A stretch of 64,000 nucleotides of DNA from Escherichia coli (lineage in GTDB: Bacteria; Pseudomonadota; Gammaproteobacteria; Enterobacterales; Enterobacteriaceae). The stretch is from the NCBI RefSeq assembly GCF_041248615.1, contig NZ_CP158426.1; one strand, given 5' to 3'. Each line of letters starts with the position of its first letter. Positions within the stretch are counted from its first letter, which is position 1. Made by a program: the position numbers and the translations under genes. Positions 1 through 64,000 of this stretch are shown one piece after another. The notes under the pieces are model-generated. The model was not told the DNA's origin. It did not search any database and was given only the letters and a program-made list of their open reading frames with translations.

Positions 1-1
1 T

Positions 2-880
<879 letters not shown>

Positions 881-968
881 AATTTCATCGGGTCCGAATT
901 TTTGGACCTTTTCTCCGCTTTTCCTTGCTGTCATCTACACTTAGAAAAAAACCAGTAAGGAAACATTT

Positions 969-1502
969 ATGCGCCTGCTCCCTCTCGTTGCCGCAGCGAC
1001 AGCTGCATTTCTGGTCGTTGCCTGCAGTTCTCCTACGCCGCCCCGTGGCGTGACAGTAGTGAATAATTTCGATGCTAAACGCTATCTCGGTACCTGGTAT
1101 GAGATTGCCCGTTTTGATCACCGCTTTGAACGTGGACTGGAAAAAGTCACCGCAACATACAGCCTGCGGGATGACGGCGGCCTGAATGTCATTAATAAAG
1201 GCTATAACCCTGACAGAGAAATGTGGCAGCAGAGTGAAGGGAAAGCGTACTTTACCGGCGCACCAACTCGCGCTGCGCTGAAAGTGTCATTCTTTGGTCC
1301 TTTCTATGGCGGTTATAACGTTATTGCACTCGATCGGGAATACCGCCATGCGCTGGTTTGCGGCCCGGACCGCGACTACCTGTGGATACTCTCCCGCACG
1401 CCAACCATTTCTGACGAAGTGAAACAGGAGATGCTGGCAGTCGCGACCCGGGAAGGGTTTGATGTCAGTAAGTTTATTTGGGTACAGCAGCCCGGTAGTT
1501 AG
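969..1502 (+). CDS. blc: Outer-membrane lipocalin Blc
   Basis: 177-aa ORF with lipoprotein signal (LVVACSS) and lipocalin sequence; position next to ampC as in E. coli. Confidence 0.9.
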
Positions 1503-1816
1503 TGAGTGCTGAGTTTCAGACCAATAATCCCCAATACGATTAACGCCAGACTCGCCAGGCGCATCGGGTTAGCGGACTCGCCGAGCAGCACAATGCCGGT
1601 GATGGCCGCGCCGACTGCGCCAATACCCGTCCACACGGCATAAGCCGTCCCTACTGGTAACGATTTCATCGCCCAGGCAAGTAGCGCCATACTGACAATC
1701 ATCGCCGTCACAGTAATAACACTTGGCGTCAAACGACTAAAGCCGTGGGTATATTTCAGGCCAACGGCCCATACCACTTCCAGCAGACCAGCAATAACTA
1801 AGATAATCCAGGACAT
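1499..1816 (-). CDS. gdx: Guanidinium exporter Gdx (SugE), SMR family
   Basis: ORF 1499..1879; recognised 105-aa protein begins at the internal ATG ([14 protein letters not shown]...), complement of cat at 1814-1816. Confidence 0.88.
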
Positions 1817-1990
1817 ATCAGGCTCCGGAGAATTGGGGCCGTCCCCGGTGAAAAGAGGCGTTTGCAGGTCGTCCTGCAAAGCTGATGGTTGAACGGATAT
1901 TTTGCCAGGTGGCAGGGGAATTTCAACTATTACCTTTGTGACTATCGCAAAAAAACAAACGGCACGACATAACTGTCGTACCGTTATTGC

Positions 1991-2137
1991 TTACTGCTGC
2001 GCTTTCGTTGCTGCGCCAGAAATCGCGTTACCGCCATCAGAAATGTCTTCACCAACGCCACGCGTGGTGTTGCAGGCAGTTAATACTGTTGAAAGCACCA
2101 GAACAGAAAAGATCGCTGCAATTGTCTTCTTCACCAT
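1991..2137 (-). CDS. ecnB: Entericidin B small lipoprotein (48 aa)
   Basis: Hand translation of minus strand: [12 protein letters not shown]...AQQ*; below the ORF-track size cutoff; lipobox present. Confidence 0.8.
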
Positions 2138-2247
2138 AACGTCTTCCTTTTAGGTAATGTTATTTATGTTTGCCTATAGCAAATTAATAATAGACAACAT
2201 CACCAAAAATGATGGAAATCTGATGATTTTTCGGAAGAGAAGAAAAA

Positions 2248-2373
2248 TTAGCTGGCAGCGCGGGAGATGGAATTACCGAGATGTTTAATGTCTTCACCAA
2301 AACCGCGAGCGGTGTTACAGCCCGTGAGCAGCGCACTGGCAAGCAAAACAAGAACGATAAGGCGTTTCATCAT
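2248..2373 (-). CDS. ecnA: Entericidin A small lipoprotein (41 aa)
   Basis: Hand translation of minus strand: MMKRLIVLVLL...SRAAS*; not in ORF track; adjacent to ecnB. Confidence 0.8.
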   Translation of the reverse strand: MMKRLIVLVLLASALLTGCNTARGFGEDIKHLGNSISRAAS

Positions 2374-2424
2374 CTCTGACCTGAATAAGTGATGGTGCAG
2401 CCTGCAGGCCGCACCACAACCGCA

Positions 2425-2991
2425 TTACTTCACGCGAGAGACGTATTCACCAGAGCGGGTATCCACTTTGATGACTTCGCCGATTTGTACAAACAGCGGA
2501 ACTTTAACCACAGCGCCAGTAGACAGGGTAGCCGGTTTGCCGCCAGTACCTGCGGTATCACCTTTCAGGCCCGGATCGGTATCCACGATTTCCAGTTCAA
2601 CGAAGTTCGGCGGAGTAACGGAGATCGGCTGACCATTCCACAGAGTTACGATACACTCTGCCTGATCCAGCAGCCATTTAGCGTTGTCGCCAATTGCTTT
2701 TGCATCAGCAGACAGCTGCTCGAAAGTTTCGTTGTTCATGAAGTGCCAGAACTCACCGTCGTTGTACAGGTAAGTCAGGTTCATATCGACAACATCAGCG
2801 CCTTCAGCGGAATCAGTAGATTTGAAGGTTTTTTCTACGCGAGTACCGGTCAGCAGACGACGCAGTTTAACGCGAGCAAATGCCTGGCCTTTACCCGGTT
2901 TTACGAATTCACTCGCTTCAACCGCGTAAGGTTCGCCGTCTAACATGATTTTAAGACCAGCACGAAAATCGTTGCTATAGTACGTTGCCAT
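2425..2991 (-). CDS. efp: Translation elongation factor P
   Basis: 188-aa ORF, clear EF-P sequence ([22 protein letters not shown]...). Confidence 0.95.
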
Positions 2992-3032
2992 AAGGCCCTC
3001 TGAAATTTGTTAATTGGTAGCTAAGCCACAAA

Positions 3033-4061
3033 ATGGCGCATATTGTAACCCTAAATACCCCATCCAGAGAAGATTGGTTAACGCAACTTGCCGATGTTGT
3101 GACCGATCCTGATGAACTTCTGCGTCTTTTGAATATAGACGCGGACGAAAAACTGTTGGCCGGACGCAGCGCCAAAAAGCTGTTTGCCCTGCGTGTGCCC
3201 CGCTCATTTATCGATCGCATGGAGAAAGGCAATCCGAACGATCCGCTTTTGCGTCAGGTAATTACCTCGCAAGATGAGTTTGTCGTCGCGCCCGGATTCT
3301 CCACCGACCCGCTGGAAGAACAGCACAGCGTAGTGCCAGGTTTGTTGCATAAATACCACAACCGGGCGCTTTTGCTGGTCAAAGGCGGCTGCGCGGTAAA
3401 TTGCCGCTATTGCTTCCGTCGCCACTTCCCCTATGCCGAAAATCAGGGCAACAAGCGTAACTGGCAAACTGCACTTGAGTATGTTGCTGCGCATCCGGAA
3501 CTGGACGAGATGATTTTCTCCGGCGGCGATCCGCTGATGGCGAAAGATCACGAGCTGGACTGGTTGCTCACACAACTGGAAGCCATCCCGCATATCAAAC
3601 GTCTGCGGATTCACAGCCGTCTGCCGATTGTGATCCCGGCACGCATCACAGATGCGCTGGTTGAACACTTTTCACATTCTACGCTGCAAATCTTGCTGGT
3701 GAATCACATCAACCATGCCAATGAGGTAGATGAAACATTCCGTCAGGCGATGGCTAAGTTGCGCCGGGTAGGCGTTACTTTGCTGAACCAGAGCGTTCTG
3801 TTACGTGGTGTGAACGATAACGCGCAAACGCTGGCAAACCTGAGTAATGCGTTGTTCGATGCGGGCGTGATGCCGTATTACCTGCATGTGCTCGATAAAG
3901 TACAGGGCGCGGCGCATTTTATGGTGAGTGATGACGAAGCACGGCAGATTATGCGTGAGTTGCTGACACTGGTGTCGGGATATCTGGTGCCTAAACTGGC
4001 GCGAGAAATTGGCGGCGAACCCAGCAAAACGCCGCTGGATCTCCAGCTACGCCAGCAGTAA
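3033..4061 (+). CDS. epmB: EF-P beta-lysylation enzyme EpmB (lysine 2,3-aminomutase-like radical SAM protein)
   Basis: 342-aa ORF with CxxxCxxC radical-SAM motif (CAVNCRYC); divergent from efp. Confidence 0.93.
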   Translation: MAHIVTLNTPSREDWLTQLADVVTDPDELLRLLNIDADEKLLAGRSAKKLFALRVPRSFIDRMEKGNPNDPLLRQVITSQDEFVVAPGFSTDPLEEQHSVVPGLLHKYHNRALLLVKGGCAVNCRYCFRRHFPYAENQGNKRNWQTALEYVAAHPELDEMIFSGGDPLMAKDHELDWLLTQLEAIPHIKRLRIHSRLPIVIPARITDALVEHFSHSTLQILLVNHINHANEVDETFRQAMAKLRRVGVTLLNQSVLLRGVNDNAQTLANLSNALFDAGVMPYYLHVLDKVQGAAHFMVSDDEARQIMRELLTLVSGYLVPKLAREIGGEPSKTPLDLQLRQQ

Positions 4062-4295
4062 CTGATTAAACAGGGAAGTTTAATCTTTGCACGTTGCATA
4101 ACCTTTAATTATTCATATACATTGCTGTTATTACTTTTTATATAACCAACACCAATAATTAACCTTTCTTTTCTGTTTATATAGAGTGAGCACGGCTATT
4201 TATGTTATTTTAACAACTATTACTACCAAGCCCATTTATCTGGCTTATAAATTAAAATTAATTATTTAATTGAGAAATGGTTAGGGAGAACCTAC

Positions 4296-4364
4296 ATGGC
4301 CATAAGCATCAAGGGTGTTAATACCGGTGTTATTCGCAAGAGCAATAATTTCATTGCACTGGCG
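4296..4364 (+). pseudogene. yjeJ: yjeJ 5' fragment (first ~23 codons), separated from the rest of the gene by IS1
   Basis: ATG at 4296 then MAISIKGVNTGVIRKSNNFIALA; the frame continues after IS1 at 5133 (…LKIKEPRNKESLFFLSVMEL…). Confidence 0.7.
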
Positions 4365-4379
4365 GGTAATGACTCCAAC

Positions 4380-4883
4380 TTATTGATAGTGTTTTATGTT
4401 CAGATAATGCCCGATGACTTTGTCATGCAGCTCCACCGATTTTGAGAACGACAGCGACTTCCGTCCCAGCCGTGCCAGGTGCTGCCTCAGATTCAGGTTA
4501 TGCCGCTCAATTCGCTGCGTATATCGCTTGCTGATTACGTGCAGCTTTCCCTTCAGGCGGGATTCATACAGCGGCCAGCCATCCGTCATCCATATCACCA
4601 CGTCAAAGGGTGACAGCAGGCTCATAAGACGCCCCAGCGTCGCCATAGTGCGTTCACCGAATACGTGCGCAACAACCGTCTTCCGGAGCCTGTCATACGC
4701 GTAAAACAGCCAGCGCTGGCGCGATTTAGCCCCGACGTATCCCCACTGTTCGTCCATTTCCGCGCAGACGATGACGTCACTGCCCGGCTGTATGCGCGAG
4801 GTTACCGACTGCGGCCTGAGTTTTTTAAATGGCGGAAAATCGTGTTGAGGCCAACGCCCATAATGCGGGCGGTTGCCCGGCAT
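4380..4883 (-). CDS. insB: IS1 transposase InsB (expressed as InsAB' fusion by -1 frameshift)
   Basis: 167-aa ORF matching IS1 InsB. Confidence 0.9.
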
Positions 4884-5077
4884 CCAACGCCATTCATGGC
4901 CATATCAATGATTTTCTGGTGCGTACCGGGTTGAGAAGCGGTGTAAGTGAACTGCAGTTGCCATGTTTTACGGCAGTGAGAGCAGAGATAGCGCTGATGT
5001 CCGGCAGTGCTTTTGCCGTTACGCACCACCCCGTCAGTAGCTGAACAGGAGGGACAGCTGATAGAAACAGAAGCCAC
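4802..5077 (-). CDS. insA: IS1 InsA repressor/transposase N-terminal protein
   Basis: 91-aa [46 protein letters not shown]… matches IS1 InsA. Confidence 0.9.
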
Positions 5078-5132
5078 TGGAGCACCTCAAAAACACCATC
5101 ATACACTAAATCAGTAAGTTGGCAGCATCACC

Positions 5133-5942
5133 GCACTGGCGCTGAAAATTAAAGAGCCTCGCAATAAAGAATCGTTGTTCTTTCTGTCTGTCATGGAACT
5201 GCGCGACCTTCTGATTGCGCTGGAAAGCCGTTTGCATCAAAAGCATAAACTGGATGCTGCTGCACGCCTTCAGTATGAGCAAGCTCGCGATAAAGTCATT
5301 AAGAAAATGGCAGAAAATATCCCAGAAATTCTGGTTGATGAGCTTAAAAATGCCGATATTAATCGTCGGGTTAACACGCTGGAACTTACCGATAATCAGG
5401 GTGAAAATCTTACCTTCGTATTAACGCTACATGACGGTAGCAAATGTGAATTAGTCATCAATGAATTGCAGATTGAAATGCTGGCGCGAGCAATCATTCA
5501 TGCAATTAATAATGCGGAAATGCGTGAACTGGCATTACGTATTACCTCACTGTTAGATTTCCTACCGTTATACGATGTTGACTGCCAGGACAATGGCAAT
5601 CTGGAATATGACACCTATTCCCAACCGGAATGGAAACATAACTTGTTCAACCATTATCTGGCGGTGCTTTACCGCTTTAAAGATGAAAGTGGCAAAGAAC
5701 AATTTAGCGGCGCAGTGGTGAAAACGCGTGAAGCAACGCCGGGTAAAGAAGTGGAGGCGATCACTCGACGAATGCTTGATTTCAGCCCACGACTGAAAAA
5801 ACTCGCGGGTGTACCATGTCAGGTCTATGTTCGCACCGTAGCGGCAAATAACGCCCAACCGCTAACCCAGGATCAATGCTTACGCGCGCTACATCACTTA
5901 CGTGTTCAATCCACCAGCAAAACTGCACCACAGGCGAAATAA
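5133..5942 (+). pseudogene. yjeJ: yjeJ 3' portion (about 266 codons) downstream of the IS1 insertion
   Basis: Frame continuous with the 4296..4364 fragment once IS1 and one copy of the 9-bp duplication are removed; ORF track shows only 5175..5942. Confidence 0.7.
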
Positions 5943-5991
5943 TCCCATCTGTTTTACTACGAGGCTGGAAGTATCCAGCCTCTGGATCCCA

Positions 5992-6345
5992 TCAGTTCGG
6001 GCACTTATATACCTGGCCGATAATCTGGCTATCCGTCGGGACAAAACTGGACAACATCCCCTGCGACGGGCTGCTGATGCCATAAATCACGTTACCGCCC
6101 ATTGCAGCAGCCTGGTTGCGCAGATCGTTTGCTGCGCCGCGCATAGAACCGCCCTCTTCACCGTGTTGCCCGGAAAGCCAGTTGCTTTGCTTACCTGTCG
6201 CAGTACCAATCAGCTGGCACTCTGCGCCTGGCTGCTCGTCCACAATGCGTACACTCTGACCGGCAGCACTCAATTCGTTGCTGGAGCTACAACCCGCCAT
6301 CAGTAGCGCGGCACCGACAATCCCTGCTAAGTATTTTACGTGCAT
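5992..6345 (-). CDS. yjeI: Lipoprotein YjeI (DUF4156)
   Basis: ORF 5992..6378; recognised protein starts at internal ATG (MHVKYLAGIVGAALLMAGCSS, lipobox). Confidence 0.8.
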   Translation of the reverse strand: MHVKYLAGIVGAALLMAGCSSSNELSAAGQSVRIVDEQPGAECQLIGTATGKQSNWLSGQHGEEGGSMRGAANDLRNQAAAMGGNVIYGISSPSQGMLSSFVPTDSQIIGQVYKCPN

Positions 6346-6482
6346 GTTATTCCCCATAATCAATGAGCTGGACGCCACTCGCGTCGTCCGTGTCTGAATC
6401 TTATACTAGAAAGATGACCAAAAGAAAAACCCCCAGACATTTCTGCCCGGGGGTTTGTTTATTTCTGCGAGGTGCAGGGCAA

Positions 6483-8141
<1,659 letters not shown>

Positions 8142-8172
8142 TTAAATTCGTATGTTCAGTGTCGTGCGCGGA

Positions 8173-8517
<345 letters not shown>

Positions 8518-8544
8518 TTACGTGGTTTCCCGGCTGGTGACCAG

Positions 8545-8580
8545 AGAAATGGGGATGAGGCTTCGCCCCTTCAAGGGGGA
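8545..8580 (-). promoter_or_regulatory. Sigma-32 heat-shock promoter of groSL (-35 CTTGAA, -10 CCCCATTT on minus strand)
   Basis: Reverse complement of 8548-8577 reads cccCTTGAAggggcgaagcctcatCCCCATTT, matching the sigma-32 consensus. Confidence 0.75.
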
Positions 8581-8741
8581 AAAAGAAAAAAAATTCTGAT
8601 CAGCACAAAATCGGGTGAAAACCCTGATTCACCTCACATTTCATCGCAATTTCTTCATCACCGTCATAAGCGAATCTGATTGTGCTACCATCGAAAATCT
8701 ACGCAGTTGCCCATAATTTGGGCGCAATCGGACATCAACCC

Positions 8742-9998
8742 ATGAGTGGACTCAAACAAGAACTGGGGCTGGCCCAGGGCATTGGCCTGCTATCGACGTC
8801 ATTATTAGGCACCGGCGTGTTTGCCGTTCCTGCGTTAGCTGCACTGGTAGCAGGCAATAACAGCCTGTGGGCGTGGCCCGTTTTGATTATCTTAGTGTTC
8901 CCGATTGCGATTGTGTTTGCGATTCTGGGTCGCCACTATCCCAGCGCAGGCGGTGTCGCGCACTTCGTCGGTATGGCGTTTGGTTCGCGGCTTGAGCGAG
9001 TCACCGGCTGGTTGTTTTTATCGGTCATTCCCGTGGGTTTGCCTGCCGCGTTACAAATTGCTGCCGGGTTCGGCCAGGCAATGTTTGGCTGGCATAGCTG
9101 GCAACTGTTGTTGGCAGAACTCGGTACGCTGGCGCTGGTGTGGTATATCGGTACTCGCGGTGCCAGTTCCAGTGCTAATCTACAAACAGTTATTGCCGGA
9201 CTTATCGTCGCGCTGATTGTCGCTATCTGGTGGGCGGGCGATATCAAACCTGCGAGTATCCCCTTCCCTGCACCTGGTAATATCGAACTTACCGGGTTAT
9301 TTGCTGCGTTATCAGTGATGTTCTGGTGCTTTGTCGGTCTGGAAGCATTTGCCCATCTTGCCTCGGAATTTAAAAATCCAGAGCGTGATTTTCCTCGTGC
9401 TTTGATGATTGGTCTGCTGCTGGCAGGATTAGTCTACTGGGGCTGTACGGTAGTCGTCTTACACTTCGACGCCTATGGTGAACAAATGGCGGCAGCAGCA
9501 TCGCTTCCAAAAATTGTAGTGCAACTGTTCGGTGTAGGAGCGTTATGGATTGCCTGCGTGATTGGCTATCTGGCCTGCTTTGCCAGTCTCAACATTTATA
9601 TACAGAGCTTCGCCCGCCTGGTCTGGTCGCAGGCGCAACATAATCCTGACCACTACCTGGCACGCCTCTCTTCTCGTCATATCCCGAATAATGCCCTCAA
9701 TGCGGTACTCGGCTGCTGCGTGGTGAGCACGTTGGTGATTCATGCTTTAGAGATCAATCTGGACGCTCTTATTATTTATGCCAATGGCATCTTTATTATG
9801 ATTTATCTGTTATGCATGCTGGCAGGTTGTAAATTATTGCAAGGACGTTATCGACTACTGGCGGTGGTTGGCGGGCTGTTATGCGTTCTGTTACTGGCAA
9901 TGGTCGGCTGGAAAAGTCTCTATGCGCTGATCATGCTGGCGGGGTTATGGCTGTTTCTGCCAAAACGAAAAACGCCGGAAAATGGCATAACCACATAA
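8742..9998 (+). CDS. yjeH: Amino-acid exporter YjeH (APC superfamily)
   Basis: ORF 8682..9998; recognised 418-aa protein starts at ATG 8742 (MSGLKQELGLAQGIGLL…). Confidence 0.88.
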   Translation: MSGLKQELGLAQGIGLLSTSLLGTGVFAVPALAALVAGNNSLWAWPVLIILVFPIAIVFAILGRHYPSAGGVAHFVGMAFGSRLERVTGWLFLSVIPVGLPAALQIAAGFGQAMFGWHSWQLLLAELGTLALVWYIGTRGASSSANLQTVIAGLIVALIVAIWWAGDIKPASIPFPAPGNIELTGLFAALSVMFWCFVGLEAFAHLASEFKNPERDFPRALMIGLLLAGLVYWGCTVVVLHFDAYGEQMAAAASLPKIVVQLFGVGALWIACVIGYLACFASLNIYIQSFARLVWSQAQHNPDHYLARLSSRHIPNNALNAVLGCCVVSTLVIHALEINLDALIIYANGIFIMIYLLCMLAGCKLLQGRYRLLAVVGGLLCVLLLAMVGWKSLYALIMLAGLWLFLPKRKTPENGITT

Positions 9999-10013
9999 TC
10001 CGGCGTTTCGACA

Positions 10014-10490
10014 TTAATCCTGGCGATCGTCTTTATGATCAAGGCGGTCGCGGTCATCATCCTTTCGCTGGTACTCACCATCAAAAGTATTACCGCCACC
10101 GGTCCCGGCGCTAAAACCGCCGCCTGGCATGCGAGAAAAGCGCAAATGCGGCATCAACTTCACTGTCAGATGCTTTTGCACCGGCGGCAATAAAAGCAGA
10201 AGACCGAGGAAGTCGGTAAAAAAGCCCGGTAATAAAAGCAGCAAACCAGCAATGATCAGCGAAACACTTTTAATCATCTCCGCCGCTGGGTTTTCACCCG
10301 CCGCCATTTTTTGCTGCATCAGCACGAAATTCTTAAAGCCCTGGTTGCGTACCAGTGACATACCGATAACTGACGTGAATATAACCAGCACGAGGGTCAG
10401 CAATACCCCCAATACATGGGCAACCTGAATAAAGATTGAAATCTCAATATAGACATAAAGAAAAATGGCAATAAAAGGTAACCAGCGCAA
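10014..10490 (-). CDS. fxsA: Inner-membrane protein FxsA
   Basis: 158-aa ORF with FxsA sequence and acidic C-terminal tail. Confidence 0.88.
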   Translation of the reverse strand: MRWLPFIAIFLYVYIEISIFIQVAHVLGVLLTLVLVIFTSVIGMSLVRNQGFKNFVLMQQKMAAGENPAAEMIKSVSLIIAGLLLLLPGFFTDFLGLLLLLPPVQKHLTVKLMPHLRFSRMPGGGFSAGTGGGNTFDGEYQRKDDDRDRLDHKDDRQD

Positions 10491-10622
10491 AGGTTTCTCC
10501 TGTAATAGCAGCCGGTTAAACCCGGCTACCTGAATGGGTTGCGAATCGCGTTCAGCTTATATTGTGGTCATTAGCAAAATTTCAAGATGTTTGCGCAACT
10601 ATTTTTGGTAGTAATCCCAAAG

Positions 10623-10638
10623 CGGTGATCTATTTCAC
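10623..10638. promoter_or_regulatory. CRP/FNR-type palindromic site (gGTGAtctattTCACA) in the fxsA-aspA divergent region
   Basis: 16-bp near-palindrome read directly, about 190 bp upstream of aspA; aspA is known to be under CRP/FNR control. Confidence 0.35.
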
Positions 10639-10826
10639 AAATTAATAATTAAGGGGTAAAAACCGACACTTAAAGTGATCCAGATTACGGTAGAAATCCT
10701 CAAGCAGCATATGATCTCGGGTATTCGGTCGATGCAGGGGATAATCGTCGGTCGAAAAACATTCGAAACCACATATATTCTGTGTGTTTAAAGCAAATCA
10801 TTGGCAGCTTGAAAAAGAAGGTTCAC

Positions 10827-12263
10827 ATGTCAAACAACATTCGTATCGAAGAAGATCTGTTGGGTACCAGGGAAGTTCCAGCTGATGCCTACTATGGTGT
10901 TCACACTCTGAGAGCGATTGAAAACTTCTATATCAGCAACAACAAAATCAGTGATATTCCTGAATTTGTTCGCGGTATGGTAATGGTTAAAAAAGCCGCA
11001 GCTATGGCAAACAAAGAGCTGCAAACCATTCCTAAAAGTGTAGCGAATGCCATCATTGCCGCATGTGATGAAGTCCTGAACAACGGAAAATGCATGGATC
11101 AGTTCCCGGTAGACGTCTACCAGGGCGGCGCAGGTACTTCCGTAAACATGAACACCAACGAAGTGCTGGCCAATATCGGTCTGGAACTGATGGGTCACCA
11201 GAAAGGTGAATATCAGTACCTGAACCCGAACGACCATGTTAACAAATGTCAGTCCACTAACGACGCCTACCCGACCGGTTTCCGTATCGCAGTTTACTCT
11301 TCCCTGATTAAGCTGGTAGATGCGATTAACCAACTGCGTGAAGGCTTTGAACGTAAAGCTGTCGAATTCCAGGACATCCTGAAAATGGGTCGTACCCAGC
11401 TGCAGGACGCAGTACCGATGACCCTCGGTCAGGAATTCCGCGCTTTCAGCATCCTGCTGAAAGAAGAAGTGAAAAATATCCAACGTACCGCTGAACTGCT
11501 GCTGGAAGTTAACCTTGGCGCAACAGCAATCGGTACTGGTCTGAACACGCCGAAAGAGTACTCTCCGCTGGCAGTGAAAAAACTGGCTGAAGTCACTGGC
11601 TTCCCATGCGTACCGGCTGAAGACCTGATCGAAGCGACCTCTGACTGCGGCGCTTATGTTATGGTTCACGGCGCGCTGAAACGCCTGGCTGTGAAGATGT
11701 CCAAAATCTGTAACGACCTGCGCTTGCTCTCTTCTGGCCCACGTGCCGGCCTGAACGAGATCAACCTGCCGGAACTGCAGGCGGGCTCTTCCATCATGCC
11801 AGCTAAAGTAAACCCGGTTGTTCCGGAAGTGGTTAACCAGGTATGCTTCAAAGTCATCGGTAACGACACCACTGTTACCATGGCCGCAGAAGCAGGTCAG
11901 CTGCAGTTGAACGTTATGGAGCCGGTCATTGGCCAGGCCATGTTTGAATCCGTTCACATTCTGACCAACGCTTGCTACAACCTGCTGGAAAAATGCATTA
12001 ACGGCATCACTGCTAACAAAGAAGTGTGCGAAGGTTACGTTTACAACTCTATCGGTATCGTTACTTACCTGAACCCGTTCATCGGTCACCACAACGGTGA
12101 CATCGTGGGTAAAATCTGTGCCGAAACCGGTAAGAGTGTACGTGAAGTCGTTCTGGAACGCGGTCTGTTGACTGAAGCGGAACTTGACGATATTTTCTCC
12201 GTACAGAATCTGATGCACCCGGCTTACAAAGCAAAACGCTATACTGATGAAAGCGAACAGTAA
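10827..12263 (+). CDS. aspA: Aspartate ammonia-lyase (aspartase)
   Basis: ORF 10782..12263; recognised 478-aa protein starts at ATG 10827 ([24 protein letters not shown]…); fumarase/aspartase signature [10 protein letters not shown]. Confidence 0.95.
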
Positions 12264-12288
12264 TCGTACAGGGTAGTACAAATAAAGA

Positions 12289-12316
12289 AGGCACGTCAGA
12301 TGACGTGCCTTTTTTC
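12289..12316 (+). terminator. Rho-independent terminator downstream of aspA
   Basis: Perfect stem aggcacgtca / tgacgtgcct followed by tttttt. Confidence 0.7.
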
Positions 12317-12380
12317 TTGTGAGCAGTAACTTAAAAATAACAATCCAATATCAACTTGTTAAAAAACAAGGAAGGCTAAT

Positions 12381-13682
12381 ATGCTAGTTGTAGAACTCAT
12401 CATAGTTTTGCTGGCGATCTTCTTGGGCGCCAGATTGGGGGGAATAGGTATTGGTTTTGCAGGCGGATTGGGGGTGCTGGTTCTTGCCGCTATTGGCGTT
12501 AAACCCGGTAACATCCCGTTCGATGTCATTTCCATTATCATGGCGGTTATCGCCGCTATTTCTGCCATGCAGGTTGCTGGCGGTCTGGACTATCTGGTTC
12601 ATCAGACAGAAAAGCTGCTGCGCCGTAACCCGAAATACATCACGATCCTCGCGCCGATCGTGACCTATTTCCTGACAATCTTTGCTGGTACTGGCAACAT
12701 CTCTCTGGCGACACTGCCAGTTATCGCTGAAGTTGCGAAGGAACAAGGCGTCAAACCTTGCCGTCCGCTGTCTACTGCAGTGGTATCCGCGCAGATTGCG
12801 ATCACCGCATCGCCAATCTCAGCAGCAGTGGTTTACATGTCTTCCGTAATGGAAGGTCATGGCATCAGCTACCTCCATCTGCTCTCCGTGGTCATCCCGT
12901 CCACCCTGCTGGCGGTTCTGGTGATGTCCTTCCTGGTCACTATGCTGTTCAACTCCAAACTCTCTGACGATCCGATTTATCGCAAGCGTCTGGAAGAAGG
13001 CCTGGTTGAACTGCGCGGTGAAAAGCAGATTGAAATCAAATCCGGTGCAAAAACGTCCGTCTGGCTATTCCTGCTGGGCGTAGTTGGCGTGGTTATCTAT
13101 GCAATCATCAACAGCCCAAGCATGGGTCTGGTTGAAAAACCGCTGATGAACACCACCAACGCAATCCTGATCATCATGCTCAGCGTTGCAACTCTGACCA
13201 CCGTTATCTGTAAAGTCGATACCGACAACATCCTCAACTCCAGCACCTTCAAAGCAGGTATGAGCGCCTGTATTTGTATCCTGGGTGTTGCGTGGCTGGG
13301 CGATACTTTCGTTTCCAACAACATCGACTGGATCAAAGATACCGCTGGTGAAGTGATTCAGGGTCATCCGTGGCTGCTGGCCGTCATCTTCTTCTTTGCT
13401 TCTGCTCTGCTGTACTCTCAGGCTGCAACCGCAAAAGCACTGATGCCGATGGCTCTGGCACTGAACGTTTCTCCGCTGACCGCTGTTGCTTCTTTCGCTG
13501 CGGTGTCAGGTCTGTTCATTCTGCCGACCTACCCGACGCTGGTTGCTGCGGTACAGATGGATGACACGGGTACAACCCGTATCGGTAAATTCGTCTTCAA
13601 CCATCCGTTCTTCATCCCGGGTACTCTGGGTGTTGCCCTGGCCGTTTGCTTCGGCTTCGTGCTGGGTAGCTTCATGCTGTAA
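12381..13682 (+). CDS. dcuA: Anaerobic C4-dicarboxylate transporter DcuA
   Basis: 433-aa ORF MLVVELIIVLLAIFLGARLGG…; downstream of aspA. Confidence 0.95.
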   Translation: MLVVELIIVLLAIFLGARLGGIGIGFAGGLGVLVLAAIGVKPGNIPFDVISIIMAVIAAISAMQVAGGLDYLVHQTEKLLRRNPKYITILAPIVTYFLTIFAGTGNISLATLPVIAEVAKEQGVKPCRPLSTAVVSAQIAITASPISAAVVYMSSVMEGHGISYLHLLSVVIPSTLLAVLVMSFLVTMLFNSKLSDDPIYRKRLEEGLVELRGEKQIEIKSGAKTSVWLFLLGVVGVVIYAIINSPSMGLVEKPLMNTTNAILIIMLSVATLTTVICKVDTDNILNSSTFKAGMSACICILGVAWLGDTFVSNNIDWIKDTAGEVIQGHPWLLAVIFFFASALLYSQAATAKALMPMALALNVSPLTAVASFAAVSGLFILPTYPTLVAAVQMDDTGTTRIGKFVFNHPFFIPGTLGVALAVCFGFVLGSFML

Positions 13683-13691
13683 TGATCAATC

Positions 13692-13718
13692 GCGGGGCTT
13701 CAGGCCCCGCTTTCTTTC
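13692..13718 (+). terminator. Rho-independent terminator downstream of dcuA
   Basis: gcggggc-ttca-ggccccgc stem-loop followed by a T-run. Confidence 0.65.
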
Positions 13719-13796
13719 CCGCCGACTAACATCCTTCCCCCGTCCGTTGTATAGTGACCTCTCTCTTGCGGTTCCATCTGTTCTTGCGAGGTGTTT

Positions 13797-14135
13797 ATGC
13801 TTGATGAAAAAAGTTCGAATACCGCGTCTGTCGTGGTGCTATGTACGGCACCGGATGAAGCGACAGCCCAGGATTTAGCCGCCAAAGTGCTGGCGGAAAA
13901 ACTGGCGGCCTGCGCGACCTTGATCCCCGGCGCAACCTCTCTTTATTACTGGGAAGGTAAGCTGGAGCAAGAATACGAAGTGCAGATGATTTTAAAAACT
14001 ACCGTATCTCACCAGCAGGCACTGCTGGAATGCCTGAAGTCTCATCATCCATATCAAACCCCGGAACTTCTGGTTTTACCTGTTACACACGGAGACACAG
14101 ATTACCTCTCATGGCTCAACGCATCTTTACGCTGA
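13797..14135 (+). CDS. cutA: Divalent-cation tolerance protein CutA
   Basis: ORF 13791..14135 (track starts at GTG); ATG at 13797 gives the 112-aa protein [21 protein letters not shown]…. Confidence 0.88.
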
Positions 14136-15808
14136 TCCTGCTACTTTGCAGCACTTCCGTTTTTGCCGGATTATTCGACGCGCCGGGACGTTCACAATTT
14201 GTCCCCGCGGATCAAGCCTTTGCTTTTGATTTTCAGCAAAACCAACATGACCTGAATCTGACCTGGCAGATCAAAGACGGTTATTACCTCTACCGTAAAC
14301 AGATCCGCATTACGCCGGAACACGCGAAAATTGCCGACGTACAGCTGCCGCAAGGCGTCTGGCATGAAGATGAGTTTTACGGCAAAAGCGAGATTTACCG
14401 CGATCGGCTGACGCTTCCCGTAACCATCAACAAGGCGAGTGCGGGAGCGACGTTAACTGTCACCTACCAGGGCTGTGCTGATGCCGGTTTCTGTTATCCG
14501 CCAGAAACCAAAACCGTTCCGTTAAGCGAAGTGGTCGTCAACAACTCAGCGCCACAGCCTGTGTCTGTTCCGCAGCAAGAGCAGCCCACCGCGCAATTGC
14601 CCTTTTCCGCGCTCTGGGCGTTGTTGATCGGTATTGGTATAGCCTTTACGCCATGCGTGCTGCCAATGTACCCACTGATTTCTGGTATCGTGCTGGGCGG
14701 TAAACAGCGGCTCTCCACTGCCAGAGCATTGTTGCTGACCTTTATTTATGTGCAGGGGATGGCGCTGACTTACACGGCACTGGGTCTGGTGGTTGCCGCC
14801 GCAGGGTTACAGTTCCAGGCGGCGCTACAGCACCCATACGTGCTCATTGGCCTCGCTATCGTCTTTACCTTGCTGGCGATGTCAATGTTTGGCTTGTTTA
14901 CTCTGCAACTCCCCTCTTCGCTGCAAACACGTCTCACGCTGATGAGCAATCGCCAACAGGGCGGCTCACCTGGCGGTGTGTTTGTTATGGGGGCGATTGC
15001 CGGACTGATCTGTTCACCATGCACCACCGCACCGCTTAGCGCGATTCTGCTGTATATCGCCCAAAGCGGGAACATGTTGCTGGGGGGCGGCACGCTTTAT
15101 CTCTATGCGTTGGGCATGGGCCTGCCGCTGATGCTAATAACCGTCTTTGGTAACCGCCTGCTGCCGAAAAGCGGCCCGTGGATGGAACAAGTCAAAACCG
15201 CGTTTGGTTTTGTGATCCTCGCACTGCCGGTCTTCCTGCTGGAGCGAGTGATTGGTGATATATGGGGATTACGCTTGTGGTCGGCGCTTGGTGTCGCATT
15301 CTTTGGCTGGGCCTTTATCACCAGCCTACAGGCCAAACGCGGCTGGATGCGCGTGGTGCAAATAATCCTGCTGGCAGCGGCATTAGTTAGCGTGCGCCCA
15401 CTTCAGGATTGGGCATTTGGTGCGACGCATACCGCGCAAACTCAGACGCATCTCAACTTTACACAAATCAAAACGGTAGATGAGTTAAATCAGGCGCTCG
15501 TTGAAGCCAAAGGCAAACCGGTGATGTTAGATCTCTATGCCGACTGGTGCGTCGCCTGTAAAGAGTTTGAGAAATACACCTTCAGCGACCCGCAGGTGCA
15601 AAAAGCGTTAGCAGACACGGTATTACTTCAGGCCAACGTCACTGCCAACGACGCACAAGATGTGGCGCTGTTAAAGCATCTTAATGTCCTTGGCCTACCG
15701 ACAATTCTCTTTTTTGACGGACAAGGCCAGGAGCATCCACAAGCACGCGTCACGGGCTTTATGGATGCTGAAACCTTCAGCGCACATTTGCGCGATCGCC
15801 AACCGTGA
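14111..15808 (+). CDS. dsbD: Thiol:disulfide interchange protein DsbD
   Basis: ORF 14030..15808; recognised 565-aa protein starts at ATG 14111 ([19 protein letters not shown]…); C-terminal thioredoxin-like CVAC motif; overlaps cutA end. Confidence 0.93.
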
Positions 15809-15844
15809 ACGACACTTGCAGTGGGAAAGACGGAGGAAAATAGC

Positions 15845-16420
15845 GTGCAACGTGAAGATGTACTGGGAGAAGCCCTGAAATTATTAGAATTACAAGGGAT
15901 TGCCAACACCACGCTGGAGATGGTTGCTGAACGTGTGGATTATCCACTGGACGAGCTGCGCCGTTTCTGGCCAGACAAAGAGGCAATCCTCTACGATGCG
16001 CTGCGTTATCTTAGCCAACAGATAGATGTCTGGCGTCGTCAGCTGATGCTGGACGAAACGCAAACCGCCGAACAAAAGCTGCTGGCACGTTATCAGGCGT
16101 TATCGGAGTGCGTTAAAAACAACCGCTATCCGGGCTGTCTGTTTATCGCTGCCTGTACGTTTTATCCCGATCCTGGCCACCCTATTCATCAACTGGCCGA
16201 TCAGCAAAAAAGCGCGGCCTACGATTTCACCCACGAACTGTTAACCACGCTGGAAGTTGACGATCCGGCGATGGTAGCAAAGCAGATGGAACTGGTGCTG
16301 GAAGGCTGTTTAAGCCGAATGCTGGTGAATCGTAGCCAGGCGGATGTCGACACCGCACATCGGCTGGCAGAAGATATCCTGCGCTTCGCTCGCTGCCGCC
16401 AGGGTGGCGCACTGACCTGA
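15845..16420 (+). CDS. yjdC: TetR-family transcriptional regulator YjdC
   Basis: ORF 15821..16420; the 191-aa form begins at GTG 15845 ([31 protein letters not shown]…); start choice is uncertain. Confidence 0.8.
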
Positions 16421-16526
16421 CAGAAACACAGAAAAGAAGCGATTTGCCGCAATCTTAAGCAGTTGAATCGCTTTTACTGAAATTAGGTTGACGAGATGTG
16501 CAGATTACGGTTTAATGCGCCCCGTT

Positions 16527-16602
16527 GCCCGGATAGCTCAGTCGGTAGAGCAGGGGATTGAAAATCCCCGTGTCCTTGGTTCGATTCCGAGTCCGGGCAC
16601 CA
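16527..16602 (+). tRNA. pheU: tRNA-Phe (GAA anticodon)
   Basis: Sequence gcccggatagctcagtcggtagagcaggggattgaaaatccccgtgtccttggttcgattccgagtccgggcacca read directly; cloverleaf and CCA end present. Confidence 0.97.
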
Positions 16603-16612
16603 AATTCATATA

Positions 16613-16640
16613 AACGGACCTCCACGGAGGTCCGTTTTTC
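16613..16640 (+). terminator. Rho-independent terminator after pheU
   Basis: aaacggacctcc-acgg-aggtccgttttt hairpin plus T-run immediately 3' of the tRNA. Confidence 0.8.
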
Positions 16641-17218
16641 GTTTCAGGACGCCACAATTTAAGCGTTCTGCCTAAAAATCATTTCTACCGAACTCAACCA
16701 AATTCTCCCCACAACACCAGCATTTTGCGGGTATATCCCAATTCGGGAAAATTTGTTCCTGAGCTATAGCGCTGACTGACGTGAAATGTCGTGCGACCCC
16801 GTGATGCTGTTGAATGTCAAATGACGTCATCAGGAGCGTAACGCATCCATAAAGCACAACACCGGTCTGAACGCCGACTGATGAGATTTTCTGAATGAGA
16901 ACAAAGAGAAATGTATCAGTCCGCTTGCTCATGCAAAGACTAACAATCCATTAAAATAGTAAGCGCTCCGGACAATTTTCCATGGATTATTTTCTGAACA
17001 TTTTTCTTTGGCAAAGATGATGAATTTTGATGGTAAGGAATATTACTTCTGGTTCTCAGTAAAATCCTTTCTCAATACTATGTGATCAAGAAGTTTATGT
17101 CTGGTAAAAATAACGTCTTGCATTCACCAATAATATGTAAATAAACCCATCTATAGATGGTAAAAATAGGTTGTGGCAATTATCATTGCATCATTCCCTT
17201 TTCGAATGAGTTTCTATT

Positions 17219-18757
17219 ATGCAACAACCTGTAGTTCGCGTTGGCGAATGGCTTGTTACTCCGTCCATAAACCAAATTAGCCGCAATGGGCGTCAACTTA
17301 CCCTTGAGCCGAGATTAATCGATCTTCTGGTTTTCTTTGCTCAACACAGTGGCGAAGTACTTAGCAGGGATGAACTTATCGATAATGTCTGGAAGAGAAG
17401 TATTGTCACCAATCACGTTGTGACGCAGAGTATCTCAGAACTACGTAAGTCATTAAAAGATAATGATGAAGATAGTCCTGTCTATATCGCTACTGTACCA
17501 AAGCGCGGCTATAAATTAATGGTGCCGGTTATCTGGTACAGCGAAGAAGAGGGAGAGGAAATAATGCTATCTTCGCCTCCCCCTATACCAGAGGCGGTTC
17601 CTGACACAGATTCTCCCTCCCACAGTCTTAACATTCAAAACACCGCAACGCCACCTGAACAATCCCCAGTTAAAAGCAAACGATTCACTACCTTTTGGGT
17701 ATGGTTTTTTTTCCTGTTGTCGTTAGGTATCTGTGTAGCACTGGTAGCGTTTTCAAGTCTTGATACACGTCTTCCGATGAGCAAATCGCGTATTTTGCTC
17801 AATCCACGCGATATTGACATTAATATGGTAAATAAAAGTTGTAACAGCTGGAGTTCCCCGTATCAGCTCTCTTACGCGATAGGCGTGGGTGATTTGGTGG
17901 CGACATCACTTAACACCTTCTCCACCTTTATGGTGCATGACAAAATCAACTACAACATTGATGAACCGAGCAGTTCCGGTAAAACATTATCTATTGCGTT
18001 TGTTAATCAGCGCCAATACCGTGCTCAACAATGCTTTATGTCGGTAAAATTGGTAGACAATGCAGATGGTTCAACCATGCTGGATAAACGTTATGTCATC
18101 ACTAACGGTAATCAGCTGGCGATTCAAAATGATTTACTCCAGAGTTTATCAAAAGCGTTAAACCAACCGTGGCCACAACGAATGCAGGAGATGCTCCAGC
18201 AAATTTTGCCTCATCGTGGTGCGTTATTAACTAATTTTTATCAGGCACATGATTATTTACTGCATGGCGATGATAAATCATTGAACCGTGCCAGTGAATT
18301 ATTAGGTGAGATTGTTCAATCATCCCCAGAATTTACCTACGCGAGAGCAGAAAAAGCATTAGTTGATATCGTGCGCCATTCTCAACATCCTTTAGATGAA
18401 AAACAATTAGCAGCACTGAACACAGAAATAGATAACATTGTTACACTACCGGAATTGAATAACCTGTCCATTATATATCAAATAAAAGCGGTCAGTGCTC
18501 TGGTAAAAGGTAAAACAGATGAGTCTTACCAGGCGATAAATACTGGCATTGATCTTGAAATGTCCTGGCTAAATTATGTGTTGCTTGGCAAGGTTTATGA
18601 AATGAAGGGGATGAACCGGGAAGCAGCTGATGCATATCTCACCGCCTTTAATTTACGCCCAGGGGCAAACACCCTTTACTGGATTGAAAATGGTATATTC
18701 CAGACTTCTGTTCCTTATGTTGTACCTTATCTCGACAAATTTCTCGCTTCAGAATAA
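17219..18757 (+). CDS. cadC: Membrane-integrated ToxR-like transcriptional activator CadC
   Basis: 512-aa ORF MQQPVVRVGEWLVTPSINQISRNGRQLTLEPR… with winged-helix N-terminus and a single TM segment. Confidence 0.95.
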   Translation: MQQPVVRVGEWLVTPSINQISRNGRQLTLEPRLIDLLVFFAQHSGEVLSRDELIDNVWKRSIVTNHVVTQSISELRKSLKDNDEDSPVYIATVPKRGYKLMVPVIWYSEEEGEEIMLSSPPPIPEAVPDTDSPSHSLNIQNTATPPEQSPVKSKRFTTFWVWFFFLLSLGICVALVAFSSLDTRLPMSKSRILLNPRDIDINMVNKSCNSWSSPYQLSYAIGVGDLVATSLNTFSTFMVHDKINYNIDEPSSSGKTLSIAFVNQRQYRAQQCFMSVKLVDNADGSTMLDKRYVITNGNQLAIQNDLLQSLSKALNQPWPQRMQEMLQQILPHRGALLTNFYQAHDYLLHGDDKSLNRASELLGEIVQSSPEFTYARAEKALVDIVRHSQHPLDEKQLAALNTEIDNIVTLPELNNLSIIYQIKAVSALVKGKTDESYQAINTGIDLEMSWLNYVLLGKVYEMKGMNREAADAYLTAFNLRPGANTLYWIENGIFQTSVPYVVPYLDKFLASE

Positions 18758-19122
18758 GTAACTCCCGGGTTGATTTATGCTCGGCAATATTTATTGTTGA
18801 GTTTTTGTATGTTTCTGTTGGTATAATATGTTGCGGTAATTTATTTGCCGCATAATTTTTATTACATAAATTTAACCAGAAAATGTCCCGCAATCCATTG
18901 TAAACATTGAATGTTTATCTTTTCATGATATCAACTTGCGATCCTGATGTGTTAATAAAAAACCTCAAGTTCTCACTTACAGAAACTTTTGTGTTATTTC
19001 ACCTAATCTTTAGGATTAATCCTTTTTTCGTGAGTATTCTTAGCGCCAGTTTGGTCTGGTCAGGAAATAGTTATACATCATGACCCGGACTCCAAATTCA
19101 AAAATGAAATTAGGAGAAGAGC
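18758..19122 (+). promoter_or_regulatory. cadBA promoter region (Pcad; CadC and H-NS target)
   Basis: AT-rich 365-bp intergenic region between cadC and cadB; individual sites not resolved by eye. Confidence 0.5.
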
Positions 19123-20457
19123 ATGAGTTCTGCCAAGAAGATCGGGCTATTTGCCTGTACCGGTGTGGTTGCCGGTAATATGATGGGGAGCGGTATTGCA
19201 TTATTACCTGCGAACCTAGCAAGTATCGGTGGTATTGCTATCTGGGGTTGGATTATCTCTATTATTGGTGCAATGTCGCTGGCGTATGTATATGCCCGAC
19301 TGGCAACAAAAAACCCGCAACAAGGTGGCCCAATTGCTTATGCCGGAGAAATTTCCCCTGCATTTGGTTTTCAGACAGGTGTTCTTTATTACCATGCTAA
19401 CTGGATTGGTAACCTGGCGATTGGTATTACCGCTGTATCTTATCTTTCCACCTTCTTCCCAGTATTAAATGATCCTGTTCCGGCGGGTATCGCCTGTATT
19501 GCTATCGTCTGGGTATTTACCTTTGTAAATATGCTCGGCGGTACCTGGGTAAGCCGTTTAACCACTATTGGTCTGGTGCTGGTTCTTATTCCTGTGGTGA
19601 TGACTGCTATTGTTGGCTGGCATTGGTTTGATGCTGCAACTTATGCAGCTAACTGGAATACTGCGGATACCACTGATGGTCATGCGATCATTAAAAGTAT
19701 TCTGCTCTGCCTGTGGGCCTTCGTGGGTGTTGAATCCGCAGCAGTAAGTACTGGTATGGTTAAAAACCCGAAACGTACCGTTCCGCTGGCAACCATGCTG
19801 GGTACTGGTTTAGCAGGTATTGTTTATATCGCTGCGACTCAGGTGCTTTCCGGTATGTATCCGTCTTCTGTAATGGCAGCTTCCGGTGCTCCGTTTGCAA
19901 TCAGTGCTTCAACTATCCTCGGTAACTGGGCTGCGCCGCTGGTTTCTGCATTCACCGCCTTTGCGTGCCTGACTTCTCTGGGCTCCTGGATGATGTTGGT
20001 AGGCCAGGCAGGTGTACGTGCCGCTAACGACGGTAACTTCCCGAAAGTTTATGGTGAAGTCGACAGCAACGGTATTCCGAAAAAAGGTCTGCTGCTGGCT
20101 GCAGTGAAAATGACTGCCCTGATGATCCTCATCACTCTGATGAACTCTGCCGGTGGTAAAGCATCTGACCTGTTCGGTGAACTGACCGGTATCGCAGTAC
20201 TGCTGACTATGCTGCCGTACTTCTACTCTTGCGTTGACCTGATTCGTTTTGAAGGCGTTAACATCCGCAACTTTGTCAGCCTGATCTGCTCTGTACTGGG
20301 TTGCGTGTTCTGCTTCATCGCGCTGATGGGCGCAAGCTCCTTCGAGCTGGCAGGTACCTTCATCGTCAGCCTGATTATTCTGATGTTCTACGCTCGCAAA
20401 ATGCACGAGCGCCAGAGCCACTCAATGGATAACCACACCGCGTCTAACGCACATTAA
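19123..20457 (+). CDS. cadB: Lysine:cadaverine antiporter CadB
   Basis: 444-aa [40 protein letters not shown]…. Confidence 0.95.
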   Translation: MSSAKKIGLFACTGVVAGNMMGSGIALLPANLASIGGIAIWGWIISIIGAMSLAYVYARLATKNPQQGGPIAYAGEISPAFGFQTGVLYYHANWIGNLAIGITAVSYLSTFFPVLNDPVPAGIACIAIVWVFTFVNMLGGTWVSRLTTIGLVLVLIPVVMTAIVGWHWFDAATYAANWNTADTTDGHAIIKSILLCLWAFVGVESAAVSTGMVKNPKRTVPLATMLGTGLAGIVYIAATQVLSGMYPSSVMAASGAPFAISASTILGNWAAPLVSAFTAFACLTSLGSWMMLVGQAGVRAANDGNFPKVYGEVDSNGIPKKGLLLAAVKMTALMILITLMNSAGGKASDLFGELTGIAVLLTMLPYFYSCVDLIRFEGVNIRNFVSLICSVLGCVFCFIALMGASSFELAGTFIVSLIILMFYARKMHERQSHSMDNHTASNAH

Positions 20458-20474
20458 TTAAAAGTATTTTCCGA

Positions 20475-20521
20475 GGCTCCTCCTTTCATTTTGTCCCATG
20501 TGTTGGGAGGGGCCTTTTTTA
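20475..20521 (+). terminator. Stem-loop with U-run between cadB and cadA (possible intercistronic attenuator)
   Basis: aggctcctcc … ggaggggcct (one G-U pair) with a long ~21-nt loop, followed by tttttt; sits 16 bp before cadA ATG. Confidence 0.3.
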
Positions 20522-20536
20522 CCTGGAGATATGACT

Positions 20537-22684
20537 ATGAACGTTATTGCAATATTGAATCACATGGGGGTTTATTTTAAAGAAGAACCCATCCGTGAAC
20601 TTCATCGCGCGCTTGAACGTCTGAACTTCCAGATTGTTTACCCGAACGACCGTGACGACTTATTAAAACTGATCGAAAACAATGCGCGTCTGTGCGGCGT
20701 TATTTTTGACTGGGATAAATATAATCTCGAGCTGTGCGAAGAAATTAGCAAAATGAACGAGAACCTGCCGTTGTACGCGTTCGCTAATACGTATTCCACT
20801 CTCGATGTAAGCCTGAATGACCTGCGTTTACAGATTAGCTTCTTTGAATATGCGCTGGGTGCTGCTGAAGATATTGCTAACAAGATCAAGCAGACCACTG
20901 ACGAATATATCAACACTATTCTGCCTCCGCTGACCAAAGCATTGTTTAAATATGTTCGTGAAGGTAAATATACTTTCTGTACTCCTGGTCACATGGGCGG
21001 TACTGCATTCCAGAAAAGCCCGGTAGGTAGCCTGTTCTATGATTTCTTTGGTCCGAACACCATGAAATCTGATATTTCCATTTCAGTATCTGAACTGGGT
21101 TCTCTGCTGGATCACAGTGGTCCACACAAAGAAGCAGAACAGTATATCGCTCGCGTCTTTAACGCAGACCGCAGCTACATGGTGACCAACGGTACTTCCA
21201 CTGCGAACAAAATTGTTGGTATGTACTCTGCTCCGGCAGGCAGCACCATTCTGATTGACCGTAACTGCCACAAATCGCTGACCCACCTGATGATGATGAG
21301 CGATGTTACGCCAATCTATTTCCGCCCGACCCGTAACGCTTACGGTATTCTTGGTGGTATCCCACAGAGTGAATTCCAGCACGCTACCATTGCTAAGCGC
21401 GTGAAAGAAACACCAAACGCGACCTGGCCGGTACATGCCGTAATTACCAACTCTACCTATGATGGTCTGCTGTACAACACCGACTTCATCAAGAAAACAC
21501 TGGATGTGAAATCCATCCACTTTGACTCCGCGTGGGTGCCTTACACCAACTTCTCACCGATTTACGAAGGTAAATGCGGTATGAGCGGTGGCCGTGTAGA
21601 AGGGAAAGTGATTTACGAAACCCAGTCTACTCACAAACTGCTGGCGGCGTTCTCTCAGGCTTCCATGATCCACGTTAAAGGTGACGTAAACGAAGAAACC
21701 TTTAACGAAGCCTACATGATGCACACCACCACTTCTCCGCACTACGGTATCGTGGCGTCCACTGAAACCGCTGCGGCGATGATGAAAGGCAATGCAGGTA
21801 AGCGTCTGATCAACGGTTCCATTGAACGTGCGATCAAATTCCGTAAAGAGATCAAACGTCTGAGAACGGAATCTGATGGCTGGTTCTTTGATGTATGGCA
21901 GCCGGATCATATCGATACCACTGAATGCTGGCCGCTGCGTTCTGACAGCACCTGGCACGGCTTCAAAAACATCGATAACGAGCACATGTATCTTGACCCG
22001 ATCAAAGTCACCCTGCTGACTCCGGGGATGGAAAAAGACGGCACCATGAGCGACTTCGGTATTCCGGCCAGCATCGTGGCGAAATACCTCGACGAACATG
22101 GCATAGTTGTTGAGAAAACCGGTCCGTATAACCTGCTGTTCCTGTTCAGCATCGGTATCGATAAGACCAAAGCACTGAGCCTGCTGCGTGCTCTGACAGA
22201 CTTCAAACGTGCGTTCGATCTGAACCTGCGTGTGAAAAACATGCTGCCGTCTCTGTATCGTGAAGATCCTGAATTCTATGAAAACATGCGTATTCAGGAA
22301 CTGGCTCAGAATATCCACAAACTGATTGTTCACCACAATCTGCCGGATCTGATGTATCGCGCATTTGAAGTTCTGCCGACCATGGTAATGACTCCGTATG
22401 CTGCGTTCCAGAAAGAGCTGCACGGTATGACCGAAGAAGTTTACCTCGACGAAATGGTAGGTCGTATTAACGCCAATATGATCCTTCCGTATCCGCCGGG
22501 AGTTCCTCTGGTAATGCCGGGTGAAATGATCACCGAAGAAAGCCGTCCGGTTCTGGAGTTCCTGCAGATGCTGTGTGAAATCGGCGCTCACTATCCGGGC
22601 TTTGAAACCGATATTCACGGTGCATACCGTCAGGCTGATGGCCGCTATACCGTTAAGGTATTGAAAGAAGAAAGCAAAAAATAA
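20537..22684 (+). CDS. cadA: Inducible lysine decarboxylase CadA
   Basis: ORF 20498..22684; recognised 715-aa protein starts at ATG 20537 (MNVIAILNHMGVYFKEEPIRELHRALERL…). Confidence 0.96.
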   Translation: MNVIAILNHMGVYFKEEPIRELHRALERLNFQIVYPNDRDDLLKLIENNARLCGVIFDWDKYNLELCEEISKMNENLPLYAFANTYSTLDVSLNDLRLQISFFEYALGAAEDIANKIKQTTDEYINTILPPLTKALFKYVREGKYTFCTPGHMGGTAFQKSPVGSLFYDFFGPNTMKSDISISVSELGSLLDHSGPHKEAEQYIARVFNADRSYMVTNGTSTANKIVGMYSAPAGSTILIDRNCHKSLTHLMMMSDVTPIYFRPTRNAYGILGGIPQSEFQHATIAKRVKETPNATWPVHAVITNSTYDGLLYNTDFIKKTLDVKSIHFDSAWVPYTNFSPIYEGKCGMSGGRVEGKVIYETQSTHKLLAAFSQASMIHVKGDVNEETFNEAYMMHTTTSPHYGIVASTETAAAMMKGNAGKRLINGSIERAIKFRKEIKRLRTESDGWFFDVWQPDHIDTTECWPLRSDSTWHGFKNIDNEHMYLDPIKVTLLTPGMEKDGTMSDFGIPASIVAKYLDEHGIVVEKTGPYNLLFLFSIGIDKTKALSLLRALTDFKRAFDLNLRVKNMLPSLYREDPEFYENMRIQELAQNIHKLIVHHNLPDLMYRAFEVLPTMVMTPYAAFQKELHGMTEEVYLDEMVGRINANMILPYPPGVPLVMPGEMITEESRPVLEFLQMLCEIGAHYPGFETDIHGAYRQADGRYTVKVLKEESKK

Positions 22685-22697
22685 TTAGCTCGTACAA

Positions 22698-22726
22698 GGG
22701 AAGTGGCTTGCCACTTCCCTTTTTTG
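22698..22726 (+). terminator. Rho-independent terminator after cadA
   Basis: gggaagtgg-cttg-ccacttccc stem-loop followed by tttttt. Confidence 0.8.
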
Positions 22727-22742
22727 CTCATAAGGAGAACAC

Positions 22743-24200
22743 ATGAAAACACCCTCACAGCCGCGCGCGATATACTATATCGTGGCGATCCAAATCTGGG
22801 AGTACTTCAGTTTTTACGGCATGCGTGCCTTACTCATTCTCTATCTCACCCATCAGCTTGGTTTTGATGATAACCATGCCATCAGCCTGTTCAGCGCATA
22901 TGCATCTCTGGTTTACGTTACCCCTATTCTCGGCGGCTGGCTTGCCGACCGCCTGCTCGGCAACCGCACTGCAGTGATTGCCGGCGCGCTGTTAATGACC
23001 CTTGGCCATGTGGTGCTGGGCATTGATACAAATTCAACTTTTAGCCTGTATCTGGCGCTGGCAATCATTATTTGTGGCTACGGTTTATTCAAATCAAACA
23101 TCAGCTGTTTGCTTGGCGAGCTCTACGACGAGAACGATCATCGACGTGATGGCGGTTTTTCGCTGCTGTATGCTGCGGGCAATATCGGTTCTATCGCAGC
23201 CCCAATCGCCTGCGGCCTGGCTGCTCAGTGGTATGGATGGCATGTTGGCTTTGCCCTTGCGGGTGGCGGCATGTTTATCGGTTTGTTGATTTTCTTAAGC
23301 GGTCATCGTCATTTCCAGTCCACGCGTAGTATGGATAAAAAAGCGCTAACAAGCGTTAAATTTGCCTTACCAGTATGGAGCTGGTTAGTGGTGATGCTCT
23401 GTTTAGCCCCTGTATTTTTTACCCTGCTGCTGGAGAACGACTGGTCAGGATATTTGCTGGCGATCGTTTGCCTCATTGCCGCACAAATCATTGCCCGCAT
23501 GATGATCAAATTCCCCGAACACCGCCGTGCTCTTTGGCAAATTGTATTGTTGATGTTTGTCGGGACGTTGTTCTGGGTACTGGCACAACAGGGCGGCAGT
23601 ACCATCAGCTTGTTTATCGATCGCTTTGTGAATCGTCAGGCATTCAATATTGAAGTACCTACAGCACTATTCCAGTCGGTGAATGCCATTGCGGTGATGC
23701 TCGCTGGGGTTGTTCTGGCCTGGCTGGCGTCGCCAGAAAGCCGCGGCAATTCAGCATTGCGCGTCTGGCTGAAGTTTGCCTTTGGCTTACTGCTGATGGC
23801 TTGTGGCTTTATGTTGCTGGCATTTGATGCCCGACATGCAGCGGCTGGCGGTCAAGCGTCAATGGGCGTGATGGTATCCGGGCTGGCGCTAATGGGCTTT
23901 GCTGAACTCTTTATTGACCCGGTGGCGATTGCGCAAATCACGCGTCTGAAAATGTCTGGCGTATTAACCGGTATTTATATGCTGGCAACAGGCGCGGTCG
24001 CCAACTGGCTGGCAGGCGTCGTGGCACAGCAGACGACAGAGTCGCAAATTAGCGGTATGGCAATTGCCGCTTACCAGCGATTCTTTTCTCAGATGGGAGA
24101 GTGGACGTTGGCTTGTGTCGCGATCATCGTGGTATTGGCCTTTGCTACCCGTTTTCTGTTTAGCACGCCGACGAATATGATACAGGAGAGTAACGATTAA
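22743..24200 (+). CDS. dtpC: Dipeptide/tripeptide permease DtpC (YjdL), POT family
   Basis: 485-aa [39 protein letters not shown]…. Confidence 0.93.
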
Positions 24201-24436
24201 CTGTCGTAAAAACAATTGGTTATGAATAAATTAACTTTCAGTTTATCACACTAGCAAATCGAGATTAATAAGTCATTTAAACCATTTTTATGGTTATTTA
24301 TTAGTGATATCAACTTGAGGTAAGCGTTAGTTTCGATAAGATAAACTGAGTTATTAATAGTCGAGGCAGATAATACAGTGTACCGATCTGTCTCTTTATC
24401 TACGCTAAATTGAAAGCTGGATTTAGAGGAACCAAA

Positions 24437-25954
24437 ATGTCTGAACGAGAAACACGGGGAGCCAATGAGGCTATTGATTTTAACGATGAACTGAGAAATC
24501 GCCGCGAAAAACTGGCGGCACTACGTCAGCAAGGTGTGGCGTTTCCCAATGATTTTCGCCGCGACCATACCTCTGACCAGTTGCACGAAGAGTTTGATGC
24601 GAAGGATAACCAGGAACTGGAATCCTTAAACATTGAAGTCTCGGTTGCTGGCCGAATGATGACCCGTCGTATCATGGGGAAAGCCTCCTTTGTAACGTTG
24701 CAGGATGTCGGTGGCCGTATTCAACTGTACGTCGCACGAGATAGCCTGCCAGAAGGTGTTTATAACGATCAGTTTAAAAAATGGGATCTGGGTGACATTA
24801 TCGGTGCCCGCGGTACGCTGTTTAAGACGCAAACGGGTGAGCTTTCCATTCACTGTACTGAGCTGCGCCTGCTGACTAAAGCACTACGTCCTTTACCAGA
24901 TAAATTCCATGGTCTGCAGGATCAGGAAGTCCGTTATCGTCAACGTTATCTGGACCTCATCGCTAACGATAAATCCCGTCAAACGTTTGTTGTCCGTTCA
25001 AAAATTCTGGCCGCTATCCGTCAGTTCATGGTCGCGCGCGGCTTTATGGAAGTAGAAACCCCGATGATGCAGGTAATTCCAGGTGGGGCATCTGCTCGCC
25101 CGTTTATTACCCATCATAACGCTCTGGATTTAGATATGTACCTGCGTATCGCGCCAGAGCTGTATCTGAAACGTCTGGTTGTAGGCGGTTTTGAACGGGT
25201 ATTCGAAATCAACCGTAACTTCCGTAATGAAGGTATTTCTGTTCGCCATAATCCTGAGTTCACAATGATGGAACTCTACATGGCGTATGCGGATTACCAC
25301 GATTTGATTGAACTGACAGAGTCACTGTTCCGCACCCTGGCACAAGAGGTTCTGGGTACCACTAAAGTCACTTATGGCGAGCATGTGTTTGATTTCGGCA
25401 AACCGTTTGAAAAACTCACCATGCGCGAAGCAATCAAAAAATATCGTCCAGAAACCGATATGGCCGACCTGGATAATTTTGATGCCGCTAAAGCATTAGC
25501 TGAATCTATTGGTATTACGGTAGAGAAAAGCTGGGGGCTGGGACGTATTGTCACGGAGATCTTTGATGAAGTGGCAGAAGCACATCTGATTCAGCCAACC
25601 TTTATTACGGAATATCCCGCAGAAGTGTCACCGCTGGCGCGCCGTAATGATGTTAACCCGGAAATCACCGACCGATTTGAATTCTTCATCGGTGGTCGTG
25701 AAATCGGTAATGGTTTTAGCGAATTAAACGACGCAGAAGATCAGGCTGAACGTTTCCAGGAACAGGTTAACGCTAAAGCTGCAGGTGACGACGAAGCCAT
25801 GTTCTATGACGAAGATTACGTGACTGCGCTGGAATATGGTTTGCCACCAACCGCTGGTCTGGGTATTGGTATCGACCGAATGATTATGCTGTTTACAAAC
25901 AGTCATACTATTCGCGACGTTATTCTCTTCCCGGCGATGCGCCCACAGAAATAA
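24437..25954 (+). CDS. lysU: Lysyl-tRNA synthetase, inducible isoform LysU
   Basis: ORF 24410..25954; 505-aa protein from ATG 24437 ([33 protein letters not shown]…); assigned to lysU rather than lysS by locus context next to cadA/dtpC. Confidence 0.9.
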
Positions 25955-25975
25955 TTTTCACTTTAATGAACGAAG

Positions 25976-26010
25976 CAGTCAGGCGACTGCTTCGTTCATC
26001 ATTCCGCAAA
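25976..26010. terminator. Palindromic hairpin between convergent lysU and ghoT (possible bidirectional terminator)
   Basis: atgaacgaagcagtc-aggc-gactgcttcgttcat perfect 15-bp stem; no strong T-run on either side. Confidence 0.4.
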
Positions 26011-26072
26011 TCCAGTTTTGAGGAGAGACGCTTCGTTTCACGATAACCAGCGGGTCCACTCAACTACAGCTC

Positions 26073-26246
26073 CTAAAAGAGAGAAAAAAGTAATGCCACA
26101 GGCAGACTCATTGGCCAGGTTATTCCTACCAGGAATGCACTAAGTAAACGAATATGTGTTTTCTCATGTGAGATAAACCAGATAATGACAAAGGATATGT
26201 TCACACCAATCACATAAAAAATTAATATTTTAGAGAATAGTGCCAT
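26073..26246 (-). CDS. ghoT: Type V toxin GhoT (57-aa membrane-lytic peptide)
   Basis: Hand translation of minus strand from ATG at 26246: MALFSKILIFYVIGVNISFVIIWFISHEKTHIRLLSAFLVGITWPMSLPVALLFSLF*; absent from the ORF track. Confidence 0.85.
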   Translation of the reverse strand: MALFSKILIFYVIGVNISFVIIWFISHEKTHIRLLSAFLVGITWPMSLPVALLFSLF

Positions 26247-26273
26247 TTTTTATGTTCTTCTTATCCTTCCTGG

Positions 26274-26570
26274 CTACTTGTAAAACTGACGGAAATAATC
26301 ATCAACTGTCATAATGTTGAGGTCAAAGTCAATATCCGGTAAGTCTAAGCATTTAAGCCTGATTAAATCTTCGATTTCACTTGCGGCTAACGATGTCGTT
26401 ATTGCGAAGGAGTTTTCATTCAATTGTCGTGGTATCCCATATTCATCAGCCACGATAGAGGAGAAATTCATATCATACATCAATGATCTTAACCTTAAGA
26501 ACACTGAGGAATAAGATGATGGATAATCAAAAGAAACAACATAAGTATTGAACTTGTTTTTACCTTCCAT
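26274..26570 (-). CDS. ghoS: Type V antitoxin GhoS (endoribonuclease that cleaves ghoT mRNA)
   Basis: 98-aa ORF MEGKNKFNTYVVSFDYPSSYSSVFLRLRSLMYD… immediately upstream of ghoT on the same strand. Confidence 0.88.
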   Translation of the reverse strand: MEGKNKFNTYVVSFDYPSSYSSVFLRLRSLMYDMNFSSIVADEYGIPRQLNENSFAITTSLAASEIEDLIRLKCLDLPDIDFDLNIMTVDDYFRQFYK

Positions 26571-26798
26571 AATATGACTCCTATCAATATTGAACGCTCT
26601 GGGGACGCAAAACTTATTAACCCCGATCGATGATTTTCATATAGGAGATATTCTTTTTTTTTTGCTCAGTAAAGGGGATGACTTGGGACAAAAAAACGCT
26701 CTCTCTGACCATTCTTTGTGCATCCCCCTACCCTTCAGATACTCTCCTGCATCACACCGCGGAGAGCAAGAAAAATATCGTGACTCTGTACTCTCCCA

Positions 26799-27071
26799 TC
26801 AACTTCGAATATCATCATACTCACGCGTTTTATCAAATTCGTGTTTCGCAAATGGGCATAGTGGGATAATTTTTCGTTTTTCCCGACGCATTTTTTCCAC
26901 GACTTTCGCAACCAGCTGTTTACCAATCCCTTGCCCTTTCAGGCTTTCATCGACATCGGTATGTTCGATAATCGCTAAATTCTCTCCGGTCGGCACAAAG
27001 ACAATTTCAGCGATTTGCTTGCCCTGTTCGTCATTAATGTAAAATTTATTGTGGCCTTCGCGTATTTCCAT
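26799..27071 (-). CDS. yjdJ: Small GNAT-like protein YjdJ
   Basis: 90-aa [57 protein letters not shown]…. Confidence 0.8.
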
Positions 27072-27082
27072 TTTACCCTCGC

Positions 27083-27313
27083 TTATTTATGACGGTATTT
27101 CAGCGCGCCACTCGGGCACGTATCAATCACTTTAACCACAGTGGCAACGTCGACTTCATCCGGCATGATCCACGGCTTTCGTTTGAGATTAAATAACTTG
27201 CCGTTGCCACGTACGCAATTGCCAGAATGCTGACATATCGCAGTGTTGAAATAGACATCGATCTTTTCGCCGGTATAACAGCGATAACCCCCGTCCAGTA
27301 GCGCCTGATCCAT
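27083..27313 (-). CDS. yjdI: Small cysteine-rich protein YjdI (76 aa)
   Basis: ORF 27083..27391; recognised protein starts at internal ATG ([38 protein letters not shown]…). Confidence 0.8.
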
Positions 27314-27332
27314 GACCTTCCCTCTCTCATCA

Positions 27333-28597
<1,265 letters not shown>

Positions 28598-28754
28598 GAT
28601 TATCGCTATAAGCATAGCCCCGGAATCTTCATACAGCACTGGCAGTTTCCGTTGCCAGAGTCTCTTCCCCTATATAGCCAATCATTCTTACTCCCTTTGA
28701 ATTACCCGCCTCATCAGAGATAATGCTTAAGAAATTTGTCACACAAGGAAGCTG

Positions 28755-30386
28755 ATGAGACATTCATTGCCCTACCGCATGTTACGCAAACGTCCGATGA
28801 AATTGAGTACCACAGTGATCTTAATGGTCAGCGCGGTACTGTTCTCGGTGCTATTGGTGGTGCATCTGATTTACTTCTCGCAAATCAGTGATATGACGCG
28901 AGACGGGCTAGCCAACAAGGCACTGGCGGTGGCGCGTACCCTCGCCGACTCGCCGGAAATCCGTCAGGGCTTGCAGAAAAAACCGCAGGAGAGCGGCATC
29001 CAGGCCATCGCGGAAGCCGTGCGCAAACGCAACGATCTGCTGTTTATTGTCGTTACCGATATGCAAAGTCTTCGCTACTCGCATCCTGAAGCCCAGCGTA
29101 TTGGTCAGCCATTTAAAGGTGATGACATCCTTAAAGCGCTGAATGGCGAAGAAAATGTCGCTATCAATCGCGGTTTTCTGGCGCAGGCTTTACGCGTATT
29201 TACCCCCATCTACGATGAAAATCATAAGCAAATTGGCGTGGTGGCGATCGGCCTTGAGTTAAGCCGCGTGACCCAACAGATCAATGACAGTCGCTGGAGC
29301 ATTATCTGGTCGGTATTATTTGGCATGCTGGTCGGACTGATTGGCACCTGCATTCTGGTTAAAGTATTGAAAAAAATCCTTTTCGGCCTGGAACCCTACG
29401 AAATCTCCACGCTGTTTGAGCAACGCCAGGCCATGTTGCAGTCCATCAAAGAAGGCGTCGTTGCCGTGGACGATCGCGGCGAGGTCACGCTGATCAACGA
29501 TGCCGCACAAGAATTGCTGAATTACCGTAAGTCGCAGGACGATGAGAAGCTGTCGACGCTAAGCCACTCGTGGTCACAGGTAGTAGATGTCTCGGAAGTG
29601 TTACGCGACGGTACGCCGCGCCGCGACGAAGAGATTACGATTAAAGACCGGCTATTACTGATCAACACCGTTCCGGTGCGCAGTAATGGCGTTATCATCG
29701 GTGCCATTTCAACCTTCAGAGACAAAACTGAAGTACGTAAACTGATGCAGCGACTCGACGGTCTGGTCAACTATGCTGACGCACTTCGTGAACGATCCCA
29801 CGAATTTATGAATAAATTGCATGTGATTCTCGGATTATTGCATCTGAAGAGTTATAAGCAGTTGGAAGATTACATTCTCAAAACAGCCAATAACTATCAG
29901 GAAGAGATTGGCTCTCTGCTGGGTAAGATCAAATCTCCGGTTATCGCTGGTTTTTTAATCAGCAAGATTAACCGCGCGACCGATTTAGGCCATACGCTGA
30001 TTTTAAACAGTGAAAGCCAACTGCCAGACAGCGGCAGTGAGGACCAGGTCGCGACGCTGATTACCACATTGGGAAATCTGATAGAAAACGCGCTGGAAGC
30101 ATTAGGGCCGGAACCCGGAGGCGAAATTAGCGTAACATTGCACTACCGTCACGGCTGGCTGCACTGTGAAGTTAACGATGATGGACCGGGGATCGCACCC
30201 GACAAAATCGATCACATTTTTGACAAAGGTGTCTCGACAAAAGGAAGCGAGCGAGGCGTCGGTTTAGCACTTGTCAAACAACAGGTAGAAAATCTCGGCG
30301 GCAGCATCGCCGTGGAATCGGAACCCGGGATTTTCACACAATTTTTTGTCCAGATACCCTGGGACGGGGAGAGGTCGAACAGATGA
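28755..30386 (+). CDS. dcuS: C4-dicarboxylate sensor histidine kinase DcuS
   Basis: 543-aa ORF MRHSLPYRMLRKRPMKLSTTVILMVSAVLFSVLLVVHLIYF…. Confidence 0.95.
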   Translation: MRHSLPYRMLRKRPMKLSTTVILMVSAVLFSVLLVVHLIYFSQISDMTRDGLANKALAVARTLADSPEIRQGLQKKPQESGIQAIAEAVRKRNDLLFIVVTDMQSLRYSHPEAQRIGQPFKGDDILKALNGEENVAINRGFLAQALRVFTPIYDENHKQIGVVAIGLELSRVTQQINDSRWSIIWSVLFGMLVGLIGTCILVKVLKKILFGLEPYEISTLFEQRQAMLQSIKEGVVAVDDRGEVTLINDAAQELLNYRKSQDDEKLSTLSHSWSQVVDVSEVLRDGTPRRDEEITIKDRLLLINTVPVRSNGVIIGAISTFRDKTEVRKLMQRLDGLVNYADALRERSHEFMNKLHVILGLLHLKSYKQLEDYILKTANNYQEEIGSLLGKIKSPVIAGFLISKINRATDLGHTLILNSESQLPDSGSEDQVATLITTLGNLIENALEALGPEPGGEISVTLHYRHGWLHCEVNDDGPGIAPDKIDHIFDKGVSTKGSERGVGLALVKQQVENLGGSIAVESEPGIFTQFFVQIPWDGERSNR

Positions 30387-31102
30387 TCAATGTATTAATT
30401 ATCGATGACGACGCAATGGTCGCGGAGCTGAATCGCCGATACGTAGCACAAATCCCAGGCTTTCAATGCTGTGGAACAGCCTCGACGCTGGAGAAAGCCA
30501 AAGAGATTATCTTCAATAGCGATACGCCTATCGACCTGATATTGCTCGATATCTATATGCAAAAAGAGAACGGGCTCGATTTACTGCCTGTCCTGCATAA
30601 CGCGCGTTGCAAAAGTGATGTGATTGTCATCTCCTCCGCAGCCGATGCGGCAACCATTAAAGATTCCCTGCATTACGGTGTTGTGGATTACCTGATCAAA
30701 CCCTTCCAGGCTTCCCGCTTTGAAGAGGCGCTCACCGGCTGGCGGCAAAAGAAAATGGCGCTGGAAAAACATCAGTATTATGACCAGGCCGAGCTTGATC
30801 AGCTAATCCACGGCAGCAGCTCCAACGAGCAGGATCCTCGTCGCTTGCCAAAAGGCTTAACGCCGCAGACGTTACGCACGCTGTGCCAGTGGATTGACGC
30901 GCATCAGGACTATGAGTTTTCAACCGACGAGCTGGCTAACGAGGTTAACATCTCGCGTGTTTCCTGCCGAAAATACCTCATCTGGCTGGTCAACTGCCAC
31001 ATCTTGTTCACCAGTATCCATTATGGCGTCACAGGGCGTCCGGTTTACCGTTACCGTATTCAGGCAGAACACTACTCACTGCTGAAACAATATTGCCAAT
31101 AA
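30383..31102 (+). CDS. dcuR: C4-dicarboxylate response regulator DcuR
   Basis: 239-aa ORF MINVLIIDDDAMVAELNRRYVAQIPGF…; overlaps dcuS stop by 4 bp. Confidence 0.95.
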   Translation: MINVLIIDDDAMVAELNRRYVAQIPGFQCCGTASTLEKAKEIIFNSDTPIDLILLDIYMQKENGLDLLPVLHNARCKSDVIVISSAADAATIKDSLHYGVVDYLIKPFQASRFEEALTGWRQKKMALEKHQYYDQAELDQLIHGSSSNEQDPRRLPKGLTPQTLRTLCQWIDAHQDYEFSTDELANEVNISRVSCRKYLIWLVNCHILFTSIHYGVTGRPVYRYRIQAEHYSLLKQYCQ

Positions 31103-31672
31103 CGGATCGCTGGTTATCTGTAAGTAATAATTATTACCGTAATGCAAAATACCCCTGGCACAAGTTACATTCTTCATCAGTAAAACTTGTGCCAGATCAA
31201 ATATAATTATCCCTCCATCATCGTTAAAAATTAATATCTCTTCAGATGAACGGTGTTTTTAATTTCAAAACGCTAACAAAAGTTAATTAACTATTATGTC
31301 ACCCGCATTATGTGTATTTTTACCCACAAATGGGTAGATCAGATTAATCTATAAACCTAATGATATCTGCCCTGAGAACAAAAAATAGACCGATAAATAT
31401 CAATAAGATAACAGCAAACAAAACATTAACATCTGCGCAGTACAAACTATAAACCCATCGCCAGAGAGTTTTTCTCTCTGAAAAAGCCGCTTATCACAGT
31501 GCATAAATTTGCCGCTGCTTTAATCAGCCAATATTCACTGTGAGGTATTTGCTAAAGCCGGTAACGACCAAACGGATATTTAGTCAGGCTCTGAAAACAG
31601 TTCATACAAAACAGAACGTGACTGTGATCTATTCAGCAAAAATTTAAATAGGATTATCGCGAGGGTTCACAC

Positions 31673-33013
31673 ATGTTATTTACTATCCAACTTATCATAA
31701 TACTGATATGTCTGTTTTATGGTGCCAGAAAGGGTGGTATCGCGCTGGGTTTATTAGGCGGTATCGGTCTGGTCATTCTGGTCTTCGTCTTCCACCTTCA
31801 GCCAGGTAAACCACCGGTTGATGTCATGCTGGTTATCATTGCGGTGGTGGCGGCATCGGCGACCTTGCAAGCTTCGGGCGGTCTTGATGTCATGCTGCAA
31901 ATTGCCGAGAAGCTGCTGCGCCGCAACCCGAAATATGTCTCAATTGTCGCGCCGTTTGTGACCTGTACGCTGACCATTCTTTGCGGTACGGGTCATGTGG
32001 TTTACACCATTCTGCCGATCATCTACGACGTCGCCATTAAGAACAACATCCGTCCGGAACGCCCGATGGCGGCAAGTTCTATCGGTGCACAGATGGGGAT
32101 TATCGCCAGTCCGGTGTCGGTTGCAGTCGTGTCTCTGGTTGCGATGCTGGGTAATGTCACCTTTGATGGTCGCCATCTTGAGTTCCTCGACCTGCTAGCA
32201 ATCACCATTCCATCGACGTTAATCGGTATCCTGGCGATCGGTATCTTCAGCTGGTTCCGCGGTAAAGATCTGGATAAAGACGAAGAGTTCCAGAAATTCA
32301 TCTCCGTACCGGAAAACCGTGAGTATGTTTACGGTGATACCGCGACGCTGCTGGATAAAAAACTGCCGAAAAGCAACTGGCTTGCAATGTGGATCTTCCT
32401 CGGGGCAATCGCTGTAGTCGCCCTTCTTGGTGCTGATTCGGACCTGCGTCCATCCTTCGGTGGCAAACCGCTGTCGATGGTACTGGTTATTCAGATGTTT
32501 ATGCTGCTGACCGGGGCGCTGATTATTATCCTGACCAAAACCAATCCCGCGTCTATCTCAAAAAACGAAGTCTTCCGTTCCGGTATGATCGCCATCGTGG
32601 CGGTGTACGGTATCGCATGGATGGCAGAAACCATGTTTGGTGCCCATATGTCTGAAATTCAGGGCGTACTGGGTGAAATGGTGAAAGAGTATCCGTGGGC
32701 CTATGCCATTGTTCTGCTGCTGGTTTCCAAGTTTGTAAACTCTCAGGCTGCGGCGCTGGCGGCGATTGTTCCGGTCGCGCTGGCTATCGGCGTTGATCCG
32801 GCATACATCGTGGCTTCAGCACCGGCTTGCTACGGTTATTACATCCTGCCGACTTATCCGAGCGATCTGGCAGCGATTCAGTTTGACCGTTCCGGCACCA
32901 CCCACATCGGTCGCTTCGTCATCAACCACAGCTTTATTCTGCCGGGGTTGATTGGTGTGAGCGTATCGTGCGTCTTCGGCTGGATCTTCGCCGCGATGTA
33001 CGGGTTCTTATAA
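31673..33013 (+). CDS. dcuB: Anaerobic C4-dicarboxylate antiporter DcuB
   Basis: 446-aa [33 protein letters not shown]…; paralog of dcuA in this window. Confidence 0.95.
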
Positions 33014-33090
33014 ATGCACTTTGCGTGCCGCCCGTGACTACGCGGCACGCCATTTTCGAATAACAAATACAGAGTTACAGGCTGGAAGCT

Positions 33091-34737
33091 ATGTCAAACA
33101 AACCCTTTATCTACCAGGCACCTTTCCCGATGGGGAAAGACAATACCGAATACTATCTACTCACTTCCGATTACGTTAGCGTTGCCGACTTCGACGGCGA
33201 AACCATTCTGAAAGTGGAACCAGAAGCCCTGACCCTGCTGGCGCAGCAAGCCTTTCACGACGCTTCTTTCATGCTCCGCCCGGCCCACCAGAAACAGGTC
33301 GCGGCTATTCTTCACGATCCAGAAGCCAGCGAAAACGACAAGTACGTGGCGCTGCAATTCTTAAGAAACTCCGAAATCGCCGCCAAAGGCGTGCTGCCGA
33401 CCTGCCAGGACACCGGCACTGCGATCATCGTCGGTAAAAAAGGCCAGCGCGTGTGGACCGGTGGCGGTGATGAAGAAGCGCTGTCGAAAGGCGTCTATAA
33501 CACCTATATCGAAGATAACCTGCGCTATTCACAGAACGCGCCGCTGGACATGTATAAAGAGGTCAACACCGGCACGAACCTGCCTGCGCAAATCGACCTG
33601 TACGCGGTAGATGGCGATGAGTACAAATTCCTTTGCGTTGCGAAAGGCGGCGGCTCTGCCAACAAAACGTATCTCTACCAGGAAACCAAAGCCCTGCTGA
33701 CTCCCGGCAAACTGAAAAACTTCCTCGTCGAGAAAATGCGTACCCTCGGTACTGCAGCCTGCCCGCCGTACCATATCGCGTTTGTGATTGGCGGTACGTC
33801 TGCGGAAACCAACCTGAAAACCGTCAAGTTAGCAAGCGCTCACTATTACGATGAACTGCCGACGGAAGGGAACGAACATGGTCAGGCGTTCCGCGATGTC
33901 CAGCTGGAACAGGAACTGCTGGAAGAGGCCCAGAAACTCGGTCTTGGCGCGCAGTTTGGTGGTAAATACTTCGCGCACGACATTCGCGTTATCCGTCTGC
34001 CACGTCACGGTGCATCCTGCCCGGTAGGCATGGGCGTCTCCTGCTCCGCTGACCGTAACATTAAAGCGAAAATCAACCGCGAAGGTATCTGGATCGAAAA
34101 ACTGGAACACAACCCAGGCCAGTACATTCCGGAAGAACTGCGCCAGGCCGGTGAAGGCGAAGCGGTGAAAGTTGACCTTAACCGCCCGATGAAAGAGATC
34201 CTCGCCCAGCTTTCGCAATACCCGGTATCCACCCGCTTGTCGCTCACCGGCACCATTATTGTGGGTCGAGATATTGCACACGCCAAGCTGAAAGAGCTGA
34301 TTGACGCCGGTAAAGAACTGCCGCAGTACATCAAAGATCACCCGATCTACTACGCGGGTCCGGCGAAAACGCCTGCCGGTTATCCATCAGGTTCACTTGG
34401 CCCAACCACCGCAGGTCGTATGGACTCCTACGTGGATCTGCTGCAATCCCACGGCGGCAGCATGATCATGCTGGCGAAAGGCAACCGCAGCCAGCAGGTT
34501 ACCGACGCGTGCCATAAACACGGCGGCTTTTACCTCGGTAGCATCGGCGGTCCAGCGGCGGTACTGGCGCAGCAGAGCATCAAGCATCTGGAATGCGTCG
34601 CTTATCCGGAGCTGGGTATGGAAGCTATCTGGAAAATCGAAGTAGAAGATTTCCCGGCGTTTATCCTGGTCGATGACAAAGGCAACGACTTCTTCCAGCA
34701 AATCGTCAACAAACAGTGCGCGAACTGCACTAAGTAA
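33091..34737 (+). CDS. fumB: Class I (Fe-S) fumarate hydratase FumB
   Basis: 548-aa [50 protein letters not shown]…; assigned to fumB rather than fumA by position after dcuB. Confidence 0.93.
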
Positions 34738-34859
34738 CCTCTTCGGCCCAGCGCCTGGCAGCATGCTGCCAGGTGATCCCCCTGGGCCACCTCTTTTGCG
34801 ATTGTAATTTCACGCTTGCTGGTGAATAGTCAGTATTTTCCCTGACTTGCGAACTCACC

Positions 34860-35489
34860 ATGACCCGCACACTCAAGCCGTTAATTCTTAACACCAGCGC
34901 ACTGACGCTAACGTTAATCCTGATTTATACCGGCATTTCGGCCCATGACAAACTCACCTGGCTGATGGAAGTGACACCGGTGATTATTGTCGTGCCGCTA
35001 CTGCTTGCCACCGCCAGACGTTATCCGTTAACGCCGCTGCTCTATACGCTCATTTTCTTTCACGCCATCATCCTGATGGTCGGCGGACAATACACCTACG
35101 CGAAAGTCCCCGTTGGTTTTGAGGTGCAGGAATGGCTGGGGTTGAGCCGTAATCCGTATGACAAACTGGGGCATTTTTTCCAGGGGCTGGTGCCTGCACT
35201 GGTGGCACGAGAGATCCTTGTGCGCGGGATGTACGTTCGCGGACATAAGATGGTGGCGTTTCTGGTCTGCTGCGTGGCGCTGGCGATAAGCGCGATGTAT
35301 GAATTAATCGAGTGGTGGGCGGCGCTGGCAATGGGCCAGGGAGCGGATGATTTTCTCGGCACCCAGGGCGACCAGTGGGACACGCAATCCGATATGTTCT
35401 GCGCGCTGCTTGGCGCATTAACGACGGTGATATTTCTCGCTCGCTTTCATTGCCGCCAGCTACGGCGCTTTGGCTTGATAACCGGATAA
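34860..35489 (+). CDS. yjdF: Inner-membrane protein YjdF (DUF2238)
   Basis: 209-aa ORF MTRTLKPLILNTSALTLTLILIYTGISAHDKLTWLMEVTPVII…. Confidence 0.85.
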   Translation: MTRTLKPLILNTSALTLTLILIYTGISAHDKLTWLMEVTPVIIVVPLLLATARRYPLTPLLYTLIFFHAIILMVGGQYTYAKVPVGFEVQEWLGLSRNPYDKLGHFFQGLVPALVAREILVRGMYVRGHKMVAFLVCCVALAISAMYELIEWWAALAMGQGADDFLGTQGDQWDTQSDMFCALLGALTTVIFLARFHCRQLRRFGLITG

Positions 35490-35505
35490 CAACGTGCGCT
35501 TTGTT

Positions 35506-35543
35506 GACGCCGGATGCGGCGTGAATTCCTTATCCGGTCTACA
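35506..35543. repeat. REP (repetitive extragenic palindromic) element between convergent yjdF and melB
   Basis: gacgccggatgcggcgtgaattccttatccggtctaca matches the canonical REP core (GCCGGATGCGGCG…CTTATCCGGCCTAC). Confidence 0.7.
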
Positions 35544-35627
35544 AAATTTGCAAATCCAAAGCATTACATTAAGACATGGCCTGATAAACATATCGCATCA
35601 GGCCATTTTCGTTAGCTATTGTCCACG

Positions 35628-37140
<1,513 letters not shown>

Positions 37141-38496
37141 TTAACGGTGCAACCAGCCTGGCAGCCAGTCGCCGTGGGCGGCAATCAGGTCGTCAACAAG
37201 AGCATATATTTCGTCAATGCCCAGCACGGCGGCAGTATGCGGGTCCATCATCGCGGCGTGGTAAACACGGTCGCGATTTTCCGTAAGAATAGCTTCAGTC
37301 AGCAGCGTCTGTACGTTGATGTTGGTTTGCATCAGGGCGGCCAGATGCGAAGGTAGCGTACCGACTTTGGTCGGCTGAATGCCATTAGCATCAACCAGAC
37401 AGGCTACTTCCACGCAACATCCTTGTGGCAGGTTATCAATCAAACCCTCGTTACGGACGTTGCCGTAAATCACACTCGGCTCGCCAGTCCAGATAGCGTT
37501 CATGATTGTGCTGGCATATTCCCGTGACGGTTTAATATCAATCCGGGAGGCGTTTTTATACTCCTCCAGCTCTTTATGCCAGTTCGCCAGCTGCTCGACG
37601 CAGCGTTTCGGGTACTCATCCAGCGGTACTTTATAACGCTCAATCAAATCCTCACGACCTGGCTTAATAAACCACGGTGTGTACTCAGCAAAATGTTCTG
37701 ACGATTCCGTGACGAAGTAGCCCAGCTTTTTGAACATTTCGTAGCGCACAATATTCTGGCAGCGAGTATTGCCATGAATATTCGGCTTCGGTGCCTGCCC
37801 TGCTTCATAAGCCGCCAGCAGTTCCGGGTAGAGATTCACGTAACTGCCGTCGGCGGTTTTGCGCTCCAGTTCCAGGTAAAACGCCATATGGTTGATACCT
37901 GCGCAACGGTAACGCAGCGTAGCCGGGTCGATATTGAGGTCACGCGCCAGCTCTTCCGCCGTTCCCTGCACCGAATGGCACAGCCCGACCTGTTTGATAT
38001 GCGGATAGCGGGCATACATCGCCCAGGTATTCATCGCCATTGGGTTAACGTAGTTGAGCATGGTGGCATCGGGGCAGACTTCCGTCATGTCCTCGCAAAT
38101 TTGCCACAGGTGCGGAATGGTACGTAGCGCGCGCATAATACCGCCCGGCCCCAACGTATCGGCAATGGTTTGTTCCAGACCATGCCGCTTACAGACCTCG
38201 AAATCAGTCACCGTGCAAGGTTCATAACCGCCAATCTGAAATGCCACCACCACAAAATCGGCATCCTGTAAGGCTTCTTTCTGTTGGGTGTGGCAGGTGA
38301 TTTTGCCGCTGGCCCCTGCTGAATCCATCAGCTTACGCACCACAATGTGCGACTCTTCCAGGCGGGTGGGATCAATGTCCATCAGGGCAATATGCGCCGT
38401 TTTCAGCGCCTCGCGATGGAACACATCACCAAGAATATTTTTAACGAAAATCGTCGAACCAGCGCCGATAAATGTAATTTTGGGTGCAGACATCAT
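37141..38496 (-). CDS. melA: Alpha-galactosidase MelA (NAD/Mn-dependent, GH4)
   Basis: 451-aa ORF MMSAPKITFIGAGSTIFVKNILGDVFHREALK…. Confidence 0.95.
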   Translation of the reverse strand: MMSAPKITFIGAGSTIFVKNILGDVFHREALKTAHIALMDIDPTRLEESHIVVRKLMDSAGASGKITCHTQQKEALQDADFVVVAFQIGGYEPCTVTDFEVCKRHGLEQTIADTLGPGGIMRALRTIPHLWQICEDMTEVCPDATMLNYVNPMAMNTWAMYARYPHIKQVGLCHSVQGTAEELARDLNIDPATLRYRCAGINHMAFYLELERKTADGSYVNLYPELLAAYEAGQAPKPNIHGNTRCQNIVRYEMFKKLGYFVTESSEHFAEYTPWFIKPGREDLIERYKVPLDEYPKRCVEQLANWHKELEEYKNASRIDIKPSREYASTIMNAIWTGEPSVIYGNVRNEGLIDNLPQGCCVEVACLVDANGIQPTKVGTLPSHLAALMQTNINVQTLLTEAILTENRDRVYHAAMMDPHTAAVLGIDEIYALVDDLIAAHGDWLPGWLHR

Positions 38497-38574
38497 GCAG
38501 ATCTCCTGGCTTGCTTGAATAACTTCATCATGGCAGGCGAATCTGCAGAAAACCTCCGGCTTCCAGGTTGAGCA

Positions 38575-38628
38575 TTCCCATAAACTCAGATCCTGCGTGA
38601 AGCAGCAGTAAATCTGAGTTTATGGGAA
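38575..38628. promoter_or_regulatory. MelR operator: inverted 18-bp repeats (ttcccataaactcagatc / gatctgagtttatgggaa-like) in the melA-melR divergent promoter region
   Basis: Perfect 15-bp inverted repeat cccataaactcagat (38577-38591) / atctgagtttatggg (38612-38626) read directly; matches recalled MelR-site arrangement. Confidence 0.6.
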
Positions 38629-38778
38629 TAAGTTACCTGAAAAGCAGAGTTTTCGGCCTCATGATGCTCGGACGCTCCCCTCGCCGCTGTGGGAAGAGGG
38701 TGAAAACCGTGCTCCCACTCGCAGTCATCCTCCCTCACTCCTGCCATAATTCTGATATTCCAGGAAAGAGAGCCATCC

Positions 38779-39687
38779 ATGAATACAGATACGTTTATGT
38801 GCAGCAGCGACGAAAAACAGACCCGCAGCCCGCTGTCGCTGTATTCGGAATACCAGCGGATGGAGATTGAGTTTCGCTCACCGCATATCATGCCCACCAG
38901 CCACTGGCATGGTCAGGTCGAAGTGAATGTGCCTTTCGATGGCGATGTGGAATACCTGATCAACAATGAAAAAGTGAGTATCAATCAGGGACATATCACG
39001 CTGTTCTGGGCCTGTACACCGCACCAACTAACAGATACCGGAACCTGTCAGAGCATGGCGATTTTTAATCTGCCGATGCATCTGTTTCTCTCCTGGCCGC
39101 TGGATAAAGACCTGATTAACCACGTCACTCACGGCATGGTGATCAAATCACTGGCGACACAGCAACTTAGTCCGTTTGAAGTGCGCCGCTGGCAGCAGGA
39201 ATTAAACAGTCCGAATGAGCAAATTCGCCAGCTCGCCATTGATGAAATTGGCCTGATGCTCAAGCGATTTAGCCTCTCTGGCTGGGAACCGATTCTGGTC
39301 AATAAAACCTCGCGCACACACAAAAACAGCGTCTCGCGCCATGCGCAATTTTATGTCAGCCAGATGCTGGGCTTTATTGCCGAAAACTATGATCAGGCGC
39401 TGACCATCAACGATGTGGCTGAGCACGTCAAACTTAACGCCAACTATGCAATGGGGATATTCCAGCGGGTCATGCAATTGACGATGAAACAGTACATTAC
39501 CGCGATGCGCATCAACCACGTTCGCGCGTTACTGAGCGATACCGATAAAAGTATTCTCGATATTGCCCTGACGGCAGGCTTTCGTTCAAGTAGTCGTTTT
39601 TACAGCACGTTCGGCAAATATGTCGGCATGTCGCCGCAACAATACCGCAAACTTAGCCGACAGCGCCGCCAGACGTTTCCCGGCTAA
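38779..39687 (+). CDS. melR: AraC-family melibiose operon activator MelR
   Basis: 302-aa ORF MNTDTFMCSSDEKQTRSPLSLYSEYQRMEIEFRSPHIMPTSHWHGQVEVN…. Confidence 0.95.
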   Translation: MNTDTFMCSSDEKQTRSPLSLYSEYQRMEIEFRSPHIMPTSHWHGQVEVNVPFDGDVEYLINNEKVSINQGHITLFWACTPHQLTDTGTCQSMAIFNLPMHLFLSWPLDKDLINHVTHGMVIKSLATQQLSPFEVRRWQQELNSPNEQIRQLAIDEIGLMLKRFSLSGWEPILVNKTSRTHKNSVSRHAQFYVSQMLGFIAENYDQALTINDVAEHVKLNANYAMGIFQRVMQLTMKQYITAMRINHVRALLSDTDKSILDIALTAGFRSSSRFYSTFGKYVGMSPQQYRKLSRQRRQTFPG

Positions 39688-39885
39688 AGACGATATCAGT
39701 ATCAGCCAAAAAAATAGTTTAGCCGTCGATAATAAGCAGTGAAAATAATTTAAAATAATCACATAACATATTGTTTATAAAAACAAATATTTCAAAAATG
39801 TTTGTTTTTCACGCGCTTTACAGCCCGAAAAGGCCGGAAGATACTTGCCCGCAACGAAGATTCCTTCATAACCGGGTAAGCAATG

Positions 39886-42153
39886 ATGAAAGTATTAATT
39901 GTTGAAAGCGAGTTTCTCCATCAAGACACCTGGGTCGGTAACGCCGTTGAGCGTCTGGCTGATGCTTTAAGCCAGCAAAATGTTACCGTGATTAAATCCA
40001 CCTCCTTTGATGATGGTTTTGCCATTCTCTCTTCAAACGAAGCCATTGACTGCCTGATGTTCAGCTATCAAATGGAACATCCGGACGAACATCAAAACGT
40101 CAGACAATTGATCGGTAAGCTTCATGAGCGCCAACAAAACGTGCCGGTCTTCCTGTTGGGCGATCGGGAAAAAGCCCTCGCCGCAATGGACCGGGATCTG
40201 CTGGAGCTTGTCGATGAATTCGCCTGGATTCTGGAAGATACCGCCGACTTTATCGCCGGACGCGCCGTTGCCGCGATGACCCGCTACCGCCAGCAGCTGT
40301 TGCCGCCACTGTTTAGCGCGCTGATGAAATATAGCGACATCCATGAATATTCCTGGGCAGCACCAGGCCACCAGGGCGGCGTTGGTTTTACCAAAACACC
40401 CGCCGGACGTTTCTACCATGACTACTATGGTGAAAACCTGTTCCGCACCGACATGGGCATCGAACGAACTTCCCTCGGTTCTTTGCTTGACCATACTGGC
40501 GCATTTGGCGAAAGCGAAAAATATGCCGCACGCGTATTTGGTGCCGATCGCTCCTGGTCGGTAGTCGTCGGTACTTCCGGCTCTAACCGCACCATCATGC
40601 AGGCTTGCATGACCGATAACGATGTCGTGGTCGTTGACCGTAACTGCCATAAATCCATCGAACAAGGCTTGATGCTGACAGGCGCGAAACCGGTCTACAT
40701 GGTGCCAAGCCGCAACCGCTACGGCATTATCGGGCCAATCTATCCGCAGGAAATGCAACCTGAAACCTTGCAGAAGAAAATCAGTGAAAGCCCGCTGACT
40801 AAAGACAAAGCCGGGCAAAAACCGTCTTACTGCGTGGTGACCAACTGCACCTATGACGGCGTGTGTTATAACGCTAAAGAAGCGCAGGATCTGCTGGAAA
40901 AAACCTCCGATCGTCTGCACTTTGACGAAGCCTGGTACGGCTATGCACGTTTCAACCCGATCTATGCCGATCACTATGCCATGCGCGGCGAACCTGGCGA
41001 TCACAACGGTCCTACCGTTTTCGCCACCCACTCCACCCACAAACTGCTGAATGCGCTGTCACAGGCCTCTTATATTCATGTACGTGAAGGTCGTGGGGCG
41101 ATTAACTTCTCCCGCTTCAACCAGGCCTACATGATGCATGCCACCACCTCCCCGCTGTATGCCATCTGCGCATCCAACGACGTGGCGGTGTCGATGATGG
41201 ACGGCAACAGCGGCCTGTCACTGACTCAGGAAGTGATCGACGAAGCGGTTGATTTCCGTCAGGCGATGGCGCGGCTGTATAAAGAGTTCACCGCTGACGG
41301 TAGCTGGTTCTTCAAACCGTGGAACAAAGAAGTCGTCACCGACCCACAAACCGGCAAAACCTATGACTTTGCTGACGCACCAACCAAACTGCTGACCACC
41401 GTTCAGGACTGCTGGGTCATGCATCCGGGCGAAAGCTGGCACGGCTTCAAAGATATTCCGGATAACTGGAGTATGCTCGACCCAATTAAAGTCAGCATCC
41501 TTGCTCCGGGAATGGGTGAAGATGGTGAACTGGAAGAAACCGGTGTTCCGGCGGCGCTGGTCACTGCCTGGCTTGGTCGCCACGGCATTGTGCCTACCCG
41601 CACCACTGACTTCCAAATCATGTTCCTGTTCTCTATGGGCATAACCCGTGGGAAATGGGGGACTCTGGTTAACACCCTTTGCTCCTTCAAACGCCACTAT
41701 GACGCCAACACACCGCTGGCGCAGGTGATGCCGGAACTTGTTGAACAATATCCTGACACTTACGCGAACATGGGGATTCACGATCTGGGTGACACCATGT
41801 TTGCCTGGCTGAAAGAAAACAACCCTGGCGCACGGTTGAACGAAGCCTATTCCGGCCTGCCGGTGGCGGAAATCACCCCACGTGAAGCGTACAACGCGAT
41901 TGTCGACAACAATGTCGAACTGGTATCCATTGAAAACCTACCAGGACGCATCGCGGCAAACTCAGTTATCCCGTATCCGCCAGGAATCCCGATGCTGCTG
42001 TCTGGTGAAAACTTCGGCGATAAAAACAGTCCGCAAGTAAGTTATTTACGCTCGCTGCAATCCTGGGACCATCATTTCCCTGGATTTGAACACGAAACTG
42101 AAGGGACTGAAATTATTGACGGTATTTACCACGTTATGTGTGTGAAAGCGTAA
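39886..42153 (+). CDS. adiA: Biodegradative (acid-inducible) arginine decarboxylase AdiA
   Basis: ORF 39883..42153 (MMKVL…); 755-aa form from the second ATG; paralog of CadA. Confidence 0.95.
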   Translation: MKVLIVESEFLHQDTWVGNAVERLADALSQQNVTVIKSTSFDDGFAILSSNEAIDCLMFSYQMEHPDEHQNVRQLIGKLHERQQNVPVFLLGDREKALAAMDRDLLELVDEFAWILEDTADFIAGRAVAAMTRYRQQLLPPLFSALMKYSDIHEYSWAAPGHQGGVGFTKTPAGRFYHDYYGENLFRTDMGIERTSLGSLLDHTGAFGESEKYAARVFGADRSWSVVVGTSGSNRTIMQACMTDNDVVVVDRNCHKSIEQGLMLTGAKPVYMVPSRNRYGIIGPIYPQEMQPETLQKKISESPLTKDKAGQKPSYCVVTNCTYDGVCYNAKEAQDLLEKTSDRLHFDEAWYGYARFNPIYADHYAMRGEPGDHNGPTVFATHSTHKLLNALSQASYIHVREGRGAINFSRFNQAYMMHATTSPLYAICASNDVAVSMMDGNSGLSLTQEVIDEAVDFRQAMARLYKEFTADGSWFFKPWNKEVVTDPQTGKTYDFADAPTKLLTTVQDCWVMHPGESWHGFKDIPDNWSMLDPIKVSILAPGMGEDGELEETGVPAALVTAWLGRHGIVPTRTTDFQIMFLFSMGITRGKWGTLVNTLCSFKRHYDANTPLAQVMPELVEQYPDTYANMGIHDLGDTMFAWLKENNPGARLNEAYSGLPVAEITPREAYNAIVDNNVELVSIENLPGRIAANSVIPYPPGIPMLLSGENFGDKNSPQVSYLRSLQSWDHHFPGFEHETEGTEIIDGIYHVMCVKA

Positions 42154-42271
42154 CCACTATTCCGCTGAAGGCGTAATTGTTTAAATAACATTACGCCGCC
42201 TGGCTTGAGGCCTTTTAAGTATGGCAACGTTTTCATAAAAATTGCTGCAAACAAAAAATGTCATACTTTTT

Positions 42272-42298
42272 GCGCGGTCCCACCCCGCGCTTTTTTTT
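42272..42298 (+). terminator. Rho-independent terminator after adiA
   Basis: gcgcgg-tcccacc-ccgcgc stem-loop followed by tttttttt. Confidence 0.65.
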
Positions 42299-42478
42299 GT
42301 CTGTTATTTACCCTGTAAAAAAATATGTACATGAGAAATTACTATAAAAATTTGTAATATTAGTAAAACTCGTTATTTTTATGCATGTTTATATTCATCA
42401 TACAATTATATAACCATTTCCCGGTATCGCTTCGCTTTAGCGAGAACTGGTCTTTTATTCGCACTCAGGAGTACATGT

Positions 42479-43240
42479 ATGAGGATTTGCAGCGACCAAC
42501 CTTGTATTGTTTTATTGACTGAAAAAGATGTCTGGATAAGGGTGAATGGGAAAGAACCTATTAGCCTTAAAGCTAACCATATGGCGTTATTAAATTGTGA
42601 AAATAATATTATCGATGTCTCCTCTCTTAATAACACTTTGGTTGCTCATATTAGTCACGACATCATCAAAGATTACCTCCGGTTTCTGAATAAAGATCTC
42701 TCGCAAATACCAGTATGGCAACGTAGTGCTACGCCCATCCTCACCCTGCCATGCCTGACGCCAGACGTCTTTCGCGTTGCCGCGCAACATAGCATGATGC
42801 CCGCTGAAACTGAGTCAGAAAAGGAACGAACACGTGCATTATTATTCACTGTGCTATCCCGTTTTCTCGACAGTAAAAAATTCCTTTCACTAATGATGTA
42901 TATGTTACGTAATTGTGTAAGTGACAGCGTTTATCAAATTATTGAAAGCGATATCCACAAAGACTGGAATCTTAGTATGGTAGCCAGTTGTTTATGTCTT
43001 AGCCCGAGTCTGTTAAAGAAAAAGCTGAAAAGCGAAAACACCAGTTATAGCCAAATAATCACCACCTGCCGCATGCGTTATGCCGTAAATGAATTAATGA
43101 TGGACGGTAAAAATATCTCTCAGGTATCACAATCCTGCGGCTACAACAGTACGTCGTACTTTATTTCTGTCTTTAAAGACTTCTACGGTATGACGCCTCT
43201 GCATTATGTTAGTCAGCACAGAGAACGCACTGTCGCCTGA
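42479..43240 (+). CDS. adiY: AraC-family regulator AdiY
   Basis: 253-aa ORF MRICSDQPCIVLLTEKDVWIRVNGKEPISLKANH…. Confidence 0.93.
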   Translation: MRICSDQPCIVLLTEKDVWIRVNGKEPISLKANHMALLNCENNIIDVSSLNNTLVAHISHDIIKDYLRFLNKDLSQIPVWQRSATPILTLPCLTPDVFRVAAQHSMMPAETESEKERTRALLFTVLSRFLDSKKFLSLMMYMLRNCVSDSVYQIIESDIHKDWNLSMVASCLCLSPSLLKKKLKSENTSYSQIITTCRMRYAVNELMMDGKNISQVSQSCGYNSTSYFISVFKDFYGMTPLHYVSQHRERTVA

Positions 43241-43376
43241 TTTTTAACCTTAACGAAGAGCTATATTAATAACGGCATCAGCGATAACCCGGTCGATAAT
43301 AATTCAACTATCGAATGCAGGCGTATGATATGACGTAATTTATTGTCACGAAGCTCGCCTTCGCAGGAGTTTAATT

Positions 43377-44714
43377 ATGTCTTCGGATGCTGATGCTCAC
43401 AAAGTGGGCTTAATCCCCGTCACCCTGATGGTGTCGGGGAATATTATGGGGTCAGGTGTTTTTCTGTTACCTGCAAACCTGGCCTCCACTGGCGGGATTG
43501 CCATTTATGGATGGTTGGTGACGATTATCGGTGCGCTGGGGCTCTCGATGGTATACGCCAAAATGTCGTTCCTCGACCCAAGTCCTGGTGGTTCTTACGC
43601 TTACGCCCGCCGCTGCTTTGGGCCGTTTCTCGGTTATCAAACCAACGTCCTCTACTGGCTGGCCTGCTGGATCGGCAATATCGCCATGGTGGTCATTGGC
43701 GTAGGTTATTTAAGTTACTTCTTCCCGATTCTGAAAGATCCATTGGTATTAACCATCACCTGCGTCGTGGTGCTGTGGATCTTCGTCCTGCTGAACATTG
43801 TCGGTCCGAAAATGATCACCCGCGTGCAGGCCGTTGCCACCGTGCTGGCGCTGATCCCCATCGTCGGGATTGCCGTATTTGGCTGGTTCTGGTTCCGTGG
43901 TGAAACCTATATGGCGGCATGGAACGTCAGCGGCCTGGGCACCTTCGGCGCGATTCAAAGTACCCTTAACGTTACGCTGTGGTCGTTCATCGGTGTGGAA
44001 AGTGCCTCCGTTGCCGCAGGTGTGGTGAAAAACCCGAAACGCAACGTCCCTATCGCCACCATTGGTGGGGTATTGATTGCCGCCGTTTGCTATGTGCTCT
44101 CCACCACCGCGATTATGGGGATGATCCCTAATGCCGCACTGCGCGTTTCTGCCTCGCCATTCGGTGATGCCGCACGGATGGCGTTGGGTGACACCGCCGG
44201 GGCCATTGTTTCCTTCTGCGCAGCTGCGGGTTGCTTAGGTTCACTGGGCGGCTGGACATTGCTGGCGGGTCAAACGGCGAAAGCCGCTGCCGATGACGGA
44301 CTGTTCCCACCAATTTTTGCCCGTGTAAATAAAGCGGGCACGCCAGTGGCGGGGCTGATTATCGTCGGTATTTTGATGACCATCTTCCAGCTCAGCAGCA
44401 TTTCACCAAACGCGACCAAAGAGTTCGGTCTGGTTTCTTCCGTCTCGGTCATCTTTACACTGGTGCCATATCTTTACACCTGTGCGGCGTTACTGCTGCT
44501 CGGCCACGGTCACTTTGGTAAAGCACGTCCGGTATATCTGGCAGTTACTACCATTGCCTTCCTCTACTGCATCTGGGCCGTGGTGGGGTCCGGGGCGAAA
44601 GAGGTTATGTGGTCATTTGTCACCCTGATGGTCATCACCGCCATGTATGCGCTGAATTACAACCGGCTGCATAAAAACCCGTATCCCTTAGATGCACCAA
44701 TAAGCAAAGATTAA
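43377..44714 (+). CDS. adiC: Arginine:agmatine antiporter AdiC
   Basis: 445-aa [43 protein letters not shown]…; paralog of CadB. Confidence 0.95.
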
Positions 44715-44754
44715 TTCCCCTTAATCCAGCAAACATAAAAGCCAACCTTAAGAA

Positions 44755-44771
44755 CTTAAGGTTGGCTTAAT
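44755..44771 (+). promoter_or_regulatory. PmrA (BasR) box CTTAAG-N5-CTTAAT upstream of eptA
   Basis: cttaag gttgg cttaat read directly 47-63 bp upstream of eptA ATG; first half-site lies inside the palindrome aagccaaccttaagaacttaaggttggctt (44739-44768), which could also act as the adiC terminator. Confidence 0.65.
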
Positions 44772-44817
44772 TTTGCTTTGCGAGCATATGCGCACTTTGT
44801 TCGATGGAAACACCGTG

Positions 44818-46461
44818 ATGTTGAAGCGCCTACTAAAAAGACCCTCTTTGAATTTACTCGCCTGGCTATTATTGGCCGCTTTTTATATCTCTATCTGCCT
44901 GAATATTGCCTTTTTTAAACAGGTGTTGCAGGCGCTGCCGCTGGACTCGCTGCATAACGTACTGGTTTTCTTGTCGATGCCGGTCGTCGCCTTCAGCGTG
45001 ATTAATATTGTCCTGACACTAAGCTCTTTCTTATGGCTTAATCGACCGCTGGCCTGCCTGTTTATTCTGGTCGGCGCGGCTGCACAATATTTCATAATGA
45101 CTTACGGCATCGTCATCGACCGCTCGATGATTGCCAATATTATTGATACCACTCCGGCAGAAAGTTATGCGTTGATGACGCCGCAAATGTTATTAACGCT
45201 GGGATTCAGCGGCGTGCTTGCTGCGCTGATTGCCTGCTGGATTAAAATCAAACCAGCCACCTCGCGCCTGCGCAGTGTTCTTTTCCGTGGTGCCAATATT
45301 CTGGTTTCTGTACTGCTGATTTTGCTGGTCGCCGCACTGTTTTATAAAGACTACGCCTCGTTGTTTCGCAATAACAAAGAGCTGGTGAAATCCTTAAGCC
45401 CCTCTAACAGCATTGTTGCCAGCTGGTCATGGTACTCCCATCAGCGACTGGCAAATCTGCCGCTGGTGCGAATTGGTGAAGACGCGCACCGCAACCCATT
45501 AATGCAGAAAGAGAAACGTAAAAATTTGACCATCCTGATTGTCGGCGAAACCTCGCGGGCGGAGAACTTCTCCCTCAATGGCTATCCGCGTGAAACTAAC
45601 CCGCGGCTGGCAAAAGATAACGTGGTCTATTTCCCTAATACCGCATCTTGCGGCACGGCAACGGCAGTTTCAGTACCGTGCATGTTCTCGGATATGCCGC
45701 GTGAGCACTACAAAGAAGAGCTGGCACAGCACCAGGAAGGCGTGCTGGATATCATTCAGCGAGCGGGCATCAACGTGCTGTGGAAAGACAACGATGGCGG
45801 CTGTAAAGGCGTTTGCGATCGCGTACCTCACCAGAACGTCACCGCGCTGAACCTGCCTGGTCAGTGCATCAACGGCGAATGCTATGACGAAGTGCTGTTC
45901 CACGGGCTGGAAGAGTACATCAATAACCTGCAGGGTGATGGCGTGATTGTCTTACACACCATCGGCAGCCACGGTCCGACCTATTACAACCGCTATCCGC
46001 CGCAGTTCAGGAAATTTACCCCAACCTGCGACACTAACGAGATCCAGACCTGTACCAAAGAGCAACTGGTGAACACTTACGACAACACGCTGGTTTACGT
46101 CGACTATATTGTTGATAAAGCGATTAATCTGCTGAAAGAACATCAGGATAAATTCACCACCAGCCTGGTTTATCTTTCTGACCACGGTGAGTCGTTAGGT
46201 GAAAATGGCATCTATCTGCACGGTCTGCCTTATGCCATCGCCCCGGATAGCCAAAAACAGGTACCAATGCTGCTGTGGCTGTCGGAGGATTATCAAAAAC
46301 GGTATCAGGTTGACCAGAACTGCCTGCAAAAACAGGCGCAAACGCAACACTATTCACAAGATAATTTATTCTCCACGCTATTGGGATTAACTGGCGTTGA
46401 GACGAAGTATTACCAGGCTGCGGATGATATTCTGCAAACTTGCAGGAGAGTGAGTGAATGA
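44818..46461 (+). CDS. eptA: Lipid A phosphoethanolamine transferase EptA (PmrC)
   Basis: ORF 44773..46461; 547-aa protein from ATG 44818 ([29 protein letters not shown]…). Confidence 0.93.
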
Positions 46462-47126
46462 AAATTCTGATTGTTGAAGACGATACGCTGTTATTGCAGG
46501 GATTGATTCTGGCGGCGCAAACCGAAGGCTACGCGTGCGATGGCGTGACAACCGCGCGGATGGCGGAACAAAGCCTTGAGGCCGGTCATTACAGCCTGGT
46601 GGTACTGGATTTAGGGTTACCCGACGAAGATGGACTGCATTTTCTCGCCCGTATCCGGCAGAAAAAATACACCCTGCCGGTACTGATCCTCACCGCTCGC
46701 GATACGCTGACCGACAAAATCGCCGGGCTGGATGTCGGTGCCGATGACTATCTGGTGAAGCCTTTTGCGCTGGAAGAGTTACACGCCCGTATCCGCGCCC
46801 TGCTACGACGCCATAATAATCAGGGCGAAAGTGAGCTGATTGTTGGCAATCTGACGCTGAATATGGGTCGCCGTCAGGTATGGATGGGCGGTGAAGAGTT
46901 GATTCTGACGCCCAAAGAATATGCTCTGCTGTCGCGCCTGATGCTTAAAGCAGGCAGCCCGGTGCATCGGGAAATTCTCTACAACGACATCTATAACTGG
47001 GACAATGAACCCTCGACCAACACCCTGGAAGTGCATATCCACAATCTGCGCGACAAAGTGGGCAAAGCCCGTATCCGCACCGTGCGCGGCTTTGGCTATA
47101 TGCTGGTCGCAAATGAGGAAAACTAA
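46458..47126 (+). CDS. basR: Response regulator BasR (PmrA)
   Basis: 222-aa [37 protein letters not shown]…; overlaps eptA stop. Confidence 0.95.
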
Positions 47127-47135
47127 TTGAATCTG

Positions 47136-48227
47136 ATGCGTTTTCTGCGCCGACCAATATCGCTGCGCCAACGGCTGATATTGACCATCGGGGCCATTTT
47201 GTTGGTGTTTGAGCTGATCAGCGTCTTCTGGCTATGGCATGAAAGTACCGAGCAGATTCAGCTGTTTGAGCAGGCGCTACGCGACAATCGCAACAACGAT
47301 CGCCACATCATGCGTGAGATCCGCGAGGCGGTCGCCAGCCTGATCGTCCCCGGCGTCTTTATGGTCAGCCTGACTCTATTTATCTGCTATCAGGCGGTAC
47401 GCCGCATCACCCGGCCGCTGGCGGAGCTGCAAAAAGAGCTGGAAGCGCGCACCGCCGACAACTTAACGCCTATTGCCATTCACAGCGCCACCCTCGAAAT
47501 CGAAGCGGTGGTTTCGGCGTTGAACGATCTGGTCAGTCGCCTGACCAGCACGCTGGATAACGAAAGGTTGTTTACTGCTGACGTCGCGCACGAACTGCGA
47601 ACGCCACTGGCGGGGGTGCGTTTGCATCTGGAACTGCTGGCGAAAACGCATCACATTGATGTAGCACCGTTAGTGGCACGGCTTGATCAGATGATGGAGA
47701 GCGTCTCCCAGCTGCTGCAACTGGCGCGTGCCGGACAGTCATTTTCTTCCGGGAATTATCAACATGTAAAACTGCTGGAAGATGTCATTCTCCCCTCGTA
47801 TGACGAACTCAGTACCATGCTCGACCAGCGACAGCAAACCCTGCTATTGCCAGAGAGCGCCGCCGACATCACCGTTCAGGGTGATGCAACCCTGCTGCGG
47901 ATGTTATTGCGAAACCTGGTAGAAAACGCCCATCGTTACAGCCCGCAAGGCAGCAACATTATGATTAAGCTGCAAGAAGATGGCGGAGCGGTCATGGCCG
48001 TTGAAGATGAAGGACCGGGTATTGATGAGAGTAAATGCGGGGAGTTGAGTAAAGCGTTTGTACGTATGGACAGCCGTTATGGCGGGATTGGTCTGGGGTT
48101 AAGTATTGTCAGCCGCATTACACAGTTGCATCACGGGCAGTTTTTCCTGCAAAACCGGCAAGAGACTTCCGGCACGCGGGCCTGGGTACGGCTGAAGAAA
48201 GATCAGTACGTGGTAAACCAGATATAA
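47136..48227 (+). CDS. basS: Sensor histidine kinase BasS (PmrB)
   Basis: ORF 47127..48227 (track starts at TTG); ATG at 47136 gives a 363-aa kinase (MRFLRRPISLRQRLILTIGAILLVFELISV…). Confidence 0.9.
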   Translation: MRFLRRPISLRQRLILTIGAILLVFELISVFWLWHESTEQIQLFEQALRDNRNNDRHIMREIREAVASLIVPGVFMVSLTLFICYQAVRRITRPLAELQKELEARTADNLTPIAIHSATLEIEAVVSALNDLVSRLTSTLDNERLFTADVAHELRTPLAGVRLHLELLAKTHHIDVAPLVARLDQMMESVSQLLQLARAGQSFSSGNYQHVKLLEDVILPSYDELSTMLDQRQQTLLLPESAADITVQGDATLLRMLLRNLVENAHRYSPQGSNIMIKLQEDGGAVMAVEDEGPGIDESKCGELSKAFVRMDSRYGGIGLGLSIVSRITQLHHGQFFLQNRQETSGTRAWVRLKKDQYVVNQI

Positions 48228-48292
48228 AGAAAGCTGCTGACCACCAGCACGCTGAACACGGTAGTTAAACTTTCATAAACACGGTTTTTCAT
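48203..48292 (-). CDS. pmrR: Small membrane protein PmrR (29 aa), antisense-overlapping the 3' end of basS
   Basis: Hand translation of minus strand from ATG 48292: MKNRVYESLTTVFSVLVVSSFLYIWFTTY*; preceded by GGAGGAGAG and a PmrA box; not in ORF track. Confidence 0.75.
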   Translation of the reverse strand: MKNRVYESLTTVFSVLVVSSFLYIWFTTY

Positions 48293-48336
48293 TGCACTCT
48301 CCTCCGTTAACCTGGAGGAGAGTATGCGCGTCAGAG

Positions 48337-48353
48337 ATTAAGTGAACCTTAAG
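48337..48353 (-). promoter_or_regulatory. PmrA (BasR) box CTTAAG-N5-CTTAAT upstream of pmrR
   Basis: Reverse complement of 48337-48353 reads cttaag gttca cttaat, the same motif as upstream of eptA; 45-60 bp upstream of pmrR ATG. Confidence 0.6.
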
Positions 48354-48400
48354 ACTTCAATTGGCCTGATAAGACAGCGTCTCAGGCCATCCGTTTCAGC

Positions 48401-49903
48401 TTATTCATCAATTCGCGGATGTTGCTGCACCAGGCGGGTACGTTTCGCCTGCAAATCGGCAATCTCGTGGTCAATATCATCGATTTTCTGCTCGATATTA
48501 TCGTAATGCTCGACGAGAATTTCCTTCGCTTCCTGTATATCTGACGCCGCCGGTGTCGCACCTTTCAACGGACGATTTGCCGTCTCTTTCATGGTTACGC
48601 CGGTGATTAAACCAACCACCGCCACTACCATCAGGTAATAGGCAGGCATCATCAGATTCTGCGAGCTTTCGACCAGCCAGGCCGCCAGTGTTGGCGTCAG
48701 ACCGGCAACCAGCACCGAAATATTAAATGCCGCCGCCAGCGCGCTGTATCGGATATGCGTCGGGAACATCGCTGGCAAGGTAGAAGCCATAACGCCCGTA
48801 AAGCAGTTAAGGATCACCGCCAGCATCAGTAACCCGGCAAAAATCAGGCCGATGACGTTACTGTTAATCAGAATAAACGCCGGGATCGCCAACACAAACA
48901 GTGCAACACTACCAAGTAGCACAAACGGACGACGGCCAAAACGGTCACTCAGCAAGCCCATCACCGGCTGGACAAACAGCATACCGATCATAATGGCGAT
49001 AATAATCAGCACCCCGTGGTCTTCGGAGTAATGCAGGTTATGCGACAAATAACTCGGCATATAGGTCAGCAACATGTAGTAAGTCACGTTGGTGGCAATT
49101 ACCAGACCAATACACGTCAACAGGCTGCGCCAGTGTTTGGTGGCAATCTCTTTAAACGAGACTTTCGGGCCATCCTGCAAACCTTCGCGGTCGCCCTGTT
49201 CCAGTTTATCAACATGCTGCTGGAACGCCGGAGTCTCTTCCAGCGCATGGCGCAGGTAAAGCCCGATAATCCCTAACGGCAGAGCAATAAAGAACGGAAT
49301 ACGCCAGCCCCAGTCGAGGAAGTTCGCTTCGCCGACAATGGTCGAAATTAACACCACCACGCCCGCACCCAGCACAAACCCGGCAATAGAACCGAAGTCC
49401 AGCCAGCTGCCCATAAAGCCACGTTTACGGTCAGGGGAGTATTCCGCAACAAATATCGACGCCCCGGTATATTCACCGCCGACCGAGAACCCTTGTGCCA
49501 TCTTACAGATCAACAGCAGAATCGGTGCCCAAATACCAATCGTGTCGTAGGACGGTATTAAGCCAATACAGAAGGTACTGATCGACATAATCACAATAGT
49601 GATAGCGAGGATCTTCTGGCGACCATATTTATCGCCCAACATACCAAAGAAGAGTCCGCCAAGCGGTCGAATCAGAAAGGGAACGGAGAAAGTGGCAAGT
49701 GCAGCAACCATCTGCACGCTGGGGTCAGCCCCCGGGAAAAAAACTTTACCTAATGCGTAAGCAACAAAACCATAAACACCAAAATCGAACCATTCCATTG
49801 CATTACCCAGTGATGCTGCGGTAATGGCTTTACGCAGTTTACCGTCATCAATAATAGTGACATCACGAAGGGTAATTGGTTTTACTTTTTTCCTTTTCAG
49901 CAT
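48401..49903 (-). CDS. proP: Proline/glycine-betaine:H+ symporter ProP (osmosensing MFS transporter)
   Basis: ORF 48401..49936; 500-aa protein from ATG 49903 (MLKRKKVKPITLRDVTIIDDGKLRK…) with C-terminal coiled-coil tail. Confidence 0.95.
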   Translation of the reverse strand: MLKRKKVKPITLRDVTIIDDGKLRKAITAASLGNAMEWFDFGVYGFVAYALGKVFFPGADPSVQMVAALATFSVPFLIRPLGGLFFGMLGDKYGRQKILAITIVIMSISTFCIGLIPSYDTIGIWAPILLLICKMAQGFSVGGEYTGASIFVAEYSPDRKRGFMGSWLDFGSIAGFVLGAGVVVLISTIVGEANFLDWGWRIPFFIALPLGIIGLYLRHALEETPAFQQHVDKLEQGDREGLQDGPKVSFKEIATKHWRSLLTCIGLVIATNVTYYMLLTYMPSYLSHNLHYSEDHGVLIIIAIMIGMLFVQPVMGLLSDRFGRRPFVLLGSVALFVLAIPAFILINSNVIGLIFAGLLMLAVILNCFTGVMASTLPAMFPTHIRYSALAAAFNISVLVAGLTPTLAAWLVESSQNLMMPAYYLMVVAVVGLITGVTMKETANRPLKGATPAASDIQEAKEILVEHYDNIEQKIDDIDHEIADLQAKRTRLVQQHPRIDE

Positions 49904-50166
49904 AGCTTTCCTCGCAGAGTTGGCCCATTTCCGCAAACGCCAGAAAAATCAGCGCGACGGCCGCAAAAGGGGAGCGGGAATTGCAGGATGCAATCTCTGT
50001 AACAAGCGTAGCGGGTTTGCTTACACCCTCCGGTTAAGGAATGTACAATCAAACCAGTTGACGCCTGAATTGGGCAGTTAATGACCTTTTTACCCTACCA
50101 GTGTTTAAATTTGTGATCAACTTCACACATGGATTTCGTTTAGGACTCATTGATGTAACTGATTAT

Positions 50167-51045
50167 TTACACCAAATTTACAGAGAAGATTTCCTCGACC
50201 ATTGCCCCCGCCAGACGCTGCGCTGAACAGAGTCGTGGCATCCCCAGCGCGACAGTTTGCCAGCGTTGGGTCACTGACCAGCAAACGGGTTGTTTATCTG
50301 CCGTGGTCCACTTTCCCAGCCAACTTAAAAAATCAGCATGATCCCCGCCCGTCGGAATGGTCGAAGAGGCAAACCACTGATGGTAATAGTGACGCGTGGT
50401 CGGTGCCGCATTGATACTCTCTGCCAGATGTTGTGTCGCTTTCTCGCGCAAATCACCCAGCAACAACGCCACCGCTTGCGGGCTTCCCAGACGGCAGGCA
50501 TCGCCAAATGCCCCCCAGCGCAACTCCTCCAGAACGATAAAGCAGCGCCCAGGCAACGACCAGGCGTTATACGCCCCAGCACGCCAGCGGGTAAAAATTT
50601 GCTCGCTCTGATCACCCGCCTGCACCAGTAGGCCTCGTTGCGTTAACGCCTTTTCCTTCCAGCGACAACGGGCTGAAAACCACTCATACAAGGCGGCAAT
50701 TTGCTGGGGGAGCTCAGGGAAAGCAGAGTGCTGGCGGTGATCCATTTTTTGCAGCAGCGCCAGATGTTGCGCGATCTGCGTCAGCGCCAGATGACCGGGA
50801 TCCAGCATCGAAGCCAGTTTTTCCACCAATGTCAGACGCAGGCTAAGCGGCGCATTTAACATCCCGCCGTTCGTCCATGCCTGAAGCTGCACACGCGCAA
50901 GAAGTTCCTGCATCAGTCGTTCACGAAACTGCTGCTGATGGGCTTGTGGATGGCGGGCATCATCGCCCTGCGCCAGATCCACTAAAAAGCGCGGATGAAC
51001 CGACTCCAGCACGCGACCGGGGCCGTCCAGTAACGTCTTGGTCAA
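50167..51045 (-). CDS. yjcZ: YjcZ, partner protein encoded immediately downstream of crfC
   Basis: 292-aa ORF MTKTLLDGPGRVLESVHPRFLVDLAQGDDARHPQ…; 4-bp overlap with crfC stop. Confidence 0.85.
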   Translation of the reverse strand: MTKTLLDGPGRVLESVHPRFLVDLAQGDDARHPQAHQQQFRERLMQELLARVQLQAWTNGGMLNAPLSLRLTLVEKLASMLDPGHLALTQIAQHLALLQKMDHRQHSAFPELPQQIAALYEWFSARCRWKEKALTQRGLLVQAGDQSEQIFTRWRAGAYNAWSLPGRCFIVLEELRWGAFGDACRLGSPQAVALLLGDLREKATQHLAESINAAPTTRHYYHQWFASSTIPTGGDHADFLSWLGKWTTADKQPVCWSVTQRWQTVALGMPRLCSAQRLAGAMVEEIFSVNLV

Positions 51046-53270
51046 TATCGTTCTGCCGTGAAAAGTGTTTGAATATCATCGCGTAACAGCTGAGCGTCGG
51101 TGTAAATCCAGCTGTGAGTCATCACAGCCTGCTGCAATTGCTGCTGCATCAGCCTGACCACCGATTCATTTTGTTGACGCAGAGTCAGGCTTTCGCGTAA
51201 ACGCGTCTGTAATTCCGTCAAACATGAAGCGAACTCAGCGAAAAAAGTATTCATGCCTGCCGTAACAGATTCATCGACCTGCTCTGCCAGAACTTTAGCC
51301 ATTTGTTGGCAATAAAGATCGACTTCTGCGCTTAATGCTCGTTGCAACACACTGTAATCAACCGTCTCTGTCGGGGATTTATCATTTCCCCGTCCCCAGT
51401 CGGGCTGATTCAACCAGCGCGAAAAAGTCTCACGCACAACGCCTAAACGCGTGCTCTGCTCGTCCGTTGCTTCCTGGCGCGAAATGACTTCACTGAACAG
51501 CTGGCGAGTGTTGAAGTGGGGAACTGCGCCGTGAAAAACAGGAAAATGAAACCCAGGACGAAACCCTGACTCGCTCAATTCCATTTTGATTTGTTGCTCA
51601 ATGGGGCGAATAACATCGGTTAACACCCGGCAAAGGGTGGATTCCAGCTCGGCAAAACGCAGCGTAAAGTCGCGACTGATGGTGTTCTGCGCCGTCTGTA
51701 ACAGTGTCTCACAGCGGGTACGAATCTCGCTTAACGGCTCCGAATCATCCTGAAACAAGGCGGCTAACTGCGCATTCACCGCATCTTGCTGTTGACGCAG
51801 AAAGTAGTTGGCGGAGGTCAGGGCCAGCTCGATTTCATGTTTAATTTCGCCGCTCACCTGCGCCTGATTGAGTTGCAATAGCTGCAAACTTTCTTCGATC
51901 TGATGGATATTTTGCCGCAATTGTTCACAAGCGACGTTTAACCCGTGCGCACGAAAATCCAGGTATTCCCGAGCCTGCTGCGCGTAATTCAACAGTTTAT
52001 GCGCGGCAGATCGCAGAGCATACAACGAGGCGTTAGCGTAAGCGGCATGAAGCAACGCCTGAATTGGCTTGGCGAACAGCGAATCTTCCCACAACTGATC
52101 GGCAGCATGACGAATATGTTCGAGGTCCGCCAGATCGGCATGACGCCAGCGCCTGCCGAGCGCGGCATGGGCAAAATCTTCCACCCAGCGTTGTTGCTCT
52201 GGCGGTGGTAACTTACCGTTGTTGGCTAACTCATGGCGCGCCCGATTCGCCAGGTAGCCCCACATCGACGACACCGGAAATATCTGCTGTGGCGTAATAC
52301 AGCCTTTCATCAGCGTCCCGGAAATCAGTGCCCGCACCTGGTCGGCGTCGTCACTGTTACGATCCTGTTGATCGAACTTATTGACCAGCACATACAGCGG
52401 CACCGATTGCCCCACCGCCAAAATCGCCTCACGGACCTCTTCATCGGAGATCGATTTCAGTTGCGTATAATCCAGCACCGCCAGTACCGCCGAGGCGCGA
52501 GCCAGCTGCTGGTTAAGCATTTTTTGCAGATGCGGTTGCCCGGCTTCATTTGGCCCGGGGGTATCCAGTAACGTCAACTGACCGGGATAACTCTCCAGCC
52601 CCGCCAGATGGACAAACTCCACTTCAATCACGGGAATATGCTCAATGGCGGCGTAAGCAGAAAAAGGAAAATCGACGTCCAGCGCCTTCGCCAGTCGCAC
52701 CAAATCATTCAAACTTTTCAGACAATGAAAAATAGGCTGGGCACCCAGATAATATTTTTCGAAAGCGACGCCATTTTCGATCCGCTGCATAAGCGCACGC
52801 ATATCTTTATCTATTTCCAGCACATCGGTCAGATGCTTAATATCGCAATCACGCAGGCGCTGTTGTAATTTTTGAATTAAACAATCGATTGGCGCGACAT
52901 GTGAAAAATGCAGTACCGGTTCCTTTTGCCCGGGCGTATGGCGAATAAGCGTCGGCAGCGCAGTCATTGGGCGATTACGATTAGGCAAAACCTCCGTACC
53001 AACAATGGCATTAATGGTGGTTGATTTCCCTGCTTTCATGGTACCGACAATCGCCAGAACCATTTCCAGTCGGGAAATTTTACGCAACTCATTATTCAGC
53101 ATCGCGTGACGTTCGGCGATATTAGGCTGACTCCAGGGTAAAGCCAGTTGTGGCGCATCGTCTCCGGGGACAGAGAGAGGCATTTTTTCCAGTAACTGCA
53201 ACTGTTGGCGAGAAAGCTGTAACAGGCGTTCAGCCTCCTGACTTAACTCATACAGGGTCTGTGTGTACAT
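51042..53270 (-). CDS. crfC: Dynamin-like GTPase CrfC (YjdA)
   Basis: 742-aa ORF with P-loop GTMKAGKSTTINAIVG and dynamin-type G-domain motifs. Confidence 0.9.
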   Translation of the reverse strand: MYTQTLYELSQEAERLLQLSRQQLQLLEKMPLSVPGDDAPQLALPWSQPNIAERHAMLNNELRKISRLEMVLAIVGTMKAGKSTTINAIVGTEVLPNRNRPMTALPTLIRHTPGQKEPVLHFSHVAPIDCLIQKLQQRLRDCDIKHLTDVLEIDKDMRALMQRIENGVAFEKYYLGAQPIFHCLKSLNDLVRLAKALDVDFPFSAYAAIEHIPVIEVEFVHLAGLESYPGQLTLLDTPGPNEAGQPHLQKMLNQQLARASAVLAVLDYTQLKSISDEEVREAILAVGQSVPLYVLVNKFDQQDRNSDDADQVRALISGTLMKGCITPQQIFPVSSMWGYLANRARHELANNGKLPPPEQQRWVEDFAHAALGRRWRHADLADLEHIRHAADQLWEDSLFAKPIQALLHAAYANASLYALRSAAHKLLNYAQQAREYLDFRAHGLNVACEQLRQNIHQIEESLQLLQLNQAQVSGEIKHEIELALTSANYFLRQQQDAVNAQLAALFQDDSEPLSEIRTRCETLLQTAQNTISRDFTLRFAELESTLCRVLTDVIRPIEQQIKMELSESGFRPGFHFPVFHGAVPHFNTRQLFSEVISRQEATDEQSTRLGVVRETFSRWLNQPDWGRGNDKSPTETVDYSVLQRALSAEVDLYCQQMAKVLAEQVDESVTAGMNTFFAEFASCLTELQTRLRESLTLRQQNESVVRLMQQQLQQAVMTHSWIYTDAQLLRDDIQTLFTAERY

Positions 53271-53671
53271 AGAAAATTCTTCCTTAAAGCAAATTTTGTT
53301 ACTTTTATTTAGCCAGATTGTTTTTAAGTTCTGTTTTCGGCTTTTATAATTACTGCAAGAAATAATTTTATATTTAGAGTGTTGTTTTTTATTAGAATAA
53401 ATAATGTCTTCCGATACGTTTAAAACGTCAGAAAGATAAAAATATCATTTGAATTAAAAAAAGAACAAGTAGAGCATTAACCTTATCTTAAATAATAAAT
53501 GGAGGCAAAAAGATTATTTTCTTTTTGCGTTTCCTTTCAAATGAAAACGATCGTCGTCTAAAATCAGCAGTACCCCCGACAAACTCAGGGATTTTGTGTA
53601 TAATTGCGGCCTTTTTCGGCAATCTGCCGTTTTTTGGCGCTTTTGCCCTGCTGACTTTTGAGGAAATCCAC

Positions 53672-54007
53672 ATGTCATTACCACACTGCCCAAAATGCAA
53701 CTCCGAATACACCTACGAAGATAACGGCATGTACATCTGCCCGGAATGTGCCTACGAATGGAACGACGCAGAACCTGCACAGGAAAGCGACGAGCTGATC
53801 GTTAAAGATGCTAACGGCAATCTGCTGGCTGACGGCGACAGCGTTACCATCATTAAAGATCTGAAGGTGAAAGGTAGCTCTTCGATGCTGAAAATTGGCA
53901 CCAAAGTGAAAAACATCCGCCTGGTTGAAGGCGACCATAACATCGATTGCAAAATCGACGGTTTTGGTCCGATGAAACTGAAATCTGAGTTTGTGAAAAA
54001 GAACTGA
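53672..54007 (+). CDS. yjdM: Zinc-ribbon protein YjdM (historically PhnA)
   Basis: ORF 53525..54007; 111-aa protein from ATG 53672 ([30 protein letters not shown]…). Confidence 0.88.
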
Positions 54008-54020
54008 TTGTATTGTGATC

Positions 54021-54510
<490 letters not shown>

Positions 54511-54566
54511 ATCTGTATAAATTTCGAACTACACTTAACTGGCTTCTCTTAACTGAGGTCACCATC

Positions 54567-55010
54567 ATGCCGTTAAGTCCCTACCTCTCTTTTGCCGGTA
54601 ACTGTGCCGACGCAATTGCTTATTATCAACGTACGTTGGGCGCTGAACTGATCTATAAAATCAGCTTCGGCGAAATGCCAAAATCAGCGCAGGACAGCGC
54701 CGAGAACTGCCCTTCCGGAATGCAATTTCCCGATACCGCCATCGCCCACGCCAATGTGCGCATTGCCGGAAGCGATATCATGATGAGCGATGCTATACCG
54801 TCAGGAAAAGCCAGCTACTCCGGCTTTACGTTAGTGCTCGATTCGCAACAGGTCGAAGAAGGGAAACGCTGGTTTGACAATCTTGCCGCCAACGGAAAAA
54901 TCGAAATGGCCTGGCAGGAAACTTTCTGGGCGCATGGCTTCGGCAAAGTCACCGATAAATTTGGCGTACCGTGGATGATTAATGTCGTCAAACAACAACC
55001 AACGCAATAA
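54567..55010 (+). CDS. yjdN: Glyoxalase/bleomycin-resistance-fold protein YjdN (historically PhnB)
   Basis: 147-aa ORF MPLSPYLSFAGNCADAIAYYQRTLGAELIYKISFGEMPK…. Confidence 0.85.
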   Translation: MPLSPYLSFAGNCADAIAYYQRTLGAELIYKISFGEMPKSAQDSAENCPSGMQFPDTAIAHANVRIAGSDIMMSDAIPSGKASYSGFTLVLDSQQVEEGKRWFDNLAANGKIEMAWQETFWAHGFGKVTDKFGVPWMINVVKQQPTQ

Positions 55011-55142
55011 TCCGCCGGGAGGCCCGCCCTCCCGCACTGTCATCGAATTCCCGTTAACTCTTCATCTGTTAGTCACTTTTAATTAACCAAATCGTCACAA
55101 TAATCCGCCACGATGGAGCCACTTTTTTAGGGAGGCTGCATC

Positions 55143-55931
55143 ATGCAAACGATTATCCGTGTCGAGAAGCTCGCCAAAACCTTCAATCAGCATCAGGCGC
55201 TGCACGCGGTTGATCTGAACATTCATCACGGTGAAATGGTGGCTCTGCTTGGGCCGTCGGGTTCCGGCAAATCCACCCTTTTACGTCACTTAAGCGGTTT
55301 GATTACCGGCGATAAATCTGCCGGTAGCCATATCGAGCTGCTGGGCCGCACAGTCCAGCGCGAAGGCCGCCTGGCCCGCGATATCCGCAAAAGCCGCGCC
55401 AACACCGGCTACATCTTCCAACAATTCAACCTAGTGAATCGCCTGAGCGTACTGGAGAACGTGCTGATTGGCGCGCTCGGCAGCACGCCATTCTGGCGCA
55501 CCTGTTTTAGCTACTTCACCCGCGAGCAGAAACAGCGCGCGTTACAGGCGCTGACCCGCGTTGGCATGGTGCATTTTGCCCATCAGCGCGTTTCCACCCT
55601 CTCCGGCGGACAGCAGCAGCGTGTGGCGATTGCCCGTGCGCTGATGCAGCAGGCGAAGGTGATTCTGGCCGATGAACCCATCGCCTCGCTGGACCCGGAA
55701 TCAGCGCGCATCGTGATGGACACCCTGCGCGACATCAACCAGAACGACGGCATTACCGTGGTCGTCACGCTGCATCAGGTGGATTACGCCCTGCGCTACT
55801 GCGAACGCATCGTCGCCCTGCGCCAGGGGCACGTCTTCTACGACGGCAGCAGCCAACAGTTTGATAACGAACGTTTTGACCATCTCTACCGCAGCATCAA
55901 CCGCGTCGAAGAAAACGCGAAAGCTGCCTGA
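55143..55931 (+). CDS. phnC: Phosphonate ABC transporter ATP-binding protein PhnC
   Basis: 262-aa ORF with Walker [10 protein letters not shown] and ABC signature LSGGQQQR. Confidence 0.95.
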
Positions 55932-55955
55932 CATCCCCATCATTGAGGAAAACGA

Positions 55956-56972
55956 ATGAACGCTAAGATAATTGCCTCGCTGGCCTTCACCAGCATGTTC
56001 AGCCTCAGCACCCTGTTAAGCCCGGCGTACGCCGAAGAGCAGGAAAAGGCGCTGAATTTCGGCATTATTTCAACGGAATCACAGCAAAACCTGAAACCGC
56101 AATGGACGCCGTTCTTGCAGGATATGGAGAAGAAGCTGGGCGTAAAGGTCAACGCCTTCTTTGCCCCGGACTACGCGGGCATTATCCAGGGGATGCGCTT
56201 CAATAAAGTGGATATCGCCTGGTACGGCAATCTGTCGGCGATGGAAGCGGTGGATCGCGCCAATGGCCAGGTCTTCGCCCAGACGGTCGCGGCGGATGGA
56301 TCGCCGGGTTACTGGAGCGTGTTGATCGTCAACAAAGACAGCCCGATCAACAACCTGAACGATCTGCTGGCGAAGCGGAAAGATCTCACCTTCGGCAATG
56401 GCGATCCTAACTCTACCTCCGGCTTCCTCGTCCCTGGTTACTACGTCTTCGCCAAAAACAATATCTCCGCCAGCGACTTCAAGCGCACCGTCAACGCCGG
56501 GCATGAAACCAACGCGCTGGCCGTCGCCAACAAGCAGGTGGATGTCGCGACCAATAACACCGAAAACCTCGACAAGCTGAAAACCTCCGCACCGGAGAAG
56601 CTGAAAGAACTGAAGGTGATCTGGAAGTCGCCGCTGATCCCAGGCGATCCGATCGTCTGGCGCAAGAATCTTTCCGAAACCACCAAAGACAAGCTCTACG
56701 ACTTCTTTATGAATTACGGCAAAACGCCGGAAGAGAAAGCGGTGCTGGAACGCCTGGGCTGGGCCCCGTTCCGCGCCTCCAGCGACCTGCAACTGGTGCC
56801 GATTCGCCAGCTCGCGCTGTTTAAAGAGATGCAGGGCGTGAAAAGCAATAAAGGGCTGAATGAGCAGGACAAGCTGGCGAAAACCACCGCGATTCAGGCG
56901 CAGCTGGATGACCTGGACCGCCTGAACAACGCGTTAAGCGCGATGAGTTCGGTAAGTAAAGCGGTGCAGTAA
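55956..56972 (+). CDS. phnD: Phosphonate ABC transporter periplasmic binding protein PhnD
   Basis: 338-aa ORF with signal peptide MNAKIIASLAFTSMFSLSTLLSPAYA. Confidence 0.95.
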   Translation: MNAKIIASLAFTSMFSLSTLLSPAYAEEQEKALNFGIISTESQQNLKPQWTPFLQDMEKKLGVKVNAFFAPDYAGIIQGMRFNKVDIAWYGNLSAMEAVDRANGQVFAQTVAADGSPGYWSVLIVNKDSPINNLNDLLAKRKDLTFGNGDPNSTSGFLVPGYYVFAKNNISASDFKRTVNAGHETNALAVANKQVDVATNNTENLDKLKTSAPEKLKELKVIWKSPLIPGDPIVWRKNLSETTKDKLYDFFMNYGKTPEEKAVLERLGWAPFRASSDLQLVPIRQLALFKEMQGVKSNKGLNEQDKLAKTTAIQAQLDDLDRLNNALSAMSSVSKAVQ

Positions 56973-56985
56973 TGTGCTCGATCGA

Positions 56986-57076
56986 TCCCCTCTCCCTTGA
57001 GGGAGAGGGTTAGGGTGAGGGGGAAATGCGCACGCTGATGCCCTCACCCCGGCCCTCTCCCACAGGGAGAGGGAGA
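56986..57076. repeat. GC-rich inverted repeat element (boxC-like) between phnD and phnE
   Basis: cccctctcccttgagggagagggttagggtgaggg … gccctcaccccggccctctcccacagggagaggg: two inverted copies of a ccctctccc/gggagaggg/gggtgaggg motif. Confidence 0.6.
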
Positions 57077-57097
57077 AAACATTAAACGGAGCAATAT

Positions 57098-57877
57098 ATG
57101 CAAACCATCACCATCGCCCCACCCAAGCGCAGCTGGTTCTCGCTTCTGAGCTGGGCCGTTGTTCTCGCCGTGCTGGTCGTCTCGTGGCAGGGCGCGGAAA
57201 TGGCCCCGCTCACGCTGATCAAAGACGGCGGCAACATGGCAACCTTCGCTGCCGACTTCTTCCCGCCCGATTTCAGCCAGTGGCAGGATTACCTCACCGA
57301 AATGGCCGTCACGCTGCAAATCGCCGTCTGGGGCACCGCGCTGGCGGTGGTTCTCTCCATCCCCTTCGGCCTGATGAGCGCCGAAAACCTGGTGCCGTGG
57401 TGGGTGTACCAGCCCGTTCGCCGCCTGATGGACGCCTGCCGCGCCATTAACGAAATGGTCTTCGCCATGCTGTTCGTGGTCGCCGTCGGTCTCGGTCCGT
57501 TCGCTGGCGTACTGGCGCTGTTTATCCACACCACCGGCGTGCTCTCCAAACTGCTTTCCGAAGCGGTAGAAGCAATTGAACCCGGCCCGGTGGAAGGTAT
57601 TCGCGCCACCGGTGCCAACAAGCTCGAAGAGATCCTCTACGGCGTGCTGCCGCAGGTGATGCCGCTGCTGATCTCCTACTCACTCTATCGCTTCGAATCC
57701 AACGTCCGTTCGGCCACCGTTGTTGGCATGGTCGGCGCGGGCGGGATCGGCGTCACCCTGTGGGAAGCGATTCGCGGTTTCCAGTTCCAGCAAACCTGCG
57801 CCCTGATGGTGCTGATTATCGTCACGGTCAGCCTGCTGGATTTCCTCTCTCAACGGTTGCGTAAGCACTTTATCTGA
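57098..57877 (+). CDS. phnE: Phosphonate ABC transporter permease PhnE (uninterrupted reading frame)
   Basis: 259-aa ORF with multiple TM segments and no internal stop or frameshift. Confidence 0.9.
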
Positions 57878-57897
57878 TAAGCGAGGCATTGATATCT

Positions 57898-58623
57898 ATG
57901 CACTTGTCTACACATCCGACCAGCTACCCAACACGCTATCAGGAGATAGCCGCAAAACTTGAGCAGGAGCTTCGTCAACACTACCGCTGCGGCGACTATC
58001 TTCCCGCCGAGCAGCAACTGGCGGCGCGCTTTGAGGTGAACCGCCACACCCTGCGCCGCGCCATCGACCAACTGGTGGAAAAAGGCTGGGTACAGCGCCG
58101 TCAGGGCGTCGGCGTGCTGGTGCTGATGCGCCCGTTCGATTACCCGCTCAACGCCCAGGCGCGTTTTAGCCAGAACCTGCTGGATCAGGGCAGCCATCCC
58201 ACCAGCGAAAAACTGCTGTCTGTGCTGCGCCCGGCCTCCGGTCACGTCGCTGACGCGCTGGGGATAACCGAGGGCGAGAACGTTATCCACCTGCGCACCC
58301 TGCGCCGGGTCAACGGCGTCGCGCTCTGTTTAATCGACCACTACTTTGCGGACCTCACCCTCTGGCCGACGCTGCAACGCTTCGACAGCGGCTCGCTGCA
58401 CGATTTTCTGCGCGAGCAAACGGGGATTGCGCTGCGCCGCAGCCAGACGCGGATCAGCGCCCGCCGCGCCCAGGCCAAAGAGTGCCAGCGTCTTGAAATC
58501 CCGAATATGTCGCCGCTGCTGTGCGTGCGCACCCTTAACCACCGTGACGGTGAAAGCAGCCCGGCGGAGTACTCCGTCAGCCTGACGCGCGCCGACATGA
58601 TTGAATTCACTATGGAGCACTGA
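57898..58623 (+). CDS. phnF: GntR-family regulator PhnF
   Basis: ORF 57889..58623; 241-aa protein from ATG 57898 (MHLSTHPTSYPTRYQEIAAKLEQELRQ…). Confidence 0.93.
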   Translation: MHLSTHPTSYPTRYQEIAAKLEQELRQHYRCGDYLPAEQQLAARFEVNRHTLRRAIDQLVEKGWVQRRQGVGVLVLMRPFDYPLNAQARFSQNLLDQGSHPTSEKLLSVLRPASGHVADALGITEGENVIHLRTLRRVNGVALCLIDHYFADLTLWPTLQRFDSGSLHDFLREQTGIALRRSQTRISARRAQAKECQRLEIPNMSPLLCVRTLNHRDGESSPAEYSVSLTRADMIEFTMEH

Positions 58624-59076
58624 ATGCACGCAGATACCGCGACCCGCCAGCACTGGATGTCCATACTGGCACACAGCCAACCGGCTGAACTGGCAGCCCG
58701 CCTGAAGGCGCTGAACATCACTGCCGACTATGAAGTAATCCGCGCCGCTGAAACCGGCCTGGTGCAGATTCAGGCGCGGATGGGTGGCACCGGCGAACGC
58801 TTTTTTGCTGGCGACGCCACGCTCACCCGCGCCGCCGTACGCCTGACTGACGGCACGCTCGGCTACAGCTGGGTGCTGGGGCGCGACAAACAGCACGCCG
58901 AACGCTGCGCGCTGATTGACGCGCTGATGCAGCAATCTCGCCACTTTCAAAACTTATCAGAAACTCTTATTGCCCCGCTGGACGCTGACCGTATGGCACG
59001 CATTGCCGCACGCCAGGCCGAAGTGAACGCCAGCCGGGTCGACTTCTTTACGATGGTTCGCGGAGATAACGCATGA
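58624..59076 (+). CDS. phnG: C-P lyase core complex subunit PhnG
   Basis: 150-aa [33 protein letters not shown]…. Confidence 0.93.
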
Positions 59077-59657
59077 CCCTGGAAACCGCTTTTATGCTTC
59101 CCGTGCAGGATGCCCAGCACAGTTTTCGTCGCCTGTTAAAGGCCATGAGCGAGCCGGGCGTGATAGTCGCCCTGCATCAGCTCAAACGCGGCTGGCAGCC
59201 GCTGAATATCGCCACCACCAGCGTGCTGCTGACGCTGGCCGATAACGACACGCCGGTGTGGCTTTCTGCGCCATTAAGTAACGATATCGTCAGCCAGAGC
59301 CTGCGTTTTCATACCAACGCGCCGCTGGTCAATCAGCCGGAACTGGCGACCTTCGCGGTAACGGATGAGGCGATTTCCAGCGAACAGCTCAACGCTCTTT
59401 CCAGCGGCACCGCTGTTGCGCCGGAAGCGGGCGCGACGCTGATTTTACAGGTCGTCAGCCTGAGCGGCGGGCGCATGCTGCGCCTTACTGGCGCGGGTAT
59501 TGCCGAAGAACGAATGATCGCCCCGCAGCTGCCGGAGTGCATTCTGCACGAACTTACCGAGCGCCCGCACCCGTTCCCGCTCGGCATCGACCTGATCCTG
59601 ACCTGCGGCGAGCGGCTGCTGGCTATCCCGCGAACCACTCATGTGGAGGTGTGCTGA
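59073..59657 (+). CDS. phnH: C-P lyase core complex subunit PhnH
   Basis: 194-aa [33 protein letters not shown]…; 4-bp overlap with phnG. Confidence 0.93.
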
Positions 59658-60721
59658 TGTACGTTGCCGTGAAAGGGGGCGAGAAGGCGATCGACGCCGC
59701 CCACGCCCTGCAAGAGAGCCGACGCCGGGGCAATACCGATTTGCCTGAACTGAGCGTCGCCCAGATTGAACAGCAGCTTAACCTCGCGGTAGATCGCGTG
59801 ATGACCGAAGGCGGCATTGCCGACCGCGAACTGGCGGCGCTGGCGCTGAAACAGGCCAGCGGCGATAACGTCGAAGCAATTTTCCTGCTGCGCGCCTACC
59901 GTACCACGCTGGCGAAGCTTGCGGTAAGCGAGCCGCTCGACACCACCGGGATGCGTCTCGAACGGCGTATTTCAGCGGTGTATAAAGATATTCCCGGCGG
60001 CCAGCTGCTTGGCCCAACCTACGACTACACCCACCGCCTGCTCGATTTCACCCTGCTGGCAAACGGCGAAGCGCCGACGCTGACCACAGCCGACAGCGAA
60101 CAACAGCCGTCGCCGCACGTTTTCAGCCTGCTGGCGCGTCAGGGGCTGGCGAAGTTTGAAGAAGATAGCGGCGCACAGCCGGACGACATCACCCGCACGC
60201 CGCCGGTTTACCCCTGCTCACGCTCCTCCCGCCTGCAACAATTAATGCGCGGCGACGAAGGCTATTTGCTGGCGCTGGCCTACTCCACCCAGCGTGGTTA
60301 CGGACGCAATCATCCGTTCGCAGGCGAAATCCGCAGCGGCTATATCGACGTGTCGATTGTGCCGGAAGAGCTGGGATTTGCGGTGAACGTCGGCGAACTG
60401 CTGATGACCGAATGTGAAATGGTCAACGGTTTTATCGACCCGCCGGATGAGCCGCCGCACTTCACGCGCGGCTACGGGCTGGTGTTCGGCATGAGCGAGC
60501 GCAAAGCGATGGCAATGGCGCTGGTTGACCGCGCTCTGCAAGCCCCGGAGTACGGCGAGCACGCGACAGGCCCGGCGCAGGATGAAGAGTTCGTGCTGGC
60601 GCATGCCGACAACGTCGAAGCCGCAGGCTTTGTCTCGCACCTTAAACTCCCGCACTACGTCGATTTCCAGGCCGAACTGGAGCTACTCAAACGTCTGCAA
60701 CAGGAGCAGAACCATGGCTAA
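59657..60721 (+). CDS. phnI: C-P lyase subunit PhnI (ribosyl-triphosphate-forming nucleosidase)
   Basis: ORF 59537..60721; 354-aa protein from ATG 59657 ([25 protein letters not shown]…), whose A is the last base of the phnH TGA stop. Confidence 0.93.
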   Translation: MYVAVKGGEKAIDAAHALQESRRRGNTDLPELSVAQIEQQLNLAVDRVMTEGGIADRELAALALKQASGDNVEAIFLLRAYRTTLAKLAVSEPLDTTGMRLERRISAVYKDIPGGQLLGPTYDYTHRLLDFTLLANGEAPTLTTADSEQQPSPHVFSLLARQGLAKFEEDSGAQPDDITRTPPVYPCSRSSRLQQLMRGDEGYLLALAYSTQRGYGRNHPFAGEIRSGYIDVSIVPEELGFAVNVGELLMTECEMVNGFIDPPDEPPHFTRGYGLVFGMSERKAMAMALVDRALQAPEYGEHATGPAQDEEFVLAHADNVEAAGFVSHLKLPHYVDFQAELELLKRLQQEQNHG

Positions 60722-61559
60722 TCTGAGCGGCTACAACTTTGCTTACCTCGACGAGCAGACCAAACGCATGATCCGCCGCGCCATCTTAAAAGCGGTAGCG
60801 ATCCCCGGTTATCAGGTACCTTTTGGCGGGCGCGAGATGCCGATGCCGTACGGCTGGGGAACCGGCGGCATACAGCTCACCGCCAGCGTGATTGGCGAAA
60901 GCGACGTGCTGAAGGTGATTGACCAGGGCGCGGACGACACCACCAACGCCGTGTCGATTCGCAACTTCTTTAAGCGCGTGACCGGGGTAAACACTACCGA
61001 ACGCACGGACGATGCGACGCTTATCCAGACGCGCCATCGCATCCCCGAAACGCCGCTCACCGAAGATCAGATCATTATTTTCCAGGTGCCGATCCCGGAA
61101 CCGCTGCGCTTTATCGAGCCGCGCGAAACGGAGACCCGCACTATGCACGCGCTGGAGGAGTACGGCGTGATGCAGGTGAAGCTGTATGAAGATATCGCCC
61201 GCTTCGGTCATATCGCCACCACTTATGCCTATCCGGTGAAGGTGAACGGGCGCTACGTCATGGACCCATCGCCGATCCCGAAATTCGATAATCCGAAGAT
61301 GAACATGATGCCCGCCCTGCAGCTGTTCGGCGCAGGGCGCGAGAAGCGCATCTATGCGGTGCCGCCGTTTACCCGCGTGGAAAGCCTCGATTTCGACGAT
61401 CACCCGTTCACCGTTCAGCAGTGGAATGAGCCATGCGCCATCTGCGGATCGACCCACAGCTATCTCGACGAAGTGGTACTGGATGACGCCGGAAACCGCA
61501 TGTTTGTCTGCTCCGATACCGATTATTGCCGCCAACAGAGCGAGGCAAAAAACCAATGA
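60714..61559 (+). CDS. phnJ: C-P lyase PhnJ (radical SAM, C-P bond cleavage)
   Basis: ORF 60525..61559; 281-aa protein from ATG 60714 (MANLSGYNFAYLDEQTKRMIRRAILKAVAIPGYQVPF…); C-terminal Cys cluster CAICGSTHSY…CSDTDYC. Confidence 0.93.
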   Translation: MANLSGYNFAYLDEQTKRMIRRAILKAVAIPGYQVPFGGREMPMPYGWGTGGIQLTASVIGESDVLKVIDQGADDTTNAVSIRNFFKRVTGVNTTERTDDATLIQTRHRIPETPLTEDQIIIFQVPIPEPLRFIEPRETETRTMHALEEYGVMQVKLYEDIARFGHIATTYAYPVKVNGRYVMDPSPIPKFDNPKMNMMPALQLFGAGREKRIYAVPPFTRVESLDFDDHPFTVQQWNEPCAICGSTHSYLDEVVLDDAGNRMFVCSDTDYCRQQSEAKNQ

Positions 61560-62314
61560 ATCAACCGTTACTTTCGGTCAATAACCTGACCCACCTTTAC
61601 GCGCCGGGCAAAGGCTTTAGCGATGTCTCTTTTGATTTATGGCCGGGGGAAGTGCTGGGCATTGTCGGGGAGTCCGGCTCCGGGAAGACCACGCTGCTGA
61701 AATCAATCTCCGCGCGCCTGACGCCGCAGCAGGGGGAGATTCGCTATGAAAACCGCTCCCTCTATGGCATGAGCGAAGCCGACCGCCGTCGCCTGCTGCG
61801 CACCGAATGGGGCGTGGTGCATCAGCATCCACTCGACGGCCTGCGCCGCCAGGTATCGGCAGGCGGCAATATCGGCGAGCGGCTGATGGCGACCGGGGCG
61901 CGTCATTACGGCGATATTCGCGCCACCGCGCAGAAGTGGCTGGAAGAGGTGGAGATTCCCGCTAACCGGATCGACGACCTGCCAACCACCTTTTCCGGCG
62001 GCATGCAGCAGCGTTTGCAGATTGCCCGCAACCTGGTGACGCATCCGAAGCTGGTGTTTATGGACGAACCAACCGGCGGGCTGGATGTGTCGGTGCAGGC
62101 GCGCCTGCTCGACCTGCTGCGCGGCCTGGTGGTGGAGCTGAACCTGGCGGTGGTGATTGTCACCCACGATTTAGGCGTCGCCCGCCTGCTGGCGGACCGT
62201 TTGCTGGTGATGAAGCAGGGGCAAGTAGTGGAGAGTGGGTTAACCGACCGCGTGCTCGACGACCCTCACCATCCATATACCCAGCTGCTGGTGTCATCGG
62301 TTTTGCAGAATTGA
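61556..62314 (+). CDS. phnK: C-P lyase accessory ATP-binding protein PhnK
   Basis: ORF 61526..62314; protein from ATG 61556 ([21 protein letters not shown]…), Walker [10 protein letters not shown]. Confidence 0.93.
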
Positions 62315-62317
62315 GCC

Positions 62318-62406
62318 AGTGCCGGATACGGCGTAAACGCCTTATCCGGCCGACAAATGCGCTCCCCGTAGGTCGGATAAGACGCGTCAGCGTCGCATCC
62401 GACACC
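62318..62406. repeat. REP elements (pair) between phnK and phnL
   Basis: gccggatacggcgtaaacgccttatccggccgaca and gtaggtcggataagacgcgtcagcgtcgcatccgaca match REP cores. Confidence 0.75.
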
Positions 62407-62424
62407 CGAACCACGAGGCGAAAA

Positions 62425-63105
62425 ATGATTAACGTACAAAACGTCAGTAAAACCTTCATCCTGCACCAGCAAAACGGCGTGCGCCTGCCCGTCTTACAAC
62501 GTGCCTCGCTCACCGTCAACGCAGGCGAATGCGTGGTGCTTCACGGCCACTCCGGCAGCGGCAAATCAACTCTGCTGCGCTCGCTGTACGCCAACTATCT
62601 GCCCGATGAAGGGCAAATCCAGATCAAACATGGTGAGGAATGGGTAGACCTGGTCACTGCGCCAGCGCGCAAAGTGGTGGAGATCCGCAAAACCACCATC
62701 GGCTGGGTGAGCCAGTTTCTGCGCGTCATCCCGCGTATTTCGGCACTGGAAGTGGTGATGCAGCCTCTGCTCGATACCGGCGTACCGCGTGAAGCTTGCG
62801 CCGCTAAAGCCGCGCGTCTGCTCACCCGCCTGAACGTGCCTGAACGCCTGTGGCACCTGGCACCATCGACCTTCTCCGGCGGCGAACAGCAGCGCGTCAA
62901 CATCGCCCGTGGCTTTATCGTCGACTATCCGATTCTGCTGCTCGACGAACCTACCGCCTCGCTGGACGCTAAAAACAGCGCCGCCGTAGTGGAACTGATC
63001 CGCGAAGCCAAAGCCCGCGGCGCGGCCATCGTCGGTATCTTCCATGACGAAGCCGTACGCAATGACGTCGCCGACCGCCTGCACCCGATGGGAGCCTCTT
63101 CATGA
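62425..63105 (+). CDS. phnL: C-P lyase accessory ATP-binding protein PhnL
   Basis: ORF 62311..63105 reads through the REP; 226-aa protein from ATG 62425 ([24 protein letters not shown]…), Walker [10 protein letters not shown]. Confidence 0.92.
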
Positions 63106-64000
63106 TTATCAATAACGTCAAACTGGTGCTGGAAAATGAAGTGGTGCACGGTTCACTGGAAGTACAGGATGGCGAAATTCGCGCCTTTGCCGAAAGCCAG
63201 AGCCGCCAGCCAGAAGTGATGGACGGCGAAGGTGGCTGGCTACTACCCGGCCTGATTGAGCTGCATACCGACAACCTCGATAAATTCTTCACCCCGCGCC
63301 CGAAAGTCGACTGGCCCGCCCATTCGGCGATGAGCAGCCACGACGCGCTGATGGTGGCGAGCGGCATCACCACCGTACTGGACGCCGTGGCGATTGGTGA
63401 TGTGCGCGACGGCGGCGATCGGCTGGAGAATCTGGAGAAGATGATCAACGCCATCGAAGAGACGCAGAAACGCGGCGTCAACCGCGCCGAGCACCGCCTG
63501 CATCTGCGCTGCGAACTGCCGCATCACACCACGCTGCCGCTGTTTGAAAAACTGGTGCAACGCGAACCGGTGACGCTGGTATCGCTGATGGACCACTCGC
63601 CGGGCCAGCGCCAGTTCGCCAATCGCGAGAAGTATCGCGAATATTATCAGGGCAAATATTCCCTCACCGATGCGCAGATGCAGCAGTACGAAGAAGAGCA
63701 ATTGGCGCTCGCCGCACGCTGGTCGCAGCCAAATCGCGAAACCATCGCCGCAATGTGTCGCGCGCGGCACATTGCGCTCGCCAGCCACGATGACGCCACG
63801 CACGCCCACGTTGCCGAATCCCACCAGCTTGGTAGCGTGATCGCCGAATTTCCCACCACGTTCGAAGCGGCACAAGCCTCGCGCAAGCATGGCATGAACG
63901 TGCTGATGGGCGCGCCGAATATCGTGCGCGGCGGTTCGCACTCCGGCAACGTGGCGGCCAGTGAACTGGCGCAGCTTGGCCTGCTGGATATCCTCTCTTC
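63102..64000 (+). CDS. phnM: PhnM (amidohydrolase-family ribosyl-triphosphate diphosphohydrolase), 5' portion; continues past the window end
   Basis: ATG at 63102 overlapping phnL stop (ATGA); translation [32 protein letters not shown]… stays open to position 64000; not in ORF track because no stop lies inside the window. Confidence 0.88.

Follow-up and report, generated by a model that had tools for sequence, protein, structure and literature searches.

The yjeJ locus and its interruption

The window, that is, the whole 64-kb stretch of Escherichia coli DNA analysed here, carries efp, epmB, yjeJ, yjeI and groL in an order that is unchanged on both sides of an IS1 insertion in yjeJ. An AT-rich spacer between epmB and yjeJ (4062..4295, plus strand, recognised in the composition profile) contains the native yjeJ promoter region, and the GC content just upstream of the gene, over positions 4100-4299, is 27%. 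The gene lies on the plus strand in two parts: a 5' fragment of codons 1-23 (MAISIKGVNTGVIRKSNNFIALA; 4296..4364), annotated by PGAP as a partial pseudogene 'missing C-terminus', and a 3' fragment of codons 24-289 with the stop codon (5142..5942), delimited from the open reading frames and by excision. IS1 stands directly after codon 23, leaving 266 codons downstream, and excision bore out the split that an earlier note on this DNA had read from the sequence.

Flush with both IS1 ends is a perfect 9-bp direct repeat, GCACTGGCG, as that note had also described. The left copy (4356-4364) is codons 21-23 of yjeJ (Ala-Leu-Ala), and the right copy (5133-5141) was verified by script. The match stops at 9 bp and extends on neither side. 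For two fixed positions, the probability that 9 bp agree exactly by chance is 4^-9, or about 4e-6; elsewhere in the 64-kb window the 9-mer occurs one further time, at 28920.

In-silico removal of IS1 together with one repeat copy restored a single open reading frame of 289 amino acids, running from the ATG at 4296 to the TAA at 5940-5942, so that the frame is continuous across the site as had been claimed. The rebuilt protein matches the Pfam family PF15922 (YjeJ-like) with 579 bits against a cut-off of 27, from its residue 1 and over profile positions 1-283 of 283, and shows zero amino-acid differences from the E. coli 042 protein WP_001008025.1. In strain 042, yjeJ is annotated from the same ATG with a 289-aa product, and the empty site reads ...TTCATTGCACTGGCGCTGAAAATT..., with the 9-mer in single copy; compared with the rebuilt window sequence it differs by 1 nucleotide in 1,574 bp. 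Since the profile match begins at residue 1 and the 042 gene uses the same ATG, yjeJ does not naturally start downstream of the insertion, which was one of two findings that would have spoken against a true interruption; the other, a missing repeat or truncated IS1 termini, was not found either.

Little is suggested by homology about the function of YjeJ. No relative was found in the PDB below E=0.05, no NCBIfam family model and no PADLOC defence model matched, and a single-sequence AlphaFold2 model, made to see whether the lost N-terminus is structural, reached a mean pLDDT of 43.8 and a pTM of 0.34, too low to be of use. In K-12, yjeJ is dispensable and was deleted merely as a linked marker (PMC10679819).

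Anatomy of the IS1 element

The IS1 copy occupies positions 4365-5132, exactly 768 bp by script check, and its transposase genes lie on the minus strand. The element is complete, with both termini intact, in agreement with the earlier description, and its assignment as IS1B-type is based on length, ends, identity to IS1B copies and the PGAP label, which reads IS1-like element IS1B family transposase with programmed frameshift. The element starts with GGTAATGACTCCAACTTATTGAT (IRR) and ends with ...ATCAGTAAGTTGGCAGCATCACC, the reverse complement of IRL GGTGATGCTGCCAACTTACTGAT. The right (4365..4387) and left (5110..5132) terminal inverted repeats, 23 bp each, are imperfect and agree at 18 of 23 positions, and an outward -35-like TTGGCA lies inside IRL at 5119-5124 on the plus strand. 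Length and ends fit the pattern of the IS1 family (GGTRATG...CCAACTTA...TGAT; about 768 bp, with repeats of about 23 bp).

The InsAB' transposase frames span 4380..5077 on the minus strand, as supported by open reading frames, Pfam, the rebuilt fusion and NCBIfam. In the ORF list, insA runs from 5077 to 4802 and encodes 91 aa, and the insB frame runs from 4883 to 4380, both on the minus strand and antisense to yjeJ, as had been noted before; the Pfam matches are Zn_ribbon_InsA and HTH_Tnp_IS1 for insA and DDE_Tnp_IS1 for insB (PF03811, PF12759 and PF03400). The A6C motif (AAAAAAC) for -1 programmed frameshifting lies intact at 4820..4826 on the minus strand, corresponding to canonical IS1 nucleotides 307-313, and is present in one copy only within the element. 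A -1 shift at this motif yields a 232-aa InsAB' fusion, which scores 243.8 bits against the NCBIfam equivalog transpos_IS1 (NF033558; cut-off 100).

A consensus scan found one promoter-like site near the IS1 ends, an inward sigma-70-like promoter within IRL on the minus strand (CTGCCA-16-TATGAT, 5125..5098), which sits where the known insA promoter, pIRL, is expected. Many E. coli chromosomes and plasmids contain IS1B-type copies that match this one at 768/768 positions, and the element shows all the defining features of IS1 that are testable in silico. With its intact ends and reading frames, and with 100% identity to widespread copies, it appears to be of the active type.

Other features of the window

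The 64-kb window contains no second IS1 copy. An IS3-family element, called ISEc31 by PGAP, lies at 27340-28597 (+) between yjdI and dcuS. It is bounded by inverted repeats of 26 nt (27340-27365 and 28572-28597) and encloses an Rfam match to the isrC sRNA (27408-27530, 150 bits). The melibiose:sodium transporter gene melB (35628-37038, minus strand) is annotated as a frameshifted pseudogene. Between yjdM and yjdN, five tandem naRNA4 units (CssrE, REP-derived) follow one another at 100-bp spacing (54025-54502, plus strand; Rfam 90-111 bits). Two known features were found at their expected places, a Guanidine-II riboswitch upstream of sugE (1834-1880, minus strand) and the sRNA STnc630, which overlaps pmrR (48196-48361, minus strand). 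Downstream of dicD, a tRNA-Phe gene (16527-16602, plus strand) has no island attached, and cadC follows about 600 bp further on; the tRNA gene is presumably pheU, a classic integration site of pathogenicity islands.

Provenance and frequency of the junction

Every base of the 64-kb window agrees with positions 4835546-4899545 of the E. coli NRZ14408 chromosome (NZ_LT599825.1). By the title of its genome paper, NRZ14408 is reportedly a carbapenem- and colistin-resistant clinical isolate. In a search of 5,426 complete E. coli genomes, either IS1-yjeJ junction was contiguous in NRZ14408 only (1/5,426). The rebuilt 1,574-bp empty site, by comparison, was covered to at least 80% in 5,340 of the 5,426, and among the matches listed, all those besides NRZ14408 (39/39) gave a single uninterrupted empty-site match at 99.9% identity. 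With a 25-kb query over the site, meant to order the nearest relatives, genomes that have unrelated IS1 pieces nearby rose in the ranking, which was therefore uninformative.

The junction extends beyond the complete genomes, as 10 contigs from other NCBI assemblies also encode the chimeric 271-aa product that reads across it. Two of these 10 contigs were read and carry a junction sequence identical to that of the window, one being 5,345,375 bp long (5.35 Mb) and the other a draft contig that starts within IS1 and continues through the junction. The junction may be common to re-sequenced or clonal isolates, and in its exact form it offers a handy clonal marker for the NRZ14408 lineage.

These contigs also bear on whether the assembler misplaced IS1 at yjeJ. 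IS1 is multicopy, and eight or nine places in the chromosome record match IS1-bearing queries, so that a misplacement is conceivable in principle; against it stand the exact 9-bp duplication at both ends, which is the signature of real transposition, and the recurrence of the same junction in other NCBI assemblies. Since the junction is base-identical in independent assemblies, an assembly artefact has a negligible probability, and the insertion is regarded here as a real transposition.

Recurrent IS1 insertion at yjeJ and target preference

IS1 has entered this locus repeatedly. Junction searches returned 12 and 6 genomes for the orientation of the present copy, this genome included (11 and 5 others), and 18 and 18 genomes, in overlapping sets, for the opposite orientation. 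At least 14 distinct IS1 sites were mapped in or just upstream of yjeJ. Counted in nucleotides from the yjeJ ATG, those in the orientation of the present copy are at +69 (this one), +120, +309, +562, +621, -60, -177 and -258, and those in the opposite orientation at +79, +89, +93, +109, +404 and -84. Six of the events fall within yjeJ nucleotides 69-120, and about 30 events are estimated across the locus. The insertions at -60, -84, -177 and -258 lie in the spacer, and several upstream ones leave yjeJ intact. Each mapped copy other than the present one has its own 9-bp duplication in 12 of 13 cases, the exception being +79 in strain 3PT.

In strain 3PT (NZ_CM137004.1; positions 1661-2428 of the locus sequence) the oppositely oriented IS1 at +79 is not flanked by a target duplication, and next to it about 290 bp of yjeJ are deleted, which looks like an IS1-mediated adjacent deletion. 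A separate case is the draft contig DABXCB010000090.1 (GCA_014827175.1), which ends at AGAGCCTCG, yjeJ nucleotides 81-89, equivalent to window position 5153. The strain has the 042-like base at window position 5768, and the contig break hints at another independent IS insertion. In KH_005, IS1 is likewise found at nucleotides 81-89, with a one-base-variant duplication, AGAACCTCG.

Insertion frequencies were set against controls by the same chimeric-query design on four other regions of the window. IS1 was found in 18 genomes at yjeJ (GC 38-43%), in 0 genomes at dtpC and 0 at yjeH (GC about 50% each), in 27 genomes at the AT-rich cadC-cadB region (GC about 37%) and in 12 at the AT-rich adiA-adiY region (GC about 37%). 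A yjeJ-specific IS1 hot spot seemed plausible after the counts of 0 and 0 for dtpC and yjeH, and was rejected after the AT-rich controls returned 27 and 12. Since the AT-rich controls were hit as often, a general IS1 target preference is involved rather than a yjeJ-specific effect.

The same figures bear on a proposal that loss of yjeJ is adaptive, in which selection for knock-outs, and not target preference, would lie behind the large number of independent IS1 insertions. Such selection could account for the at least 14 mapped sites in both orientations, for the six within nucleotides 69-120, and for junction counts of 12, 6, 18 and 18 genomes as compared with none for dtpC and yjeH. It is harder to reconcile with cadC-cadB and adiA-adiY, which were struck as often or more, with the insertions upstream that spare the gene, and with an empty-site query covered to at least 80% in nearly all genomes (5,340/5,426). 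Furthermore, that IS1 prefers A/T-rich DNA is already established, for which PMC9330008 cites Zerbib et al. (1985). Adaptive loss is thus considered highly improbable. A composite version, in which 5'-end knock-outs of yjeJ, a conserved gene, would be a selected loss in some lineages, with the NRZ14408 allele as one instance and, secondarily, the 3' fragment re-expressed from a hybrid promoter, is also judged very unlikely. Instead, the four controls indicate that the recurrence at yjeJ follows from the A/T preference of IS1 as predicted, helped by the dispensability of the gene, and that selection specific to yjeJ is not needed. On a small scale they also show cleanly how natural IS1 insertions cluster in AT-rich segments (about 37-38% GC) of the E. 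coli chromosome.

The 3' part of yjeJ and its annotation

In RefSeq, PGAP places a coding sequence over the 3' part, R2K29_RS23730 (WP_192459808.1), a 'YjeJ family protein' of 271 aa at 5127..5942 on the plus strand, and attaches no pseudogene flag to it. The start codon assigned to it is an ATC that belongs to the final 6 bp of IS1. The frame that leads into the 3' fragment has an in-frame TAA at 5115 and is open from 5118; the first canonical in-frame starts are the TTG at 5175 (Leu35) and the ATG at 5193 (Met41), with no ATG, GTG or TTG before 5175. A product from either of these two starts would be YjeJ minus 34-40 N-terminal residues. No purine-rich Shine-Dalgarno sequence was found upstream of ATC 5127, TTG 5175 or ATG 5193.

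Transcription into the fragment from IS1 itself deserves consideration. The inverted repeat of IS1 has been described as containing a -35 box that faces outward (PMC8764528), and IS1 creates hybrid promoters where a suitably positioned -10 box follows (PMC8764528; PMC9330008). The outward TTGGCA of IRL matches the -35 consensus at 5 of 6 positions, and at spacers of 16-18 bp the sequence behind it matches the -10 consensus at only 2-3 of 6. A 19-bp spacer leads to GAAAAT, which agrees with TATAAT at 4 of 6 positions, for a total of 9/12 with a non-optimal spacer. The pairing that defines an IS1 hybrid promoter, an outward -35 with a good -10 at 16-18 bp, is therefore absent here, and the consensus scan returned no plus-strand promoter-like site at or near the IRL junction. 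The earlier note had reserved a place for an outward IS1 promoter acting with an internal start; this caveat was legitimate in kind, given the outward -35, and finds little to sustain it in the poor -10 at 16-18 bp and the in-frame starts devoid of Shine-Dalgarno sequences.

Stated in full, the alternative is that the insertion rewires yjeJ, so that its 3' 249-271 codons are made as an N-terminally altered YjeJ, through a hybrid promoter of IS1-IRL and target or through read-through, with initiation at ATC 5127, TTG 5175 or ATG 5193. The TTGGCA and GAAAAT boxes, the documented hybrid promoters of IS1, the frame open from 5118 and the unflagged 271-aa coding sequence are all compatible with it. 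Nevertheless, the 19-bp spacer lies outside the usual 16-18 bp, and a transcript from the putative hybrid promoter would begin downstream of ATC 5127. ATC is moreover an extremely rare initiator codon, 0 of 3 candidate starts has a Shine-Dalgarno sequence, and PGAP flags both yjeJ halves as pseudogene in genomes where IS1 lies deeper. Rewired expression is accordingly rated very unlikely, and a silent 3' fragment is preferred.

The 'intact' 271-aa coding sequence of RefSeq is probably an annotation artefact. The call most likely stems from the length of the fragment, because deeper IS1 insertions have both halves flagged. The chimeric sequence of WP_192459808.1 can find its way into protein databases, where it is probably already spreading, and it is present on the 10 contigs given above.

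Origin and consequence of the insertion

The observations are very probably explained by a young, simple IS1 transposition that gave a null allele of yjeJ, an insertion pseudogene. A model can be proposed in which an active-type IS1 inserted, in a single simple transposition, into codons 21-23 of the chromosomal yjeJ in the NRZ14408 lineage, and in which the target GCACTGGCG would have been duplicated during transposition. The general preference of IS1 for AT-rich, dispensable DNA would suffice for the choice of target, and a locus-specific explanation would not be needed. The unchanged gene order and the intact duplication point to a single simple transposition that was not followed by recombination between IS1 copies, so that nothing would have been rearranged since.

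As for age, the earlier note had called the event relatively recent, and the comparisons agree with it: the event seems young because the junction occurs in 1/5,426 genomes, IS1 identity is 768/768, the flanks differ from 042 by 1 nt, and the rebuilt protein is unchanged relative to 042.

The insertion sets the promoter, the ribosome-binding site and codons 1-23 apart from the 266 codons that follow, and by this separation yjeJ is predicted to be a null allele. Judged from the sequence, yjeJ expression would be lost, presumably with no phenotype. In conclusion, the locus holds an ordinary strain- or clone-specific IS1 insertion pseudogene that is already visible in public annotation. Little is at stake, as this is the strain-specific pseudogenisation of a dispensable, uncharacterised gene in a clinical E. 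coli isolate.

Comparison with known IS1 insertions

Compared with known IS1 hybrid promoters (Prentki et al. 1986; afaA in ST131, PMC8764528; acrEF; blaTEM), the same outward -35 box faces the downstream sequence at yjeJ. The known cases combine it with a well-spaced -10 and with an intact downstream gene that has its own translation start. In yjeJ, unlike those cases, the -10 at 16-18 bp is poor, and both the start codon and the ribosome-binding site have been lost to the 3' part.

As an element, the copy corresponds to known IS1 of the IS1B type in length, terminal repeats, insA/insB' frameshift, 232-aa transposase and 9-bp duplication, and differs only in location. Insertions in E. coli PCN033 (+109), BL12 (+120), 2017.02.03CC (+309), 22F46 (+621) and KH_005 (+89) show that IS1 also splits yjeJ into pseudogene fragments in other strains, each time at another position and in both orientations, while the +69 site with GCACTGGCG is confined, among complete genomes, to NRZ14408. 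Of these alleles, only that of NRZ14408 has a 3' fragment (271/289 codons by PGAP) long enough to be annotated as 'intact'.

Follow-up and report, generated by a model that had tools for sequence, protein, structure and literature searches.

The DNA analysed here, a window of 64,000 nucleotides of Escherichia coli contig NZ_CP158426.1, carries the cadC-cadB-cadA-dtpC locus, as identified from the list of open reading frames and the RefSeq annotation of an identical locus. The cadBA operon is a textbook case of acid resistance whose regulation has been examined almost exclusively at the level of the promoter (CadC, LysP and H-NS). The present analysis concerns the 79-nt spacer between cadB and cadA, in which RefSeq genomes carry no annotated element. 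The features of the locus are the following (alignment A1 is described below).

17219-18757: cadC
19123-20457, + strand: cadB coding sequence (open reading frame list; RefSeq annotation of an identical locus)
20455-20457, + strand: cadB stop codon, TAA (open reading frame list; RefSeq)
20458-20536: cadB-cadA spacer, 79 nt
20458-20472, + strand: 5' flank, A/U- and pyrimidine-rich, UUAAAAGUAUUUUCC (from the sequence)
20468-20472, + strand: UUUCC in the 5' flank, paired with the cadA Shine-Dalgarno (SD) sequence in the minimum free energy (MFE) fold
20473-20484, + strand: 5' arm of the conserved stem, GAGGCUCCUCCU (fold; covariation)
20485-20504, + strand: loop, 20 nt (alignment A1; per-species folds)
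20505-20516, + strand: 3' arm of the stem, GGGAGGGGCCUU (fold; covariation)
20515-20520, + strand: T6/U6 run, whose first two U are part of the extended stem
20521-20536, + strand: linker, cadA SD GGAGA (20525-20529) and spacer to the ATG
20522-20553, + strand: predicted pairing site of the sRNA AzuR (AzuCR) on the cadA SD, start and first codons (duplex calculation)
20537-22684, + strand: cadA coding sequence, lysine decarboxylase (start ATG at 20537 according to RefSeq)
22696-22721: canonical intrinsic terminator directly after cadA and before dtpC (11-bp stem, 4-nt loop, TTTTTT)
22743-24200: dtpC

The stem-loop of the cadB-cadA spacer

The sequence-only reading of this spacer had described a GC-rich inverted repeat, and both of the arms that it quoted are present, aggctcctcc at 20474-20483 and ggaggggcct at 20506-20515, with nine of ten Watson-Crick positions and one T:G. 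At the RNA level, with G.U pairs included, the stem comprises 12 bp (20473-20484 with 20505-20516) and encloses a loop of 20 nt. Depending on where the helix is ended, the stem is 10-12 bp long with 8 G-C pairs, and the loop, previously estimated at about 21 nt, measures 20 nt with the 12-bp stem and 22 nt with the 10-bp stem. The run of six T residues is likewise found where it had been reported, at 20515-20520, ending 16 bp before the ATG at 20537. The loop interior contains a marginal predicted helix of 3 bp (CAU at 20487-89 with GUG at 20500-02), and the linker that precedes the SD GGAGA is 8 nt long in E. coli. The 5' flank (20458-20472) could possibly be, to judge from its sequence, a single-stranded segment of the RNase E type.

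The predicted MFE of the spacer is -27 kcal/mol (z = -3.2), and an equally good fold is reached in 2 of 200 dinucleotide shuffles. For the hairpin alone, the sense strand of E. coli gives -23.2 kcal/mol versus -15.5 for the reverse complement; the corresponding means over 36 lineages are -20.6 and -17.0. The greater stability of the sense strand and the many G.U pairs show that selection acts on RNA of the sense strand rather than on a palindrome in the DNA. A search for inverted repeats in the DNA, in which an exact 6-nt seed is needed, did not report the stem of the spacer, because the T:G position leaves arms with exact seeds of 4 and 5 nt only. This missed repeat is no evidence against the RNA stem. 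The hairpin sequence occurs nowhere else in the window, and a repeated element of the REP/BIME type is ruled out by this single copy.

Of the 5204 complete E. coli genomes with the locus, 4846 (93%) share exactly this spacer. Among the rare variants, a G-to-A change in strain CPE35 disrupts one of the G-C pairs in the stem. The cadB-cadA junction itself is unmatched in about 220 of 5426 complete E. coli genomes, as would be expected if some lineages had lost the cad locus; three of the matches that do exist lie on plasmids. Within the hairpin loop, position 20498 begins an ATG that is in frame with cadA and opens a reading frame (20498-22684, 728 aa) 13 codons longer than annotated CadA. An N-terminal extension of CadA from this codon was rejected: the ATG is not preceded by an SD, it is absent outside Escherichia and the RefSeq start is at 20537. 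It is therefore probably unused as a start.

An Rfam cmscan of positions 15000-26000 (E <= 1) reported only a tRNA gene at 16527-16599 (68 bits) and returned nothing in the spacer. This tRNA gene lies upstream of cadC and is followed by a terminator-like hairpin at 16612-16637. In a related genome the same neighbourhood upstream of cadC holds an integrase fragment and a DUF4942 pseudogene, and their proximity to the tRNA suggests the remnant of an island inserted there.

Conservation, covariation and position of the hairpin

cadB loci were collected from 80 species-representative genomes and their spacers extracted. A strong spacer hairpin is found in nearly all of the cadBA operons among them, always in the same context, between cadB and cadA and a short distance before the cadA ATG. 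In Enterobacteriaceae other than Escherichia the hairpin has two tiers: an outer stem, which is the counterpart of the E. coli stem, an asymmetric bulge of about 7 nt on the 5' side, an inner stem CCUGUCAC/GUGACGGG and a 3-nt loop. The long loop of E. coli is the degenerate remnant of the 5' bulge and inner stem present in these relatives. This decay of the apical half shows that Escherichia can do without some of what is conserved elsewhere. Within the 3' arm, GGGAGGGGC is nearly invariant across Enterobacteriaceae. The same architecture is built from different or unrelated arms in Serratia, Yersinia ruckeri, Izhakiella, Enterobacillus, Hafnia, Edwardsiella, Vibrio and Aeromonas, the stems of the last two being unrelated in sequence.

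Alignment A1, a MAFFT alignment of 36 Enterobacteriaceae that is not fitted to any structure, has 85.9% of its stem cells paired, versus 49-58% with slid partners, and contains 31 double-change cells, versus 4-18 with slid partners. In a covariance model (CM) alignment of 46 species, which includes Serratia, Yersinia ruckeri, Izhakiella and Enterobacillus, 89.4% of cells are paired (52-61% with slid partners), compensatory changes occur in 14 of 17 pairs and none of 500 shuffles reaches the observed values; CM alignments are fitted to the structure and lean towards it, and these numbers are somewhat inflated. A second-iteration model places the element at the same position in Hafnia, Edwardsiella and Vibrio, with E-values of 6.5e-5 to 0.14. 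At the shortest evolutionary range, E. coli and E. albertii differ by one compensatory G-C to A-U change in the stem. RNAalifold applied to the raw MAFFT alignment recovers only 9 pairs, in a shifted register, and the exact boundary between outer and inner stem is ambiguous, since the run of G in the 3' arm permits alternative registers. The hairpin is an RNA structure conserved across Enterobacterales and Vibrio.

Measured from the 3' end of the stem, the cadA ATG lies about 19-27 nt away in nearly all lineages; on the other side, the stem may lie anywhere between 5 and 79 nt from the cadB stop. This fixed spacing on one side and variable spacing on the other indicates that the element travels with the cadA ribosome-binding site (RBS).

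Its position bears on the classical role of stable intercistronic hairpins, known from malEFG and pufBA, in which the upstream segment is protected. Applied here, an endonuclease would cut the U/A-rich linker, the hairpin would block 3'-to-5' exonucleases and the cadB segment would be stabilised. The layout of the spacer, a stable hairpin followed by a U/C-rich single-stranded linker, is what such a barrier would look like, but the hairpin is placed relative to cadA and not to the cadB stop, long-spacer Vibrio and Edwardsiella own a separate hairpin right after cadB, and cadB mRNA is the less abundant segment (see below). A 3'-end barrier for cadB is accordingly an improbable explanation of the element. 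The comparison with the REP element of malE-malF, the hairpins of Rhodobacter pufBA and papBA processing shows the same balance: a stable stem-loop in a spacer and segments of unequal abundance are shared, but those elements protect the upstream segment, whereas in cadBA it is the downstream cadA that is more abundant and the downstream RBS to which the hairpin is tied.

The second hairpin of the long-spacer lineages is perfect and lies right after the cadB stop in three Vibrio loci (in one of them, L075, at 4352-4371 of the locus) and three Edwardsiella loci. A Vibrio example is GCUGGCACUACGGUGCCAGC, which is additional to the conserved hairpin before cadA.

Hairpins are also found in related operons. 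Paralogous cadBA-like operons (CadA 76-80% identical) occur at six loci in Hafnia, Edwardsiella, Pluralibacter and Enterobacillus, and most of their spacers contain an unrelated, GC-rich and perfect hairpin. In the paralogous antiporter-decarboxylase operons of Hafnia, Edwardsiella and Pluralibacter the intercistronic hairpin is strong and different from that of cadBA. The occurrence of strong hairpins of unrelated sequence in paralogous operons suggests a generic structural role and not a sequence-specific one. Several genomes also contain cadB-like genes with no decarboxylase downstream (eight loci).

The arms themselves bear a resemblance to sequences of translation initiation. The 5' arm, which reads CUCCUCC here and CUCCUUCC in relatives, is similar to the anti-SD end of 16S rRNA; the 3' arm (GGGAGGGG) looks like an SD sequence, and the bulge of the Klebsiella type, AUCACCU, is as in the 16S 3' end. 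The resemblance fails in Vibrio and Aeromonas and may be a coincidence.

The U run and transcript levels across the spacer

The sequence-only reading had proposed that the stem-loop might be a partial terminator, or an RNA processing or stability element, setting the ratio of antiporter to decarboxylase. In the first of these forms, an intrinsic (Rho-independent) terminator or attenuator after cadB would lower cadA expression relative to cadB. Intrinsic terminators have a GC-rich stem (~5-14 bp), a U tract 3' of the stem, a short loop (usually 3-8 nt) and a drop in transcript downstream. The E. coli hairpin has the first two, its stem being GC-rich and 10-12 bp long (-23 kcal/mol) with U6 directly 3' of it, and in this version only it recalls terminators and intra-operon attenuators such as that of rplL-rpoB; identity of the spacer in 93% of E. 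coli genomes could also be counted in favour of such a role. It differs from them in its loop of 20-22 nt, in a U run that relatives do not conserve and in a transcript density that is higher, not lower, downstream. In a terminator scan for loops of 3-8 nt, the terminator following cadA (22696-22721) was called and the spacer hairpin was not.

The U run has a narrow distribution. UUUUUU is found only in E. coli and in a near-identical Escherichia sp.; E. albertii and a sister Escherichia species have TTCTTT at this position, and elsewhere the corresponding sequence is UUUCUAC in Klebsiella, CCCACUUU in Salmonella and CUCCCCAU in Buttiauxella, none of which contains a run. Sequence comparison identifies the U6 of E. 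coli as a derived state that differs from TTCTTT by a single C-to-T change. Since the run is absent or interrupted in all other lineages that keep the hairpin, it is not part of the conserved element. The terminator-like appearance of the E. coli hairpin is thus the product of one C-to-T change, which gave U6, and of the decay of the apical stem, which gave the long loop.

Published RNA-seq and Ribo-seq data give the expression on both sides of the spacer (Schumacher et al. 2023, PMC10746267, supplementary file 5). The columns of this file were identified from the listed translation efficiency, which equals Ribo/RNA, and from fold changes that match the tables of the paper. At pH 4.4 the RNA-seq values (RPKM) are 2827/1973/2165 for cadA and 1412/1795/1200 for cadB, and at pH 5.8 they are 492/698/414 and 290/355/289, respectively. 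The means are 2322 for cadA versus 1469 for cadB at pH 4.4 and 534 versus 311 at pH 5.8. The values at pH 7.6 are about 2-7 for either gene. The Ribo-seq values for cadA and cadB are, respectively, 2447/1826/2255 and 607/402/434 at pH 4.4, and 395/454/530 and 188/179/182 at pH 5.8. The cadA/cadB RNA ratio is therefore ~1.6 at pH 4.4 and ~1.7 at pH 5.8, although a 1.6-fold difference in RNA-seq density could reflect library bias or an acid-inducible internal promoter. Ribosome density on cadA is 2.5-4.5 times that on cadB, and the translation efficiency of cadA (~0.9) is above that of cadB.

With more cadA than cadB RNA there is no loss of transcript across the spacer, and a terminator that set the ratio of the two genes would act in the wrong direction. 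An internal cadA promoter was considered and rejected: a simple promoter scan found no promoter-like site on the + strand in 19900-20536, which is weak evidence, and the equally low level of cadA and cadB at pH 7.6 (both ~2-7 RPKM) indicates that there is no constitutive internal promoter. In Edwardsiella tarda, RT-PCR has demonstrated co-transcription, with read-through over the homologous 148-bp cadB-cadA spacer (PMC8438976). The curated Term-seq table of Adams et al. 2021 contains no 3' end in the cadA/cadB spacer; the cells of that study were grown without cad induction, and the observation weighs little against a terminator, which is compatible with Term-seq from non-inducing media, the operon being off. 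The same study reports, in uninduced cells, a Rho-dependent region inside cadB (MG1655 4359249, minus strand, at approximately 19916 of the window) and another inside cadC (MG1655 4360512).

The partial terminator is thus disfavoured by the U run being specific to E. coli, by the over-long loop, by the higher level of cadA RNA under induction and by the E. tarda read-through; the stoichiometry speaks against it too, since ribosome density puts the synthesis of CadA per codon at about 2.5-4.5 times that of CadB. An intrinsic terminator or attenuator that lowers cadA is for these reasons unlikely, and termination at the spacer hairpin in E. coli probably concerns a small fraction of transcripts. 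The other half of the earlier proposal fares better. An RNA processing or stability element is plausible, and covariation has strengthened it, but any effect on the CadB:CadA ratio would run in the direction opposite to that of a terminator, since the operon favours CadA.

A proposed structural boundary at the cadA leader

The stem-loop of E. coli is interpreted here as the Escherichia version of a conserved structured RNA that lies in the cadBA spacer, belongs functionally to the cadA leader and serves as a boundary or insulator between the cistrons, a reading to which we assign a probability of about 0.5. The element probably acts post-transcriptionally, through processing, stability or insulation of the RBS. 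On this reading RNA polymerase passes through the hairpin, and cadBA stays a single Pcad transcript. On this RNA, a stable GC-rich helix ends some 20 nt before the start codon of cadA, two-tiered in most Enterobacterales and Vibrio and reduced to its basal helix in Escherichia. The most likely role of the hairpin would be to separate the two cistrons structurally, by either or both of two means. It may form a nuclease-resistant 5' boundary or a processing landmark, with the result that the cadA segment persists; alternatively, it may insulate the pyrimidine-rich linker and the cadA SD, keeping them free of upstream pairing. Under either, the level of cadA mRNA would equal or exceed that of cadB mRNA and cadA would be translated more efficiently, and the terminator-like look of the E. 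coli version would be secondary. The data show the structure, its conservation and covariation, its tie to the cadA RBS and the lack of a transcript drop; from there on, a stabilising or insulating mechanism is inferred.

In its working the E. coli element is closer to the intercistronic or 5' stabilising stem-loops of malEFG, puf, pap and ompA than to an intrinsic terminator. Similar arrangements are known from the ompA 5' UTR and from papA after RNase E cleavage, in which a strong hairpin stands at a short and fixed distance before the RBS of an abundant gene. The candidate RNase E site of E. coli cadBA, the A/U-rich single-stranded segment that precedes the hairpin, adds to the likeness. 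In contrast to these stabilisers, the cadBA hairpin is internal to a polycistronic RNA, and a processed cadA 5' end is hypothetical. Moreover, hairpins that stabilise an RNA from its 5' terminus normally require that hardly any 5' nucleotides be unpaired, which counts against the reading of the cadA hairpin as a 5' stabiliser.

Another reading is a translational-coupling switch, in which UUUCC (20468-20472) would pair with the cadA SD GGAGA, the hairpin would clamp the two together and ribosomes terminating on cadB would open the structure, so that translation of cadA would hinge on that of cadB. This closing helix is present in the MFE folds of E. coli and many relatives, and 80.6% of its cells pair in alignment A1. 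However, the same alignment contains no compensatory change in it, and one of its pairs is broken in 24 of 36 sequences. The energy of the flank-SD duplex is no better than that of composition-preserving shuffles of the flank (33 lineages; median p = 0.6, none < 0.1). The cadB stop of Hafnia, Edwardsiella and Vibrio lies 40-79 nt away, and a clamped cadA sits poorly with its translation efficiency, which exceeds that of cadB. The UUUCC:GGAGA helix was consequently rejected as a selected feature, showing no covariation and no more than chance-level pairing relative to shuffled flanks. A leader that sequesters its SD would be recognised by specific and conserved pairing of an upstream segment with the SD, and none was found in the cadA leader. 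A coupling switch is very unlikely.

The only post-transcriptional control of cadA found in the searchable literature is that by AzuR, which represses cadA by pairing near the RBS, as shown with compensatory mutations (Raina et al. 2022, PMC8915982). Only the combined mutation of hfq and proQ abolishes this repression, and the conservation of azuCR is described there as not broad (PMC8915982). In a duplex calculation with AzuR of MG1655 the best site is 20522-20553, which starts 2 nt after the U run. Pairing of AzuR with the hairpin itself was therefore discarded, the best duplex being downstream and adjoining the hairpin without overlap. The published target site and the hairpin thus share a leader region, but AzuR pairs with the SD, start and early codons and not with the hairpin, and the narrow distribution of AzuCR contrasts with the broad one of the hairpin.

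This proximity raises the idea that the hairpin and its U run are a docking site for Hfq, ProQ or another protein that promotes pairing of AzuR at the cadA RBS. The dependence of repression on hfq and proQ fits such a role, as do the start of the AzuR site 2 nt past the U run and the narrow range of azuCR, which parallels the U6 specific to E. coli. The hairpin is nonetheless far older and more widespread than AzuCR, and what has conserved it cannot be docking of Hfq or ProQ for AzuR. Binding data were not found, and only one lineage connects U6 with AzuCR, leaving chaperone docking a highly improbable account of the element.

A broader proposal would combine several of these features. The two-tier hairpin may represent a dedicated cis-regulatory RNA family of the lysine-decarboxylase operons of Enterobacterales and Vibrionaceae, acting as a site for a protein or RNase, or responding to conditions, and setting CadA independently of CadB. 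E. coli would have remodelled it by losing the apical stem and gaining U6, possibly recruiting Hfq or ProQ for AzuR. We regard this proposal as speculative and rather unlikely; the boundary or insulator role remains the preferred reading.

The searchable literature contains no description of an element or terminator in the cadB-cadA spacer, nor of transcripts carrying cadA or cadB alone, although an early mention is possible. The sequence comparisons give good support to the view that the hairpin is an unannotated conserved RNA structure in a much-studied operon, and its function is likely to be an ordinary one. For annotation, it illustrates that an intra-operon hairpin followed by a U run can be a lineage-specific terminator look-alike that arose through one substitution. 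For the cad system, a covarying hairpin and a ribosome density 2.5-4.5 times greater on cadA than on cadB point to an unexamined post-transcriptional layer. Such a layer adjoins the only known sRNA site on cadA and could set the ratio of enzyme to antiporter.

What the first reader, a model, noticed from the sequence alone, without database searches (positions are those of the whole stretch)
26073..26570. ghoS-ghoT type V toxin-antitoxin pair, with the 57-aa toxin invisible to the ORF track
Immediately downstream of the 98-aa GhoS ORF on the minus strand, a 57-codon ORF encodes MALFSKILIFYVIGVNISFVIIWFISHEKTHIRLLSAFLVGITWPMSLPVALLFSLF, a two-helix hydrophobic peptide that matches GhoT. The system is already described in E. 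coli, so it is not novel, but it is the only toxin-antitoxin module in the window and is easily missed by size-filtered gene calling. It lies three genes from the IS3-family insertion.
Basis: partly seen in the sequence, partly recalled or inferred. Interest (0 to 1): 0.35.

Follow-up and report, generated by a model that had tools for sequence, protein, structure and literature searches.

The report
Known E. coli GhoS–GhoT toxin–antitoxin operon
This is the ordinary, already annotated ghoS–ghoT toxin–antitoxin gene pair found in about 98% of E. coli genomes, here with proteins identical to the experimentally studied K-12 versions, so it is real but not new.

Summary
A 57-codon ORF (26073–26246, minus strand) lies 27 nt downstream of a 98-codon ORF (26274–26570), with no frameshift or premature stop. 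Both proteins are 100% identical to E. coli K-12 GhoT (b4559) and GhoS (b4128). GhoS is 100% identical to the solved structure 2LLZ. Pfam matches are strong: PF10753 at 90 bits and PF11080 at 139 bits. The window is base-for-base identical to E. coli NRZ14408 (NZ_LT599825.1), and RefSeq already annotates both genes at these coordinates. The pair occurs in 5318 of 5426 complete E. coli genomes at ≥95% identity, in the same yjdJ–ghoST–lysU context.

Features described in the literature are present. ghoS has three 5'-GCU (MqsR) sites and ghoT has none. GhoS R28 and GhoT F38 are there, as are two hydrophobic helices. All five nucleotide differences from K-12 are synonymous.

Two side claims need correction. 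It is not the only toxin–antitoxin module in the window, because ecnB/ecnA sits at 1991–2373. Standard annotation (PGAP) does not miss ghoT; only a ≥60-aa ORF filter hides it.

The "IS3-family insertion" is ISEc31 (27340–28597), with two genes between it and ghoS. Verdict: already known, low interest.

The parts
26274..26570 (-). ghoS (yjdK): 98-aa antitoxin, a sequence-specific endoribonuclease with a ferredoxin-like, Cas2-like fold. Arg28 is present.
   Evidence: ORF. Pfam PF11080, 138.8 bits. 100% identical to PDB 2LLZ chain A and to K-12 b4128. RefSeq WP_000398619.1 at these coordinates. R28 checked; its role is taken from PMC4010927.
26247..26273 (-). 27-nt ghoS-ghoT spacer carrying the ghoT ribosome-binding site (AGGAAGGA, about 15 nt before the ATG). 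It contains no GCU site.
   Evidence: Sequence read. The short spacer on the same strand fits one bicistronic mRNA; PMC5408214 refers to a 'ghoS-ghoT mRNA'.
26073..26246 (-). ghoT (yjdO): 57-aa hydrophobic two-helix inner-membrane toxin. Phe38 is present, and the coding sequence has no 5'-GCU site.
   Evidence: Translation. Pfam PF10753, 90.4 bits. 100% identical to K-12 b4559. RefSeq WP_001173343.1. GRAVY +1.5, with two hydrophobic segments separated by HEKTHIR, plus F38 and the GCU count.
26348..26450 (-). The three 5'-GCU sites (preferred MqsR cleavage sites) inside ghoS. Their first bases are at 26450, 26358 and 26350 on the minus strand.
   Evidence: Counted. This matches the literature statement that the ghoS coding sequence contains three 5'-GCU sites and ghoT none (PMC4803016).
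25964..26001 (.). A 16-17 bp perfect hairpin (loop GCCU) in the 118-nt gap between the convergent ghoT and lysU genes. It is probably a shared transcript-end or stabilising structure, and it has no canonical T-tract.
   Evidence: RNA fold and sequence. The consensus terminator scan found nothing here, so a terminator role is inferred, not shown.
26571..26798 (-). The yjdJ-ghoS intergenic region, presumed to hold the ghoST promoter and 5' UTR. It includes the ghoS RBS (TAGGAG, 6 nt before the ATG) and an A10 tract (26654-26663) that is A8 in K-12.
   Evidence: Sequence. The only sigma-70-like match on this strand lies at 26836-26808, inside the 3' end of yjdJ, and is a weak 9/12 match. The promoter position is therefore not established.

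Best explanation
The region is the chromosomal ghoS-ghoT operon of E. coli, the founding type V toxin-antitoxin system, in an intact state whose proteins are identical to K-12. Shown here: two same-strand ORFs 27 nt apart, antitoxin first, each with its own RBS; both proteins identical to the reference proteins; the canonical genomic position. Taken from the literature on those identical K-12 proteins: GhoT is a 57-aa two-helix peptide that inserts into the inner membrane. When over-produced it damages the membrane, lowers ATP, and gives 'ghost' or dormant cells. GhoS does not bind GhoT. It is a stable endoribonuclease with a Cas2-like ferredoxin fold and a key residue at R28. It cleaves ghoT mRNA in A/U-rich regions, so the toxin is not translated. 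The proposed trigger is the type II toxin MqsR, a GCU-specific RNase, which cuts the ghoS part of the bicistronic mRNA (three GCU sites) and spares ghoT (none), so that GhoT gets made. Inferred for this strain: the same mechanism applies, because the proteins are identical and the mRNA differs from K-12 at only five synonymous positions.
For: ORFs and translation are. Pfam PF10753 scores 90.4 bits and PF11080 scores 138.8 bits, against cut-offs of 22.1 and 21. GhoS is 100% identical to PDB 2LLZ 'yjdK' over 98/98 residues. GhoS and GhoT are 100% identical to K-12 b4128 and b4559, and the 5 coding differences are all synonymous. RefSeq annotates ghoS and ghoT at 26274-26570 and 26073-26246 in NZ_LT599825.1, which is identical to the window with 0 mismatches in 64,000 bases. 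Gene order is the same as in K-12 and in another isolate. The pair is present in 5318/5426 complete E. coli genomes, all at >=95% identity, with 5272 covering >=80% of it. GCU sites number 3 in ghoS and 0 in the spacer and ghoT; R28 and F38 are present; GhoT has GRAVY +1.5 and two hydrophobic helices; the ghoT mRNA is 65.5% A+U. Mechanism comes from PMC4010927, PMC4344625, PMC3905216, PMC5408214, PMC4803016, PMC3997798 and PMC3827094.
Against: Nothing argues against the identification. The caveats concern mechanism and role. (1) The two primary papers (PMC3514572, PMC3620836) were not available, so the mechanism is cited from secondary open-access sources. (2) The lack of GCU in a 174-nt, 34.5% GC gene is not statistically striking on its own: P(0) is about 0.10 in mononucleotide shuffles. 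(3) The physiological relevance of the MqsR cascade is disputed. [quoted passage not shown] (4) Whether this strain carries mqsRA was not checked, as it lies outside the window. (5) No promoter or canonical terminator could be pinned down. (6) NCBIfam and PADLOC have no model that hits either protein.
Confidence: 0.97

Rival explanations
1. The pair is the genuine ghoST locus but does nothing under natural conditions. In this reading it is a near-neutral or selfish low-GC islet, and its 'toxin-antitoxin' behaviour appears only on artificial over-expression. GhoS's real job, if it has one, would be to modulate other mRNAs, such as the roughly 20 purine/pyrimidine transcripts reported.
For: [quoted passage not shown] The phenotypes cited for GhoT and OrtT come from plasmid over-production (PMC4344625). 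GhoS over-production lowered 20 other transcripts (PMC4010927; PMC3997798). The locus is 35% GC against about 47-55% in the flanks, which suggests foreign origin. The absence of GCU from ghoT is compatible with chance, P about 0.1.
Against: The locus is kept intact in about 97-98% of 5426 genomes at >=95% identity. All differences from K-12 are synonymous, while the adjacent intergenic DNA diverges about four times faster. That pattern indicates purifying selection on both proteins. A toxin gene with no role would be expected to decay often.
Confidence: 0.25
2. The 57-codon ORF is a GhoT/OrtT-family paralogue that behaves as an orphan toxin like OrtT and is not controlled by the neighbouring GhoS.
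For: The Pfam family PF10753 covers both GhoT and OrtT. OrtT is 57 aa, 63% identical to GhoT, and GhoS does not neutralise it (PMC4344625). GhoT/OrtT-family genes also occur elsewhere, for example on 78 Pantoea plasmid records.
Against: The peptide is 100% identical to GhoT, not 63%. It lies 27 nt downstream of ghoS at the canonical locus. It lacks GCU sites as ghoT does, whereas ortT has two (PMC4344625).
Confidence: 0.01
3. The 57-codon ORF is a chance open frame or a pseudogene remnant in AT-rich DNA.
For: ORFs of 30-66 aa are common on both strands of this AT-rich stretch, so length alone is not evidence of a gene.
Against: Pfam gives E=8.9e-26 over the full length. The protein is 100% identical to an experimentally studied one. 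It has an RBS at the proper distance. It is annotated in every hit listed. There is no frameshift or internal stop.
Confidence: 0.01

Closest known systems
GhoT/GhoS (YjdO/YjdK) type V toxin-antitoxin system of E. coli K-12 (b4559/b4128; GhoS structure PDB 2LLZ)
   Same: Everything tested is the same. Both proteins are 100% identical. Gene order, the 27-nt spacer, the flanking genes (yjdJ upstream, convergent lysU downstream), three GCU sites in ghoS with none in ghoT, R28 and F38 all match.
   Different: There are five synonymous substitutions in the coding DNA (26493, 26355, 26328, 26298, 26127). The upstream intergenic region has nine substitutions and an A10 tract where K-12 has A8. One base differs at the foot of the downstream hairpin. 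This strain also has an ISEc31 element 770 nt upstream of ghoS, between yjdI and dcuS.
OrtT (YdcX), orphan GhoT-like toxin of E. coli
   Same: Same Pfam family (PF10753), same length (57 aa), two predicted transmembrane helices, a conserved Phe38, and a membrane-damaging phenotype (PMC4344625).
   Different: OrtT is 63% identical to GhoT and has no adjacent antitoxin. GhoS does not neutralise it, and its mRNA has two GCU sites. The window's peptide is GhoT itself, not OrtT.
Type I membrane toxins (Hok, TisB and similar)
   Same: They are small hydrophobic inner-membrane peptides that dissipate membrane potential and ATP, and toxin synthesis is controlled at the mRNA level (PMC3827094).
   Different: In type I systems the antitoxin is an antisense RNA. 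Here the antitoxin is a protein endoribonuclease, and Rfam finds no RNA family over ghoST.
Cas2 (CRISPR-associated endoribonuclease fold)
   Same: GhoS is reported as a structural homologue of Cas2, with a ferredoxin-like fold and five conserved catalytic residues (PMC4010927; PMC3997798).
   Different: There is no CRISPR context here. Pfam does not place GhoS in a Cas2 family; only PF11080 hits. The fold similarity was not re-tested here.
EcnB/EcnA entericidin locus (also in this window, 1991-2373)
   Same: It is a chromosomal pair of tiny genes (48 and 41 aa) described as a linked toxin-antidote module, and it too falls below a 60-aa ORF filter.
   Different: Both products are lipoproteins of one family (PF08085). 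The mechanism differs from the RNase-on-toxin-mRNA mechanism of type V.

Membership tests
GhoT/GhoS type V toxin-antitoxin system | The antitoxin belongs to the GhoS endoribonuclease family (PF11080; YjdK fold, PDB 2LLZ). | tested here: met
   PF11080 scores 138.8 bits against a cut-off of 21. The protein is 98/98 identical to 2LLZ_A and identical to K-12 b4128.
GhoT/GhoS type V toxin-antitoxin system | The toxin belongs to the GhoT/OrtT family (PF10753): about 57 aa, with two hydrophobic transmembrane helices. | tested here: met
   PF10753 scores 90.4 bits against a cut-off of 22.1. The protein is identical to K-12 b4559. GRAVY is +1.5, with two hydrophobic segments around a short polar loop, HEKTHIR.
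GhoT/GhoS type V toxin-antitoxin system | The two genes are adjacent on the same strand, antitoxin first, and able to form one bicistronic mRNA. | tested here: met
   ghoS is at 26570-26274, followed by a 27-nt spacer and ghoT at 26246-26073, all on the minus strand. Co-transcription itself was not measured here; PMC5408214 refers to a ghoS-ghoT mRNA.
GhoT/GhoS type V toxin-antitoxin system | The functionally important residues are present: GhoS Arg28 (RNase activity) and GhoT Phe38 (toxicity). | tested here: met
   R28 and F38 are both present. Their roles are taken from PMC4010927 and PMC4344625.
GhoT/GhoS type V toxin-antitoxin system | MqsR sites are distributed asymmetrically: three 5'-GCU sites in ghoS and none in ghoT. 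| tested here: met
   ghoS has 3 GCU sites (26450, 26358, 26350). The spacer and ghoT have 0. This matches PMC4803016. The absence in ghoT has only P about 0.10 by shuffle, so it is consistent but not decisive.
GhoT/GhoS type V toxin-antitoxin system | GhoS cleaves ghoT mRNA (the step that defines type V) and does not bind the GhoT protein. | not testable with these tools
   This needs biochemistry. A review describes the recognition sequence only as A/U-rich and 'rather undefined' (PMC3997798), so a motif scan cannot discriminate. The ghoT mRNA here is 65.5% A+U and differs from K-12 at one synonymous base.
GhoT/GhoS type V toxin-antitoxin system | The pair sits at the canonical chromosomal locus (yjdI-yjdJ-ghoS-ghoT, convergent with lysU). 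| tested here: met
   The order matches K-12, NZ_OW967178 and the source record. The lysyl-tRNA synthetase gene is labelled lysS by PGAP and lysU in K-12.
GhoT/GhoS type V toxin-antitoxin system | The upstream controller MqsR/MqsA is present in the same genome. | not tested
   mqsRA lies outside the 64-kb window, and the source genome was not searched for it.
Type I toxin-antitoxin (RNA antitoxin) | A cis- or trans-encoded antisense RNA antitoxin overlaps or lies next to the toxin gene. | tested here: not met
   No Rfam family hits 25900-26850 at E<=1 or at gathering score. The sigma-70-like sites on the opposite strand are weak 9/12 matches, and the count of 5 is near the shuffle mean of 2.7 +/- 1.6. 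A novel antisense RNA cannot be excluded by these scans.

The most novel reading that the evidence does not exclude
The only strain-specific feature nearby is the ISEc31 insertion 26 nt upstream of the yjdI start codon, which occupies this site in 1 of 5426 genomes. It may cut yjdI-yjdJ off from their native promoter. If read-through from yjdIJ normally contributes to ghoST transcription, or if the IS end carries an outward promoter, the insertion could change the ghoS:ghoT expression balance in this isolate. The A10-versus-A8 tract upstream of ghoS could likewise alter promoter spacing.
Probability: 0.05. Interest if true: 0.2.

Novelty: already known. Interest (0 to 1): 0.05.

Why it matters
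It matters little beyond annotation hygiene. The finding shows that a 60-aa ORF cut-off hides real genes. In this window the hidden genes include ghoT (57 aa), ecnB (48 aa), ecnA (41 aa) and pmrR (29 aa). The ghoST system is biologically interesting as the founding type V TA system, in which a protein antitoxin destroys the toxin's mRNA. This copy adds nothing to that story: its proteins are identical to K-12, it is part of the core genome, and it is already annotated in RefSeq.

Tried and rejected
(1) I tried to read the two primary papers (PMID 22941047 / PMC3514572 and PMC3620836) to obtain mapped GhoS cleavage sites. Neither is held.

(2) NCBIfam and PADLOC scans of GhoT and GhoS returned nothing. 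This reflects library coverage and does not count against identity.

(3) The consensus promoter/terminator scan gave no convincing ghoST promoter and no canonical terminator. The hairpin at 25964-26001 was found by folding instead.

(4) I considered and rejected three alternative readings: an OrtT-type orphan toxin, a chance ORF, and a type I (RNA antitoxin) system (see rivals and membership test).

(5) I checked whether the locus is plasmid-borne or mobile. The 100%-identical 'plasmid' hits are 0.09-4.9 Mb non-mobilizable records, several of chromosome size. They give no evidence of mobility.

Full report
**1. Observation**

Reading the minus strand of 25800-26900, listing ORFs down to 30 aa and translating 26246→26073 all confirm the finding. 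A 57-codon ORF starts with ATG and ends with a single stop. It encodes MALFSKILIFYVIGVNISFVIIWFISHEKTHIRLLSAFLVGITWPMSLPVALLFSLF. It lies 27 nt downstream of a 98-codon ORF at 26274-26570 on the same strand.

The spacer, CCAGGAAGGATAAGAAGAACATAAAAA, carries an AGGA-type ribosome-binding site. ghoS has TAGGAG 6 nt before its ATG.

Length alone is not significant, because the same AT-rich stretch holds many 30-66 aa ORFs on both strands. The case for a real gene rests on homology and conservation.

**2. Identity**

- Pfam assigns the 57-aa peptide to PF10753 (Toxin_GhoT_OrtT): 90.4 bits against a cut-off of 22.1, covering the full profile.
- Pfam assigns the 98-aa protein to PF11080 (GhoS): 138.8 bits against a cut-off of 21.
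- The 98-aa protein is 98/98 identical to PDB 2LLZ chain A, 'Uncharacterized protein yjdK'.
- Direct comparison with the MG1655 reference locus shows both proteins are 100% identical to b4128 (GhoS) and b4559 (GhoT).
- The 471 coding bases differ from K-12 at five positions, all synonymous. The 228-nt upstream intergenic region carries nine substitutions and a 2-nt indel. That pattern is what purifying selection on both proteins would produce.

The whole 64-kb window is identical, with 0 mismatches, to NZ_LT599825.1 positions 4835546-4899545 (E. coli isolate NRZ14408). In that RefSeq record ghoT and ghoS are already annotated at exactly these coordinates as 'type V toxin-antitoxin system toxin GhoT' and 'endoribonuclease antitoxin GhoS'.

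**3. Context and population**

The gene order is dcuS, (IS), yjdI, yjdJ, ghoS, ghoT, then convergent lysU (labelled lysS by PGAP), dtpC and cadABC. This is the K-12 order.

The 498-nt ghoST segment is found in 5318 of 5426 complete E. coli genomes, always at ≥95% identity. In 5272 of them at least 80% of the segment is covered. It is a core-genome locus.

Its GC content is about 35%, against about 47-55% in the flanks, which suggests an old foreign acquisition.

Plasmid-database hits at 100% identity are 0.09-4.9 Mb non-mobilizable records. More distant GhoT/OrtT homologues (56-67% identity) occur on Pantoea, Salmonella and other plasmid records.

**4. Features tied to mechanism**

The literature gives several specific features of the system.

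- GhoT is a small hydrophobic inner-membrane peptide with two predicted transmembrane helices. An F38R change abolishes its toxicity (PMC4344625; PMC3827094).
- GhoS is a sequence-specific endoribonuclease, structurally similar to Cas2, and R28 is its most important residue (PMC4010927).
- GhoS cleaves ghoT mRNA in A/U-rich regions, with a rather undefined recognition sequence, and is not labile under stress (PMC3997798).
- MqsR, a GCU-specific RNase, preferentially cuts the ghoS part of the ghoS-ghoT mRNA. That part contains three 5'-GCU sites, while ghoT has none (PMC4803016; PMC5408214; PMC3905216).

On this allele I find R28 in GhoS and F38 in GhoT. GhoT has GRAVY +1.5, with two hydrophobic segments flanking HEKTHIR. 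ghoS has exactly three GCU sites (26450, 26358, 26350), and the spacer and ghoT have none.

The GCU asymmetry matches the published description but is weak statistically. About 10% of shuffles of ghoT also lack GCU.

What can be said is that the ghoT mRNA is 65.5% A+U and differs from K-12 at a single synonymous base (26127). Any site mapped in K-12 is therefore retained, with at most that one exception.

**5. Transcript ends**

A 16-17 bp perfect hairpin (25964-26001, loop GCCU) sits in the 118-nt gap between the convergent ghoT and lysU genes. It lacks a T-tract, and the consensus scan reports no terminator. A role as a shared terminator or stabiliser is therefore inferred.

No convincing σ70 promoter was located for ghoST. 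The only match on this strand is a weak 9/12 match and lies inside the 3' end of yjdJ. Rfam finds no RNA family over the locus.

**6. Rivals**

The orphan-toxin (OrtT-like), chance-ORF and type I readings are excluded by identity, synteny and the absence of an RNA antitoxin signal.

The only serious open question is physiological, not about identification. The role of chromosomal TA systems, and of the MqsRA trigger in particular, is disputed (PMC6918082). The phenotypes cited come largely from over-expression. High conservation and synonymous-only divergence argue that the proteins are under selection, but they do not say what for.

**7.

(a) 'Only TA module in the window' is wrong. ecnB (1991-2137) and ecnA (2248-2373) are annotated as lipoprotein toxin and antitoxin. 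Both match PF08085. [quoted passage not shown]

(b) ghoT is missed only by a size filter. PGAP annotates it in every hit listed.

(c) The 'IS3-family insertion' is ISEc31:
- It spans 27340-28597 (1258 bp), with TG…CA ends and 26-nt imperfect inverted repeats.
- It has a 3-bp GAT target duplication.
- It carries orfA/orfB with a programmed frameshift.
- It lies 26 nt upstream of the yjdI ATG and 157 nt upstream of the dcuS ATG.
- Two genes, yjdJ and yjdI, lie between it and ghoS.
- This site is occupied in only 1 of 5426 genomes, which is the source strain.

**8. Verdict**

This is a real, intact gene pair that is already known and already annotated, and it is not novel. Interest is low (0.05). 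The most novel reading not excluded is that the unique ISEc31 insertion, or the A10/A8 tract upstream, alters ghoST expression in this isolate. I put that at about 5% probability, and it would be of modest interest even if true.

Noticed in passing
window 1991-2137 (-) and 2248-2373 (-): These are ecnB (48 aa) and ecnA (41 aa), the entericidin lipoprotein toxin/antidote pair. It is a second annotated toxin-antitoxin module in the window, and it too falls below a 60-aa ORF filter. Both proteins match Pfam PF08085.
   Followed up: partly
window 27340-28597 (+): An ISEc31 (IS3-family) element of 1258 bp with TG…CA ends and a 3-bp GAT target duplication (27337-27339 and 28598-28600). It is inserted 26 nt upstream of the yjdI start codon and 157 nt upstream of dcuS. 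Among 5426 complete E. coli genomes only the source strain (NRZ14408) has it at this site. It probably separates yjdI-yjdJ from their native promoter.
   Followed up: partly
window 27408-27530 (+): A full-length, high-scoring Rfam hit to the sRNA family isrC (RF01387, 150 bits). It lies in sense orientation inside the ISEc31 orfA coding region (27376-27723, HTH_Tnp_1). The Rfam family therefore appears to correspond to the 5' part of an IS3-family transposase gene rather than an independent sRNA locus here.
   Followed up: partly
window 4296-5942: An IS1B element (4380-5077, minus strand) splits yjeJ into a short 5' remnant (4296-4364) and a longer ORF (5127-5942).
   Followed up: no
window 35628-37038 (-): melB (melibiose:sodium transporter) is frameshifted: it appears as two ORFs, 35628-36341 and 36364-37062. 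RefSeq annotates it as a pseudogene. The same defect is annotated in the closely related isolate NZ_OW967178.
   Followed up: no
window 54025-54502 (+): Five tandem naRNA4 (CssrE / REP325-type) units with an exact 100-nt period lie between yjdM and yjdN (Rfam RF02564, 90-111 bits each).
   Followed up: no
window 48196-48361 (-): An Rfam STnc630 hit (183 bits) overlaps the 29-aa small-protein gene pmrR (48203-48292). pmrR itself overlaps the 3' end of pmrB/basS on the opposite strand. So an 'sRNA' family coincides with a small-protein mRNA.
   Followed up: no
window 1834-1880 (-): A guanidine-II (mini-ykkC) riboswitch lies just upstream of sugE/gdx (1499-1816), as expected for this SMR guanidinium exporter.
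   Followed up: no
window 26654-26663 (-): A homopolymer A10 tract 84-93 nt upstream of the ghoS ATG is A8 in K-12 MG1655. It may fall in the promoter or 5'-UTR region. Its effect is unknown.
   Followed up: no
window 26050-26650: The ghoST segment is a low-GC islet (about 35% GC) between flanks of about 47-55% GC. That fits an ancient horizontal acquisition, even though the locus is now core in E. coli.
   Followed up: partly

Follow-up and report, generated by a model that had tools for sequence, protein, structure and literature searches.

The melAB/melR control region of Escherichia coli is said to have been studied by the Busby laboratory in work running from Webster (1987-89) through Belyaeva (2000), Wade (2000/2001) and Grainger (2003) to Samarasinghe (2008). 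We take the published centers of its elements to be -42.5 for Site 2', -81.5 for CRP1, -100.5 for Site 1 and -120.5 for Site 1', with -238.5 as a further published position, all presumably from Belyaeva et al. 2000 / Wade et al. 2000. In Samarasinghe et al. 2008, the 18-bp MelR sites are named 2', 2, 1, 1' and R; binding was mapped in K-12 MG1655, where each 18-bp site is occupied by one MelR monomer (PMC2377442). According to the same paper, Sites 1 and 2 share one 18-bp consensus MelR sequence, a CRP site, CRP1, is located between them, and the consensus G residues at positions 5 and 13 are contacted by the MelR residues N222 and R273 (PMC2377442). It also provides three independent positional anchors, namely the melR -10 hexamer CATAAT, the placement of Site 2 (center -174.5 relative to melR +1), and the location of the melR start 237 bp upstream of the melAB start (PMC2377442). 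This is one of the best-studied activator-site arrangements of E. coli, and it serves as a model both for two-activator co-dependent promoters and for autoregulation in the AraC family.

The araC-araBAD system resembles mel in that the gene of an AraC-family regulator lies divergent from its sugar operon. Going by PMC2377442, the likeness extends to a weak promoter-proximal half-site that is filled in a ligand-dependent manner, to CRP co-dependence and to autorepression through distant sites. The araC-araBAD elements comprise the I1-I2 activation half-sites, the distal O2, a CRP site and the divergent, autoregulated regulator gene. The two systems differ in geometry: AraC relies on half-sites of 17 bp in direct repeat and on a two-molecule loop, whereas MelR uses two identical 18-bp inverted sites flanking CRP, and its repression complex comprises four molecules and is not a simple loop.

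The window analyzed here (the whole stretch of 64,000 nucleotides) harbors a frameshifted melB, melA, melR, adiA, adiY and adiC, and its melA-melR intergenic region measures 282 bp (38497-38778). Within this region lies an 18-bp perfect inverted repeat, whose left arm ATTCCCATAAACTCAGAT (38574-38591) and right arm ATCTGAGTTTATGGGAAT (38612-38629) are separated by the 20-bp spacer CCTGCGTGAAGCAGCAGTAA (38592-38611), placing the dyad axis at 38601.5. A first-pass annotation had already reported perfect inverted arms around a 20-bp spacer at this place, which is correct, but with an arm length of 15 bp, which is not: the 15-mers it gave correspond to the innermost 15 bases on either side, its interval 38575-38628 misses one base at each end, and its spacer string tcctgcgtgaagcagcagta is shifted by one base relative to the actual one. 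We identify the repeat, with a confidence close to certainty, as MelR Site 2 (left arm) and MelR Site 1 (right arm), the identical high-affinity sites of the divergent melAB/melR control region. The Site 2/Site 1 pair is already known and long characterized, and is ordinary textbook regulatory DNA, so that the gain here consists of exact window coordinates for all mel control elements and little beyond correct annotation. The features of the locus are as follows.

35628-37038, minus strand: melB pseudogene, with 11 bp missing at 36372/36373 compared with K-12 and a product ending at residue 224 of 473
37141-38496, minus strand: melA, intact, encoding an alpha-galactosidase of 451 amino acids (NCBIfam NF011657, 736 bits)
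38520, minus strand: presumed melAB transcript start (an A on the minus strand), set by the 237 bp from the melR start given in PMC2377442
38527-38532, minus strand: melAB -10 region, with the hexamer CATGAT assigned by position only
38554-38571, unstranded: degenerate MelR Site 2' region, placed by arithmetic from the center -42.5 that we take to be published; overlaps the melAB -35 region
38574-38591, minus strand: MelR Site 2, reading the consensus ATCTGAGTTTATGGGAAT on the minus strand; center at -62.5 relative to melAB +1 and at -174.5 relative to melR +1
38592-38611, unstranded: spacer with the weak CRP site CRP1 (CRP1 22-mer at 38591-38612); dyad axis at -81.5 from the melAB start
38612-38629, plus strand: MelR Site 1, ATCTGAGTTTATGGGAAT, a perfect 18-bp arm identical to K-12; center at -100.5 from the melAB start
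38632-38649, unstranded: degenerate MelR Site 1' region, placed from the presumed published center -120.5; differs from K-12 by a single SNP, with G in place of A at 38632
38705-38726, unstranded: CRP2, centered 41.5 bp upstream of the melR start as in PMC2377442, with 7 of 10 core positions
38745-38750, plus strand: melR -10 hexamer CATAAT, a sequence given in PMC2377442 and PMC6392122; it occurs once in the intergenic region
38750-38767, plus strand: MelR Site R (autorepression), TTCTGATATTCCAGGAAA; overlaps the melR start and matches the consensus at 11 of 18 positions
38757, plus strand: melR transcript start (A), from the CATAAT anchor
38779-39687, plus strand: melR, intact, encoding an AraC-family regulator of 302 amino acids (NCBIfam NF007693 equivalog, 633 bits against a cut-off of 253)

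The assignment of the arms is based on positional arithmetic and on statements in the text of PMC2377442 rather than on the site sequence printed there; the arm sequence itself, looked for in the full text of the literature, gave no match. When the position of Site 2 was predicted from the three anchors of that source, it fell at 38574-38591, exactly the left arm, and the G residues at positions 5 and 13 are present in both arms. From inside melA through the melAB promoter to both arms and the spacer (38470-38631), the window is 100% identical to K-12 MG1655, and the K-12 results therefore apply directly. The comparison with K-12 showed the same locus with identical Site 2', Site 2, CRP1 spacer and Site 1, and likewise identical CATAAT, Site R and CRP2, with all published distances fitting. 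The first difference is the SNP in Site 1' (38632 G for A); six substitutions follow at 38666-38689, between Site 1' and CRP2, and the sequences are identical again from 38690 through the melR start. The intergenic SNPs, the MelR substitutions and the melB frameshift all lie outside the repeat. MelR itself differs from its K-12 counterpart by A34S, N67S and Q294R, all outside the contact residues, and retains N222 and R273. Because the DNA is identical and MelR nearly identical to K-12, MelR would be expected to bind both arms in this strain as well.

The earlier reading of the repeat as a MelR site in the melA-melR divergent region is thus borne out by the identity to K-12 and by the anchors in PMC2377442. 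It had been made conditional on published footprints not placing MelR elsewhere with the repeat left unprotected; the DNase I footprints and gel shifts described there put MelR on sites 1/1', 2 and R (PMC2377442), so this objection does not apply. The term operator, which had been used for the repeat, is loose: the arms are mainly activator sites of melAB with a CRP site between them, and they also reinforce melR autorepression together with Site R.

Extending the comparison across species, we searched with the 18-mer half-site alone against one genome per species, so that the partner arm remained independently testable. The search returned 21 matches, 15 of them in Enterobacterales species (Escherichia, Citrobacter, Kluyvera, Cedecea, Pluralibacter, Serratia and one further genus). 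All 15 adjoin melA, and also melR wherever the fetched DNA extends that far, while the 6 other matches fall in unrelated phyla, lack melA and melR, and show a partner arm matching at only 3-6 of 18 positions, which is chance level. The comparison then covered 19 mel regions, among them K-12 and two divergent E. coli alleles. Site 2 was exact in 16 of these 19 sequences and Site 1 matched at 14-18 of 18 positions in the other Enterobacterales, with the partner arm matching at 14-18 of 18 positions over the whole set. Sixteen sequences had a spacer of 20 bp and three had one of 21 bp; in the 16 sequences whose extraction began at the melA ATG, Site 2 lay 77-79 bp away from it. Set against the window, the arms were identical at 32-36 of 36 positions, and the spacer at 5-9 of 20 outside Escherichia, which is near random. 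Positions 5 and 13 were invariant in all 38 half-sites, with variation concentrated mostly at positions 8, 11, 17 and 18. Within E. coli, the intergenic region was found in 5400 of 5426 complete genomes, once per genome and at the same locus.

These data bear directly on the possibility that the repeat is a chance palindrome or the remnant of a mobile element (the terminal inverted repeats of a MITE or of an IS fragment) devoid of a regulatory role. Short inverted repeats are indeed common at IS ends; beyond this, nothing specific favors such an origin. The melA-melR repeat is the only perfect inverted repeat of at least 18 bp with a spacer of up to 40 bp in the 64-kb window, where ~4e-5 such repeats are expected in random sequence, which speaks against chance. 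The arm 18-mer occurs in 2 copies at up to 3 mismatches, compared with 0.04 from shuffles, and is found in the window at this locus only. A mobile origin is further contradicted by the single-copy state and constant location of the intergenic region in E. coli, by the retention of the repeat, from Escherichia to Serratia, in the melA-melR interval and at a constant distance from the melA ATG, and by the species scan, in which the 18-mer appeared at mel loci plus the 6 unrelated chance matches without a partner arm. Neither transposase genes nor target-site duplications were found nearby. We accordingly consider an origin by chance or transposition extremely improbable, and retain the pair of MelR sites as the identity of the repeat.

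Another possibility is that the repeat works as a nucleic-acid structure, forming a cruciform in the DNA or, as RNA, a hairpin of the terminator, attenuator or small-RNA type. Folding of the strand gives a stem of 18 bp at -41 kcal/mol (z = -8.4 relative to shuffles), a stability that any perfect inverted repeat would show automatically. According to PMC2377442, the repeat sits between the divergent starts (minus-strand 38520 and plus-strand 38757) and would be transcribed from neither mapped promoter. Signs of an intrinsic terminator or structured RNA were not found: neither arm is followed by a T-run, the search for terminator-like sites gave none, and the Rfam matches were microRNA precursors only, at 21-26 bits against gathering scores of 102-135. 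The substitution pattern argues in the same direction, since all arm changes in the other species and in the divergent E. coli alleles were one-sided and none of them was compensatory in the 19 sequences. This set was partly ascertained on one exact arm, which biases it against compensated double changes; the divergent E. coli alleles, ascertained otherwise, also displayed one-sided changes only. Judged from the aligned sequences, the pattern is the signature expected of two independently recognized protein half-sites held at a fixed distance and not that of a hairpin. A structural role of the repeat therefore appears very improbable, if marginally less so than an origin by chance or transposition, and the two-site MelR assignment stands.

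Regarding the divergent intergenic allele, it is carried by ~1,000 of 5,400 E. coli genomes at 80-90% identity. Its arms exhibit 0-4 one-sided changes, its spacer and the segment corresponding to 38655-38705 are heavily substituted, and Site R, the melR -10 hexamer and the melAB core promoter are almost unchanged. NZ_CP043487.1 (E. coli AQ15), one of a small number of E. coli assemblies matching the mel intergenic region only in part, shows dozens of tiny gene fragments annotated as 'partial in the middle of a contig', a mosaic that looks like an assembly artefact rather than biology.

Being a palindrome, the repeat could in principle be bound by another dimeric regulator, such as CRP alone or a LacI/GalR-type repressor, with MelR bound elsewhere. 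Two-fold symmetry is what a dimeric helix-turn-helix protein would call for, and the dyad center is indeed bound by CRP. The arms are nevertheless separated by 38 bp from center to center, too wide for a single conventional dimer, and no LacI-family gene is adjacent. Moreover, mutagenesis, FeBABE cleavage and footprinting tie the 18-bp boxes to MelR, and the CRP site is located in the spacer and not in the arms (PMC2377442). Recognition of the arms by a different dimer is hence scarcely credible, which again leaves MelR as their ligand.

The CRP site of the spacer is itself weak. On the dyad axis, the CRP1 22-mer matches the CRP consensus AAATGTGATCTAGATCACATTT at 5 of 10 core positions, and in the genera scored outside Escherichia (Kluyvera, Citrobacter, Cedecea, Pluralibacter and Serratia) the dyad-centered match reached 0-5 of 10 core positions, no better than background. 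CRP1 may be lineage-specific, or wholly reliant on contacts with MelR. Because the spacing and the inverted pair are kept from Escherichia to Serratia with no recognizable CRP site in the spacer of other genera, one may go further and propose that the spacer CRP site is an Escherichia-specific addition to an ancestral inverted pair with a CRP-independent MelR-MelR architecture; in a related proposal, Sites 1' and 2' may be read in an orientation or register other than the assumed one. We regard this as a rather unlikely, though not negligible, scenario. The identity of the repeat as Sites 2 and 1 is unaffected by the questions of CRP1 origin and of 1'/2' orientation.

The remaining control elements of the intergenic region were located in the same manner. 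Site R has the G at position 5 and the non-consensus A at position 13 described in PMC2377442, its orientation is opposite to that of Site 2, matching the same source, and its core TTCTGAT...CAGGAA is kept across genera. CRP2, described in the same paper as essential for melR transcription (PMC2377442), ties with 38687-38708 as the best CRP-like 22-mer of the intergenic region. Site 2', reported there to be occupied only with melibiose (PMC2377442), matches the consensus at 7 of 18 positions on the plus strand and 3 of 18 on the minus strand, and its region carries a cross-species footprint of the conserved blocks AAAAC, TCC and TTCC. Site 1' scores 11 of 18 on the minus strand and 4 of 18 on the plus strand, and includes most of a block, AAAAGCAGAG (38641-38650), that is almost invariant from Escherichia to Serratia. 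As a side observation, both Site 1' and Site 2' give their best consensus score when read in opposition to the adjoining strong site, and direct-orientation matches lie 11 bp further out, at 38643-38660 on the plus strand (10 of 18) and 38543-38560 on the minus strand (9 of 18). Their orientation has reportedly been established by experiment (Grainger et al. 2003); further papers that mention MelR gave no indication of how the sites are oriented.

A motif scan for additional strong MelR half-sites close to the melA start, which had been suggested previously, found none. Besides the arms, the best matches in the intergenic region reach 11 of 18 and comprise Site 1', Site R and one match over the melR ATG. 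Since a score of 11 of 18 is expected ~0.7 times by chance in a region of this size, the weak MelR sites are recognizable only by their published positions and their cross-species conservation. No consensus promoter site was detected in the intergenic region, and the missing consensus sigma-70 promoters fit with two activator-dependent promoters.

Transferred to this strain by virtue of sequence identity, the K-12 model described in PMC2377442 would operate as follows. Without melibiose, MelR monomers would occupy Sites 2, 1, 1' and R, leaving the system poised, and the upstream sites would reinforce the Site R-bound MelR so that melR is repressed through a four-molecule complex. Once melibiose is present, Site 2', the degenerate site at the melAB -35 region, would also be filled, and four MelR molecules together with one CRP dimer in the spacer would then activate melAB. 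We further propose that the inverted geometry may serve to set two MelR pairs symmetrically about the two-fold-symmetric CRP dimer, so that the 1'-1-CRP-2-2' array would constitute a pseudo-palindrome centered at 38601.5. Outside the perfect arms, weaker dyad symmetry indeed extends outward over 42-nt arms (38550-38591 and 38612-38653, 76% complementarity), and this extended pseudo-palindrome (38550-38653) is consistent with MelR pairs symmetric about CRP. In this strain, melA should remain inducible through these sites, and melB, downstream in the same operon, would give a truncated, presumably inactive transporter.

The state of the surrounding genes had also been described previously, with melR and melA taken as intact and melB as frameshifted, and both descriptions were confirmed. 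MelA and MelR are full-length products with the NCBIfam matches given above, and MelA departs from its K-12 counterpart at three amino acids, with no stop codon inside the frame. Alignment to K-12 melB together with translation revealed the 11-bp deletion, and the two halves of the melB reading frame (36364-37062 and 35628-36341, both on the minus strand) correspond to positions 1-222 and 237-473 of NF007749. Downstream of melR lie adiA, an AraC-family gene at the adiY position, and adiC; the AraC-family gene is named adiY by synteny, having no NCBIfam model above cut-off.

The junction created by the 11-bp deletion was found at 99% identity or higher in 33 complete E. coli genomes, and the same locus is annotated as 'frameshifted' in NZ_OW967178.1. 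Two genomes match the window at 100% identity throughout the 4.2-kb melB-melA-melR segment, and the next-best ones reach 99.7% over 4212 bp, the difference being the 11 bp and essentially nothing else. With nothing but these 11 bp separating the window from its closest complete genomes across 4.2 kb, the melB lesion is, on this sequence comparison, very recent. The first-pass annotation had emphasized that the regulatory architecture was preserved even though the transporter was disrupted; this carries no weight, since the deletion is too recent for decay and melA and melR, which need the same sites, are intact. For these same reasons the intact regulatory DNA says nothing on selection, and the combination of intact regulation with a broken transporter reflects a very recent 11-bp deletion in melB, not selective retention of regulatory DNA. 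More generally, the state of melB is variable in E. coli: ~1,300 of 5,426 genomes have no match to a 200-bp melB segment, and in strain 2016C-3878, with an identical intergenic region, melB is absent and yjdF abuts melA. A parallel is provided by Salmonella ST313, in which loss of melibiose transport genes has been documented (PMC6333337).

Several shorter inverted repeats were also detected in the window. A perfect 12-bp inverted repeat with an 18-nt spacer and no subsequent T-run, CTGGCACAAGTT / AACTTGTGCCAG, occupies 31155-31196, between open reading frames at the positions of dcuR (30383-31102) and dcuB (31673-33013), names that are drawn from frame sizes and K-12 synteny only. It might represent either a regulator site ahead of dcuB or an element of the terminator type. 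The remaining perfect inverted repeats of at least 12 bp, at 16612-16637, 22696-22721, 25966-26003 and 44739-44771, look like ordinary intrinsic terminators, with G+C-rich stems, short loops and a T-run in three of the four. The repeat at 25966 comes after a 514-aa open reading frame ending at 25954, and the one at 44739 follows the adiC stop.

Follow-up and report, generated by a model that had tools for sequence, protein, structure and literature searches.

In the 64,000-nt stretch of Escherichia coli DNA analysed here (the window), the palindrome between adiC and eptA very probably acts as a stem-loop that ends the adiC mRNA, while its descending arm and the U-rich tail behind it share their DNA with the BasR box and the -35 to -10 spacer of the eptA-basRS promoter. 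The feature is real, and it consists of two known elements in a compact arrangement, which is a compaction of signals and no new mechanism. The genes of the region follow each other on the plus strand in the order adiA, adiY, adiC, eptA, basR and basS, and the following features make up the junction and its surroundings:

43377-44714, plus strand: adiC coding sequence (arginine:agmatine antiporter) with its stop TAA at 44712-44714, from the ORF list and the RefSeq annotation under the match
44715-44775, plus strand: adiC 3' UTR up to the mapped RNA 3' end, the primary adiC terminus of Term-seq/TRS
44739-44752, plus strand: 5' arm of the hairpin, AAGCCAACCTTAAG, 14/14 complementary to 44755-44768
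44747-44752, no strand assigned: third CTTAAG hexamer, self-palindromic, 8 bp upstream of PmrA half-site 1, with a TTAA core that is invariant in the aligned taxa
44755-44768, plus strand: 3' arm of the hairpin, CTTAAGGTTGGCTT, corresponding to PmrA half-site 1, the spacer and the first 3 nt of half-site 2, from sequence, complementarity and box pattern match
44755-44771, plus strand: predicted PmrA/BasR box CTTAAG-GTTGG-CTTAAT of the eptA-basRS promoter, an exact YTTAAK-N5-YTTAAK match that agrees with the literature consensus and is conserved
44769-44779, plus strand: U-rich tail AATTTTGCTTT, which doubles as the spacer that separates the box/-35 from the -10 in the eptA promoter; RNA 3' ends lie at 44767-44775
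44782-44787, plus strand: candidate -10 hexamer GAGCAT, which contains the nAnnAT that is invariant in alignment A1 and lies 10 nt past the box
44818-46461, plus strand: eptA coding sequence of 547 aa with its ATG at 44818, from the ORF list and annotation
46458-47126, plus strand: basR, from the ORF list and annotation
up to 48227, plus strand: basS, from the ORF list and annotation

The inverted repeat at 44739-44768 reads AAGCCAACCTTAAG-AA-CTTAAGGTTGGCTT, with arms that are complementary at 14/14 positions and are separated by a 2-nt spacer; it begins 25 nt after the adiC TAA and is directly followed on its 3' side by AATTTTGCTTT (44769-44779). A preliminary description of this DNA had reported both the palindrome and its 25-nt distance from the adiC stop, and its coordinates and strings proved to be exact. 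RNA folding gave -18.8 kcal/mol for the hairpin alone, with a stem of 13-14 bp, 5 G-C pairs of 14 and an effective loop of 4 nt, and -23.2 kcal/mol for its 71-nt context (z = -4.8 versus dinucleotide shuffles). When the segment 44500-45000 was scanned against Rfam no family was detected, the best scores (18-26 bits versus gathering scores of 49-80) being at chance level. The 131 nt at 44700-44830 are identical to MG1655, and the 301 nt around the site were matched in 5412/5426 complete E. coli genomes, where the annotation beneath the match names adiC and eptA.

Within the 64-kb window, 44739-44768 is the longest perfect inverted repeat of the hairpin type. The 40 nt at 44737-44776 are 100% identical in 5383/5411 E. 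coli genomes, whereas the adjoining upstream 40 nt (44697-44736) are identical in only 3958/5412. According to one explanation, the palindrome arose by chance or is a copy of a dispersed repeat (a REP-like element or the scar of a mobile element) and has no function of its own, and the presence of REP-like hairpins at this junction in other genera speaks for it. However, judged from base odds, a perfect 14+14 match is expected only about 2e-4 times per spacer length in 64 kb, the sequence occurs once per E. coli genome (its median of 2 places represents the same site on both strands), and it is near-invariant in those 5383/5411 genomes next to a polymorphic flank. Its rank as the longest such repeat of the window, its single locus and its near-invariance effectively refute a chance or repeat origin, to which we assign next to no probability.

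A scan with an intrinsic-terminator pattern reported the hairpin on both strands. The stretch AAUUUUGCUUU contains at least 5 T in 8, as the scan rule for a U-rich tract asks, and is imperfect, with two A's right after the stem; the location of the hairpin just 3' of the stop of the co-directional adiC is as for an intrinsic terminator. In the Term-seq data of Dar and Sorek 2018, as re-analysed by TRS (PMC10687069), a primary adiC 3' end is found that is dominant at MG1655 position 4335633 (sheet row 'chr - 4335633 4335641 4335633 1 0 0 0 Primary adiC'; signal 1, three replicates). These data were obtained with strain BW25113 in LB in exponential phase in three replicates, their coordinates had been converted to NC_000913.3, and the conversion to the window was verified as genome = 4380408 - window. 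Placed on the window, the adiC RNA 3' ends are located at 44767-44775, the dominant one being G44775, 7 nt past the last paired base 44768, and the adiC RNA at the Term-seq/TRS position ends with ...GGCUUAAUUUUG. An end at 44775, within the UUUU run and 7 nt past the stem, is at the canonical position for intrinsic release. The reading of the hairpin as a terminator of adiC, which the preliminary description had offered together with the expectation of adiC transcript ends near 44770-44780, is therefore supported by the pattern match and by the dominant Term-seq/TRS end at 44775.

The same Term-seq/TRS sheet contains the end of the adiA terminator, which means that adi transcripts were detectable in that experiment. 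The adiA 3' ends at 4338106-4338114 correspond to window 42294-42302, and the adiA terminator is a canonical one, with a GC hairpin GCGCGG...CCGCGC at 42272-42290 (+) followed by T8; each adi gene appears to possess its own terminator. As adiC is expressed mainly under anaerobic acid conditions, it is unsurprising that the site is missing from other lists of 3' ends. No adiC or eptA 3' end is listed in the supplements of Adams et al. 2021, nor in the TERMITe supplements.

The in vivo evidence for the adiC 3' end comes from one Term-seq dataset, and Term-seq would give the same signal for intrinsic termination and for an RNA that exonucleases have trimmed back to a hairpin. The U tract AAUUUUG is interrupted, and it constitutes no independent evidence for a terminator because it is itself conserved as promoter sequence. 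Another explanation, which we regard as unlikely, is that the hairpin serves as a stabiliser of the RNA 3' end, the polymerase stopping further downstream (with Rho or in the region of the eptA promoter) and 3'-exonucleases trimming the transcript back to 44775. It would agree with the fact that Term-seq maps stable 3' ends and not termination events as such, with the imperfect U tract having AA right after the stem, and with the REP-like hairpins without U tracts that occupy the same junction in Salmonella and several Citrobacter. On the other hand, the end lies inside UUUU exactly where intrinsic release would place it, the hairpin fits the simple terminator pattern, and nothing found points to downstream Rho-dependent ends, all of which speaks against this explanation.

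The second signal at the junction is the sequence CTTAAG-GTTGG-CTTAAT (44755-44771), which is located 46 nt before the eptA ATG. In the literature, the PmrA box is defined by a first half-site CTTAAG and a second half-site XTTAAT with a 5-bp spacer and overlaps the -35 of pmrCAB (PMC3973317; PMC10570014). Two PmrA domains bind such a box head-to-tail (PMC3973317), and BasR binds the eptA promoter according to a secondary statement in PMC9396075. The exact consensus match and the conservation support the identification of CTTAAG-GTTGG-CTTAAT as a predicted BasR box, and the PmrA box that the preliminary description had proposed for the eptA-basRS promoter stands as such a prediction, being exact in consensus and kept both in sequence and in its distance to the ATG. 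YTTAAK-N5-YTTAAK was observed 2 times in the window versus 0.06 expected, and both occurrences are at known PmrA targets, eptA and pmrR. The box contains TTGGCT, which resembles a -35, and 10 nt 3' of the box the pattern nAnnAT is invariant in alignment A1 (A69, A72 and T73 of the first sequence). The hexamer GAGCAT at 44782-44787 is taken as a candidate -10 because the distance of 10 nt fits a box that replaces the -35 (PMC10570014), and the start of eptA is predicted near A44794. If this start is right, the adiC RNA would end about 19 nt before the eptA RNA begins. We rejected a divergent antisense promoter on the minus strand that would depend on PmrA, as the second hexamer there is CTTTTA and lacks the AA core, and no convincing -10 is present.

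From the coordinates it is evident that the 3' arm (44755-44768) is the first 14 nt of the PmrA box and extends from half-site 1 through the spacer to the third nucleotide of half-site 2, and that the terminator UUUU (44771-44774) starts inside half-site 2 and runs on into the promoter spacer. The same bases therefore have one use in the RNA and another in the DNA, a dual use that had already been noticed in the preliminary description and is confirmed here at the level of sequence. CTTAAG equals its own reverse complement, which by itself produces part of the palindromy and makes easy an overlap that we interpret as compaction. In the order of events that we propose, a polymerase arriving from adiC would transcribe 44739-44768, the hairpin of 13-14 bp (about -18.8 kcal/mol) would form behind it, and the transcript would be released within UUAAUUUUG, at the Term-seq end 44775. 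On duplex DNA, phosphorylated BasR would bind head-to-tail to CTTAAG (44755-44760) and CTTAAT (44766-44771), replace the -35 contact and recruit sigma-70 polymerase to the weak candidate -10 GAGCAT (44782-44787), so that transcription would start near 44794. We infer this BasR step from the consensus, the conservation and the published work on PmrA promoters. By such an arrangement the autoregulated eptA-basRS operon is likely shielded from acid-induced adi transcription.

Any functional coupling that goes beyond the shared bases, as also suggested in the preliminary description, is unsupported, and in Salmonella and other genera the box persists where the hairpin does not; nothing was found that shows a mechanistic coupling between termination and BasR binding. 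A literature search retrieved no paper on the overlap of the adiC terminator with the eptA BasR box. In compact bacterial genomes it is common for a terminator to abut or overlap the promoter that follows it. Published Term-seq tables already contain the terminus, and the box is described in the PmrA/BasR literature. For both reasons the arrangement has to be considered as known and ordinary.

The conservation of the junction was followed in a table of 25 genomes from Escherichia, Citrobacter, Salmonella, Phytobacter, Enterobacter, Scandinavium and one metagenome lineage. A genome scan for EptA by exact peptide patterns had given no Salmonella, Klebsiella or Enterobacter, which were partly recovered by protein look-ups, and Klebsiella is absent from the sample. 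The box is kept 45-47 nt before the eptA ATG in 25/25 tabulated taxa, and sequence and distance are held also where eptA-basRS sits at another locus, between cofD and uvrB. The latter location was seen in Phytobacter, Enterobacter and Scandinavium (L039-L041, 2380-2500), which have no pmrR there and in which the box reads CTTAAG-GTTGT-CTTAAA and the hairpin is reduced to a 6-bp CCTTAA/TTAAGG mini-palindrome. The 5' arm is identical in Escherichia, C. rodentium and 1/2 C. amalonaticus genomes, the sequence just upstream of it is unrelated, and alignment A1 accordingly displays a sharp conservation edge at the 5' arm across Escherichia, C. amalonaticus and C. rodentium. The gene upstream of the hairpin is adiC in most Escherichia, C. 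amalonaticus, Salmonella and several Citrobacter, adiY in E. fergusonii, where adiC has been lost, fumB in C. rodentium and C. koseri, and a yjdF-like DUF2238 gene in the metagenome lineage. As the upstream gene varies and the conservation starts at the arm, the hairpin seems to be part of the eptA promoter module and to terminate whichever gene precedes it, and 'adiC terminator' describes its role in E. coli. In E. fergusonii (L036, 1641-2500), the same palindrome, again perfect, lies 26 nt from the adiY stop. In C. rodentium (L038) and C. koseri (L037), fumB is located directly before eptA (2300-2500) and the whole adi-mel region is absent, which suggests that the adi/mel block was inserted upstream of a pre-existing module of hairpin plus promoter.

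A covariation test of the stem in 21 taxa revealed no compensatory changes, and changes in the 5' arm just break pairs, as does C44747A in Salmonella, C. amalonaticus S646 and Citrobacter MGH106; in Salmonella the GG of the box spacer is also changed to CA. Since the box freezes the 3' arm, the stem is supported by conservation without covariation. Salmonella, Enterobacter and several Citrobacter combine an intact box with an eroded hairpin, and in these cases another hairpin is present upstream. Ten genomes have a junction of only 17-26 nt that contains no other hairpin; in 9 of them the palindrome folds at -17.4 to -18.5 kcal/mol and in 1 at -11.4 kcal/mol. By contrast, in only 4/15 genomes with another strong junction hairpin (REP-like or GC-rich, -12 to -47 kcal/mol) does it fold below -15 kcal/mol, the Salmonella palindrome reaching only -0.6 kcal/mol. 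The difference between 9/10 strong hairpins without and 4/15 with another junction hairpin corresponds to a Fisher p = 0.004 in a small sample that is not phylogenetically independent, and with close relatives collapsed, a Mann-Whitney test on hairpin strength gave p = 0.014. A terminator would be expected to erode in this way when a second 3'-end element makes it dispensable. Judged from the retention of the box where the hairpin is eroded, the BasR box would work without the hairpin and the two roles appear to be separable.

As CTTAAG is itself palindromic, the inner 6 nt of the 5' arm form a third PmrA-type hexamer (44747-44752). Its TTAA core is invariant in alignment A1 (columns T34, T35, A36 and A37), and the inner hexamer, as (C/A)TTAA(G/T/A), is kept in 25/25 taxa, including Phytobacter, Enterobacter and Scandinavium, which retain it and have lost the rest of the 5' arm. 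The hexamer may be an extra PmrA contact or residual homology. An explanation that starts from here takes the palindrome as acting mainly at the DNA level, either as an extended BasR operator with a third half-site (inverted or with an 8-bp offset) or as the site of some other symmetric regulator, and the RNA hairpin as a side effect. The persistence of the hexamer in all 25 taxa, even with eptA at a different locus and the remainder of the arm gone, would be in line with it, as would the ability of OmpR-family domains to bind head-to-head (PMC3973317) and the cryo-EM structure of an activation complex in which the PmrA domains are shifted 3 bp upstream of the box (PMC10570014). Yet the outer arm AAGCC/GGCTT is conserved though it is outside any PmrA hexamer, the 8-bp offset is off the 11-bp helical phase of PmrA dimers, and the pmrR box, the other exact PmrA box of the window, has neither an upstream hexamer nor a palindromic extension. 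In addition, a DNA-level role leaves unexplained both the mapped RNA 3' end and the erosion of the outer arm where another hairpin is present, and for these reasons we judge it very improbable.

A more speculative proposal, to which we give quite a small chance, can be formulated in two versions. In the first, the invariant hexamer at 44747-44752 would offer phosphorylated BasR a second register, head-to-head or shifted, and occupancy of the box would then alter the fate of polymerases coming from adiC, by acting as a roadblock or by changing hairpin-dependent release; in the second, a supercoiling-driven cruciform of the perfect, AT-centred 30-mer would switch the box off. If either were true, a single 30-bp element would serve for cross-regulation between acid-induced adi transcription and the lipid A modification that depends on BasR.

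Returning to the preferred reading of a terminator that overlaps a BasR box, the stem-loop resembles the intrinsic terminators of Enterobacteria in its location 25 nt past the stop, its U-rich 3' tail, its end 7 nt past the stem and its stability of about -18.8 kcal/mol, which is within the usual range. It differs from them in a stem that is unusually long and perfect with an AT-rich centre (5/14 G-C), in a U tract that is broken by AA and in a descending arm that is constrained by a protein-binding site and so is not free to co-vary. Similarly, the two hexamers CTTAAG and CTTAAT lie 5 bp apart, some 10 nt in front of a weak candidate -10 and upstream of the known target eptA, as in the PmrA/BasR promoters in which the box replaces the -35 (pmrCAB/eptA-basRS, pbgP/arnB, ugd and pmrR). 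The box itself shows no difference, whereas the extra upstream hexamer and the palindromic extension are specific to the eptA site. Bidirectional intrinsic terminators, as Ju et al. reportedly described them in 2019, have a symmetric hairpin that is flanked by an A tract and, on its opposite side, by a U tract. The present hairpin shares with them its symmetry and a U-rich tract on both strands, but the flanking genes are co-directional and no gene converges on the hairpin. The minus-strand tail UUUUAUGUUU (44738-44729) is a better U tract than the plus-strand tail, and the Term-seq/TRS table lists no minus-strand 3' end at the 44739-44768 hairpin.

The eptA-basRS operon is autoregulated and is responsible for the phosphoethanolamine modification of lipid A and for tolerance to polymyxin/colistin. 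Read-through from the strongly acid-induced adi genes would add BasR, BasS and EptA to the autoregulatory loop, and a terminator placed right at the promoter offers an explanation for the insulation of the operon. As box and stem share bases, altering the BasR box weakens the adiC terminator too and altering the stem can affect the box, and reporter constructs and box mutants need to be interpreted with read-through in mind.

The second exact PmrA box of the window, CTTAAG-GTTCA-CTTAAT, is located at 48337-48353 (-) before pmrR (48203-48292 on the minus strand, 29 aa), a gene that shares 25 nt with the 3' end of basS, which is encoded on the other strand. After the proP stop, directly upstream of the pmrR PmrA box, there is a REP-like hairpin (about 48364-48389), and so the pmrR and eptA junctions have the same layout of a hairpin followed by a PmrA box, although at pmrR the two do not overlap. 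In the 5' leader of pmrR, at 48294-48323 (-), the 10-bp hairpin ACUCUCCUCC/GGAGGAGAGU (-19.9 kcal/mol, z = -3.6) buries the Shine-Dalgarno sequence 4 nt before the AUG, and just past this hairpin a Term-seq/TRS 3' end was mapped at MG1655 4332117 (+), corresponding to window 48291 (-). The leader hairpin and the end behind it could represent an attenuator, a translational control of pmrR or a processed end of the proP RNA.

Follow-up and report, generated by a model that had tools for sequence, protein, structure and literature searches.

A conserved hairpin over the pmrR Shine-Dalgarno sequence probably belongs to the proP 3′ untranslated region and not to the PmrA-driven pmrR mRNA

A genuine and conserved hairpin covers the ribosome binding site of the known small gene pmrR. 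The most likely interpretation of the findings below is that it forms only in RNA derived from the upstream gene proP, and that it marks the 3′ end of this RNA and keeps pmrR silent on it. Judging from promoter geometry and sequence comparison, the hairpin is probably an element of the proP 3′ untranslated region that the PmrA-driven pmrR mRNA lacks, so that PmrR synthesis would be set by the promoter from which the RNA originates. The analysis was carried out on a stretch of 64,000 nucleotides of Escherichia coli DNA (hereafter, the window); the features discussed are collected in Table 1.

Table 1. Features of the pmrR region and their positions in the window
Feature	Position	Strand	Remarks
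eptA-basR-basS / pmrR / proP locus of E. coli			identity of the window
proP	48401-49903	-	upstream gene on the same strand; transcripts run into the hairpin
REP-like hairpin GGCCTGA...TCAGGCC	48363-48388	-	just 3′ of the proP stop codon
PmrA (BasR) box CTTAAGGTTCACTTAAT	48337-48353	-	exact match; conserved in all orthologues
Predicted -10 CATACT (family CANACT)	48321-48326	-	A2 and T6 invariant; putative function
Anti-SD 5′ arm CTCTCCTCC	48314-48322	-	putatively also the end of the -10 and the discriminator of the pmrR promoter
Predicted PmrA-dependent start zone	48312-48316	-	best guess 48313; predicted leader about 21 nt long; deduced from where the -10 lies and from the box serving as -35
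Hairpin loop AGGTTAAC	48306-48313	-	8 nt
SD sequence GGAGGAGAG (hairpin 3′ arm)	48297-48305	-	4 nt before the ATG (48292-48290); invariant in 19 of 19 sequences
Mapped RNA 3′ end	48292	-	A of the pmrR ATG; Term-seq; 5 nt past the stem
pmrR ORF MKNRVYESLTTVFSVLVVSSFLYIWFTTY	48203-48292	-	29 codons plus stop; known small membrane protein
Rho-dependent termination region	about 47900-47980	-	antisense within basS; about 350 nt past the hairpin

A previous, sequence-only reading of this DNA had described a 29-codon open reading frame on the minus strand, overlapping the end of basS (pmrB). The frame is present as described and shares with basS the last 25 bp of the latter, which ends at 48227. Its identity as pmrR is borne out by the RefSeq annotation (b4703) and by a full-length match to the PmrR equivalog model NCBIfam NF033224 (73.9 bits versus a cutoff of 30; residues 1-29 of 29); Pfam PF28106, named for PmrR, appears among the precomputed hits. 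The gene itself does not differ from the known pmrR of Salmonella and E. coli (b4703): it is the same gene, encoding a membrane peptide of 29 amino acids, with a PmrA box upstream, lying between proP and pmrB and overlapping the 3′ end of the latter (PMC8129183). The box and the position between proP and the pmrB 3′ end are found in the window, and gene order is kept at 20 of 20 loci. Residue 27 of PmrR is threonine in the window and alanine in the other aligned E. coli sequences, including K-12. The region also matches the full length of the Rfam model RF02052, STnc630 (183.1 bits versus a gathering threshold of 55; 48196-48361, minus strand). Because this model covers the PmrA box, the hairpin and the entire open reading frame, STnc630 corresponds to the pmrR promoter and mRNA and not to a non-coding small RNA. 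A full-text literature search for the name "STnc630" returned no paper.

PmrR modulates LpxT, and E. coli genetics are consistent with PmrR binding and inhibiting this protein (PMC8129183). Deletion and overexpression of PmrR each impair growth, and these growth phenotypes are independent of LpxT; in low Mg, ribosome reads at the PmrR start site rise 5-fold, and a transcriptional reporter carrying the region immediately 5′ of pmrR shows no significant response to the same condition (PMC11429745).

The perfect 9-bp hairpin claimed in the earlier reading lies at 48297-48322 on the minus strand, with an 8-nt loop and the SD sequence entirely paired. RNA folding, which that reading had proposed as a check, gives a free energy of -19.9 kcal/mol (z = -4.4), and none of 200 shuffled sequences is equally stable. 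The element thus has the stable, SD-covering stem typical of 5′ UTR switches that sequester the SD sequence. The window holds about 13 distinct perfect 9-bp hairpins, against about 2 registers expected in shuffles; what goes beyond chance is the exact position of this hairpin on the SD sequence and its conservation, not the occurrence of a 9-bp hairpin as such.

Conservation was assessed on 19 distinct orthologous sequences from Escherichia, Salmonella, Citrobacter, Intestinirhabdus and metagenomes. Homologues were gathered through PmrB homologues and their contigs and through a DNA pattern scan of metagenomes; a peptide-pattern scan of genome contigs yielded only 7 loci. A 68%-identical PmrB was left out, neither pmrR nor proP adjoining it. 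Pairing in the stem is kept in 100% of 171 pair cells, while every column of the loop is variable (8/8; length 6-8 nt), as are 8 of the 10 columns of the promoter spacer. Within the species, 5408 of 5426 complete E. coli genomes carry the 81-nt region with an identity of 95% or more.

The proP gene had been said to end at 48401 on the same strand, and its stop codon is there. At 20 of 20 loci proP is the immediate upstream neighbour on the same strand, with 2 to 155 nt between its stop codon and the PmrA box. In Salmonella, Intestinirhabdus and several Citrobacter, the REP-like hairpin is missing and the proP stop lies 2 to 23 nt before the box. With the proP stop codon so close and on the same strand, transcription of proP must pass through the pmrR promoter and produce both arms of the hairpin. 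In the window, the REP-like hairpin carries a 3-bp deletion relative to three other aligned E. coli sequences, including K-12.

Published 3′-end maps place an RNA end right behind the stem, at K-12 position 4332116 on the plus strand, with a mean read count of 1708.6 in LB at OD 2.0 (PMC7815308 supplementary file 1). The read count is low and the end is present in only one of three growth conditions. We read this end as that of proP mRNA. The same study reports a region of Rho-dependent termination at K-12 position 4332468 on the plus strand, equivalent to about 47940 in the window (score 8.58; significance 2.7e-37; PMC7815308 supplementary file 2). Coverage falls from 248 upstream to 32 downstream of this region under untreated conditions and stays level, 400 upstream and 443 downstream, in the presence of the Rho inhibitor bicyclomycin (PMC7815308). 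Transcription therefore enters pmrR from upstream, as seen from the adjacency of proP, the 3′ end past the stem and the Rho-sensitive coverage beyond pmrR.

The suggestion that the hairpin doubles as the proP terminator holds in part. It stands as regards a determinant of the 3′ end, and the element resembles a canonical intrinsic terminator in being a GC-rich hairpin with a 3′ end close behind; it fails as regards the terminator proper, for no U-tract comes after the stem, the sequence there being UGCAAUGAAAAACC, and transcription continues to the Rho site. A terminator scan called no terminator at this stem. The scan did return a terminator-like structure at 48249-48235, which we rejected since it falls within the pmrR frame and its T-run consists of Phe and Leu codons. 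Stem-loops are known from 3′-end mapping in E. coli to define the processed 3′ ends of Rho-terminated mRNAs, and REP-type elements to act as 3′ stabilisers. The pmrR hairpin is like these in its GC-rich stem without a U-tract, with a 3′ end a few nucleotides past the base and Rho acting farther downstream. It differs from them in that the stem is made of the SD sequence and promoter of the next gene, which gives it a second consequence.

One could argue that the hairpin is nothing but a stabiliser or terminator of the proP 3′ end, the overlap with the SD sequence being opportunistic and the block of pmrR having no selected role. A stem would evolve most easily beside a pre-existing purine-rich SD sequence; the position of the RNA 3′ end, 5 nt past the stem, fits this view, as do the many species with no other structure between proP and the stem, and the weakest stem, containing two G·U pairs, is that of Citrobacter rodentium, where additional REP/BIME structures lie upstream. 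Nevertheless, we consider this explanation unlikely. Besides lacking a U-tract and escaping the terminator scan, the stem is retained in E. coli even though a REP hairpin already follows proP, and Rho-sensitive transcription runs on for about 350 nt past it. Because transcription continues in this way, RNAs carrying the whole pmrR frame exist, and masking of the SD sequence therefore has a consequence.

The PmrA box matches exactly the sequence and position previously proposed, and is functional in E. coli: its deletion in the pmrA-constitutive strain WD101 abolishes pmrR function and makes the strain polymyxin-sensitive in an lpxT-dependent manner (PMC8129183). The window contains only two exact matches to the box, the second being in the eptA promoter. 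In PmrA-dependent promoters the box stands in for the -35 element and covers roughly -37 to -21 (PMC10570014). All 19 sequences have a CANACT hexamer at a constant 10 nt from the box, the spacer sequence being variable, and the 5′ arm has its first two bases within the hexamer. The arnB and eptA promoters are spaced identically (box, 10 nt, then TAAAAT and GAGCAT, respectively), and the distance from the box to the pmrR ATG is 63-64 nt in all sequences. By this geometry, the best candidate for the PmrA-dependent +1 is 48313, the first base of the loop, an A in the window and in most species a purine that follows a pyrimidine. The earlier reading had expected transcription to start near 48325; this appears unlikely because a start only 12 nt from the box leaves no space for a -10 element, and the geometry predicts 48312-48316 instead. 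Transcripts initiated with PmrA in the predicted start zone should therefore be without the anti-SD arm. The notion that the hairpin exerts translational control on the PmrA-dependent mRNA thus finds no support in the promoter layout, which would put +1 on the 3′ side of that arm.

A promoter scan found no stand-alone sigma-70 promoter in 48100-48500, as expected with an activator-dependent promoter. Neither pmrR nor proP nor the coordinates of the region appear in the supplements of Cappable-seq, SMRT-Cappable-seq, Salmonella macrophage RNA-seq and Salmonella ChIP-exo studies. If CTTAAT, the second half-site of the box, acted as a PmrA-independent -10, the whole hairpin would be in the RNA; this candidate was rejected as the sole -35-like hexamer is 12 nt away. 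Subclones of pmrB have been tested for colistin resistance: an insert reaching +86 past the gene (48313 in the window) confers none, one reaching +103 (48330) confers partial resistance, and +126 (48353) is required for full resistance (PMC8004244). The last position is the exact outer edge of the PmrA box.

Promoter geometry also bears on a second alternative, namely that the PmrA-dependent mRNA starts 5′ of the 5′ arm, carries the full hairpin and is translated only when temperature, a protein or a small RNA opens the SD sequence. Such gating would account for a conserved, very stable stem that covers the entire SD sequence, and a role in setting the amount of PmrR would make sense given that dosage seems important, deletion and overexpression both impairing growth (PMC11429745). 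The Rfam STnc630 consensus structure includes the hairpin and its model begins 5′ of the box; this boundary, however, is not a mapped 5′ end, because the model includes promoter DNA. What makes the gating explanation quite improbable is that the 5′ arm begins only 15 nt past the box and is overlapped by the conserved -10-like hexamer, that arnB and eptA have the same 10-nt spacing, that the box occupies the -35 position (PMC10570014), and that the variable spacer offers no conserved alternative -10.

Returning to the reading in which the hairpin belongs to proP RNA, predicted folds separate the two kinds of transcript. The SD sequence has a probability of 0.00 of being unpaired when the RNA starts at 48325 or farther upstream; for a start at 48313, with the first 41 nt folded, the value is 0.77. 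In the folds predicted for proP-derived RNA, CUCUCCUCC pairs with GGAGGAGAG and the ribosome binding site is closed. When the short transcript is given longer 3′ extensions, weak pairing is predicted between the SD sequence and a run of pyrimidines past the pmrR stop codon, so that an open SD in PmrA-made mRNA is not guaranteed; we place no trust in this long-range pairing, which varies with transcript length.

These elements suggest the following course of events. In proP RNA, the stable stem would block 3′-to-5′ trimming, leaving the mapped end 5 nt past its base, while true termination would be brought about by Rho farther 3′, in the region antisense to basS. Closure of the ribosome binding site would prevent PmrR from being made from osmotic or stationary-phase transcription of proP and, by leaving the RNA untranslated, would enable Rho to act. 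When PmrA is active, polymerase would take the box as a -35 surrogate and CATACT as -10, initiating near 48313, where the 5′ arm ends. The resulting mRNA, with a leader of about 21 nt and a free, strong SD sequence, would be translated. The DNA of the pmrR -10 and discriminator would thus double as anti-SD sequence and make PmrR output depend on the promoter of origin. Taken to its full extent, this would amount to a switch by transcript origin, pmrR being silent on proP RNA and translatable on PmrA RNA, with Rho thereby licensed to halt proP transcription ahead of any long run into antisense basS, and with PmrA/PmrB and lipid A remodelling insulated from the osmotic and stationary-phase control of proP. 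We propose this extended form tentatively, its chances being somewhat short of even. As a weaker further possibility, the stem may be a binding site for ProQ, and thus the long-missing RNA link of this protein to proP; ProQ is a 3′ UTR-binding RNA chaperone that was originally found as an effector of proP.

The closest parallel is the fold-back inhibition of transposase synthesis in IS10 and IS50. In these elements, the 3′ arm of an inverted repeat covers the translation start signals, while the element's own promoter starts within the repeat; the inhibitory stem therefore forms only in RNA that enters from outside. Such inhibition on read-through transcripts was reportedly described by Davis, Simons and Kleckner in 1985, by Krebs and Reznikoff in 1986 and by Schulz and Reznikoff in 1991. 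The pmrR hairpin likewise has a 3′ arm that covers the translation start and, to judge from the conserved -10, a predicted +1 within the repeat. In contrast to the insertion elements, pmrR is a chromosomal gene for a small protein and not a transposase gene, the outside transcription comes from a defined neighbour, proP, the 5′ arm would be the -10 and discriminator of an activator-dependent promoter, and the stem also marks the 3′ end of the neighbour's mRNA. In the accessible literature we found no description of the hairpin as an anti-SD element linked to transcript origin.

PmrR tunes lipid A phosphorylation and, through it, resistance to polymyxin and bile, and either too little or too much of it harms growth. 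If true, the proposed arrangement would explain how PmrA retains control of a small gene lodged in the tail of a transporter gene that is unrelated and under strong regulation, as well as why the region was filed in Rfam as a small RNA. The hairpin would represent a compact chromosomal case of promoter DNA doubling as anti-SD sequence. As gene, regulator and function were already known, the gain is one of mechanistic detail and not a new system; overall, the case is ordinary to moderately interesting.

Substitutions in the stem tell the two strands apart. Changes in the 5′ arm are exclusively C to U (C to T in the DNA), in four columns and from at least five events; they yield G·U pairs in RNA of proP/pmrR sense and C·A mismatches on the basS strand. 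The sense hairpin keeps -13.9 to -19.7 kcal/mol across all 19 sequences, and the antisense hairpin drops to -7.9 to -14.1 kcal/mol in the variant lineages. The SD arm being invariant, there is no true compensatory covariation; the case draws on conservation and on wobble-only substitutions that trace to few events. The last alternative, that the inverted repeat acts on the other strand or on both, as a stem or terminator in the basS (pmrB) 3′ UTR or as a bidirectional basS-proP terminator, could invoke the symmetric arms in E. coli, where the plus strand forms as good a fold (-18.1 kcal/mol), and the requirement of the segment from +86 to +126 past pmrB, in which stem-loops were predicted, for pmrB-mediated colistin resistance (PMC8004244), but it is very improbable given that substitutions in four lineages break the plus-strand stem and keep the minus-strand one, that neither an A-tract nor a U-tract flanks the stem as expected of a bidirectional terminator, and that the supplements searched for K-12 43320xx-43323xx show only the plus-strand 3′ end at 4332116 and none compatible with basS. 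The +103 and +126 thresholds of the resistance phenotype coincide with the pmrR -10 and with the edge of the PmrA box, and pmrR expression is the simpler explanation for them.

The eptA-basR-basS operon (+) and proP (-) are convergent in the window, basS ending at 48227 and the proP stop codon at 48401. All coordinates given by the sequence-only reading hold, the pmrR ORF overlapping basS by 25 bp. RefSeq annotates this ORF as pmrR, in K-12 too (b4703), and its score against the NCBIfam PmrR equivalog is 73.9 bits (cutoff 30); sequence and context identify the gene as PmrR. The window protein ends in ...WFTTY (48210-48212 (-)), the other aligned E. coli, K-12 included, in ...WFATY.

Elements of the pmrR region in the window, with variable alignment columns among 19 distinct box-to-ATG sequences
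Element	Position	Strand	Sequence or length	Variable columns
PmrA box	48353-48337	-	CTTAAGGTTCACTTAAT	
Spacer between PmrA box and -10-like hexamer	48336-48327	-	10 nt	8/10
-10-like hexamer	48326-48321	-	CATACT	1/6, third base only, CA[T/A/C]ACT
Hairpin 5' arm	48322-48314	-	CTCTCCTCC	4/7 outside hexamer, C-to-T only
Hairpin loop	48313-48306	-	AGGTTAAC	8/8; length 6-8 nt
Hairpin 3' arm / SD	48305-48297	-	GGAGGAGAG	0/9
SD-to-ATG spacer	48296-48293	-	4 nt	
pmrR ORF	48292-48203	-	29 codons	

The predicted folding energy of the stem-loop is -19.9 kcal/mol (z = -4.4), a stability reached by none of 200 shuffles. The window holds about 13 distinct perfect 9-bp hairpins, versus about 2 registers expected from shuffles; thus, the pmrR hairpin is unremarkable by itself, and what sets it apart is its position and conservation. 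The comparison set comprised loci from Escherichia species, C. amalonaticus and C. braakii, loci reached through PmrB homologues (Salmonella, Intestinirhabdus alba, C. rodentium, E. fergusonii and C. sedlakii) and eleven metagenome contigs retrieved with a pattern that left the 5' arm unconstrained. The distance from box to ATG is 63-64 nt in all 19 sequences, and standard pairs occupy 171 of the 171 pair cells. No two-sided covariation occurs in this set, the SD arm being constant, and a shuffle control for covariation is uninformative because that arm never changes. Independent C-to-U changes in the 5' arm number at least five: two in C. rodentium and a single one in each of I. alba, C. sedlakii and the C. 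amalonaticus clade. No T-to-C change or transversion occurs there in the 19 sequences. Each C-to-U change yields G·U pairing in RNA of the proP/pmrR sense and, on the basS strand, a C·A mismatch. The sense stem keeps an energy of -13.9 to -19.7 kcal/mol across the set, whereas the antisense stem drops to -7.9 to -14.1 kcal/mol in the variant lineages. By a rough estimate, about one third of random substitutions in the 5' arm would preserve pairing, which places the chance of five such changes out of five on the order of 0.005. Since all five keep the sense pairing, an unlikely outcome by chance, selection acts on the hairpin as RNA of the minus strand.

The sequence-only reading had taken the masked SD as a device for translational control of the PmrA-dependent pmrR mRNA, with a start near 48325. 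Promoter geometry suggests otherwise. In PmrA-dependent promoters the box replaces the -35 element, and it occupies approximately -37 to -21 in the cryo-EM transcription activation complex (PMC10570014). Every one of the 19 pmrR sequences has, exactly 10 nt past the box, a hexamer that carries A2 and T6, while the spacer sequence drifts. A2 and T6 are the two most important bases of a -10 element. E. coli arnB has the same layout (box, 10 nt and TAAAAT, an unambiguous -10), and eptA in the window has box, 10 nt and GAGCAT. No alternative -10 is conserved in the spacer of the 19 sequences, nor did a promoter scan find a stand-alone sigma-70 promoter. A start near 48325 would fall just 12 nt from the box, leaving no room for a -10. 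The expected start, 7-8 nt past CATACT, is 48314/48313, or 48316 if the box end corresponds to -21; in most species the first loop base is a purine preceded by a pyrimidine, the rest of the loop being variable. With a start predicted at 48313-48316, the PmrA-made RNA should therefore contain at most three of the nine anti-SD arm bases. In predicted folds, the first 41 nt of an RNA that begins at 48313 leave the SD 77% unpaired, compared with 0% in RNAs beginning at 48325 or farther upstream. A pyrimidine run, CUGAUCUUUCUUC (48183-48200 (-)), just past the pmrR stop and part of the basS coding sequence on the opposite strand, is predicted to pair weakly with the SD when 3' extensions are long (unpaired probability 0.11 in full-length short transcripts); this prediction varies with transcript length and was not trusted.

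The inferred promoter offers a new look at a subcloning experiment on the sequence downstream of pmrB, in which 86 bp of it gave no colistin resistance, 103 bp gave partial resistance and 126 bp or more gave full resistance (PMC8004244). The first limit maps to 48313, cutting the hairpin and removing the -10; the second, at 48330, includes hairpin and -10 and excludes the box; the third, at 48353, is the exact outer edge of the box. A 3-bp indel between the window and K-12 sits farther out, in a REP element, and leaves these limits unshifted. A functional pmrR promoter, a possibility raised by the authors themselves, would be a simpler account of the thresholds than structure in the pmrB 3' UTR. 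In E. coli, removing just the PmrA box of pmrR renders a pmrA-constitutive strain polymyxin-sensitive, an effect reversed by lpxT deletion (PMC8129183), and low Mg causes a 5-fold increase in ribosome reads at the PmrR start site (PMC11429745).

The side remark of the interpretation, that the hairpin may serve as the proP terminator, holds as far as the proP 3' end is concerned. The gene immediately upstream on the same strand is proP in 20 of 20 loci. The interval between its stop codon and the PmrA box is 2 nt in four Citrobacter-like contigs from metagenomes, and it is hardly longer in I. alba (5 nt) and C. sedlakii (6 nt). It measures 19-23 nt in Salmonella, C. braakii and E. fergusonii and reaches 47-155 nt in E. 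coli and C. rodentium, whose loci carry inserted REP elements. Judging from these intervals, in many species there is nothing able to halt proP transcription ahead of the hairpin. The RpoS-dependent P2 promoter of proP is active in stationary phase. Published E. coli data agree with proP transcription reaching the hairpin: in LB at OD 2.0, Term-seq mapped a 3' end to K-12 4332116 (+) (PMC7815308 supplementary file 1). In the window this is 48292, the first base of the pmrR start codon, which lies 5 nt beyond the stem; searches of the same file returned no other end from the proP stop to beyond pmrR. A Rho termination region, antisense in basS, lies at K-12 4332468 (+), or window ~47940 (Rho score 8.58, significance 2.7e-37), with coverage falling from 248 to 32 without bicyclomycin and standing at 400 and 443 with the drug (PMC7815308 supplementary file 2). 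Rho thus acts only after transcription on the proP/pmrR strand has covered about 290 nt of basS in antisense, and this transcription could affect basS expression. The stem has no U-tract after it, the terminator scan made no call there, and the defining features of canonical intrinsic and of bidirectional terminators are absent. The hairpin resembles, rather, stems that lack a U-tract and mark the processed ends of mRNAs terminated by Rho.

We propose, as the simplest account, that proP transcription runs across the pmrR promoter and ORF and is stopped by Rho about 350 nt downstream, the stem blocking exonucleases and setting a stable 3' end. As part of the proP 3' UTR, the hairpin would both protect that end and shut the pmrR ribosome-binding site; proP transcription induced by osmotic signals or in stationary phase would yield no PmrR, and Rho would have access to the RNA left untranslated. 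The PmrA-made mRNA, beginning at the end of the 5' arm, would have an open, strong and well-spaced SD (GGAGG, 8 nt before AUG). SD masking may matter physiologically on the proP transcript. The arrangement resembles fold-back inhibition in IS10 and IS50: these elements start their own transcripts within the inverted repeat, and transposase translation is blocked on RNA that enters from outside. Both pmrR and its control were known beforehand; the proposed transcript-origin logic would add a case to a known kind. Overall, the hairpin is confirmed and its initial interpretation partly supported: the proP 3'-end remark stands, and translational control of the PmrA-dependent mRNA is probably wrong.

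The interval 48196-48361 (-) matches Rfam RF02052 "STnc630" (183 bits), typed as an sRNA, whose consensus structure already includes the pmrR hairpin. The model covers PmrA box, hairpin and whole ORF alike, so STnc630 appears to be the protein-coding pmrR mRNA plus promoter DNA, not a non-coding RNA. Identity across 48280-48360 reaches 99% or more in only 470 of 5408 genomes, and the aligned sequences differ there at 48355, a G/C change immediately beyond the PmrA box. In E. fergusonii (locus L018, 2278-2428), the annotated PmrB has 380 aa, is extended at its C terminus and overlaps about 66 nt of pmrR, which is uncalled in the assembly although ORF, hairpin and box are all intact. In I. alba (L015/L017, 2280-2414), a 44-nt gap separates pmrR from pmrB; therefore, overlap with the kinase gene is not fixed in the pmrR family, whereas the hairpin and proP adjacency are.

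A REP-like hairpin (48363-48388 (-)) directly follows the proP stop and lacks 3 bp (TGT) relative to the three other aligned E. coli sequences, including K-12. No such element is present in Salmonella, Intestinirhabdus or several Citrobacter; in C. rodentium (L016, 2430-2590) it has grown into a REP/BIME cluster that includes a duplicated 3' fragment of proP. Finally, at 44740-44771 (+) the window carries a perfect 13-bp palindrome, AGCCAACCTTAAG-aa-CTTAAGGTTGGCT, with TAATTTTGCTTTG after it. The palindrome's 3' arm doubles as the initial portion of the eptA PmrA box, CTTAAGGTTGGCTTAAT (44755-44771). The whole has the look of an intrinsic terminator, belonging to the upstream gene on that strand, fused to the box, and parallels proP/pmrR in that the 3' hairpin of an upstream gene overlaps a PmrA-dependent promoter.

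Follow-up and report, generated by a model that had tools for sequence, protein, structure and literature searches.

The phnE gene of Escherichia coli is described in a cryptic form, the phn(EcoK0) allele of K-12, characterized by three 8-bp tandem units and a frameshift, and in functional forms of the phn(EcoK+)/phn(EcoB) type, with two units and an uninterrupted frame of 259 codons from the conserved ATG. A stretch of 64,000 nucleotides of E. coli DNA (contig NZ_CP158426.1; here referred to as the window) raises the question of which of these forms its phnE represents, whether the surrounding phosphonate pathway can be expected to work, and what the state of phnE says about the ancestry of the strain. 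A sequence-only reading of the window had proposed an intact phnE, a functional pathway, and an origin outside K-12.

Reading frame, tandem repeat and protein of phnE

The phnE gene, encoding the phosphonate ABC transporter permease, occupies positions 57098..57877 on the + strand as one frame with an ATG start and zero internal stops, according to both the ORF list and the translation. It is flanked by phnD (55956-56972) on the 5' side and phnF (57898-58623) on the 3' side, which bears out the earlier description of a single 259-codon gene between these two. The claimed absence of the 8-bp K-12 duplication was assessed by aligning window positions 56940-57900 against the phnE region of MG1655. 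In MG1655, the repeat consists of three tandem 8-bp units, TTC GCTGGCGT GCTGGCGT GCTGGCGC TG, at ORF positions 406-429, whereas the window has two units, TTC GCTGGCGT ACTGGCGC TG, at 57503-57518 (+ strand), the slip-strand site. The alignment contains a single 8-nt gap in the window phnE, exactly opposite the extra GCTGGCGT unit of K-12, and the duplication is indeed missing. The deletion in the phnE+ revertant described by Stasi et al. 2019 (PMC6469041), i.e., the loss of 5'-GCTGGCGT at ORF positions 407-414, is at the same site as this gap. When read from the conserved ATG, K-12 phnE goes out of frame after about residue 141 and terminates at codon 190, so that most of the permease domain (residues 88-258) is lost. 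The window frame is thus open because the duplication is absent, and not by chance in another frame; the gene is of the two-unit, uninterrupted type and lacks the three units and frameshift of phn(EcoK0).

The start codon could be assigned as well. In the MG1655 pseudogene annotation, the start of phnE is placed 51 nt 5' of the conserved ATG, at a position that presumably falls inside the K-12 REP element. In the window, an in-frame TAA lies five codons upstream of the ATG, which makes such a 51-nt 5' extension impossible. The start is the conserved ATG at 57098, preceded by a GGAG motif at the 3' end of the spacer, six bases before the ATG, in agreement with the RefSeq annotation, and the additional 5' stretch annotated in K-12 is unlikely to be truly coding.

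At the protein level, the window PhnE and the MG1655 PhnE with one unit deleted in silico show 0 differences over 259 aa. At the DNA level, 27 of the 780 nucleotides differ from K-12 phnE (3.5%), and all 27 substitutions are synonymous, which points to purifying selection in the lineage of the window. Deletion of one unit has been found experimentally to restore transport in K-12 (PMC6469041, PMC3463581, PMC4759930); in the absence of any amino acid difference, the window encodes the exact protein proven to be active in K-12 revertants. The NCBIfam equivalog profile for PhnE, TIGR01097, matches residues 16-258 with 311.5 bits (cut-off 216.7; profile positions 8-251 of 252), and PF00528 is complete, with 91.8 bits over residues 88-258 (profile positions 2-178 of 184). 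The gene context is that of PhnE as well, with phnC (ATPase) and phnD (binding protein) adjacent and the C-P lyase genes downstream. Based on the 100% identity to the K-12 revertant PhnE (PMC6469041), the window PhnE would be expected to transport phosphonate (or Pi). With two units, the gene keeps its frame across the BPD_transp_1 transmembrane domain up to the usual stop codon. PhnE is the permease component, in the membrane, of PhnCDE, an ABC importer that takes up phosphonates and also phosphate; upon phosphate starvation, alkylphosphonates would be imported and subsequently cleaved by the C-P lyase.

Among the described alleles, the window phnE closely resembles the phn(EcoK+) revertant (Makino et al. 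1991; Iqbal et al. 2004; Stasi et al. 2019, PMC6469041), with which it shares the two units, the 780-nt ORF, the identical 259 aa, and the operon order and gene lengths. It departs from this revertant in the 27 synonymous substitutions, which include the G-to-A change at 57511 within the repeat, and in the repeat element that forms its phnD-phnE spacer. With phn(EcoK0), annotated as a pseudogene in MG1655 (b4583), it has in common the locus, the neighbours, the conserved ATG, and the Shine-Dalgarno sequence, but K-12 has a third GCTGGCGT unit, giving 788 nt from the conserved ATG, which the window does not have. The phn(EcoB) allele of E. coli B is alike by its published description, being naturally functional and without the 8-bp duplication (PMC3463581); in contrast, the window haplotype (A-type repeat plus palindromic spacer) is a minority form, found in about 7.5% of complete genomes.

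The phn operon and the phnD-phnE spacer

All genes of the operon in the window lie on the + strand, in the order phnC-D-E-F-G-H-I-J-K-L-M. The 132-nt region upstream of phnC, with the operon promoter (55011..55142, + strand), is identical to MG1655 at 145 of 146 aligned bases and contains at 55066-55098 the sequence CTGTTAGTCAC...ATCGTCAC, which we take to be the Pho box. It is followed by phnC for the ABC transporter ATPase (55143..55931; 262 aa without internal stop, 258/262 identical to K-12, also supported by the RefSeq annotation of strain NRZ14408) and phnD for the periplasmic phosphonate-binding protein (55956..56972; 338 aa, 335/338). Downstream of phnE are phnF for a GntR-type regulator (57898..58623; 241 aa, 241/241) and the genes for the C-P lyase core subunits PhnG (58624..59076; 150 aa, 147/150), PhnH (59073..59657; 194 aa, 187/194), and PhnI (59657..60721; 354 aa, 352/354). 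These are followed by phnJ for the C-P bond-cleaving subunit (60714..61559; 281 aa, 278/281), and by phnK (61556..62314; 252 aa, 250/252) and phnL (62425..63105; 226 aa, 222/226), both for ATP-binding proteins. As had been claimed for phnC through phnL, none of these genes is damaged: phnC, phnD, and phnF to phnL each begin with ATG, contain no internal stop, and are exactly as long as in K-12, with 96-100% amino acid identity to it. The last gene, phnM (63102..64000), was likewise correctly described as open to the window end, which cuts it after 299 of 378 codons (no stop, 291/299 identical to K-12).

The C-terminus of PhnM, phnN, phnO, phnP, and phoB/phoR are not part of the window, and the operon end was seen in the annotation of a matching genome. 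Over its final 25 kb, the window matches the chromosome of the clinical isolate E. coli NRZ14408 at 100.0% identity (NZ_LT599825.1; window coordinate = NZ_LT599825.1 coordinate minus 4835545). There, phnM has 378 codons and is followed by phnN, phnO, and phnP; the RefSeq annotation contains the same 780-nt phnE (WP_001193500.1) and lists phnC-phnP without pseudogene flags.

The genes had also been described as all translationally coupled, which holds for part of the operon. Six of the ten junctions abut or overlap (F-G 0, G-H -4, H-I -1, I-J -8, J-K -4, and L-M -4 nt), and for these the description stands; it does not for the other four, of which C-D and E-F are short gaps (24 and 20 nt) and D-E and K-L are long ones (125 and 110 nt), with palindromic repeats inside both long gaps. 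Accordingly, phnE is not coupled to phnD but has its own GGAG Shine-Dalgarno sequence after the 125-nt spacer. The phnK-phnL gap (62315-62424) has the same 110-nt length in K-12. On both strands, its naRNA4/REP-like matches are weak and below threshold (29-41 bits), and the gap probably contains a REP element.

The phnD-phnE spacer (56973..57097, + strand), characterized by alignment and RNA folding, is a palindromic intergenic repeat of 125 nt. In the MG1655 alignment, no alignable similarity was found between it and the K-12 spacer, and an Rfam scan of the spacer returned no family. The element is a dispersed intergenic repeat with 1-5 sites in each E. coli genome (e.g., at about 164.5 kb in K-12 DH1), and 410 records (E. 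coli genomes) match the spacer at at least 99% identity. Its RNA is predicted to form a long hairpin with a folding energy of -72 kcal/mol (z = -7.96), and a hairpin of this strength could reduce read-through into phnE. This fold, together with the unrelatedness of the spacer to that of K-12, would suit an operon in which phnE is open yet expression beyond phnD is silent or weak, with the spacer acting as a terminator or RNase barrier and the strain being effectively Phn- or low in uptake. Such a barrier is nevertheless considered very unlikely, as there is no T-run 3' of the hairpin, where the sequence goes on with GAGAAAACATTAAACGGAG. Intercistronic palindromic repeats in ABC-transporter operons (e.g., malE-malF) as a rule stabilise the message upstream of them and do not fully terminate it, and K-12 itself presumably has an intergenic repeat, a REP element, at the phnD-phnE position. 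The purifying selection seen in the exclusively synonymous phnE differences indicates that the gene has been kept in this lineage, and the presence of the same spacer in about 410 genomes implies that the haplotype is evidently tolerated.

In light of the above, the window phnE is very probably a normal 'ON' allele within a phnCDEFGHIJKLM(NOP) operon that is intact, in an E. coli strain outside K-12 for which phosphonate use is predicted. The claim that phosphonate uptake and the C-P lyase are functional agrees with this prediction, given that PhnE equals the repaired K-12 PhnE and that the operon is intact. From the identity to a characterised protein and the intact operon, expression, transport, and a growth phenotype can be expected with high confidence. 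No selection should be needed for the strain to be Phn+, with methylphosphonate and 2-aminoethylphosphonate as usable phosphorus sources, and PhnCDE can act as an additional phosphate importer.

Two- and three-unit alleles in E. coli

The distribution of the two states was surveyed with a 118-nt synthetic three-unit query against 5426 complete E. coli genomes, of which 5394 records matched. As an 8-nt gap caps the identity at 93%, identity bands cleanly separate two-unit from three-unit alleles. Two units were found in 4396 of the 5394 records (81%; below 95% identity), and three units in 998 (about 18.5%; ungapped, within the 95-99% identity band). Two units are thus the majority state, in line with the statement that most isolates have a functional phnE (PMC6469041). 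Three-unit carriers include non-laboratory isolates from dog, cucumber, and river water, and the non-K-12 O80:H26 strain EC-107 (chicken, 5.08 Mb), which has a 788-nt match. The 77-nt K-12 flanking haplotype recurs unchanged in nearly all three-unit alleles, and in the search that showed this the full-coverage matches that were sampled had either 100% identity or the 8-nt gap; the best match of another type in the 118-nt survey was one record with 96.6% identity. Other haplotypes with G at the start of the second unit (G-type; e.g., O157:H7) appear only in the two-unit form.

The OFF allele is said to have appeared unique to K-12 in a 2004 paper by Iqbal and co-workers. With three units in 998 of 5394 records, some of them clearly from non-K-12 strains, the three-unit OFF allele is no clean K-12 marker, and the ON allele marks nothing. 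This bears on the sequence-only reading, in which the open phnE was counted among the indications that the strain is not a K-12 derivative. The conclusion was right: over phnE-phnM, the DNA identity to MG1655 is 95.4% (306 mismatches in 6923 nt), and the strain is therefore not K-12. As evidence for it, however, phnE itself is poor, because about 81% of the matching records have two units, three-unit alleles also occur outside K-12, and K-12 reverts readily, its phnE+ revertants arising by slippage (PMC6469041, PMC4759930). The window phnE allele is common and already known, and the strain is an ordinary non-K-12 E. coli; the finding matters little beyond correct annotation, and the allele survey is of modest general use.

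A peculiarity of the window allele is that its second unit opens with A (57511) instead of G, a synonymous change from GTG to GTA. It leaves the exact period-8 direct repeat with 6 bases instead of 7, and the units agree at 6/8 positions, compared with 7/8 in the K-12-type two-unit allele. This A-type allele was found in 408 of the 5426 genomes, all two-unit, and with the 118-nt synthetic three-unit query 0 records reached at least 99% identity among the 5426 complete genomes. The similar numbers of the A-type allele (408) and the spacer (410) suggest that both features travel together as one haplotype. Two other queries were set aside: a 45-nt query for the three-unit A-type could miss alleles, because partial matches of 29-30 nt lie close to the E-value limit of 1e-5, and a 62-nt synthetic three-unit query was uninformative, as two overlapping pieces were joined as '100% coverage' with a record span of 54 nt.

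These observations also bear on whether the phnE of the window could have reverted recently from a three-unit OFF allele, in a lineage that switches like K-12 and was sequenced in its ON phase. The two units remaining at 57503-57518 make slippage to three mechanistically possible, and reversible phnE switching has been reported for K-12 (Iqbal et al. 2004, as cited in PMC6469041). However, a three-unit A-type allele has 0 records at that identity level against 408 two-unit ones, and the 6/8 agreement of the units compares unfavourably with the 7/8 of the K-12-type allele; a recent reversion is considered extremely unlikely, and a normal two-unit ON allele is preferred. It is also very unlikely that the A at 57511 lowers the slip-strand gain of a third unit and makes phnE a natural 'locked-ON' variant. 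Other G-type haplotypes are without three-unit forms as well, which leaves this idea with no specific support. Clonal inheritance of the OFF allele accounts for this distribution no less well than a sequence effect, given that three-unit forms are essentially limited to the K-12-type flanking haplotype.

Identity steps and flanking features of the phn locus

The DNA identity to MG1655 drops stepwise along this part of the window, namely, from 98.2% (52405-54501) to 97.3% (54019-56972, yjdN-phnD) and 95.4% (57087-64000, phnE-phnM). Despite these steps, the proteins encoded over 52405-64000 remain 96-100% identical to MG1655. The break in identity falls at the phnD-phnE spacer, which is itself replaced, and a recombination boundary may lie there.

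Beyond the window end, 3' of phnP and yjdP, the rpiB-like gene of NRZ14408 is shortened to 318 nt, compared with 450 nt in K-12, and yjcS comes immediately after it. The alsR and alsB genes, located 3' of rpiB in MG1655, are absent from the NRZ14408 annotation table, and on the basis of the annotation tables the allose operon thus seems to have been deleted.

Lastly, a tandem array with a period of 100 and 4.8 copies lies between yjdM and yjdN (54022-54501), which we take to be the REP325 element. Each of its copies matches the Rfam family naRNA4 (RF02564) with 90-111 bits (gathering score 59.5). The yjdM-yjdN gap measures 559 nt in the window, 657 nt in MG1655, and 159 nt in VCSW5, i.e., the length of the array varies between strains.
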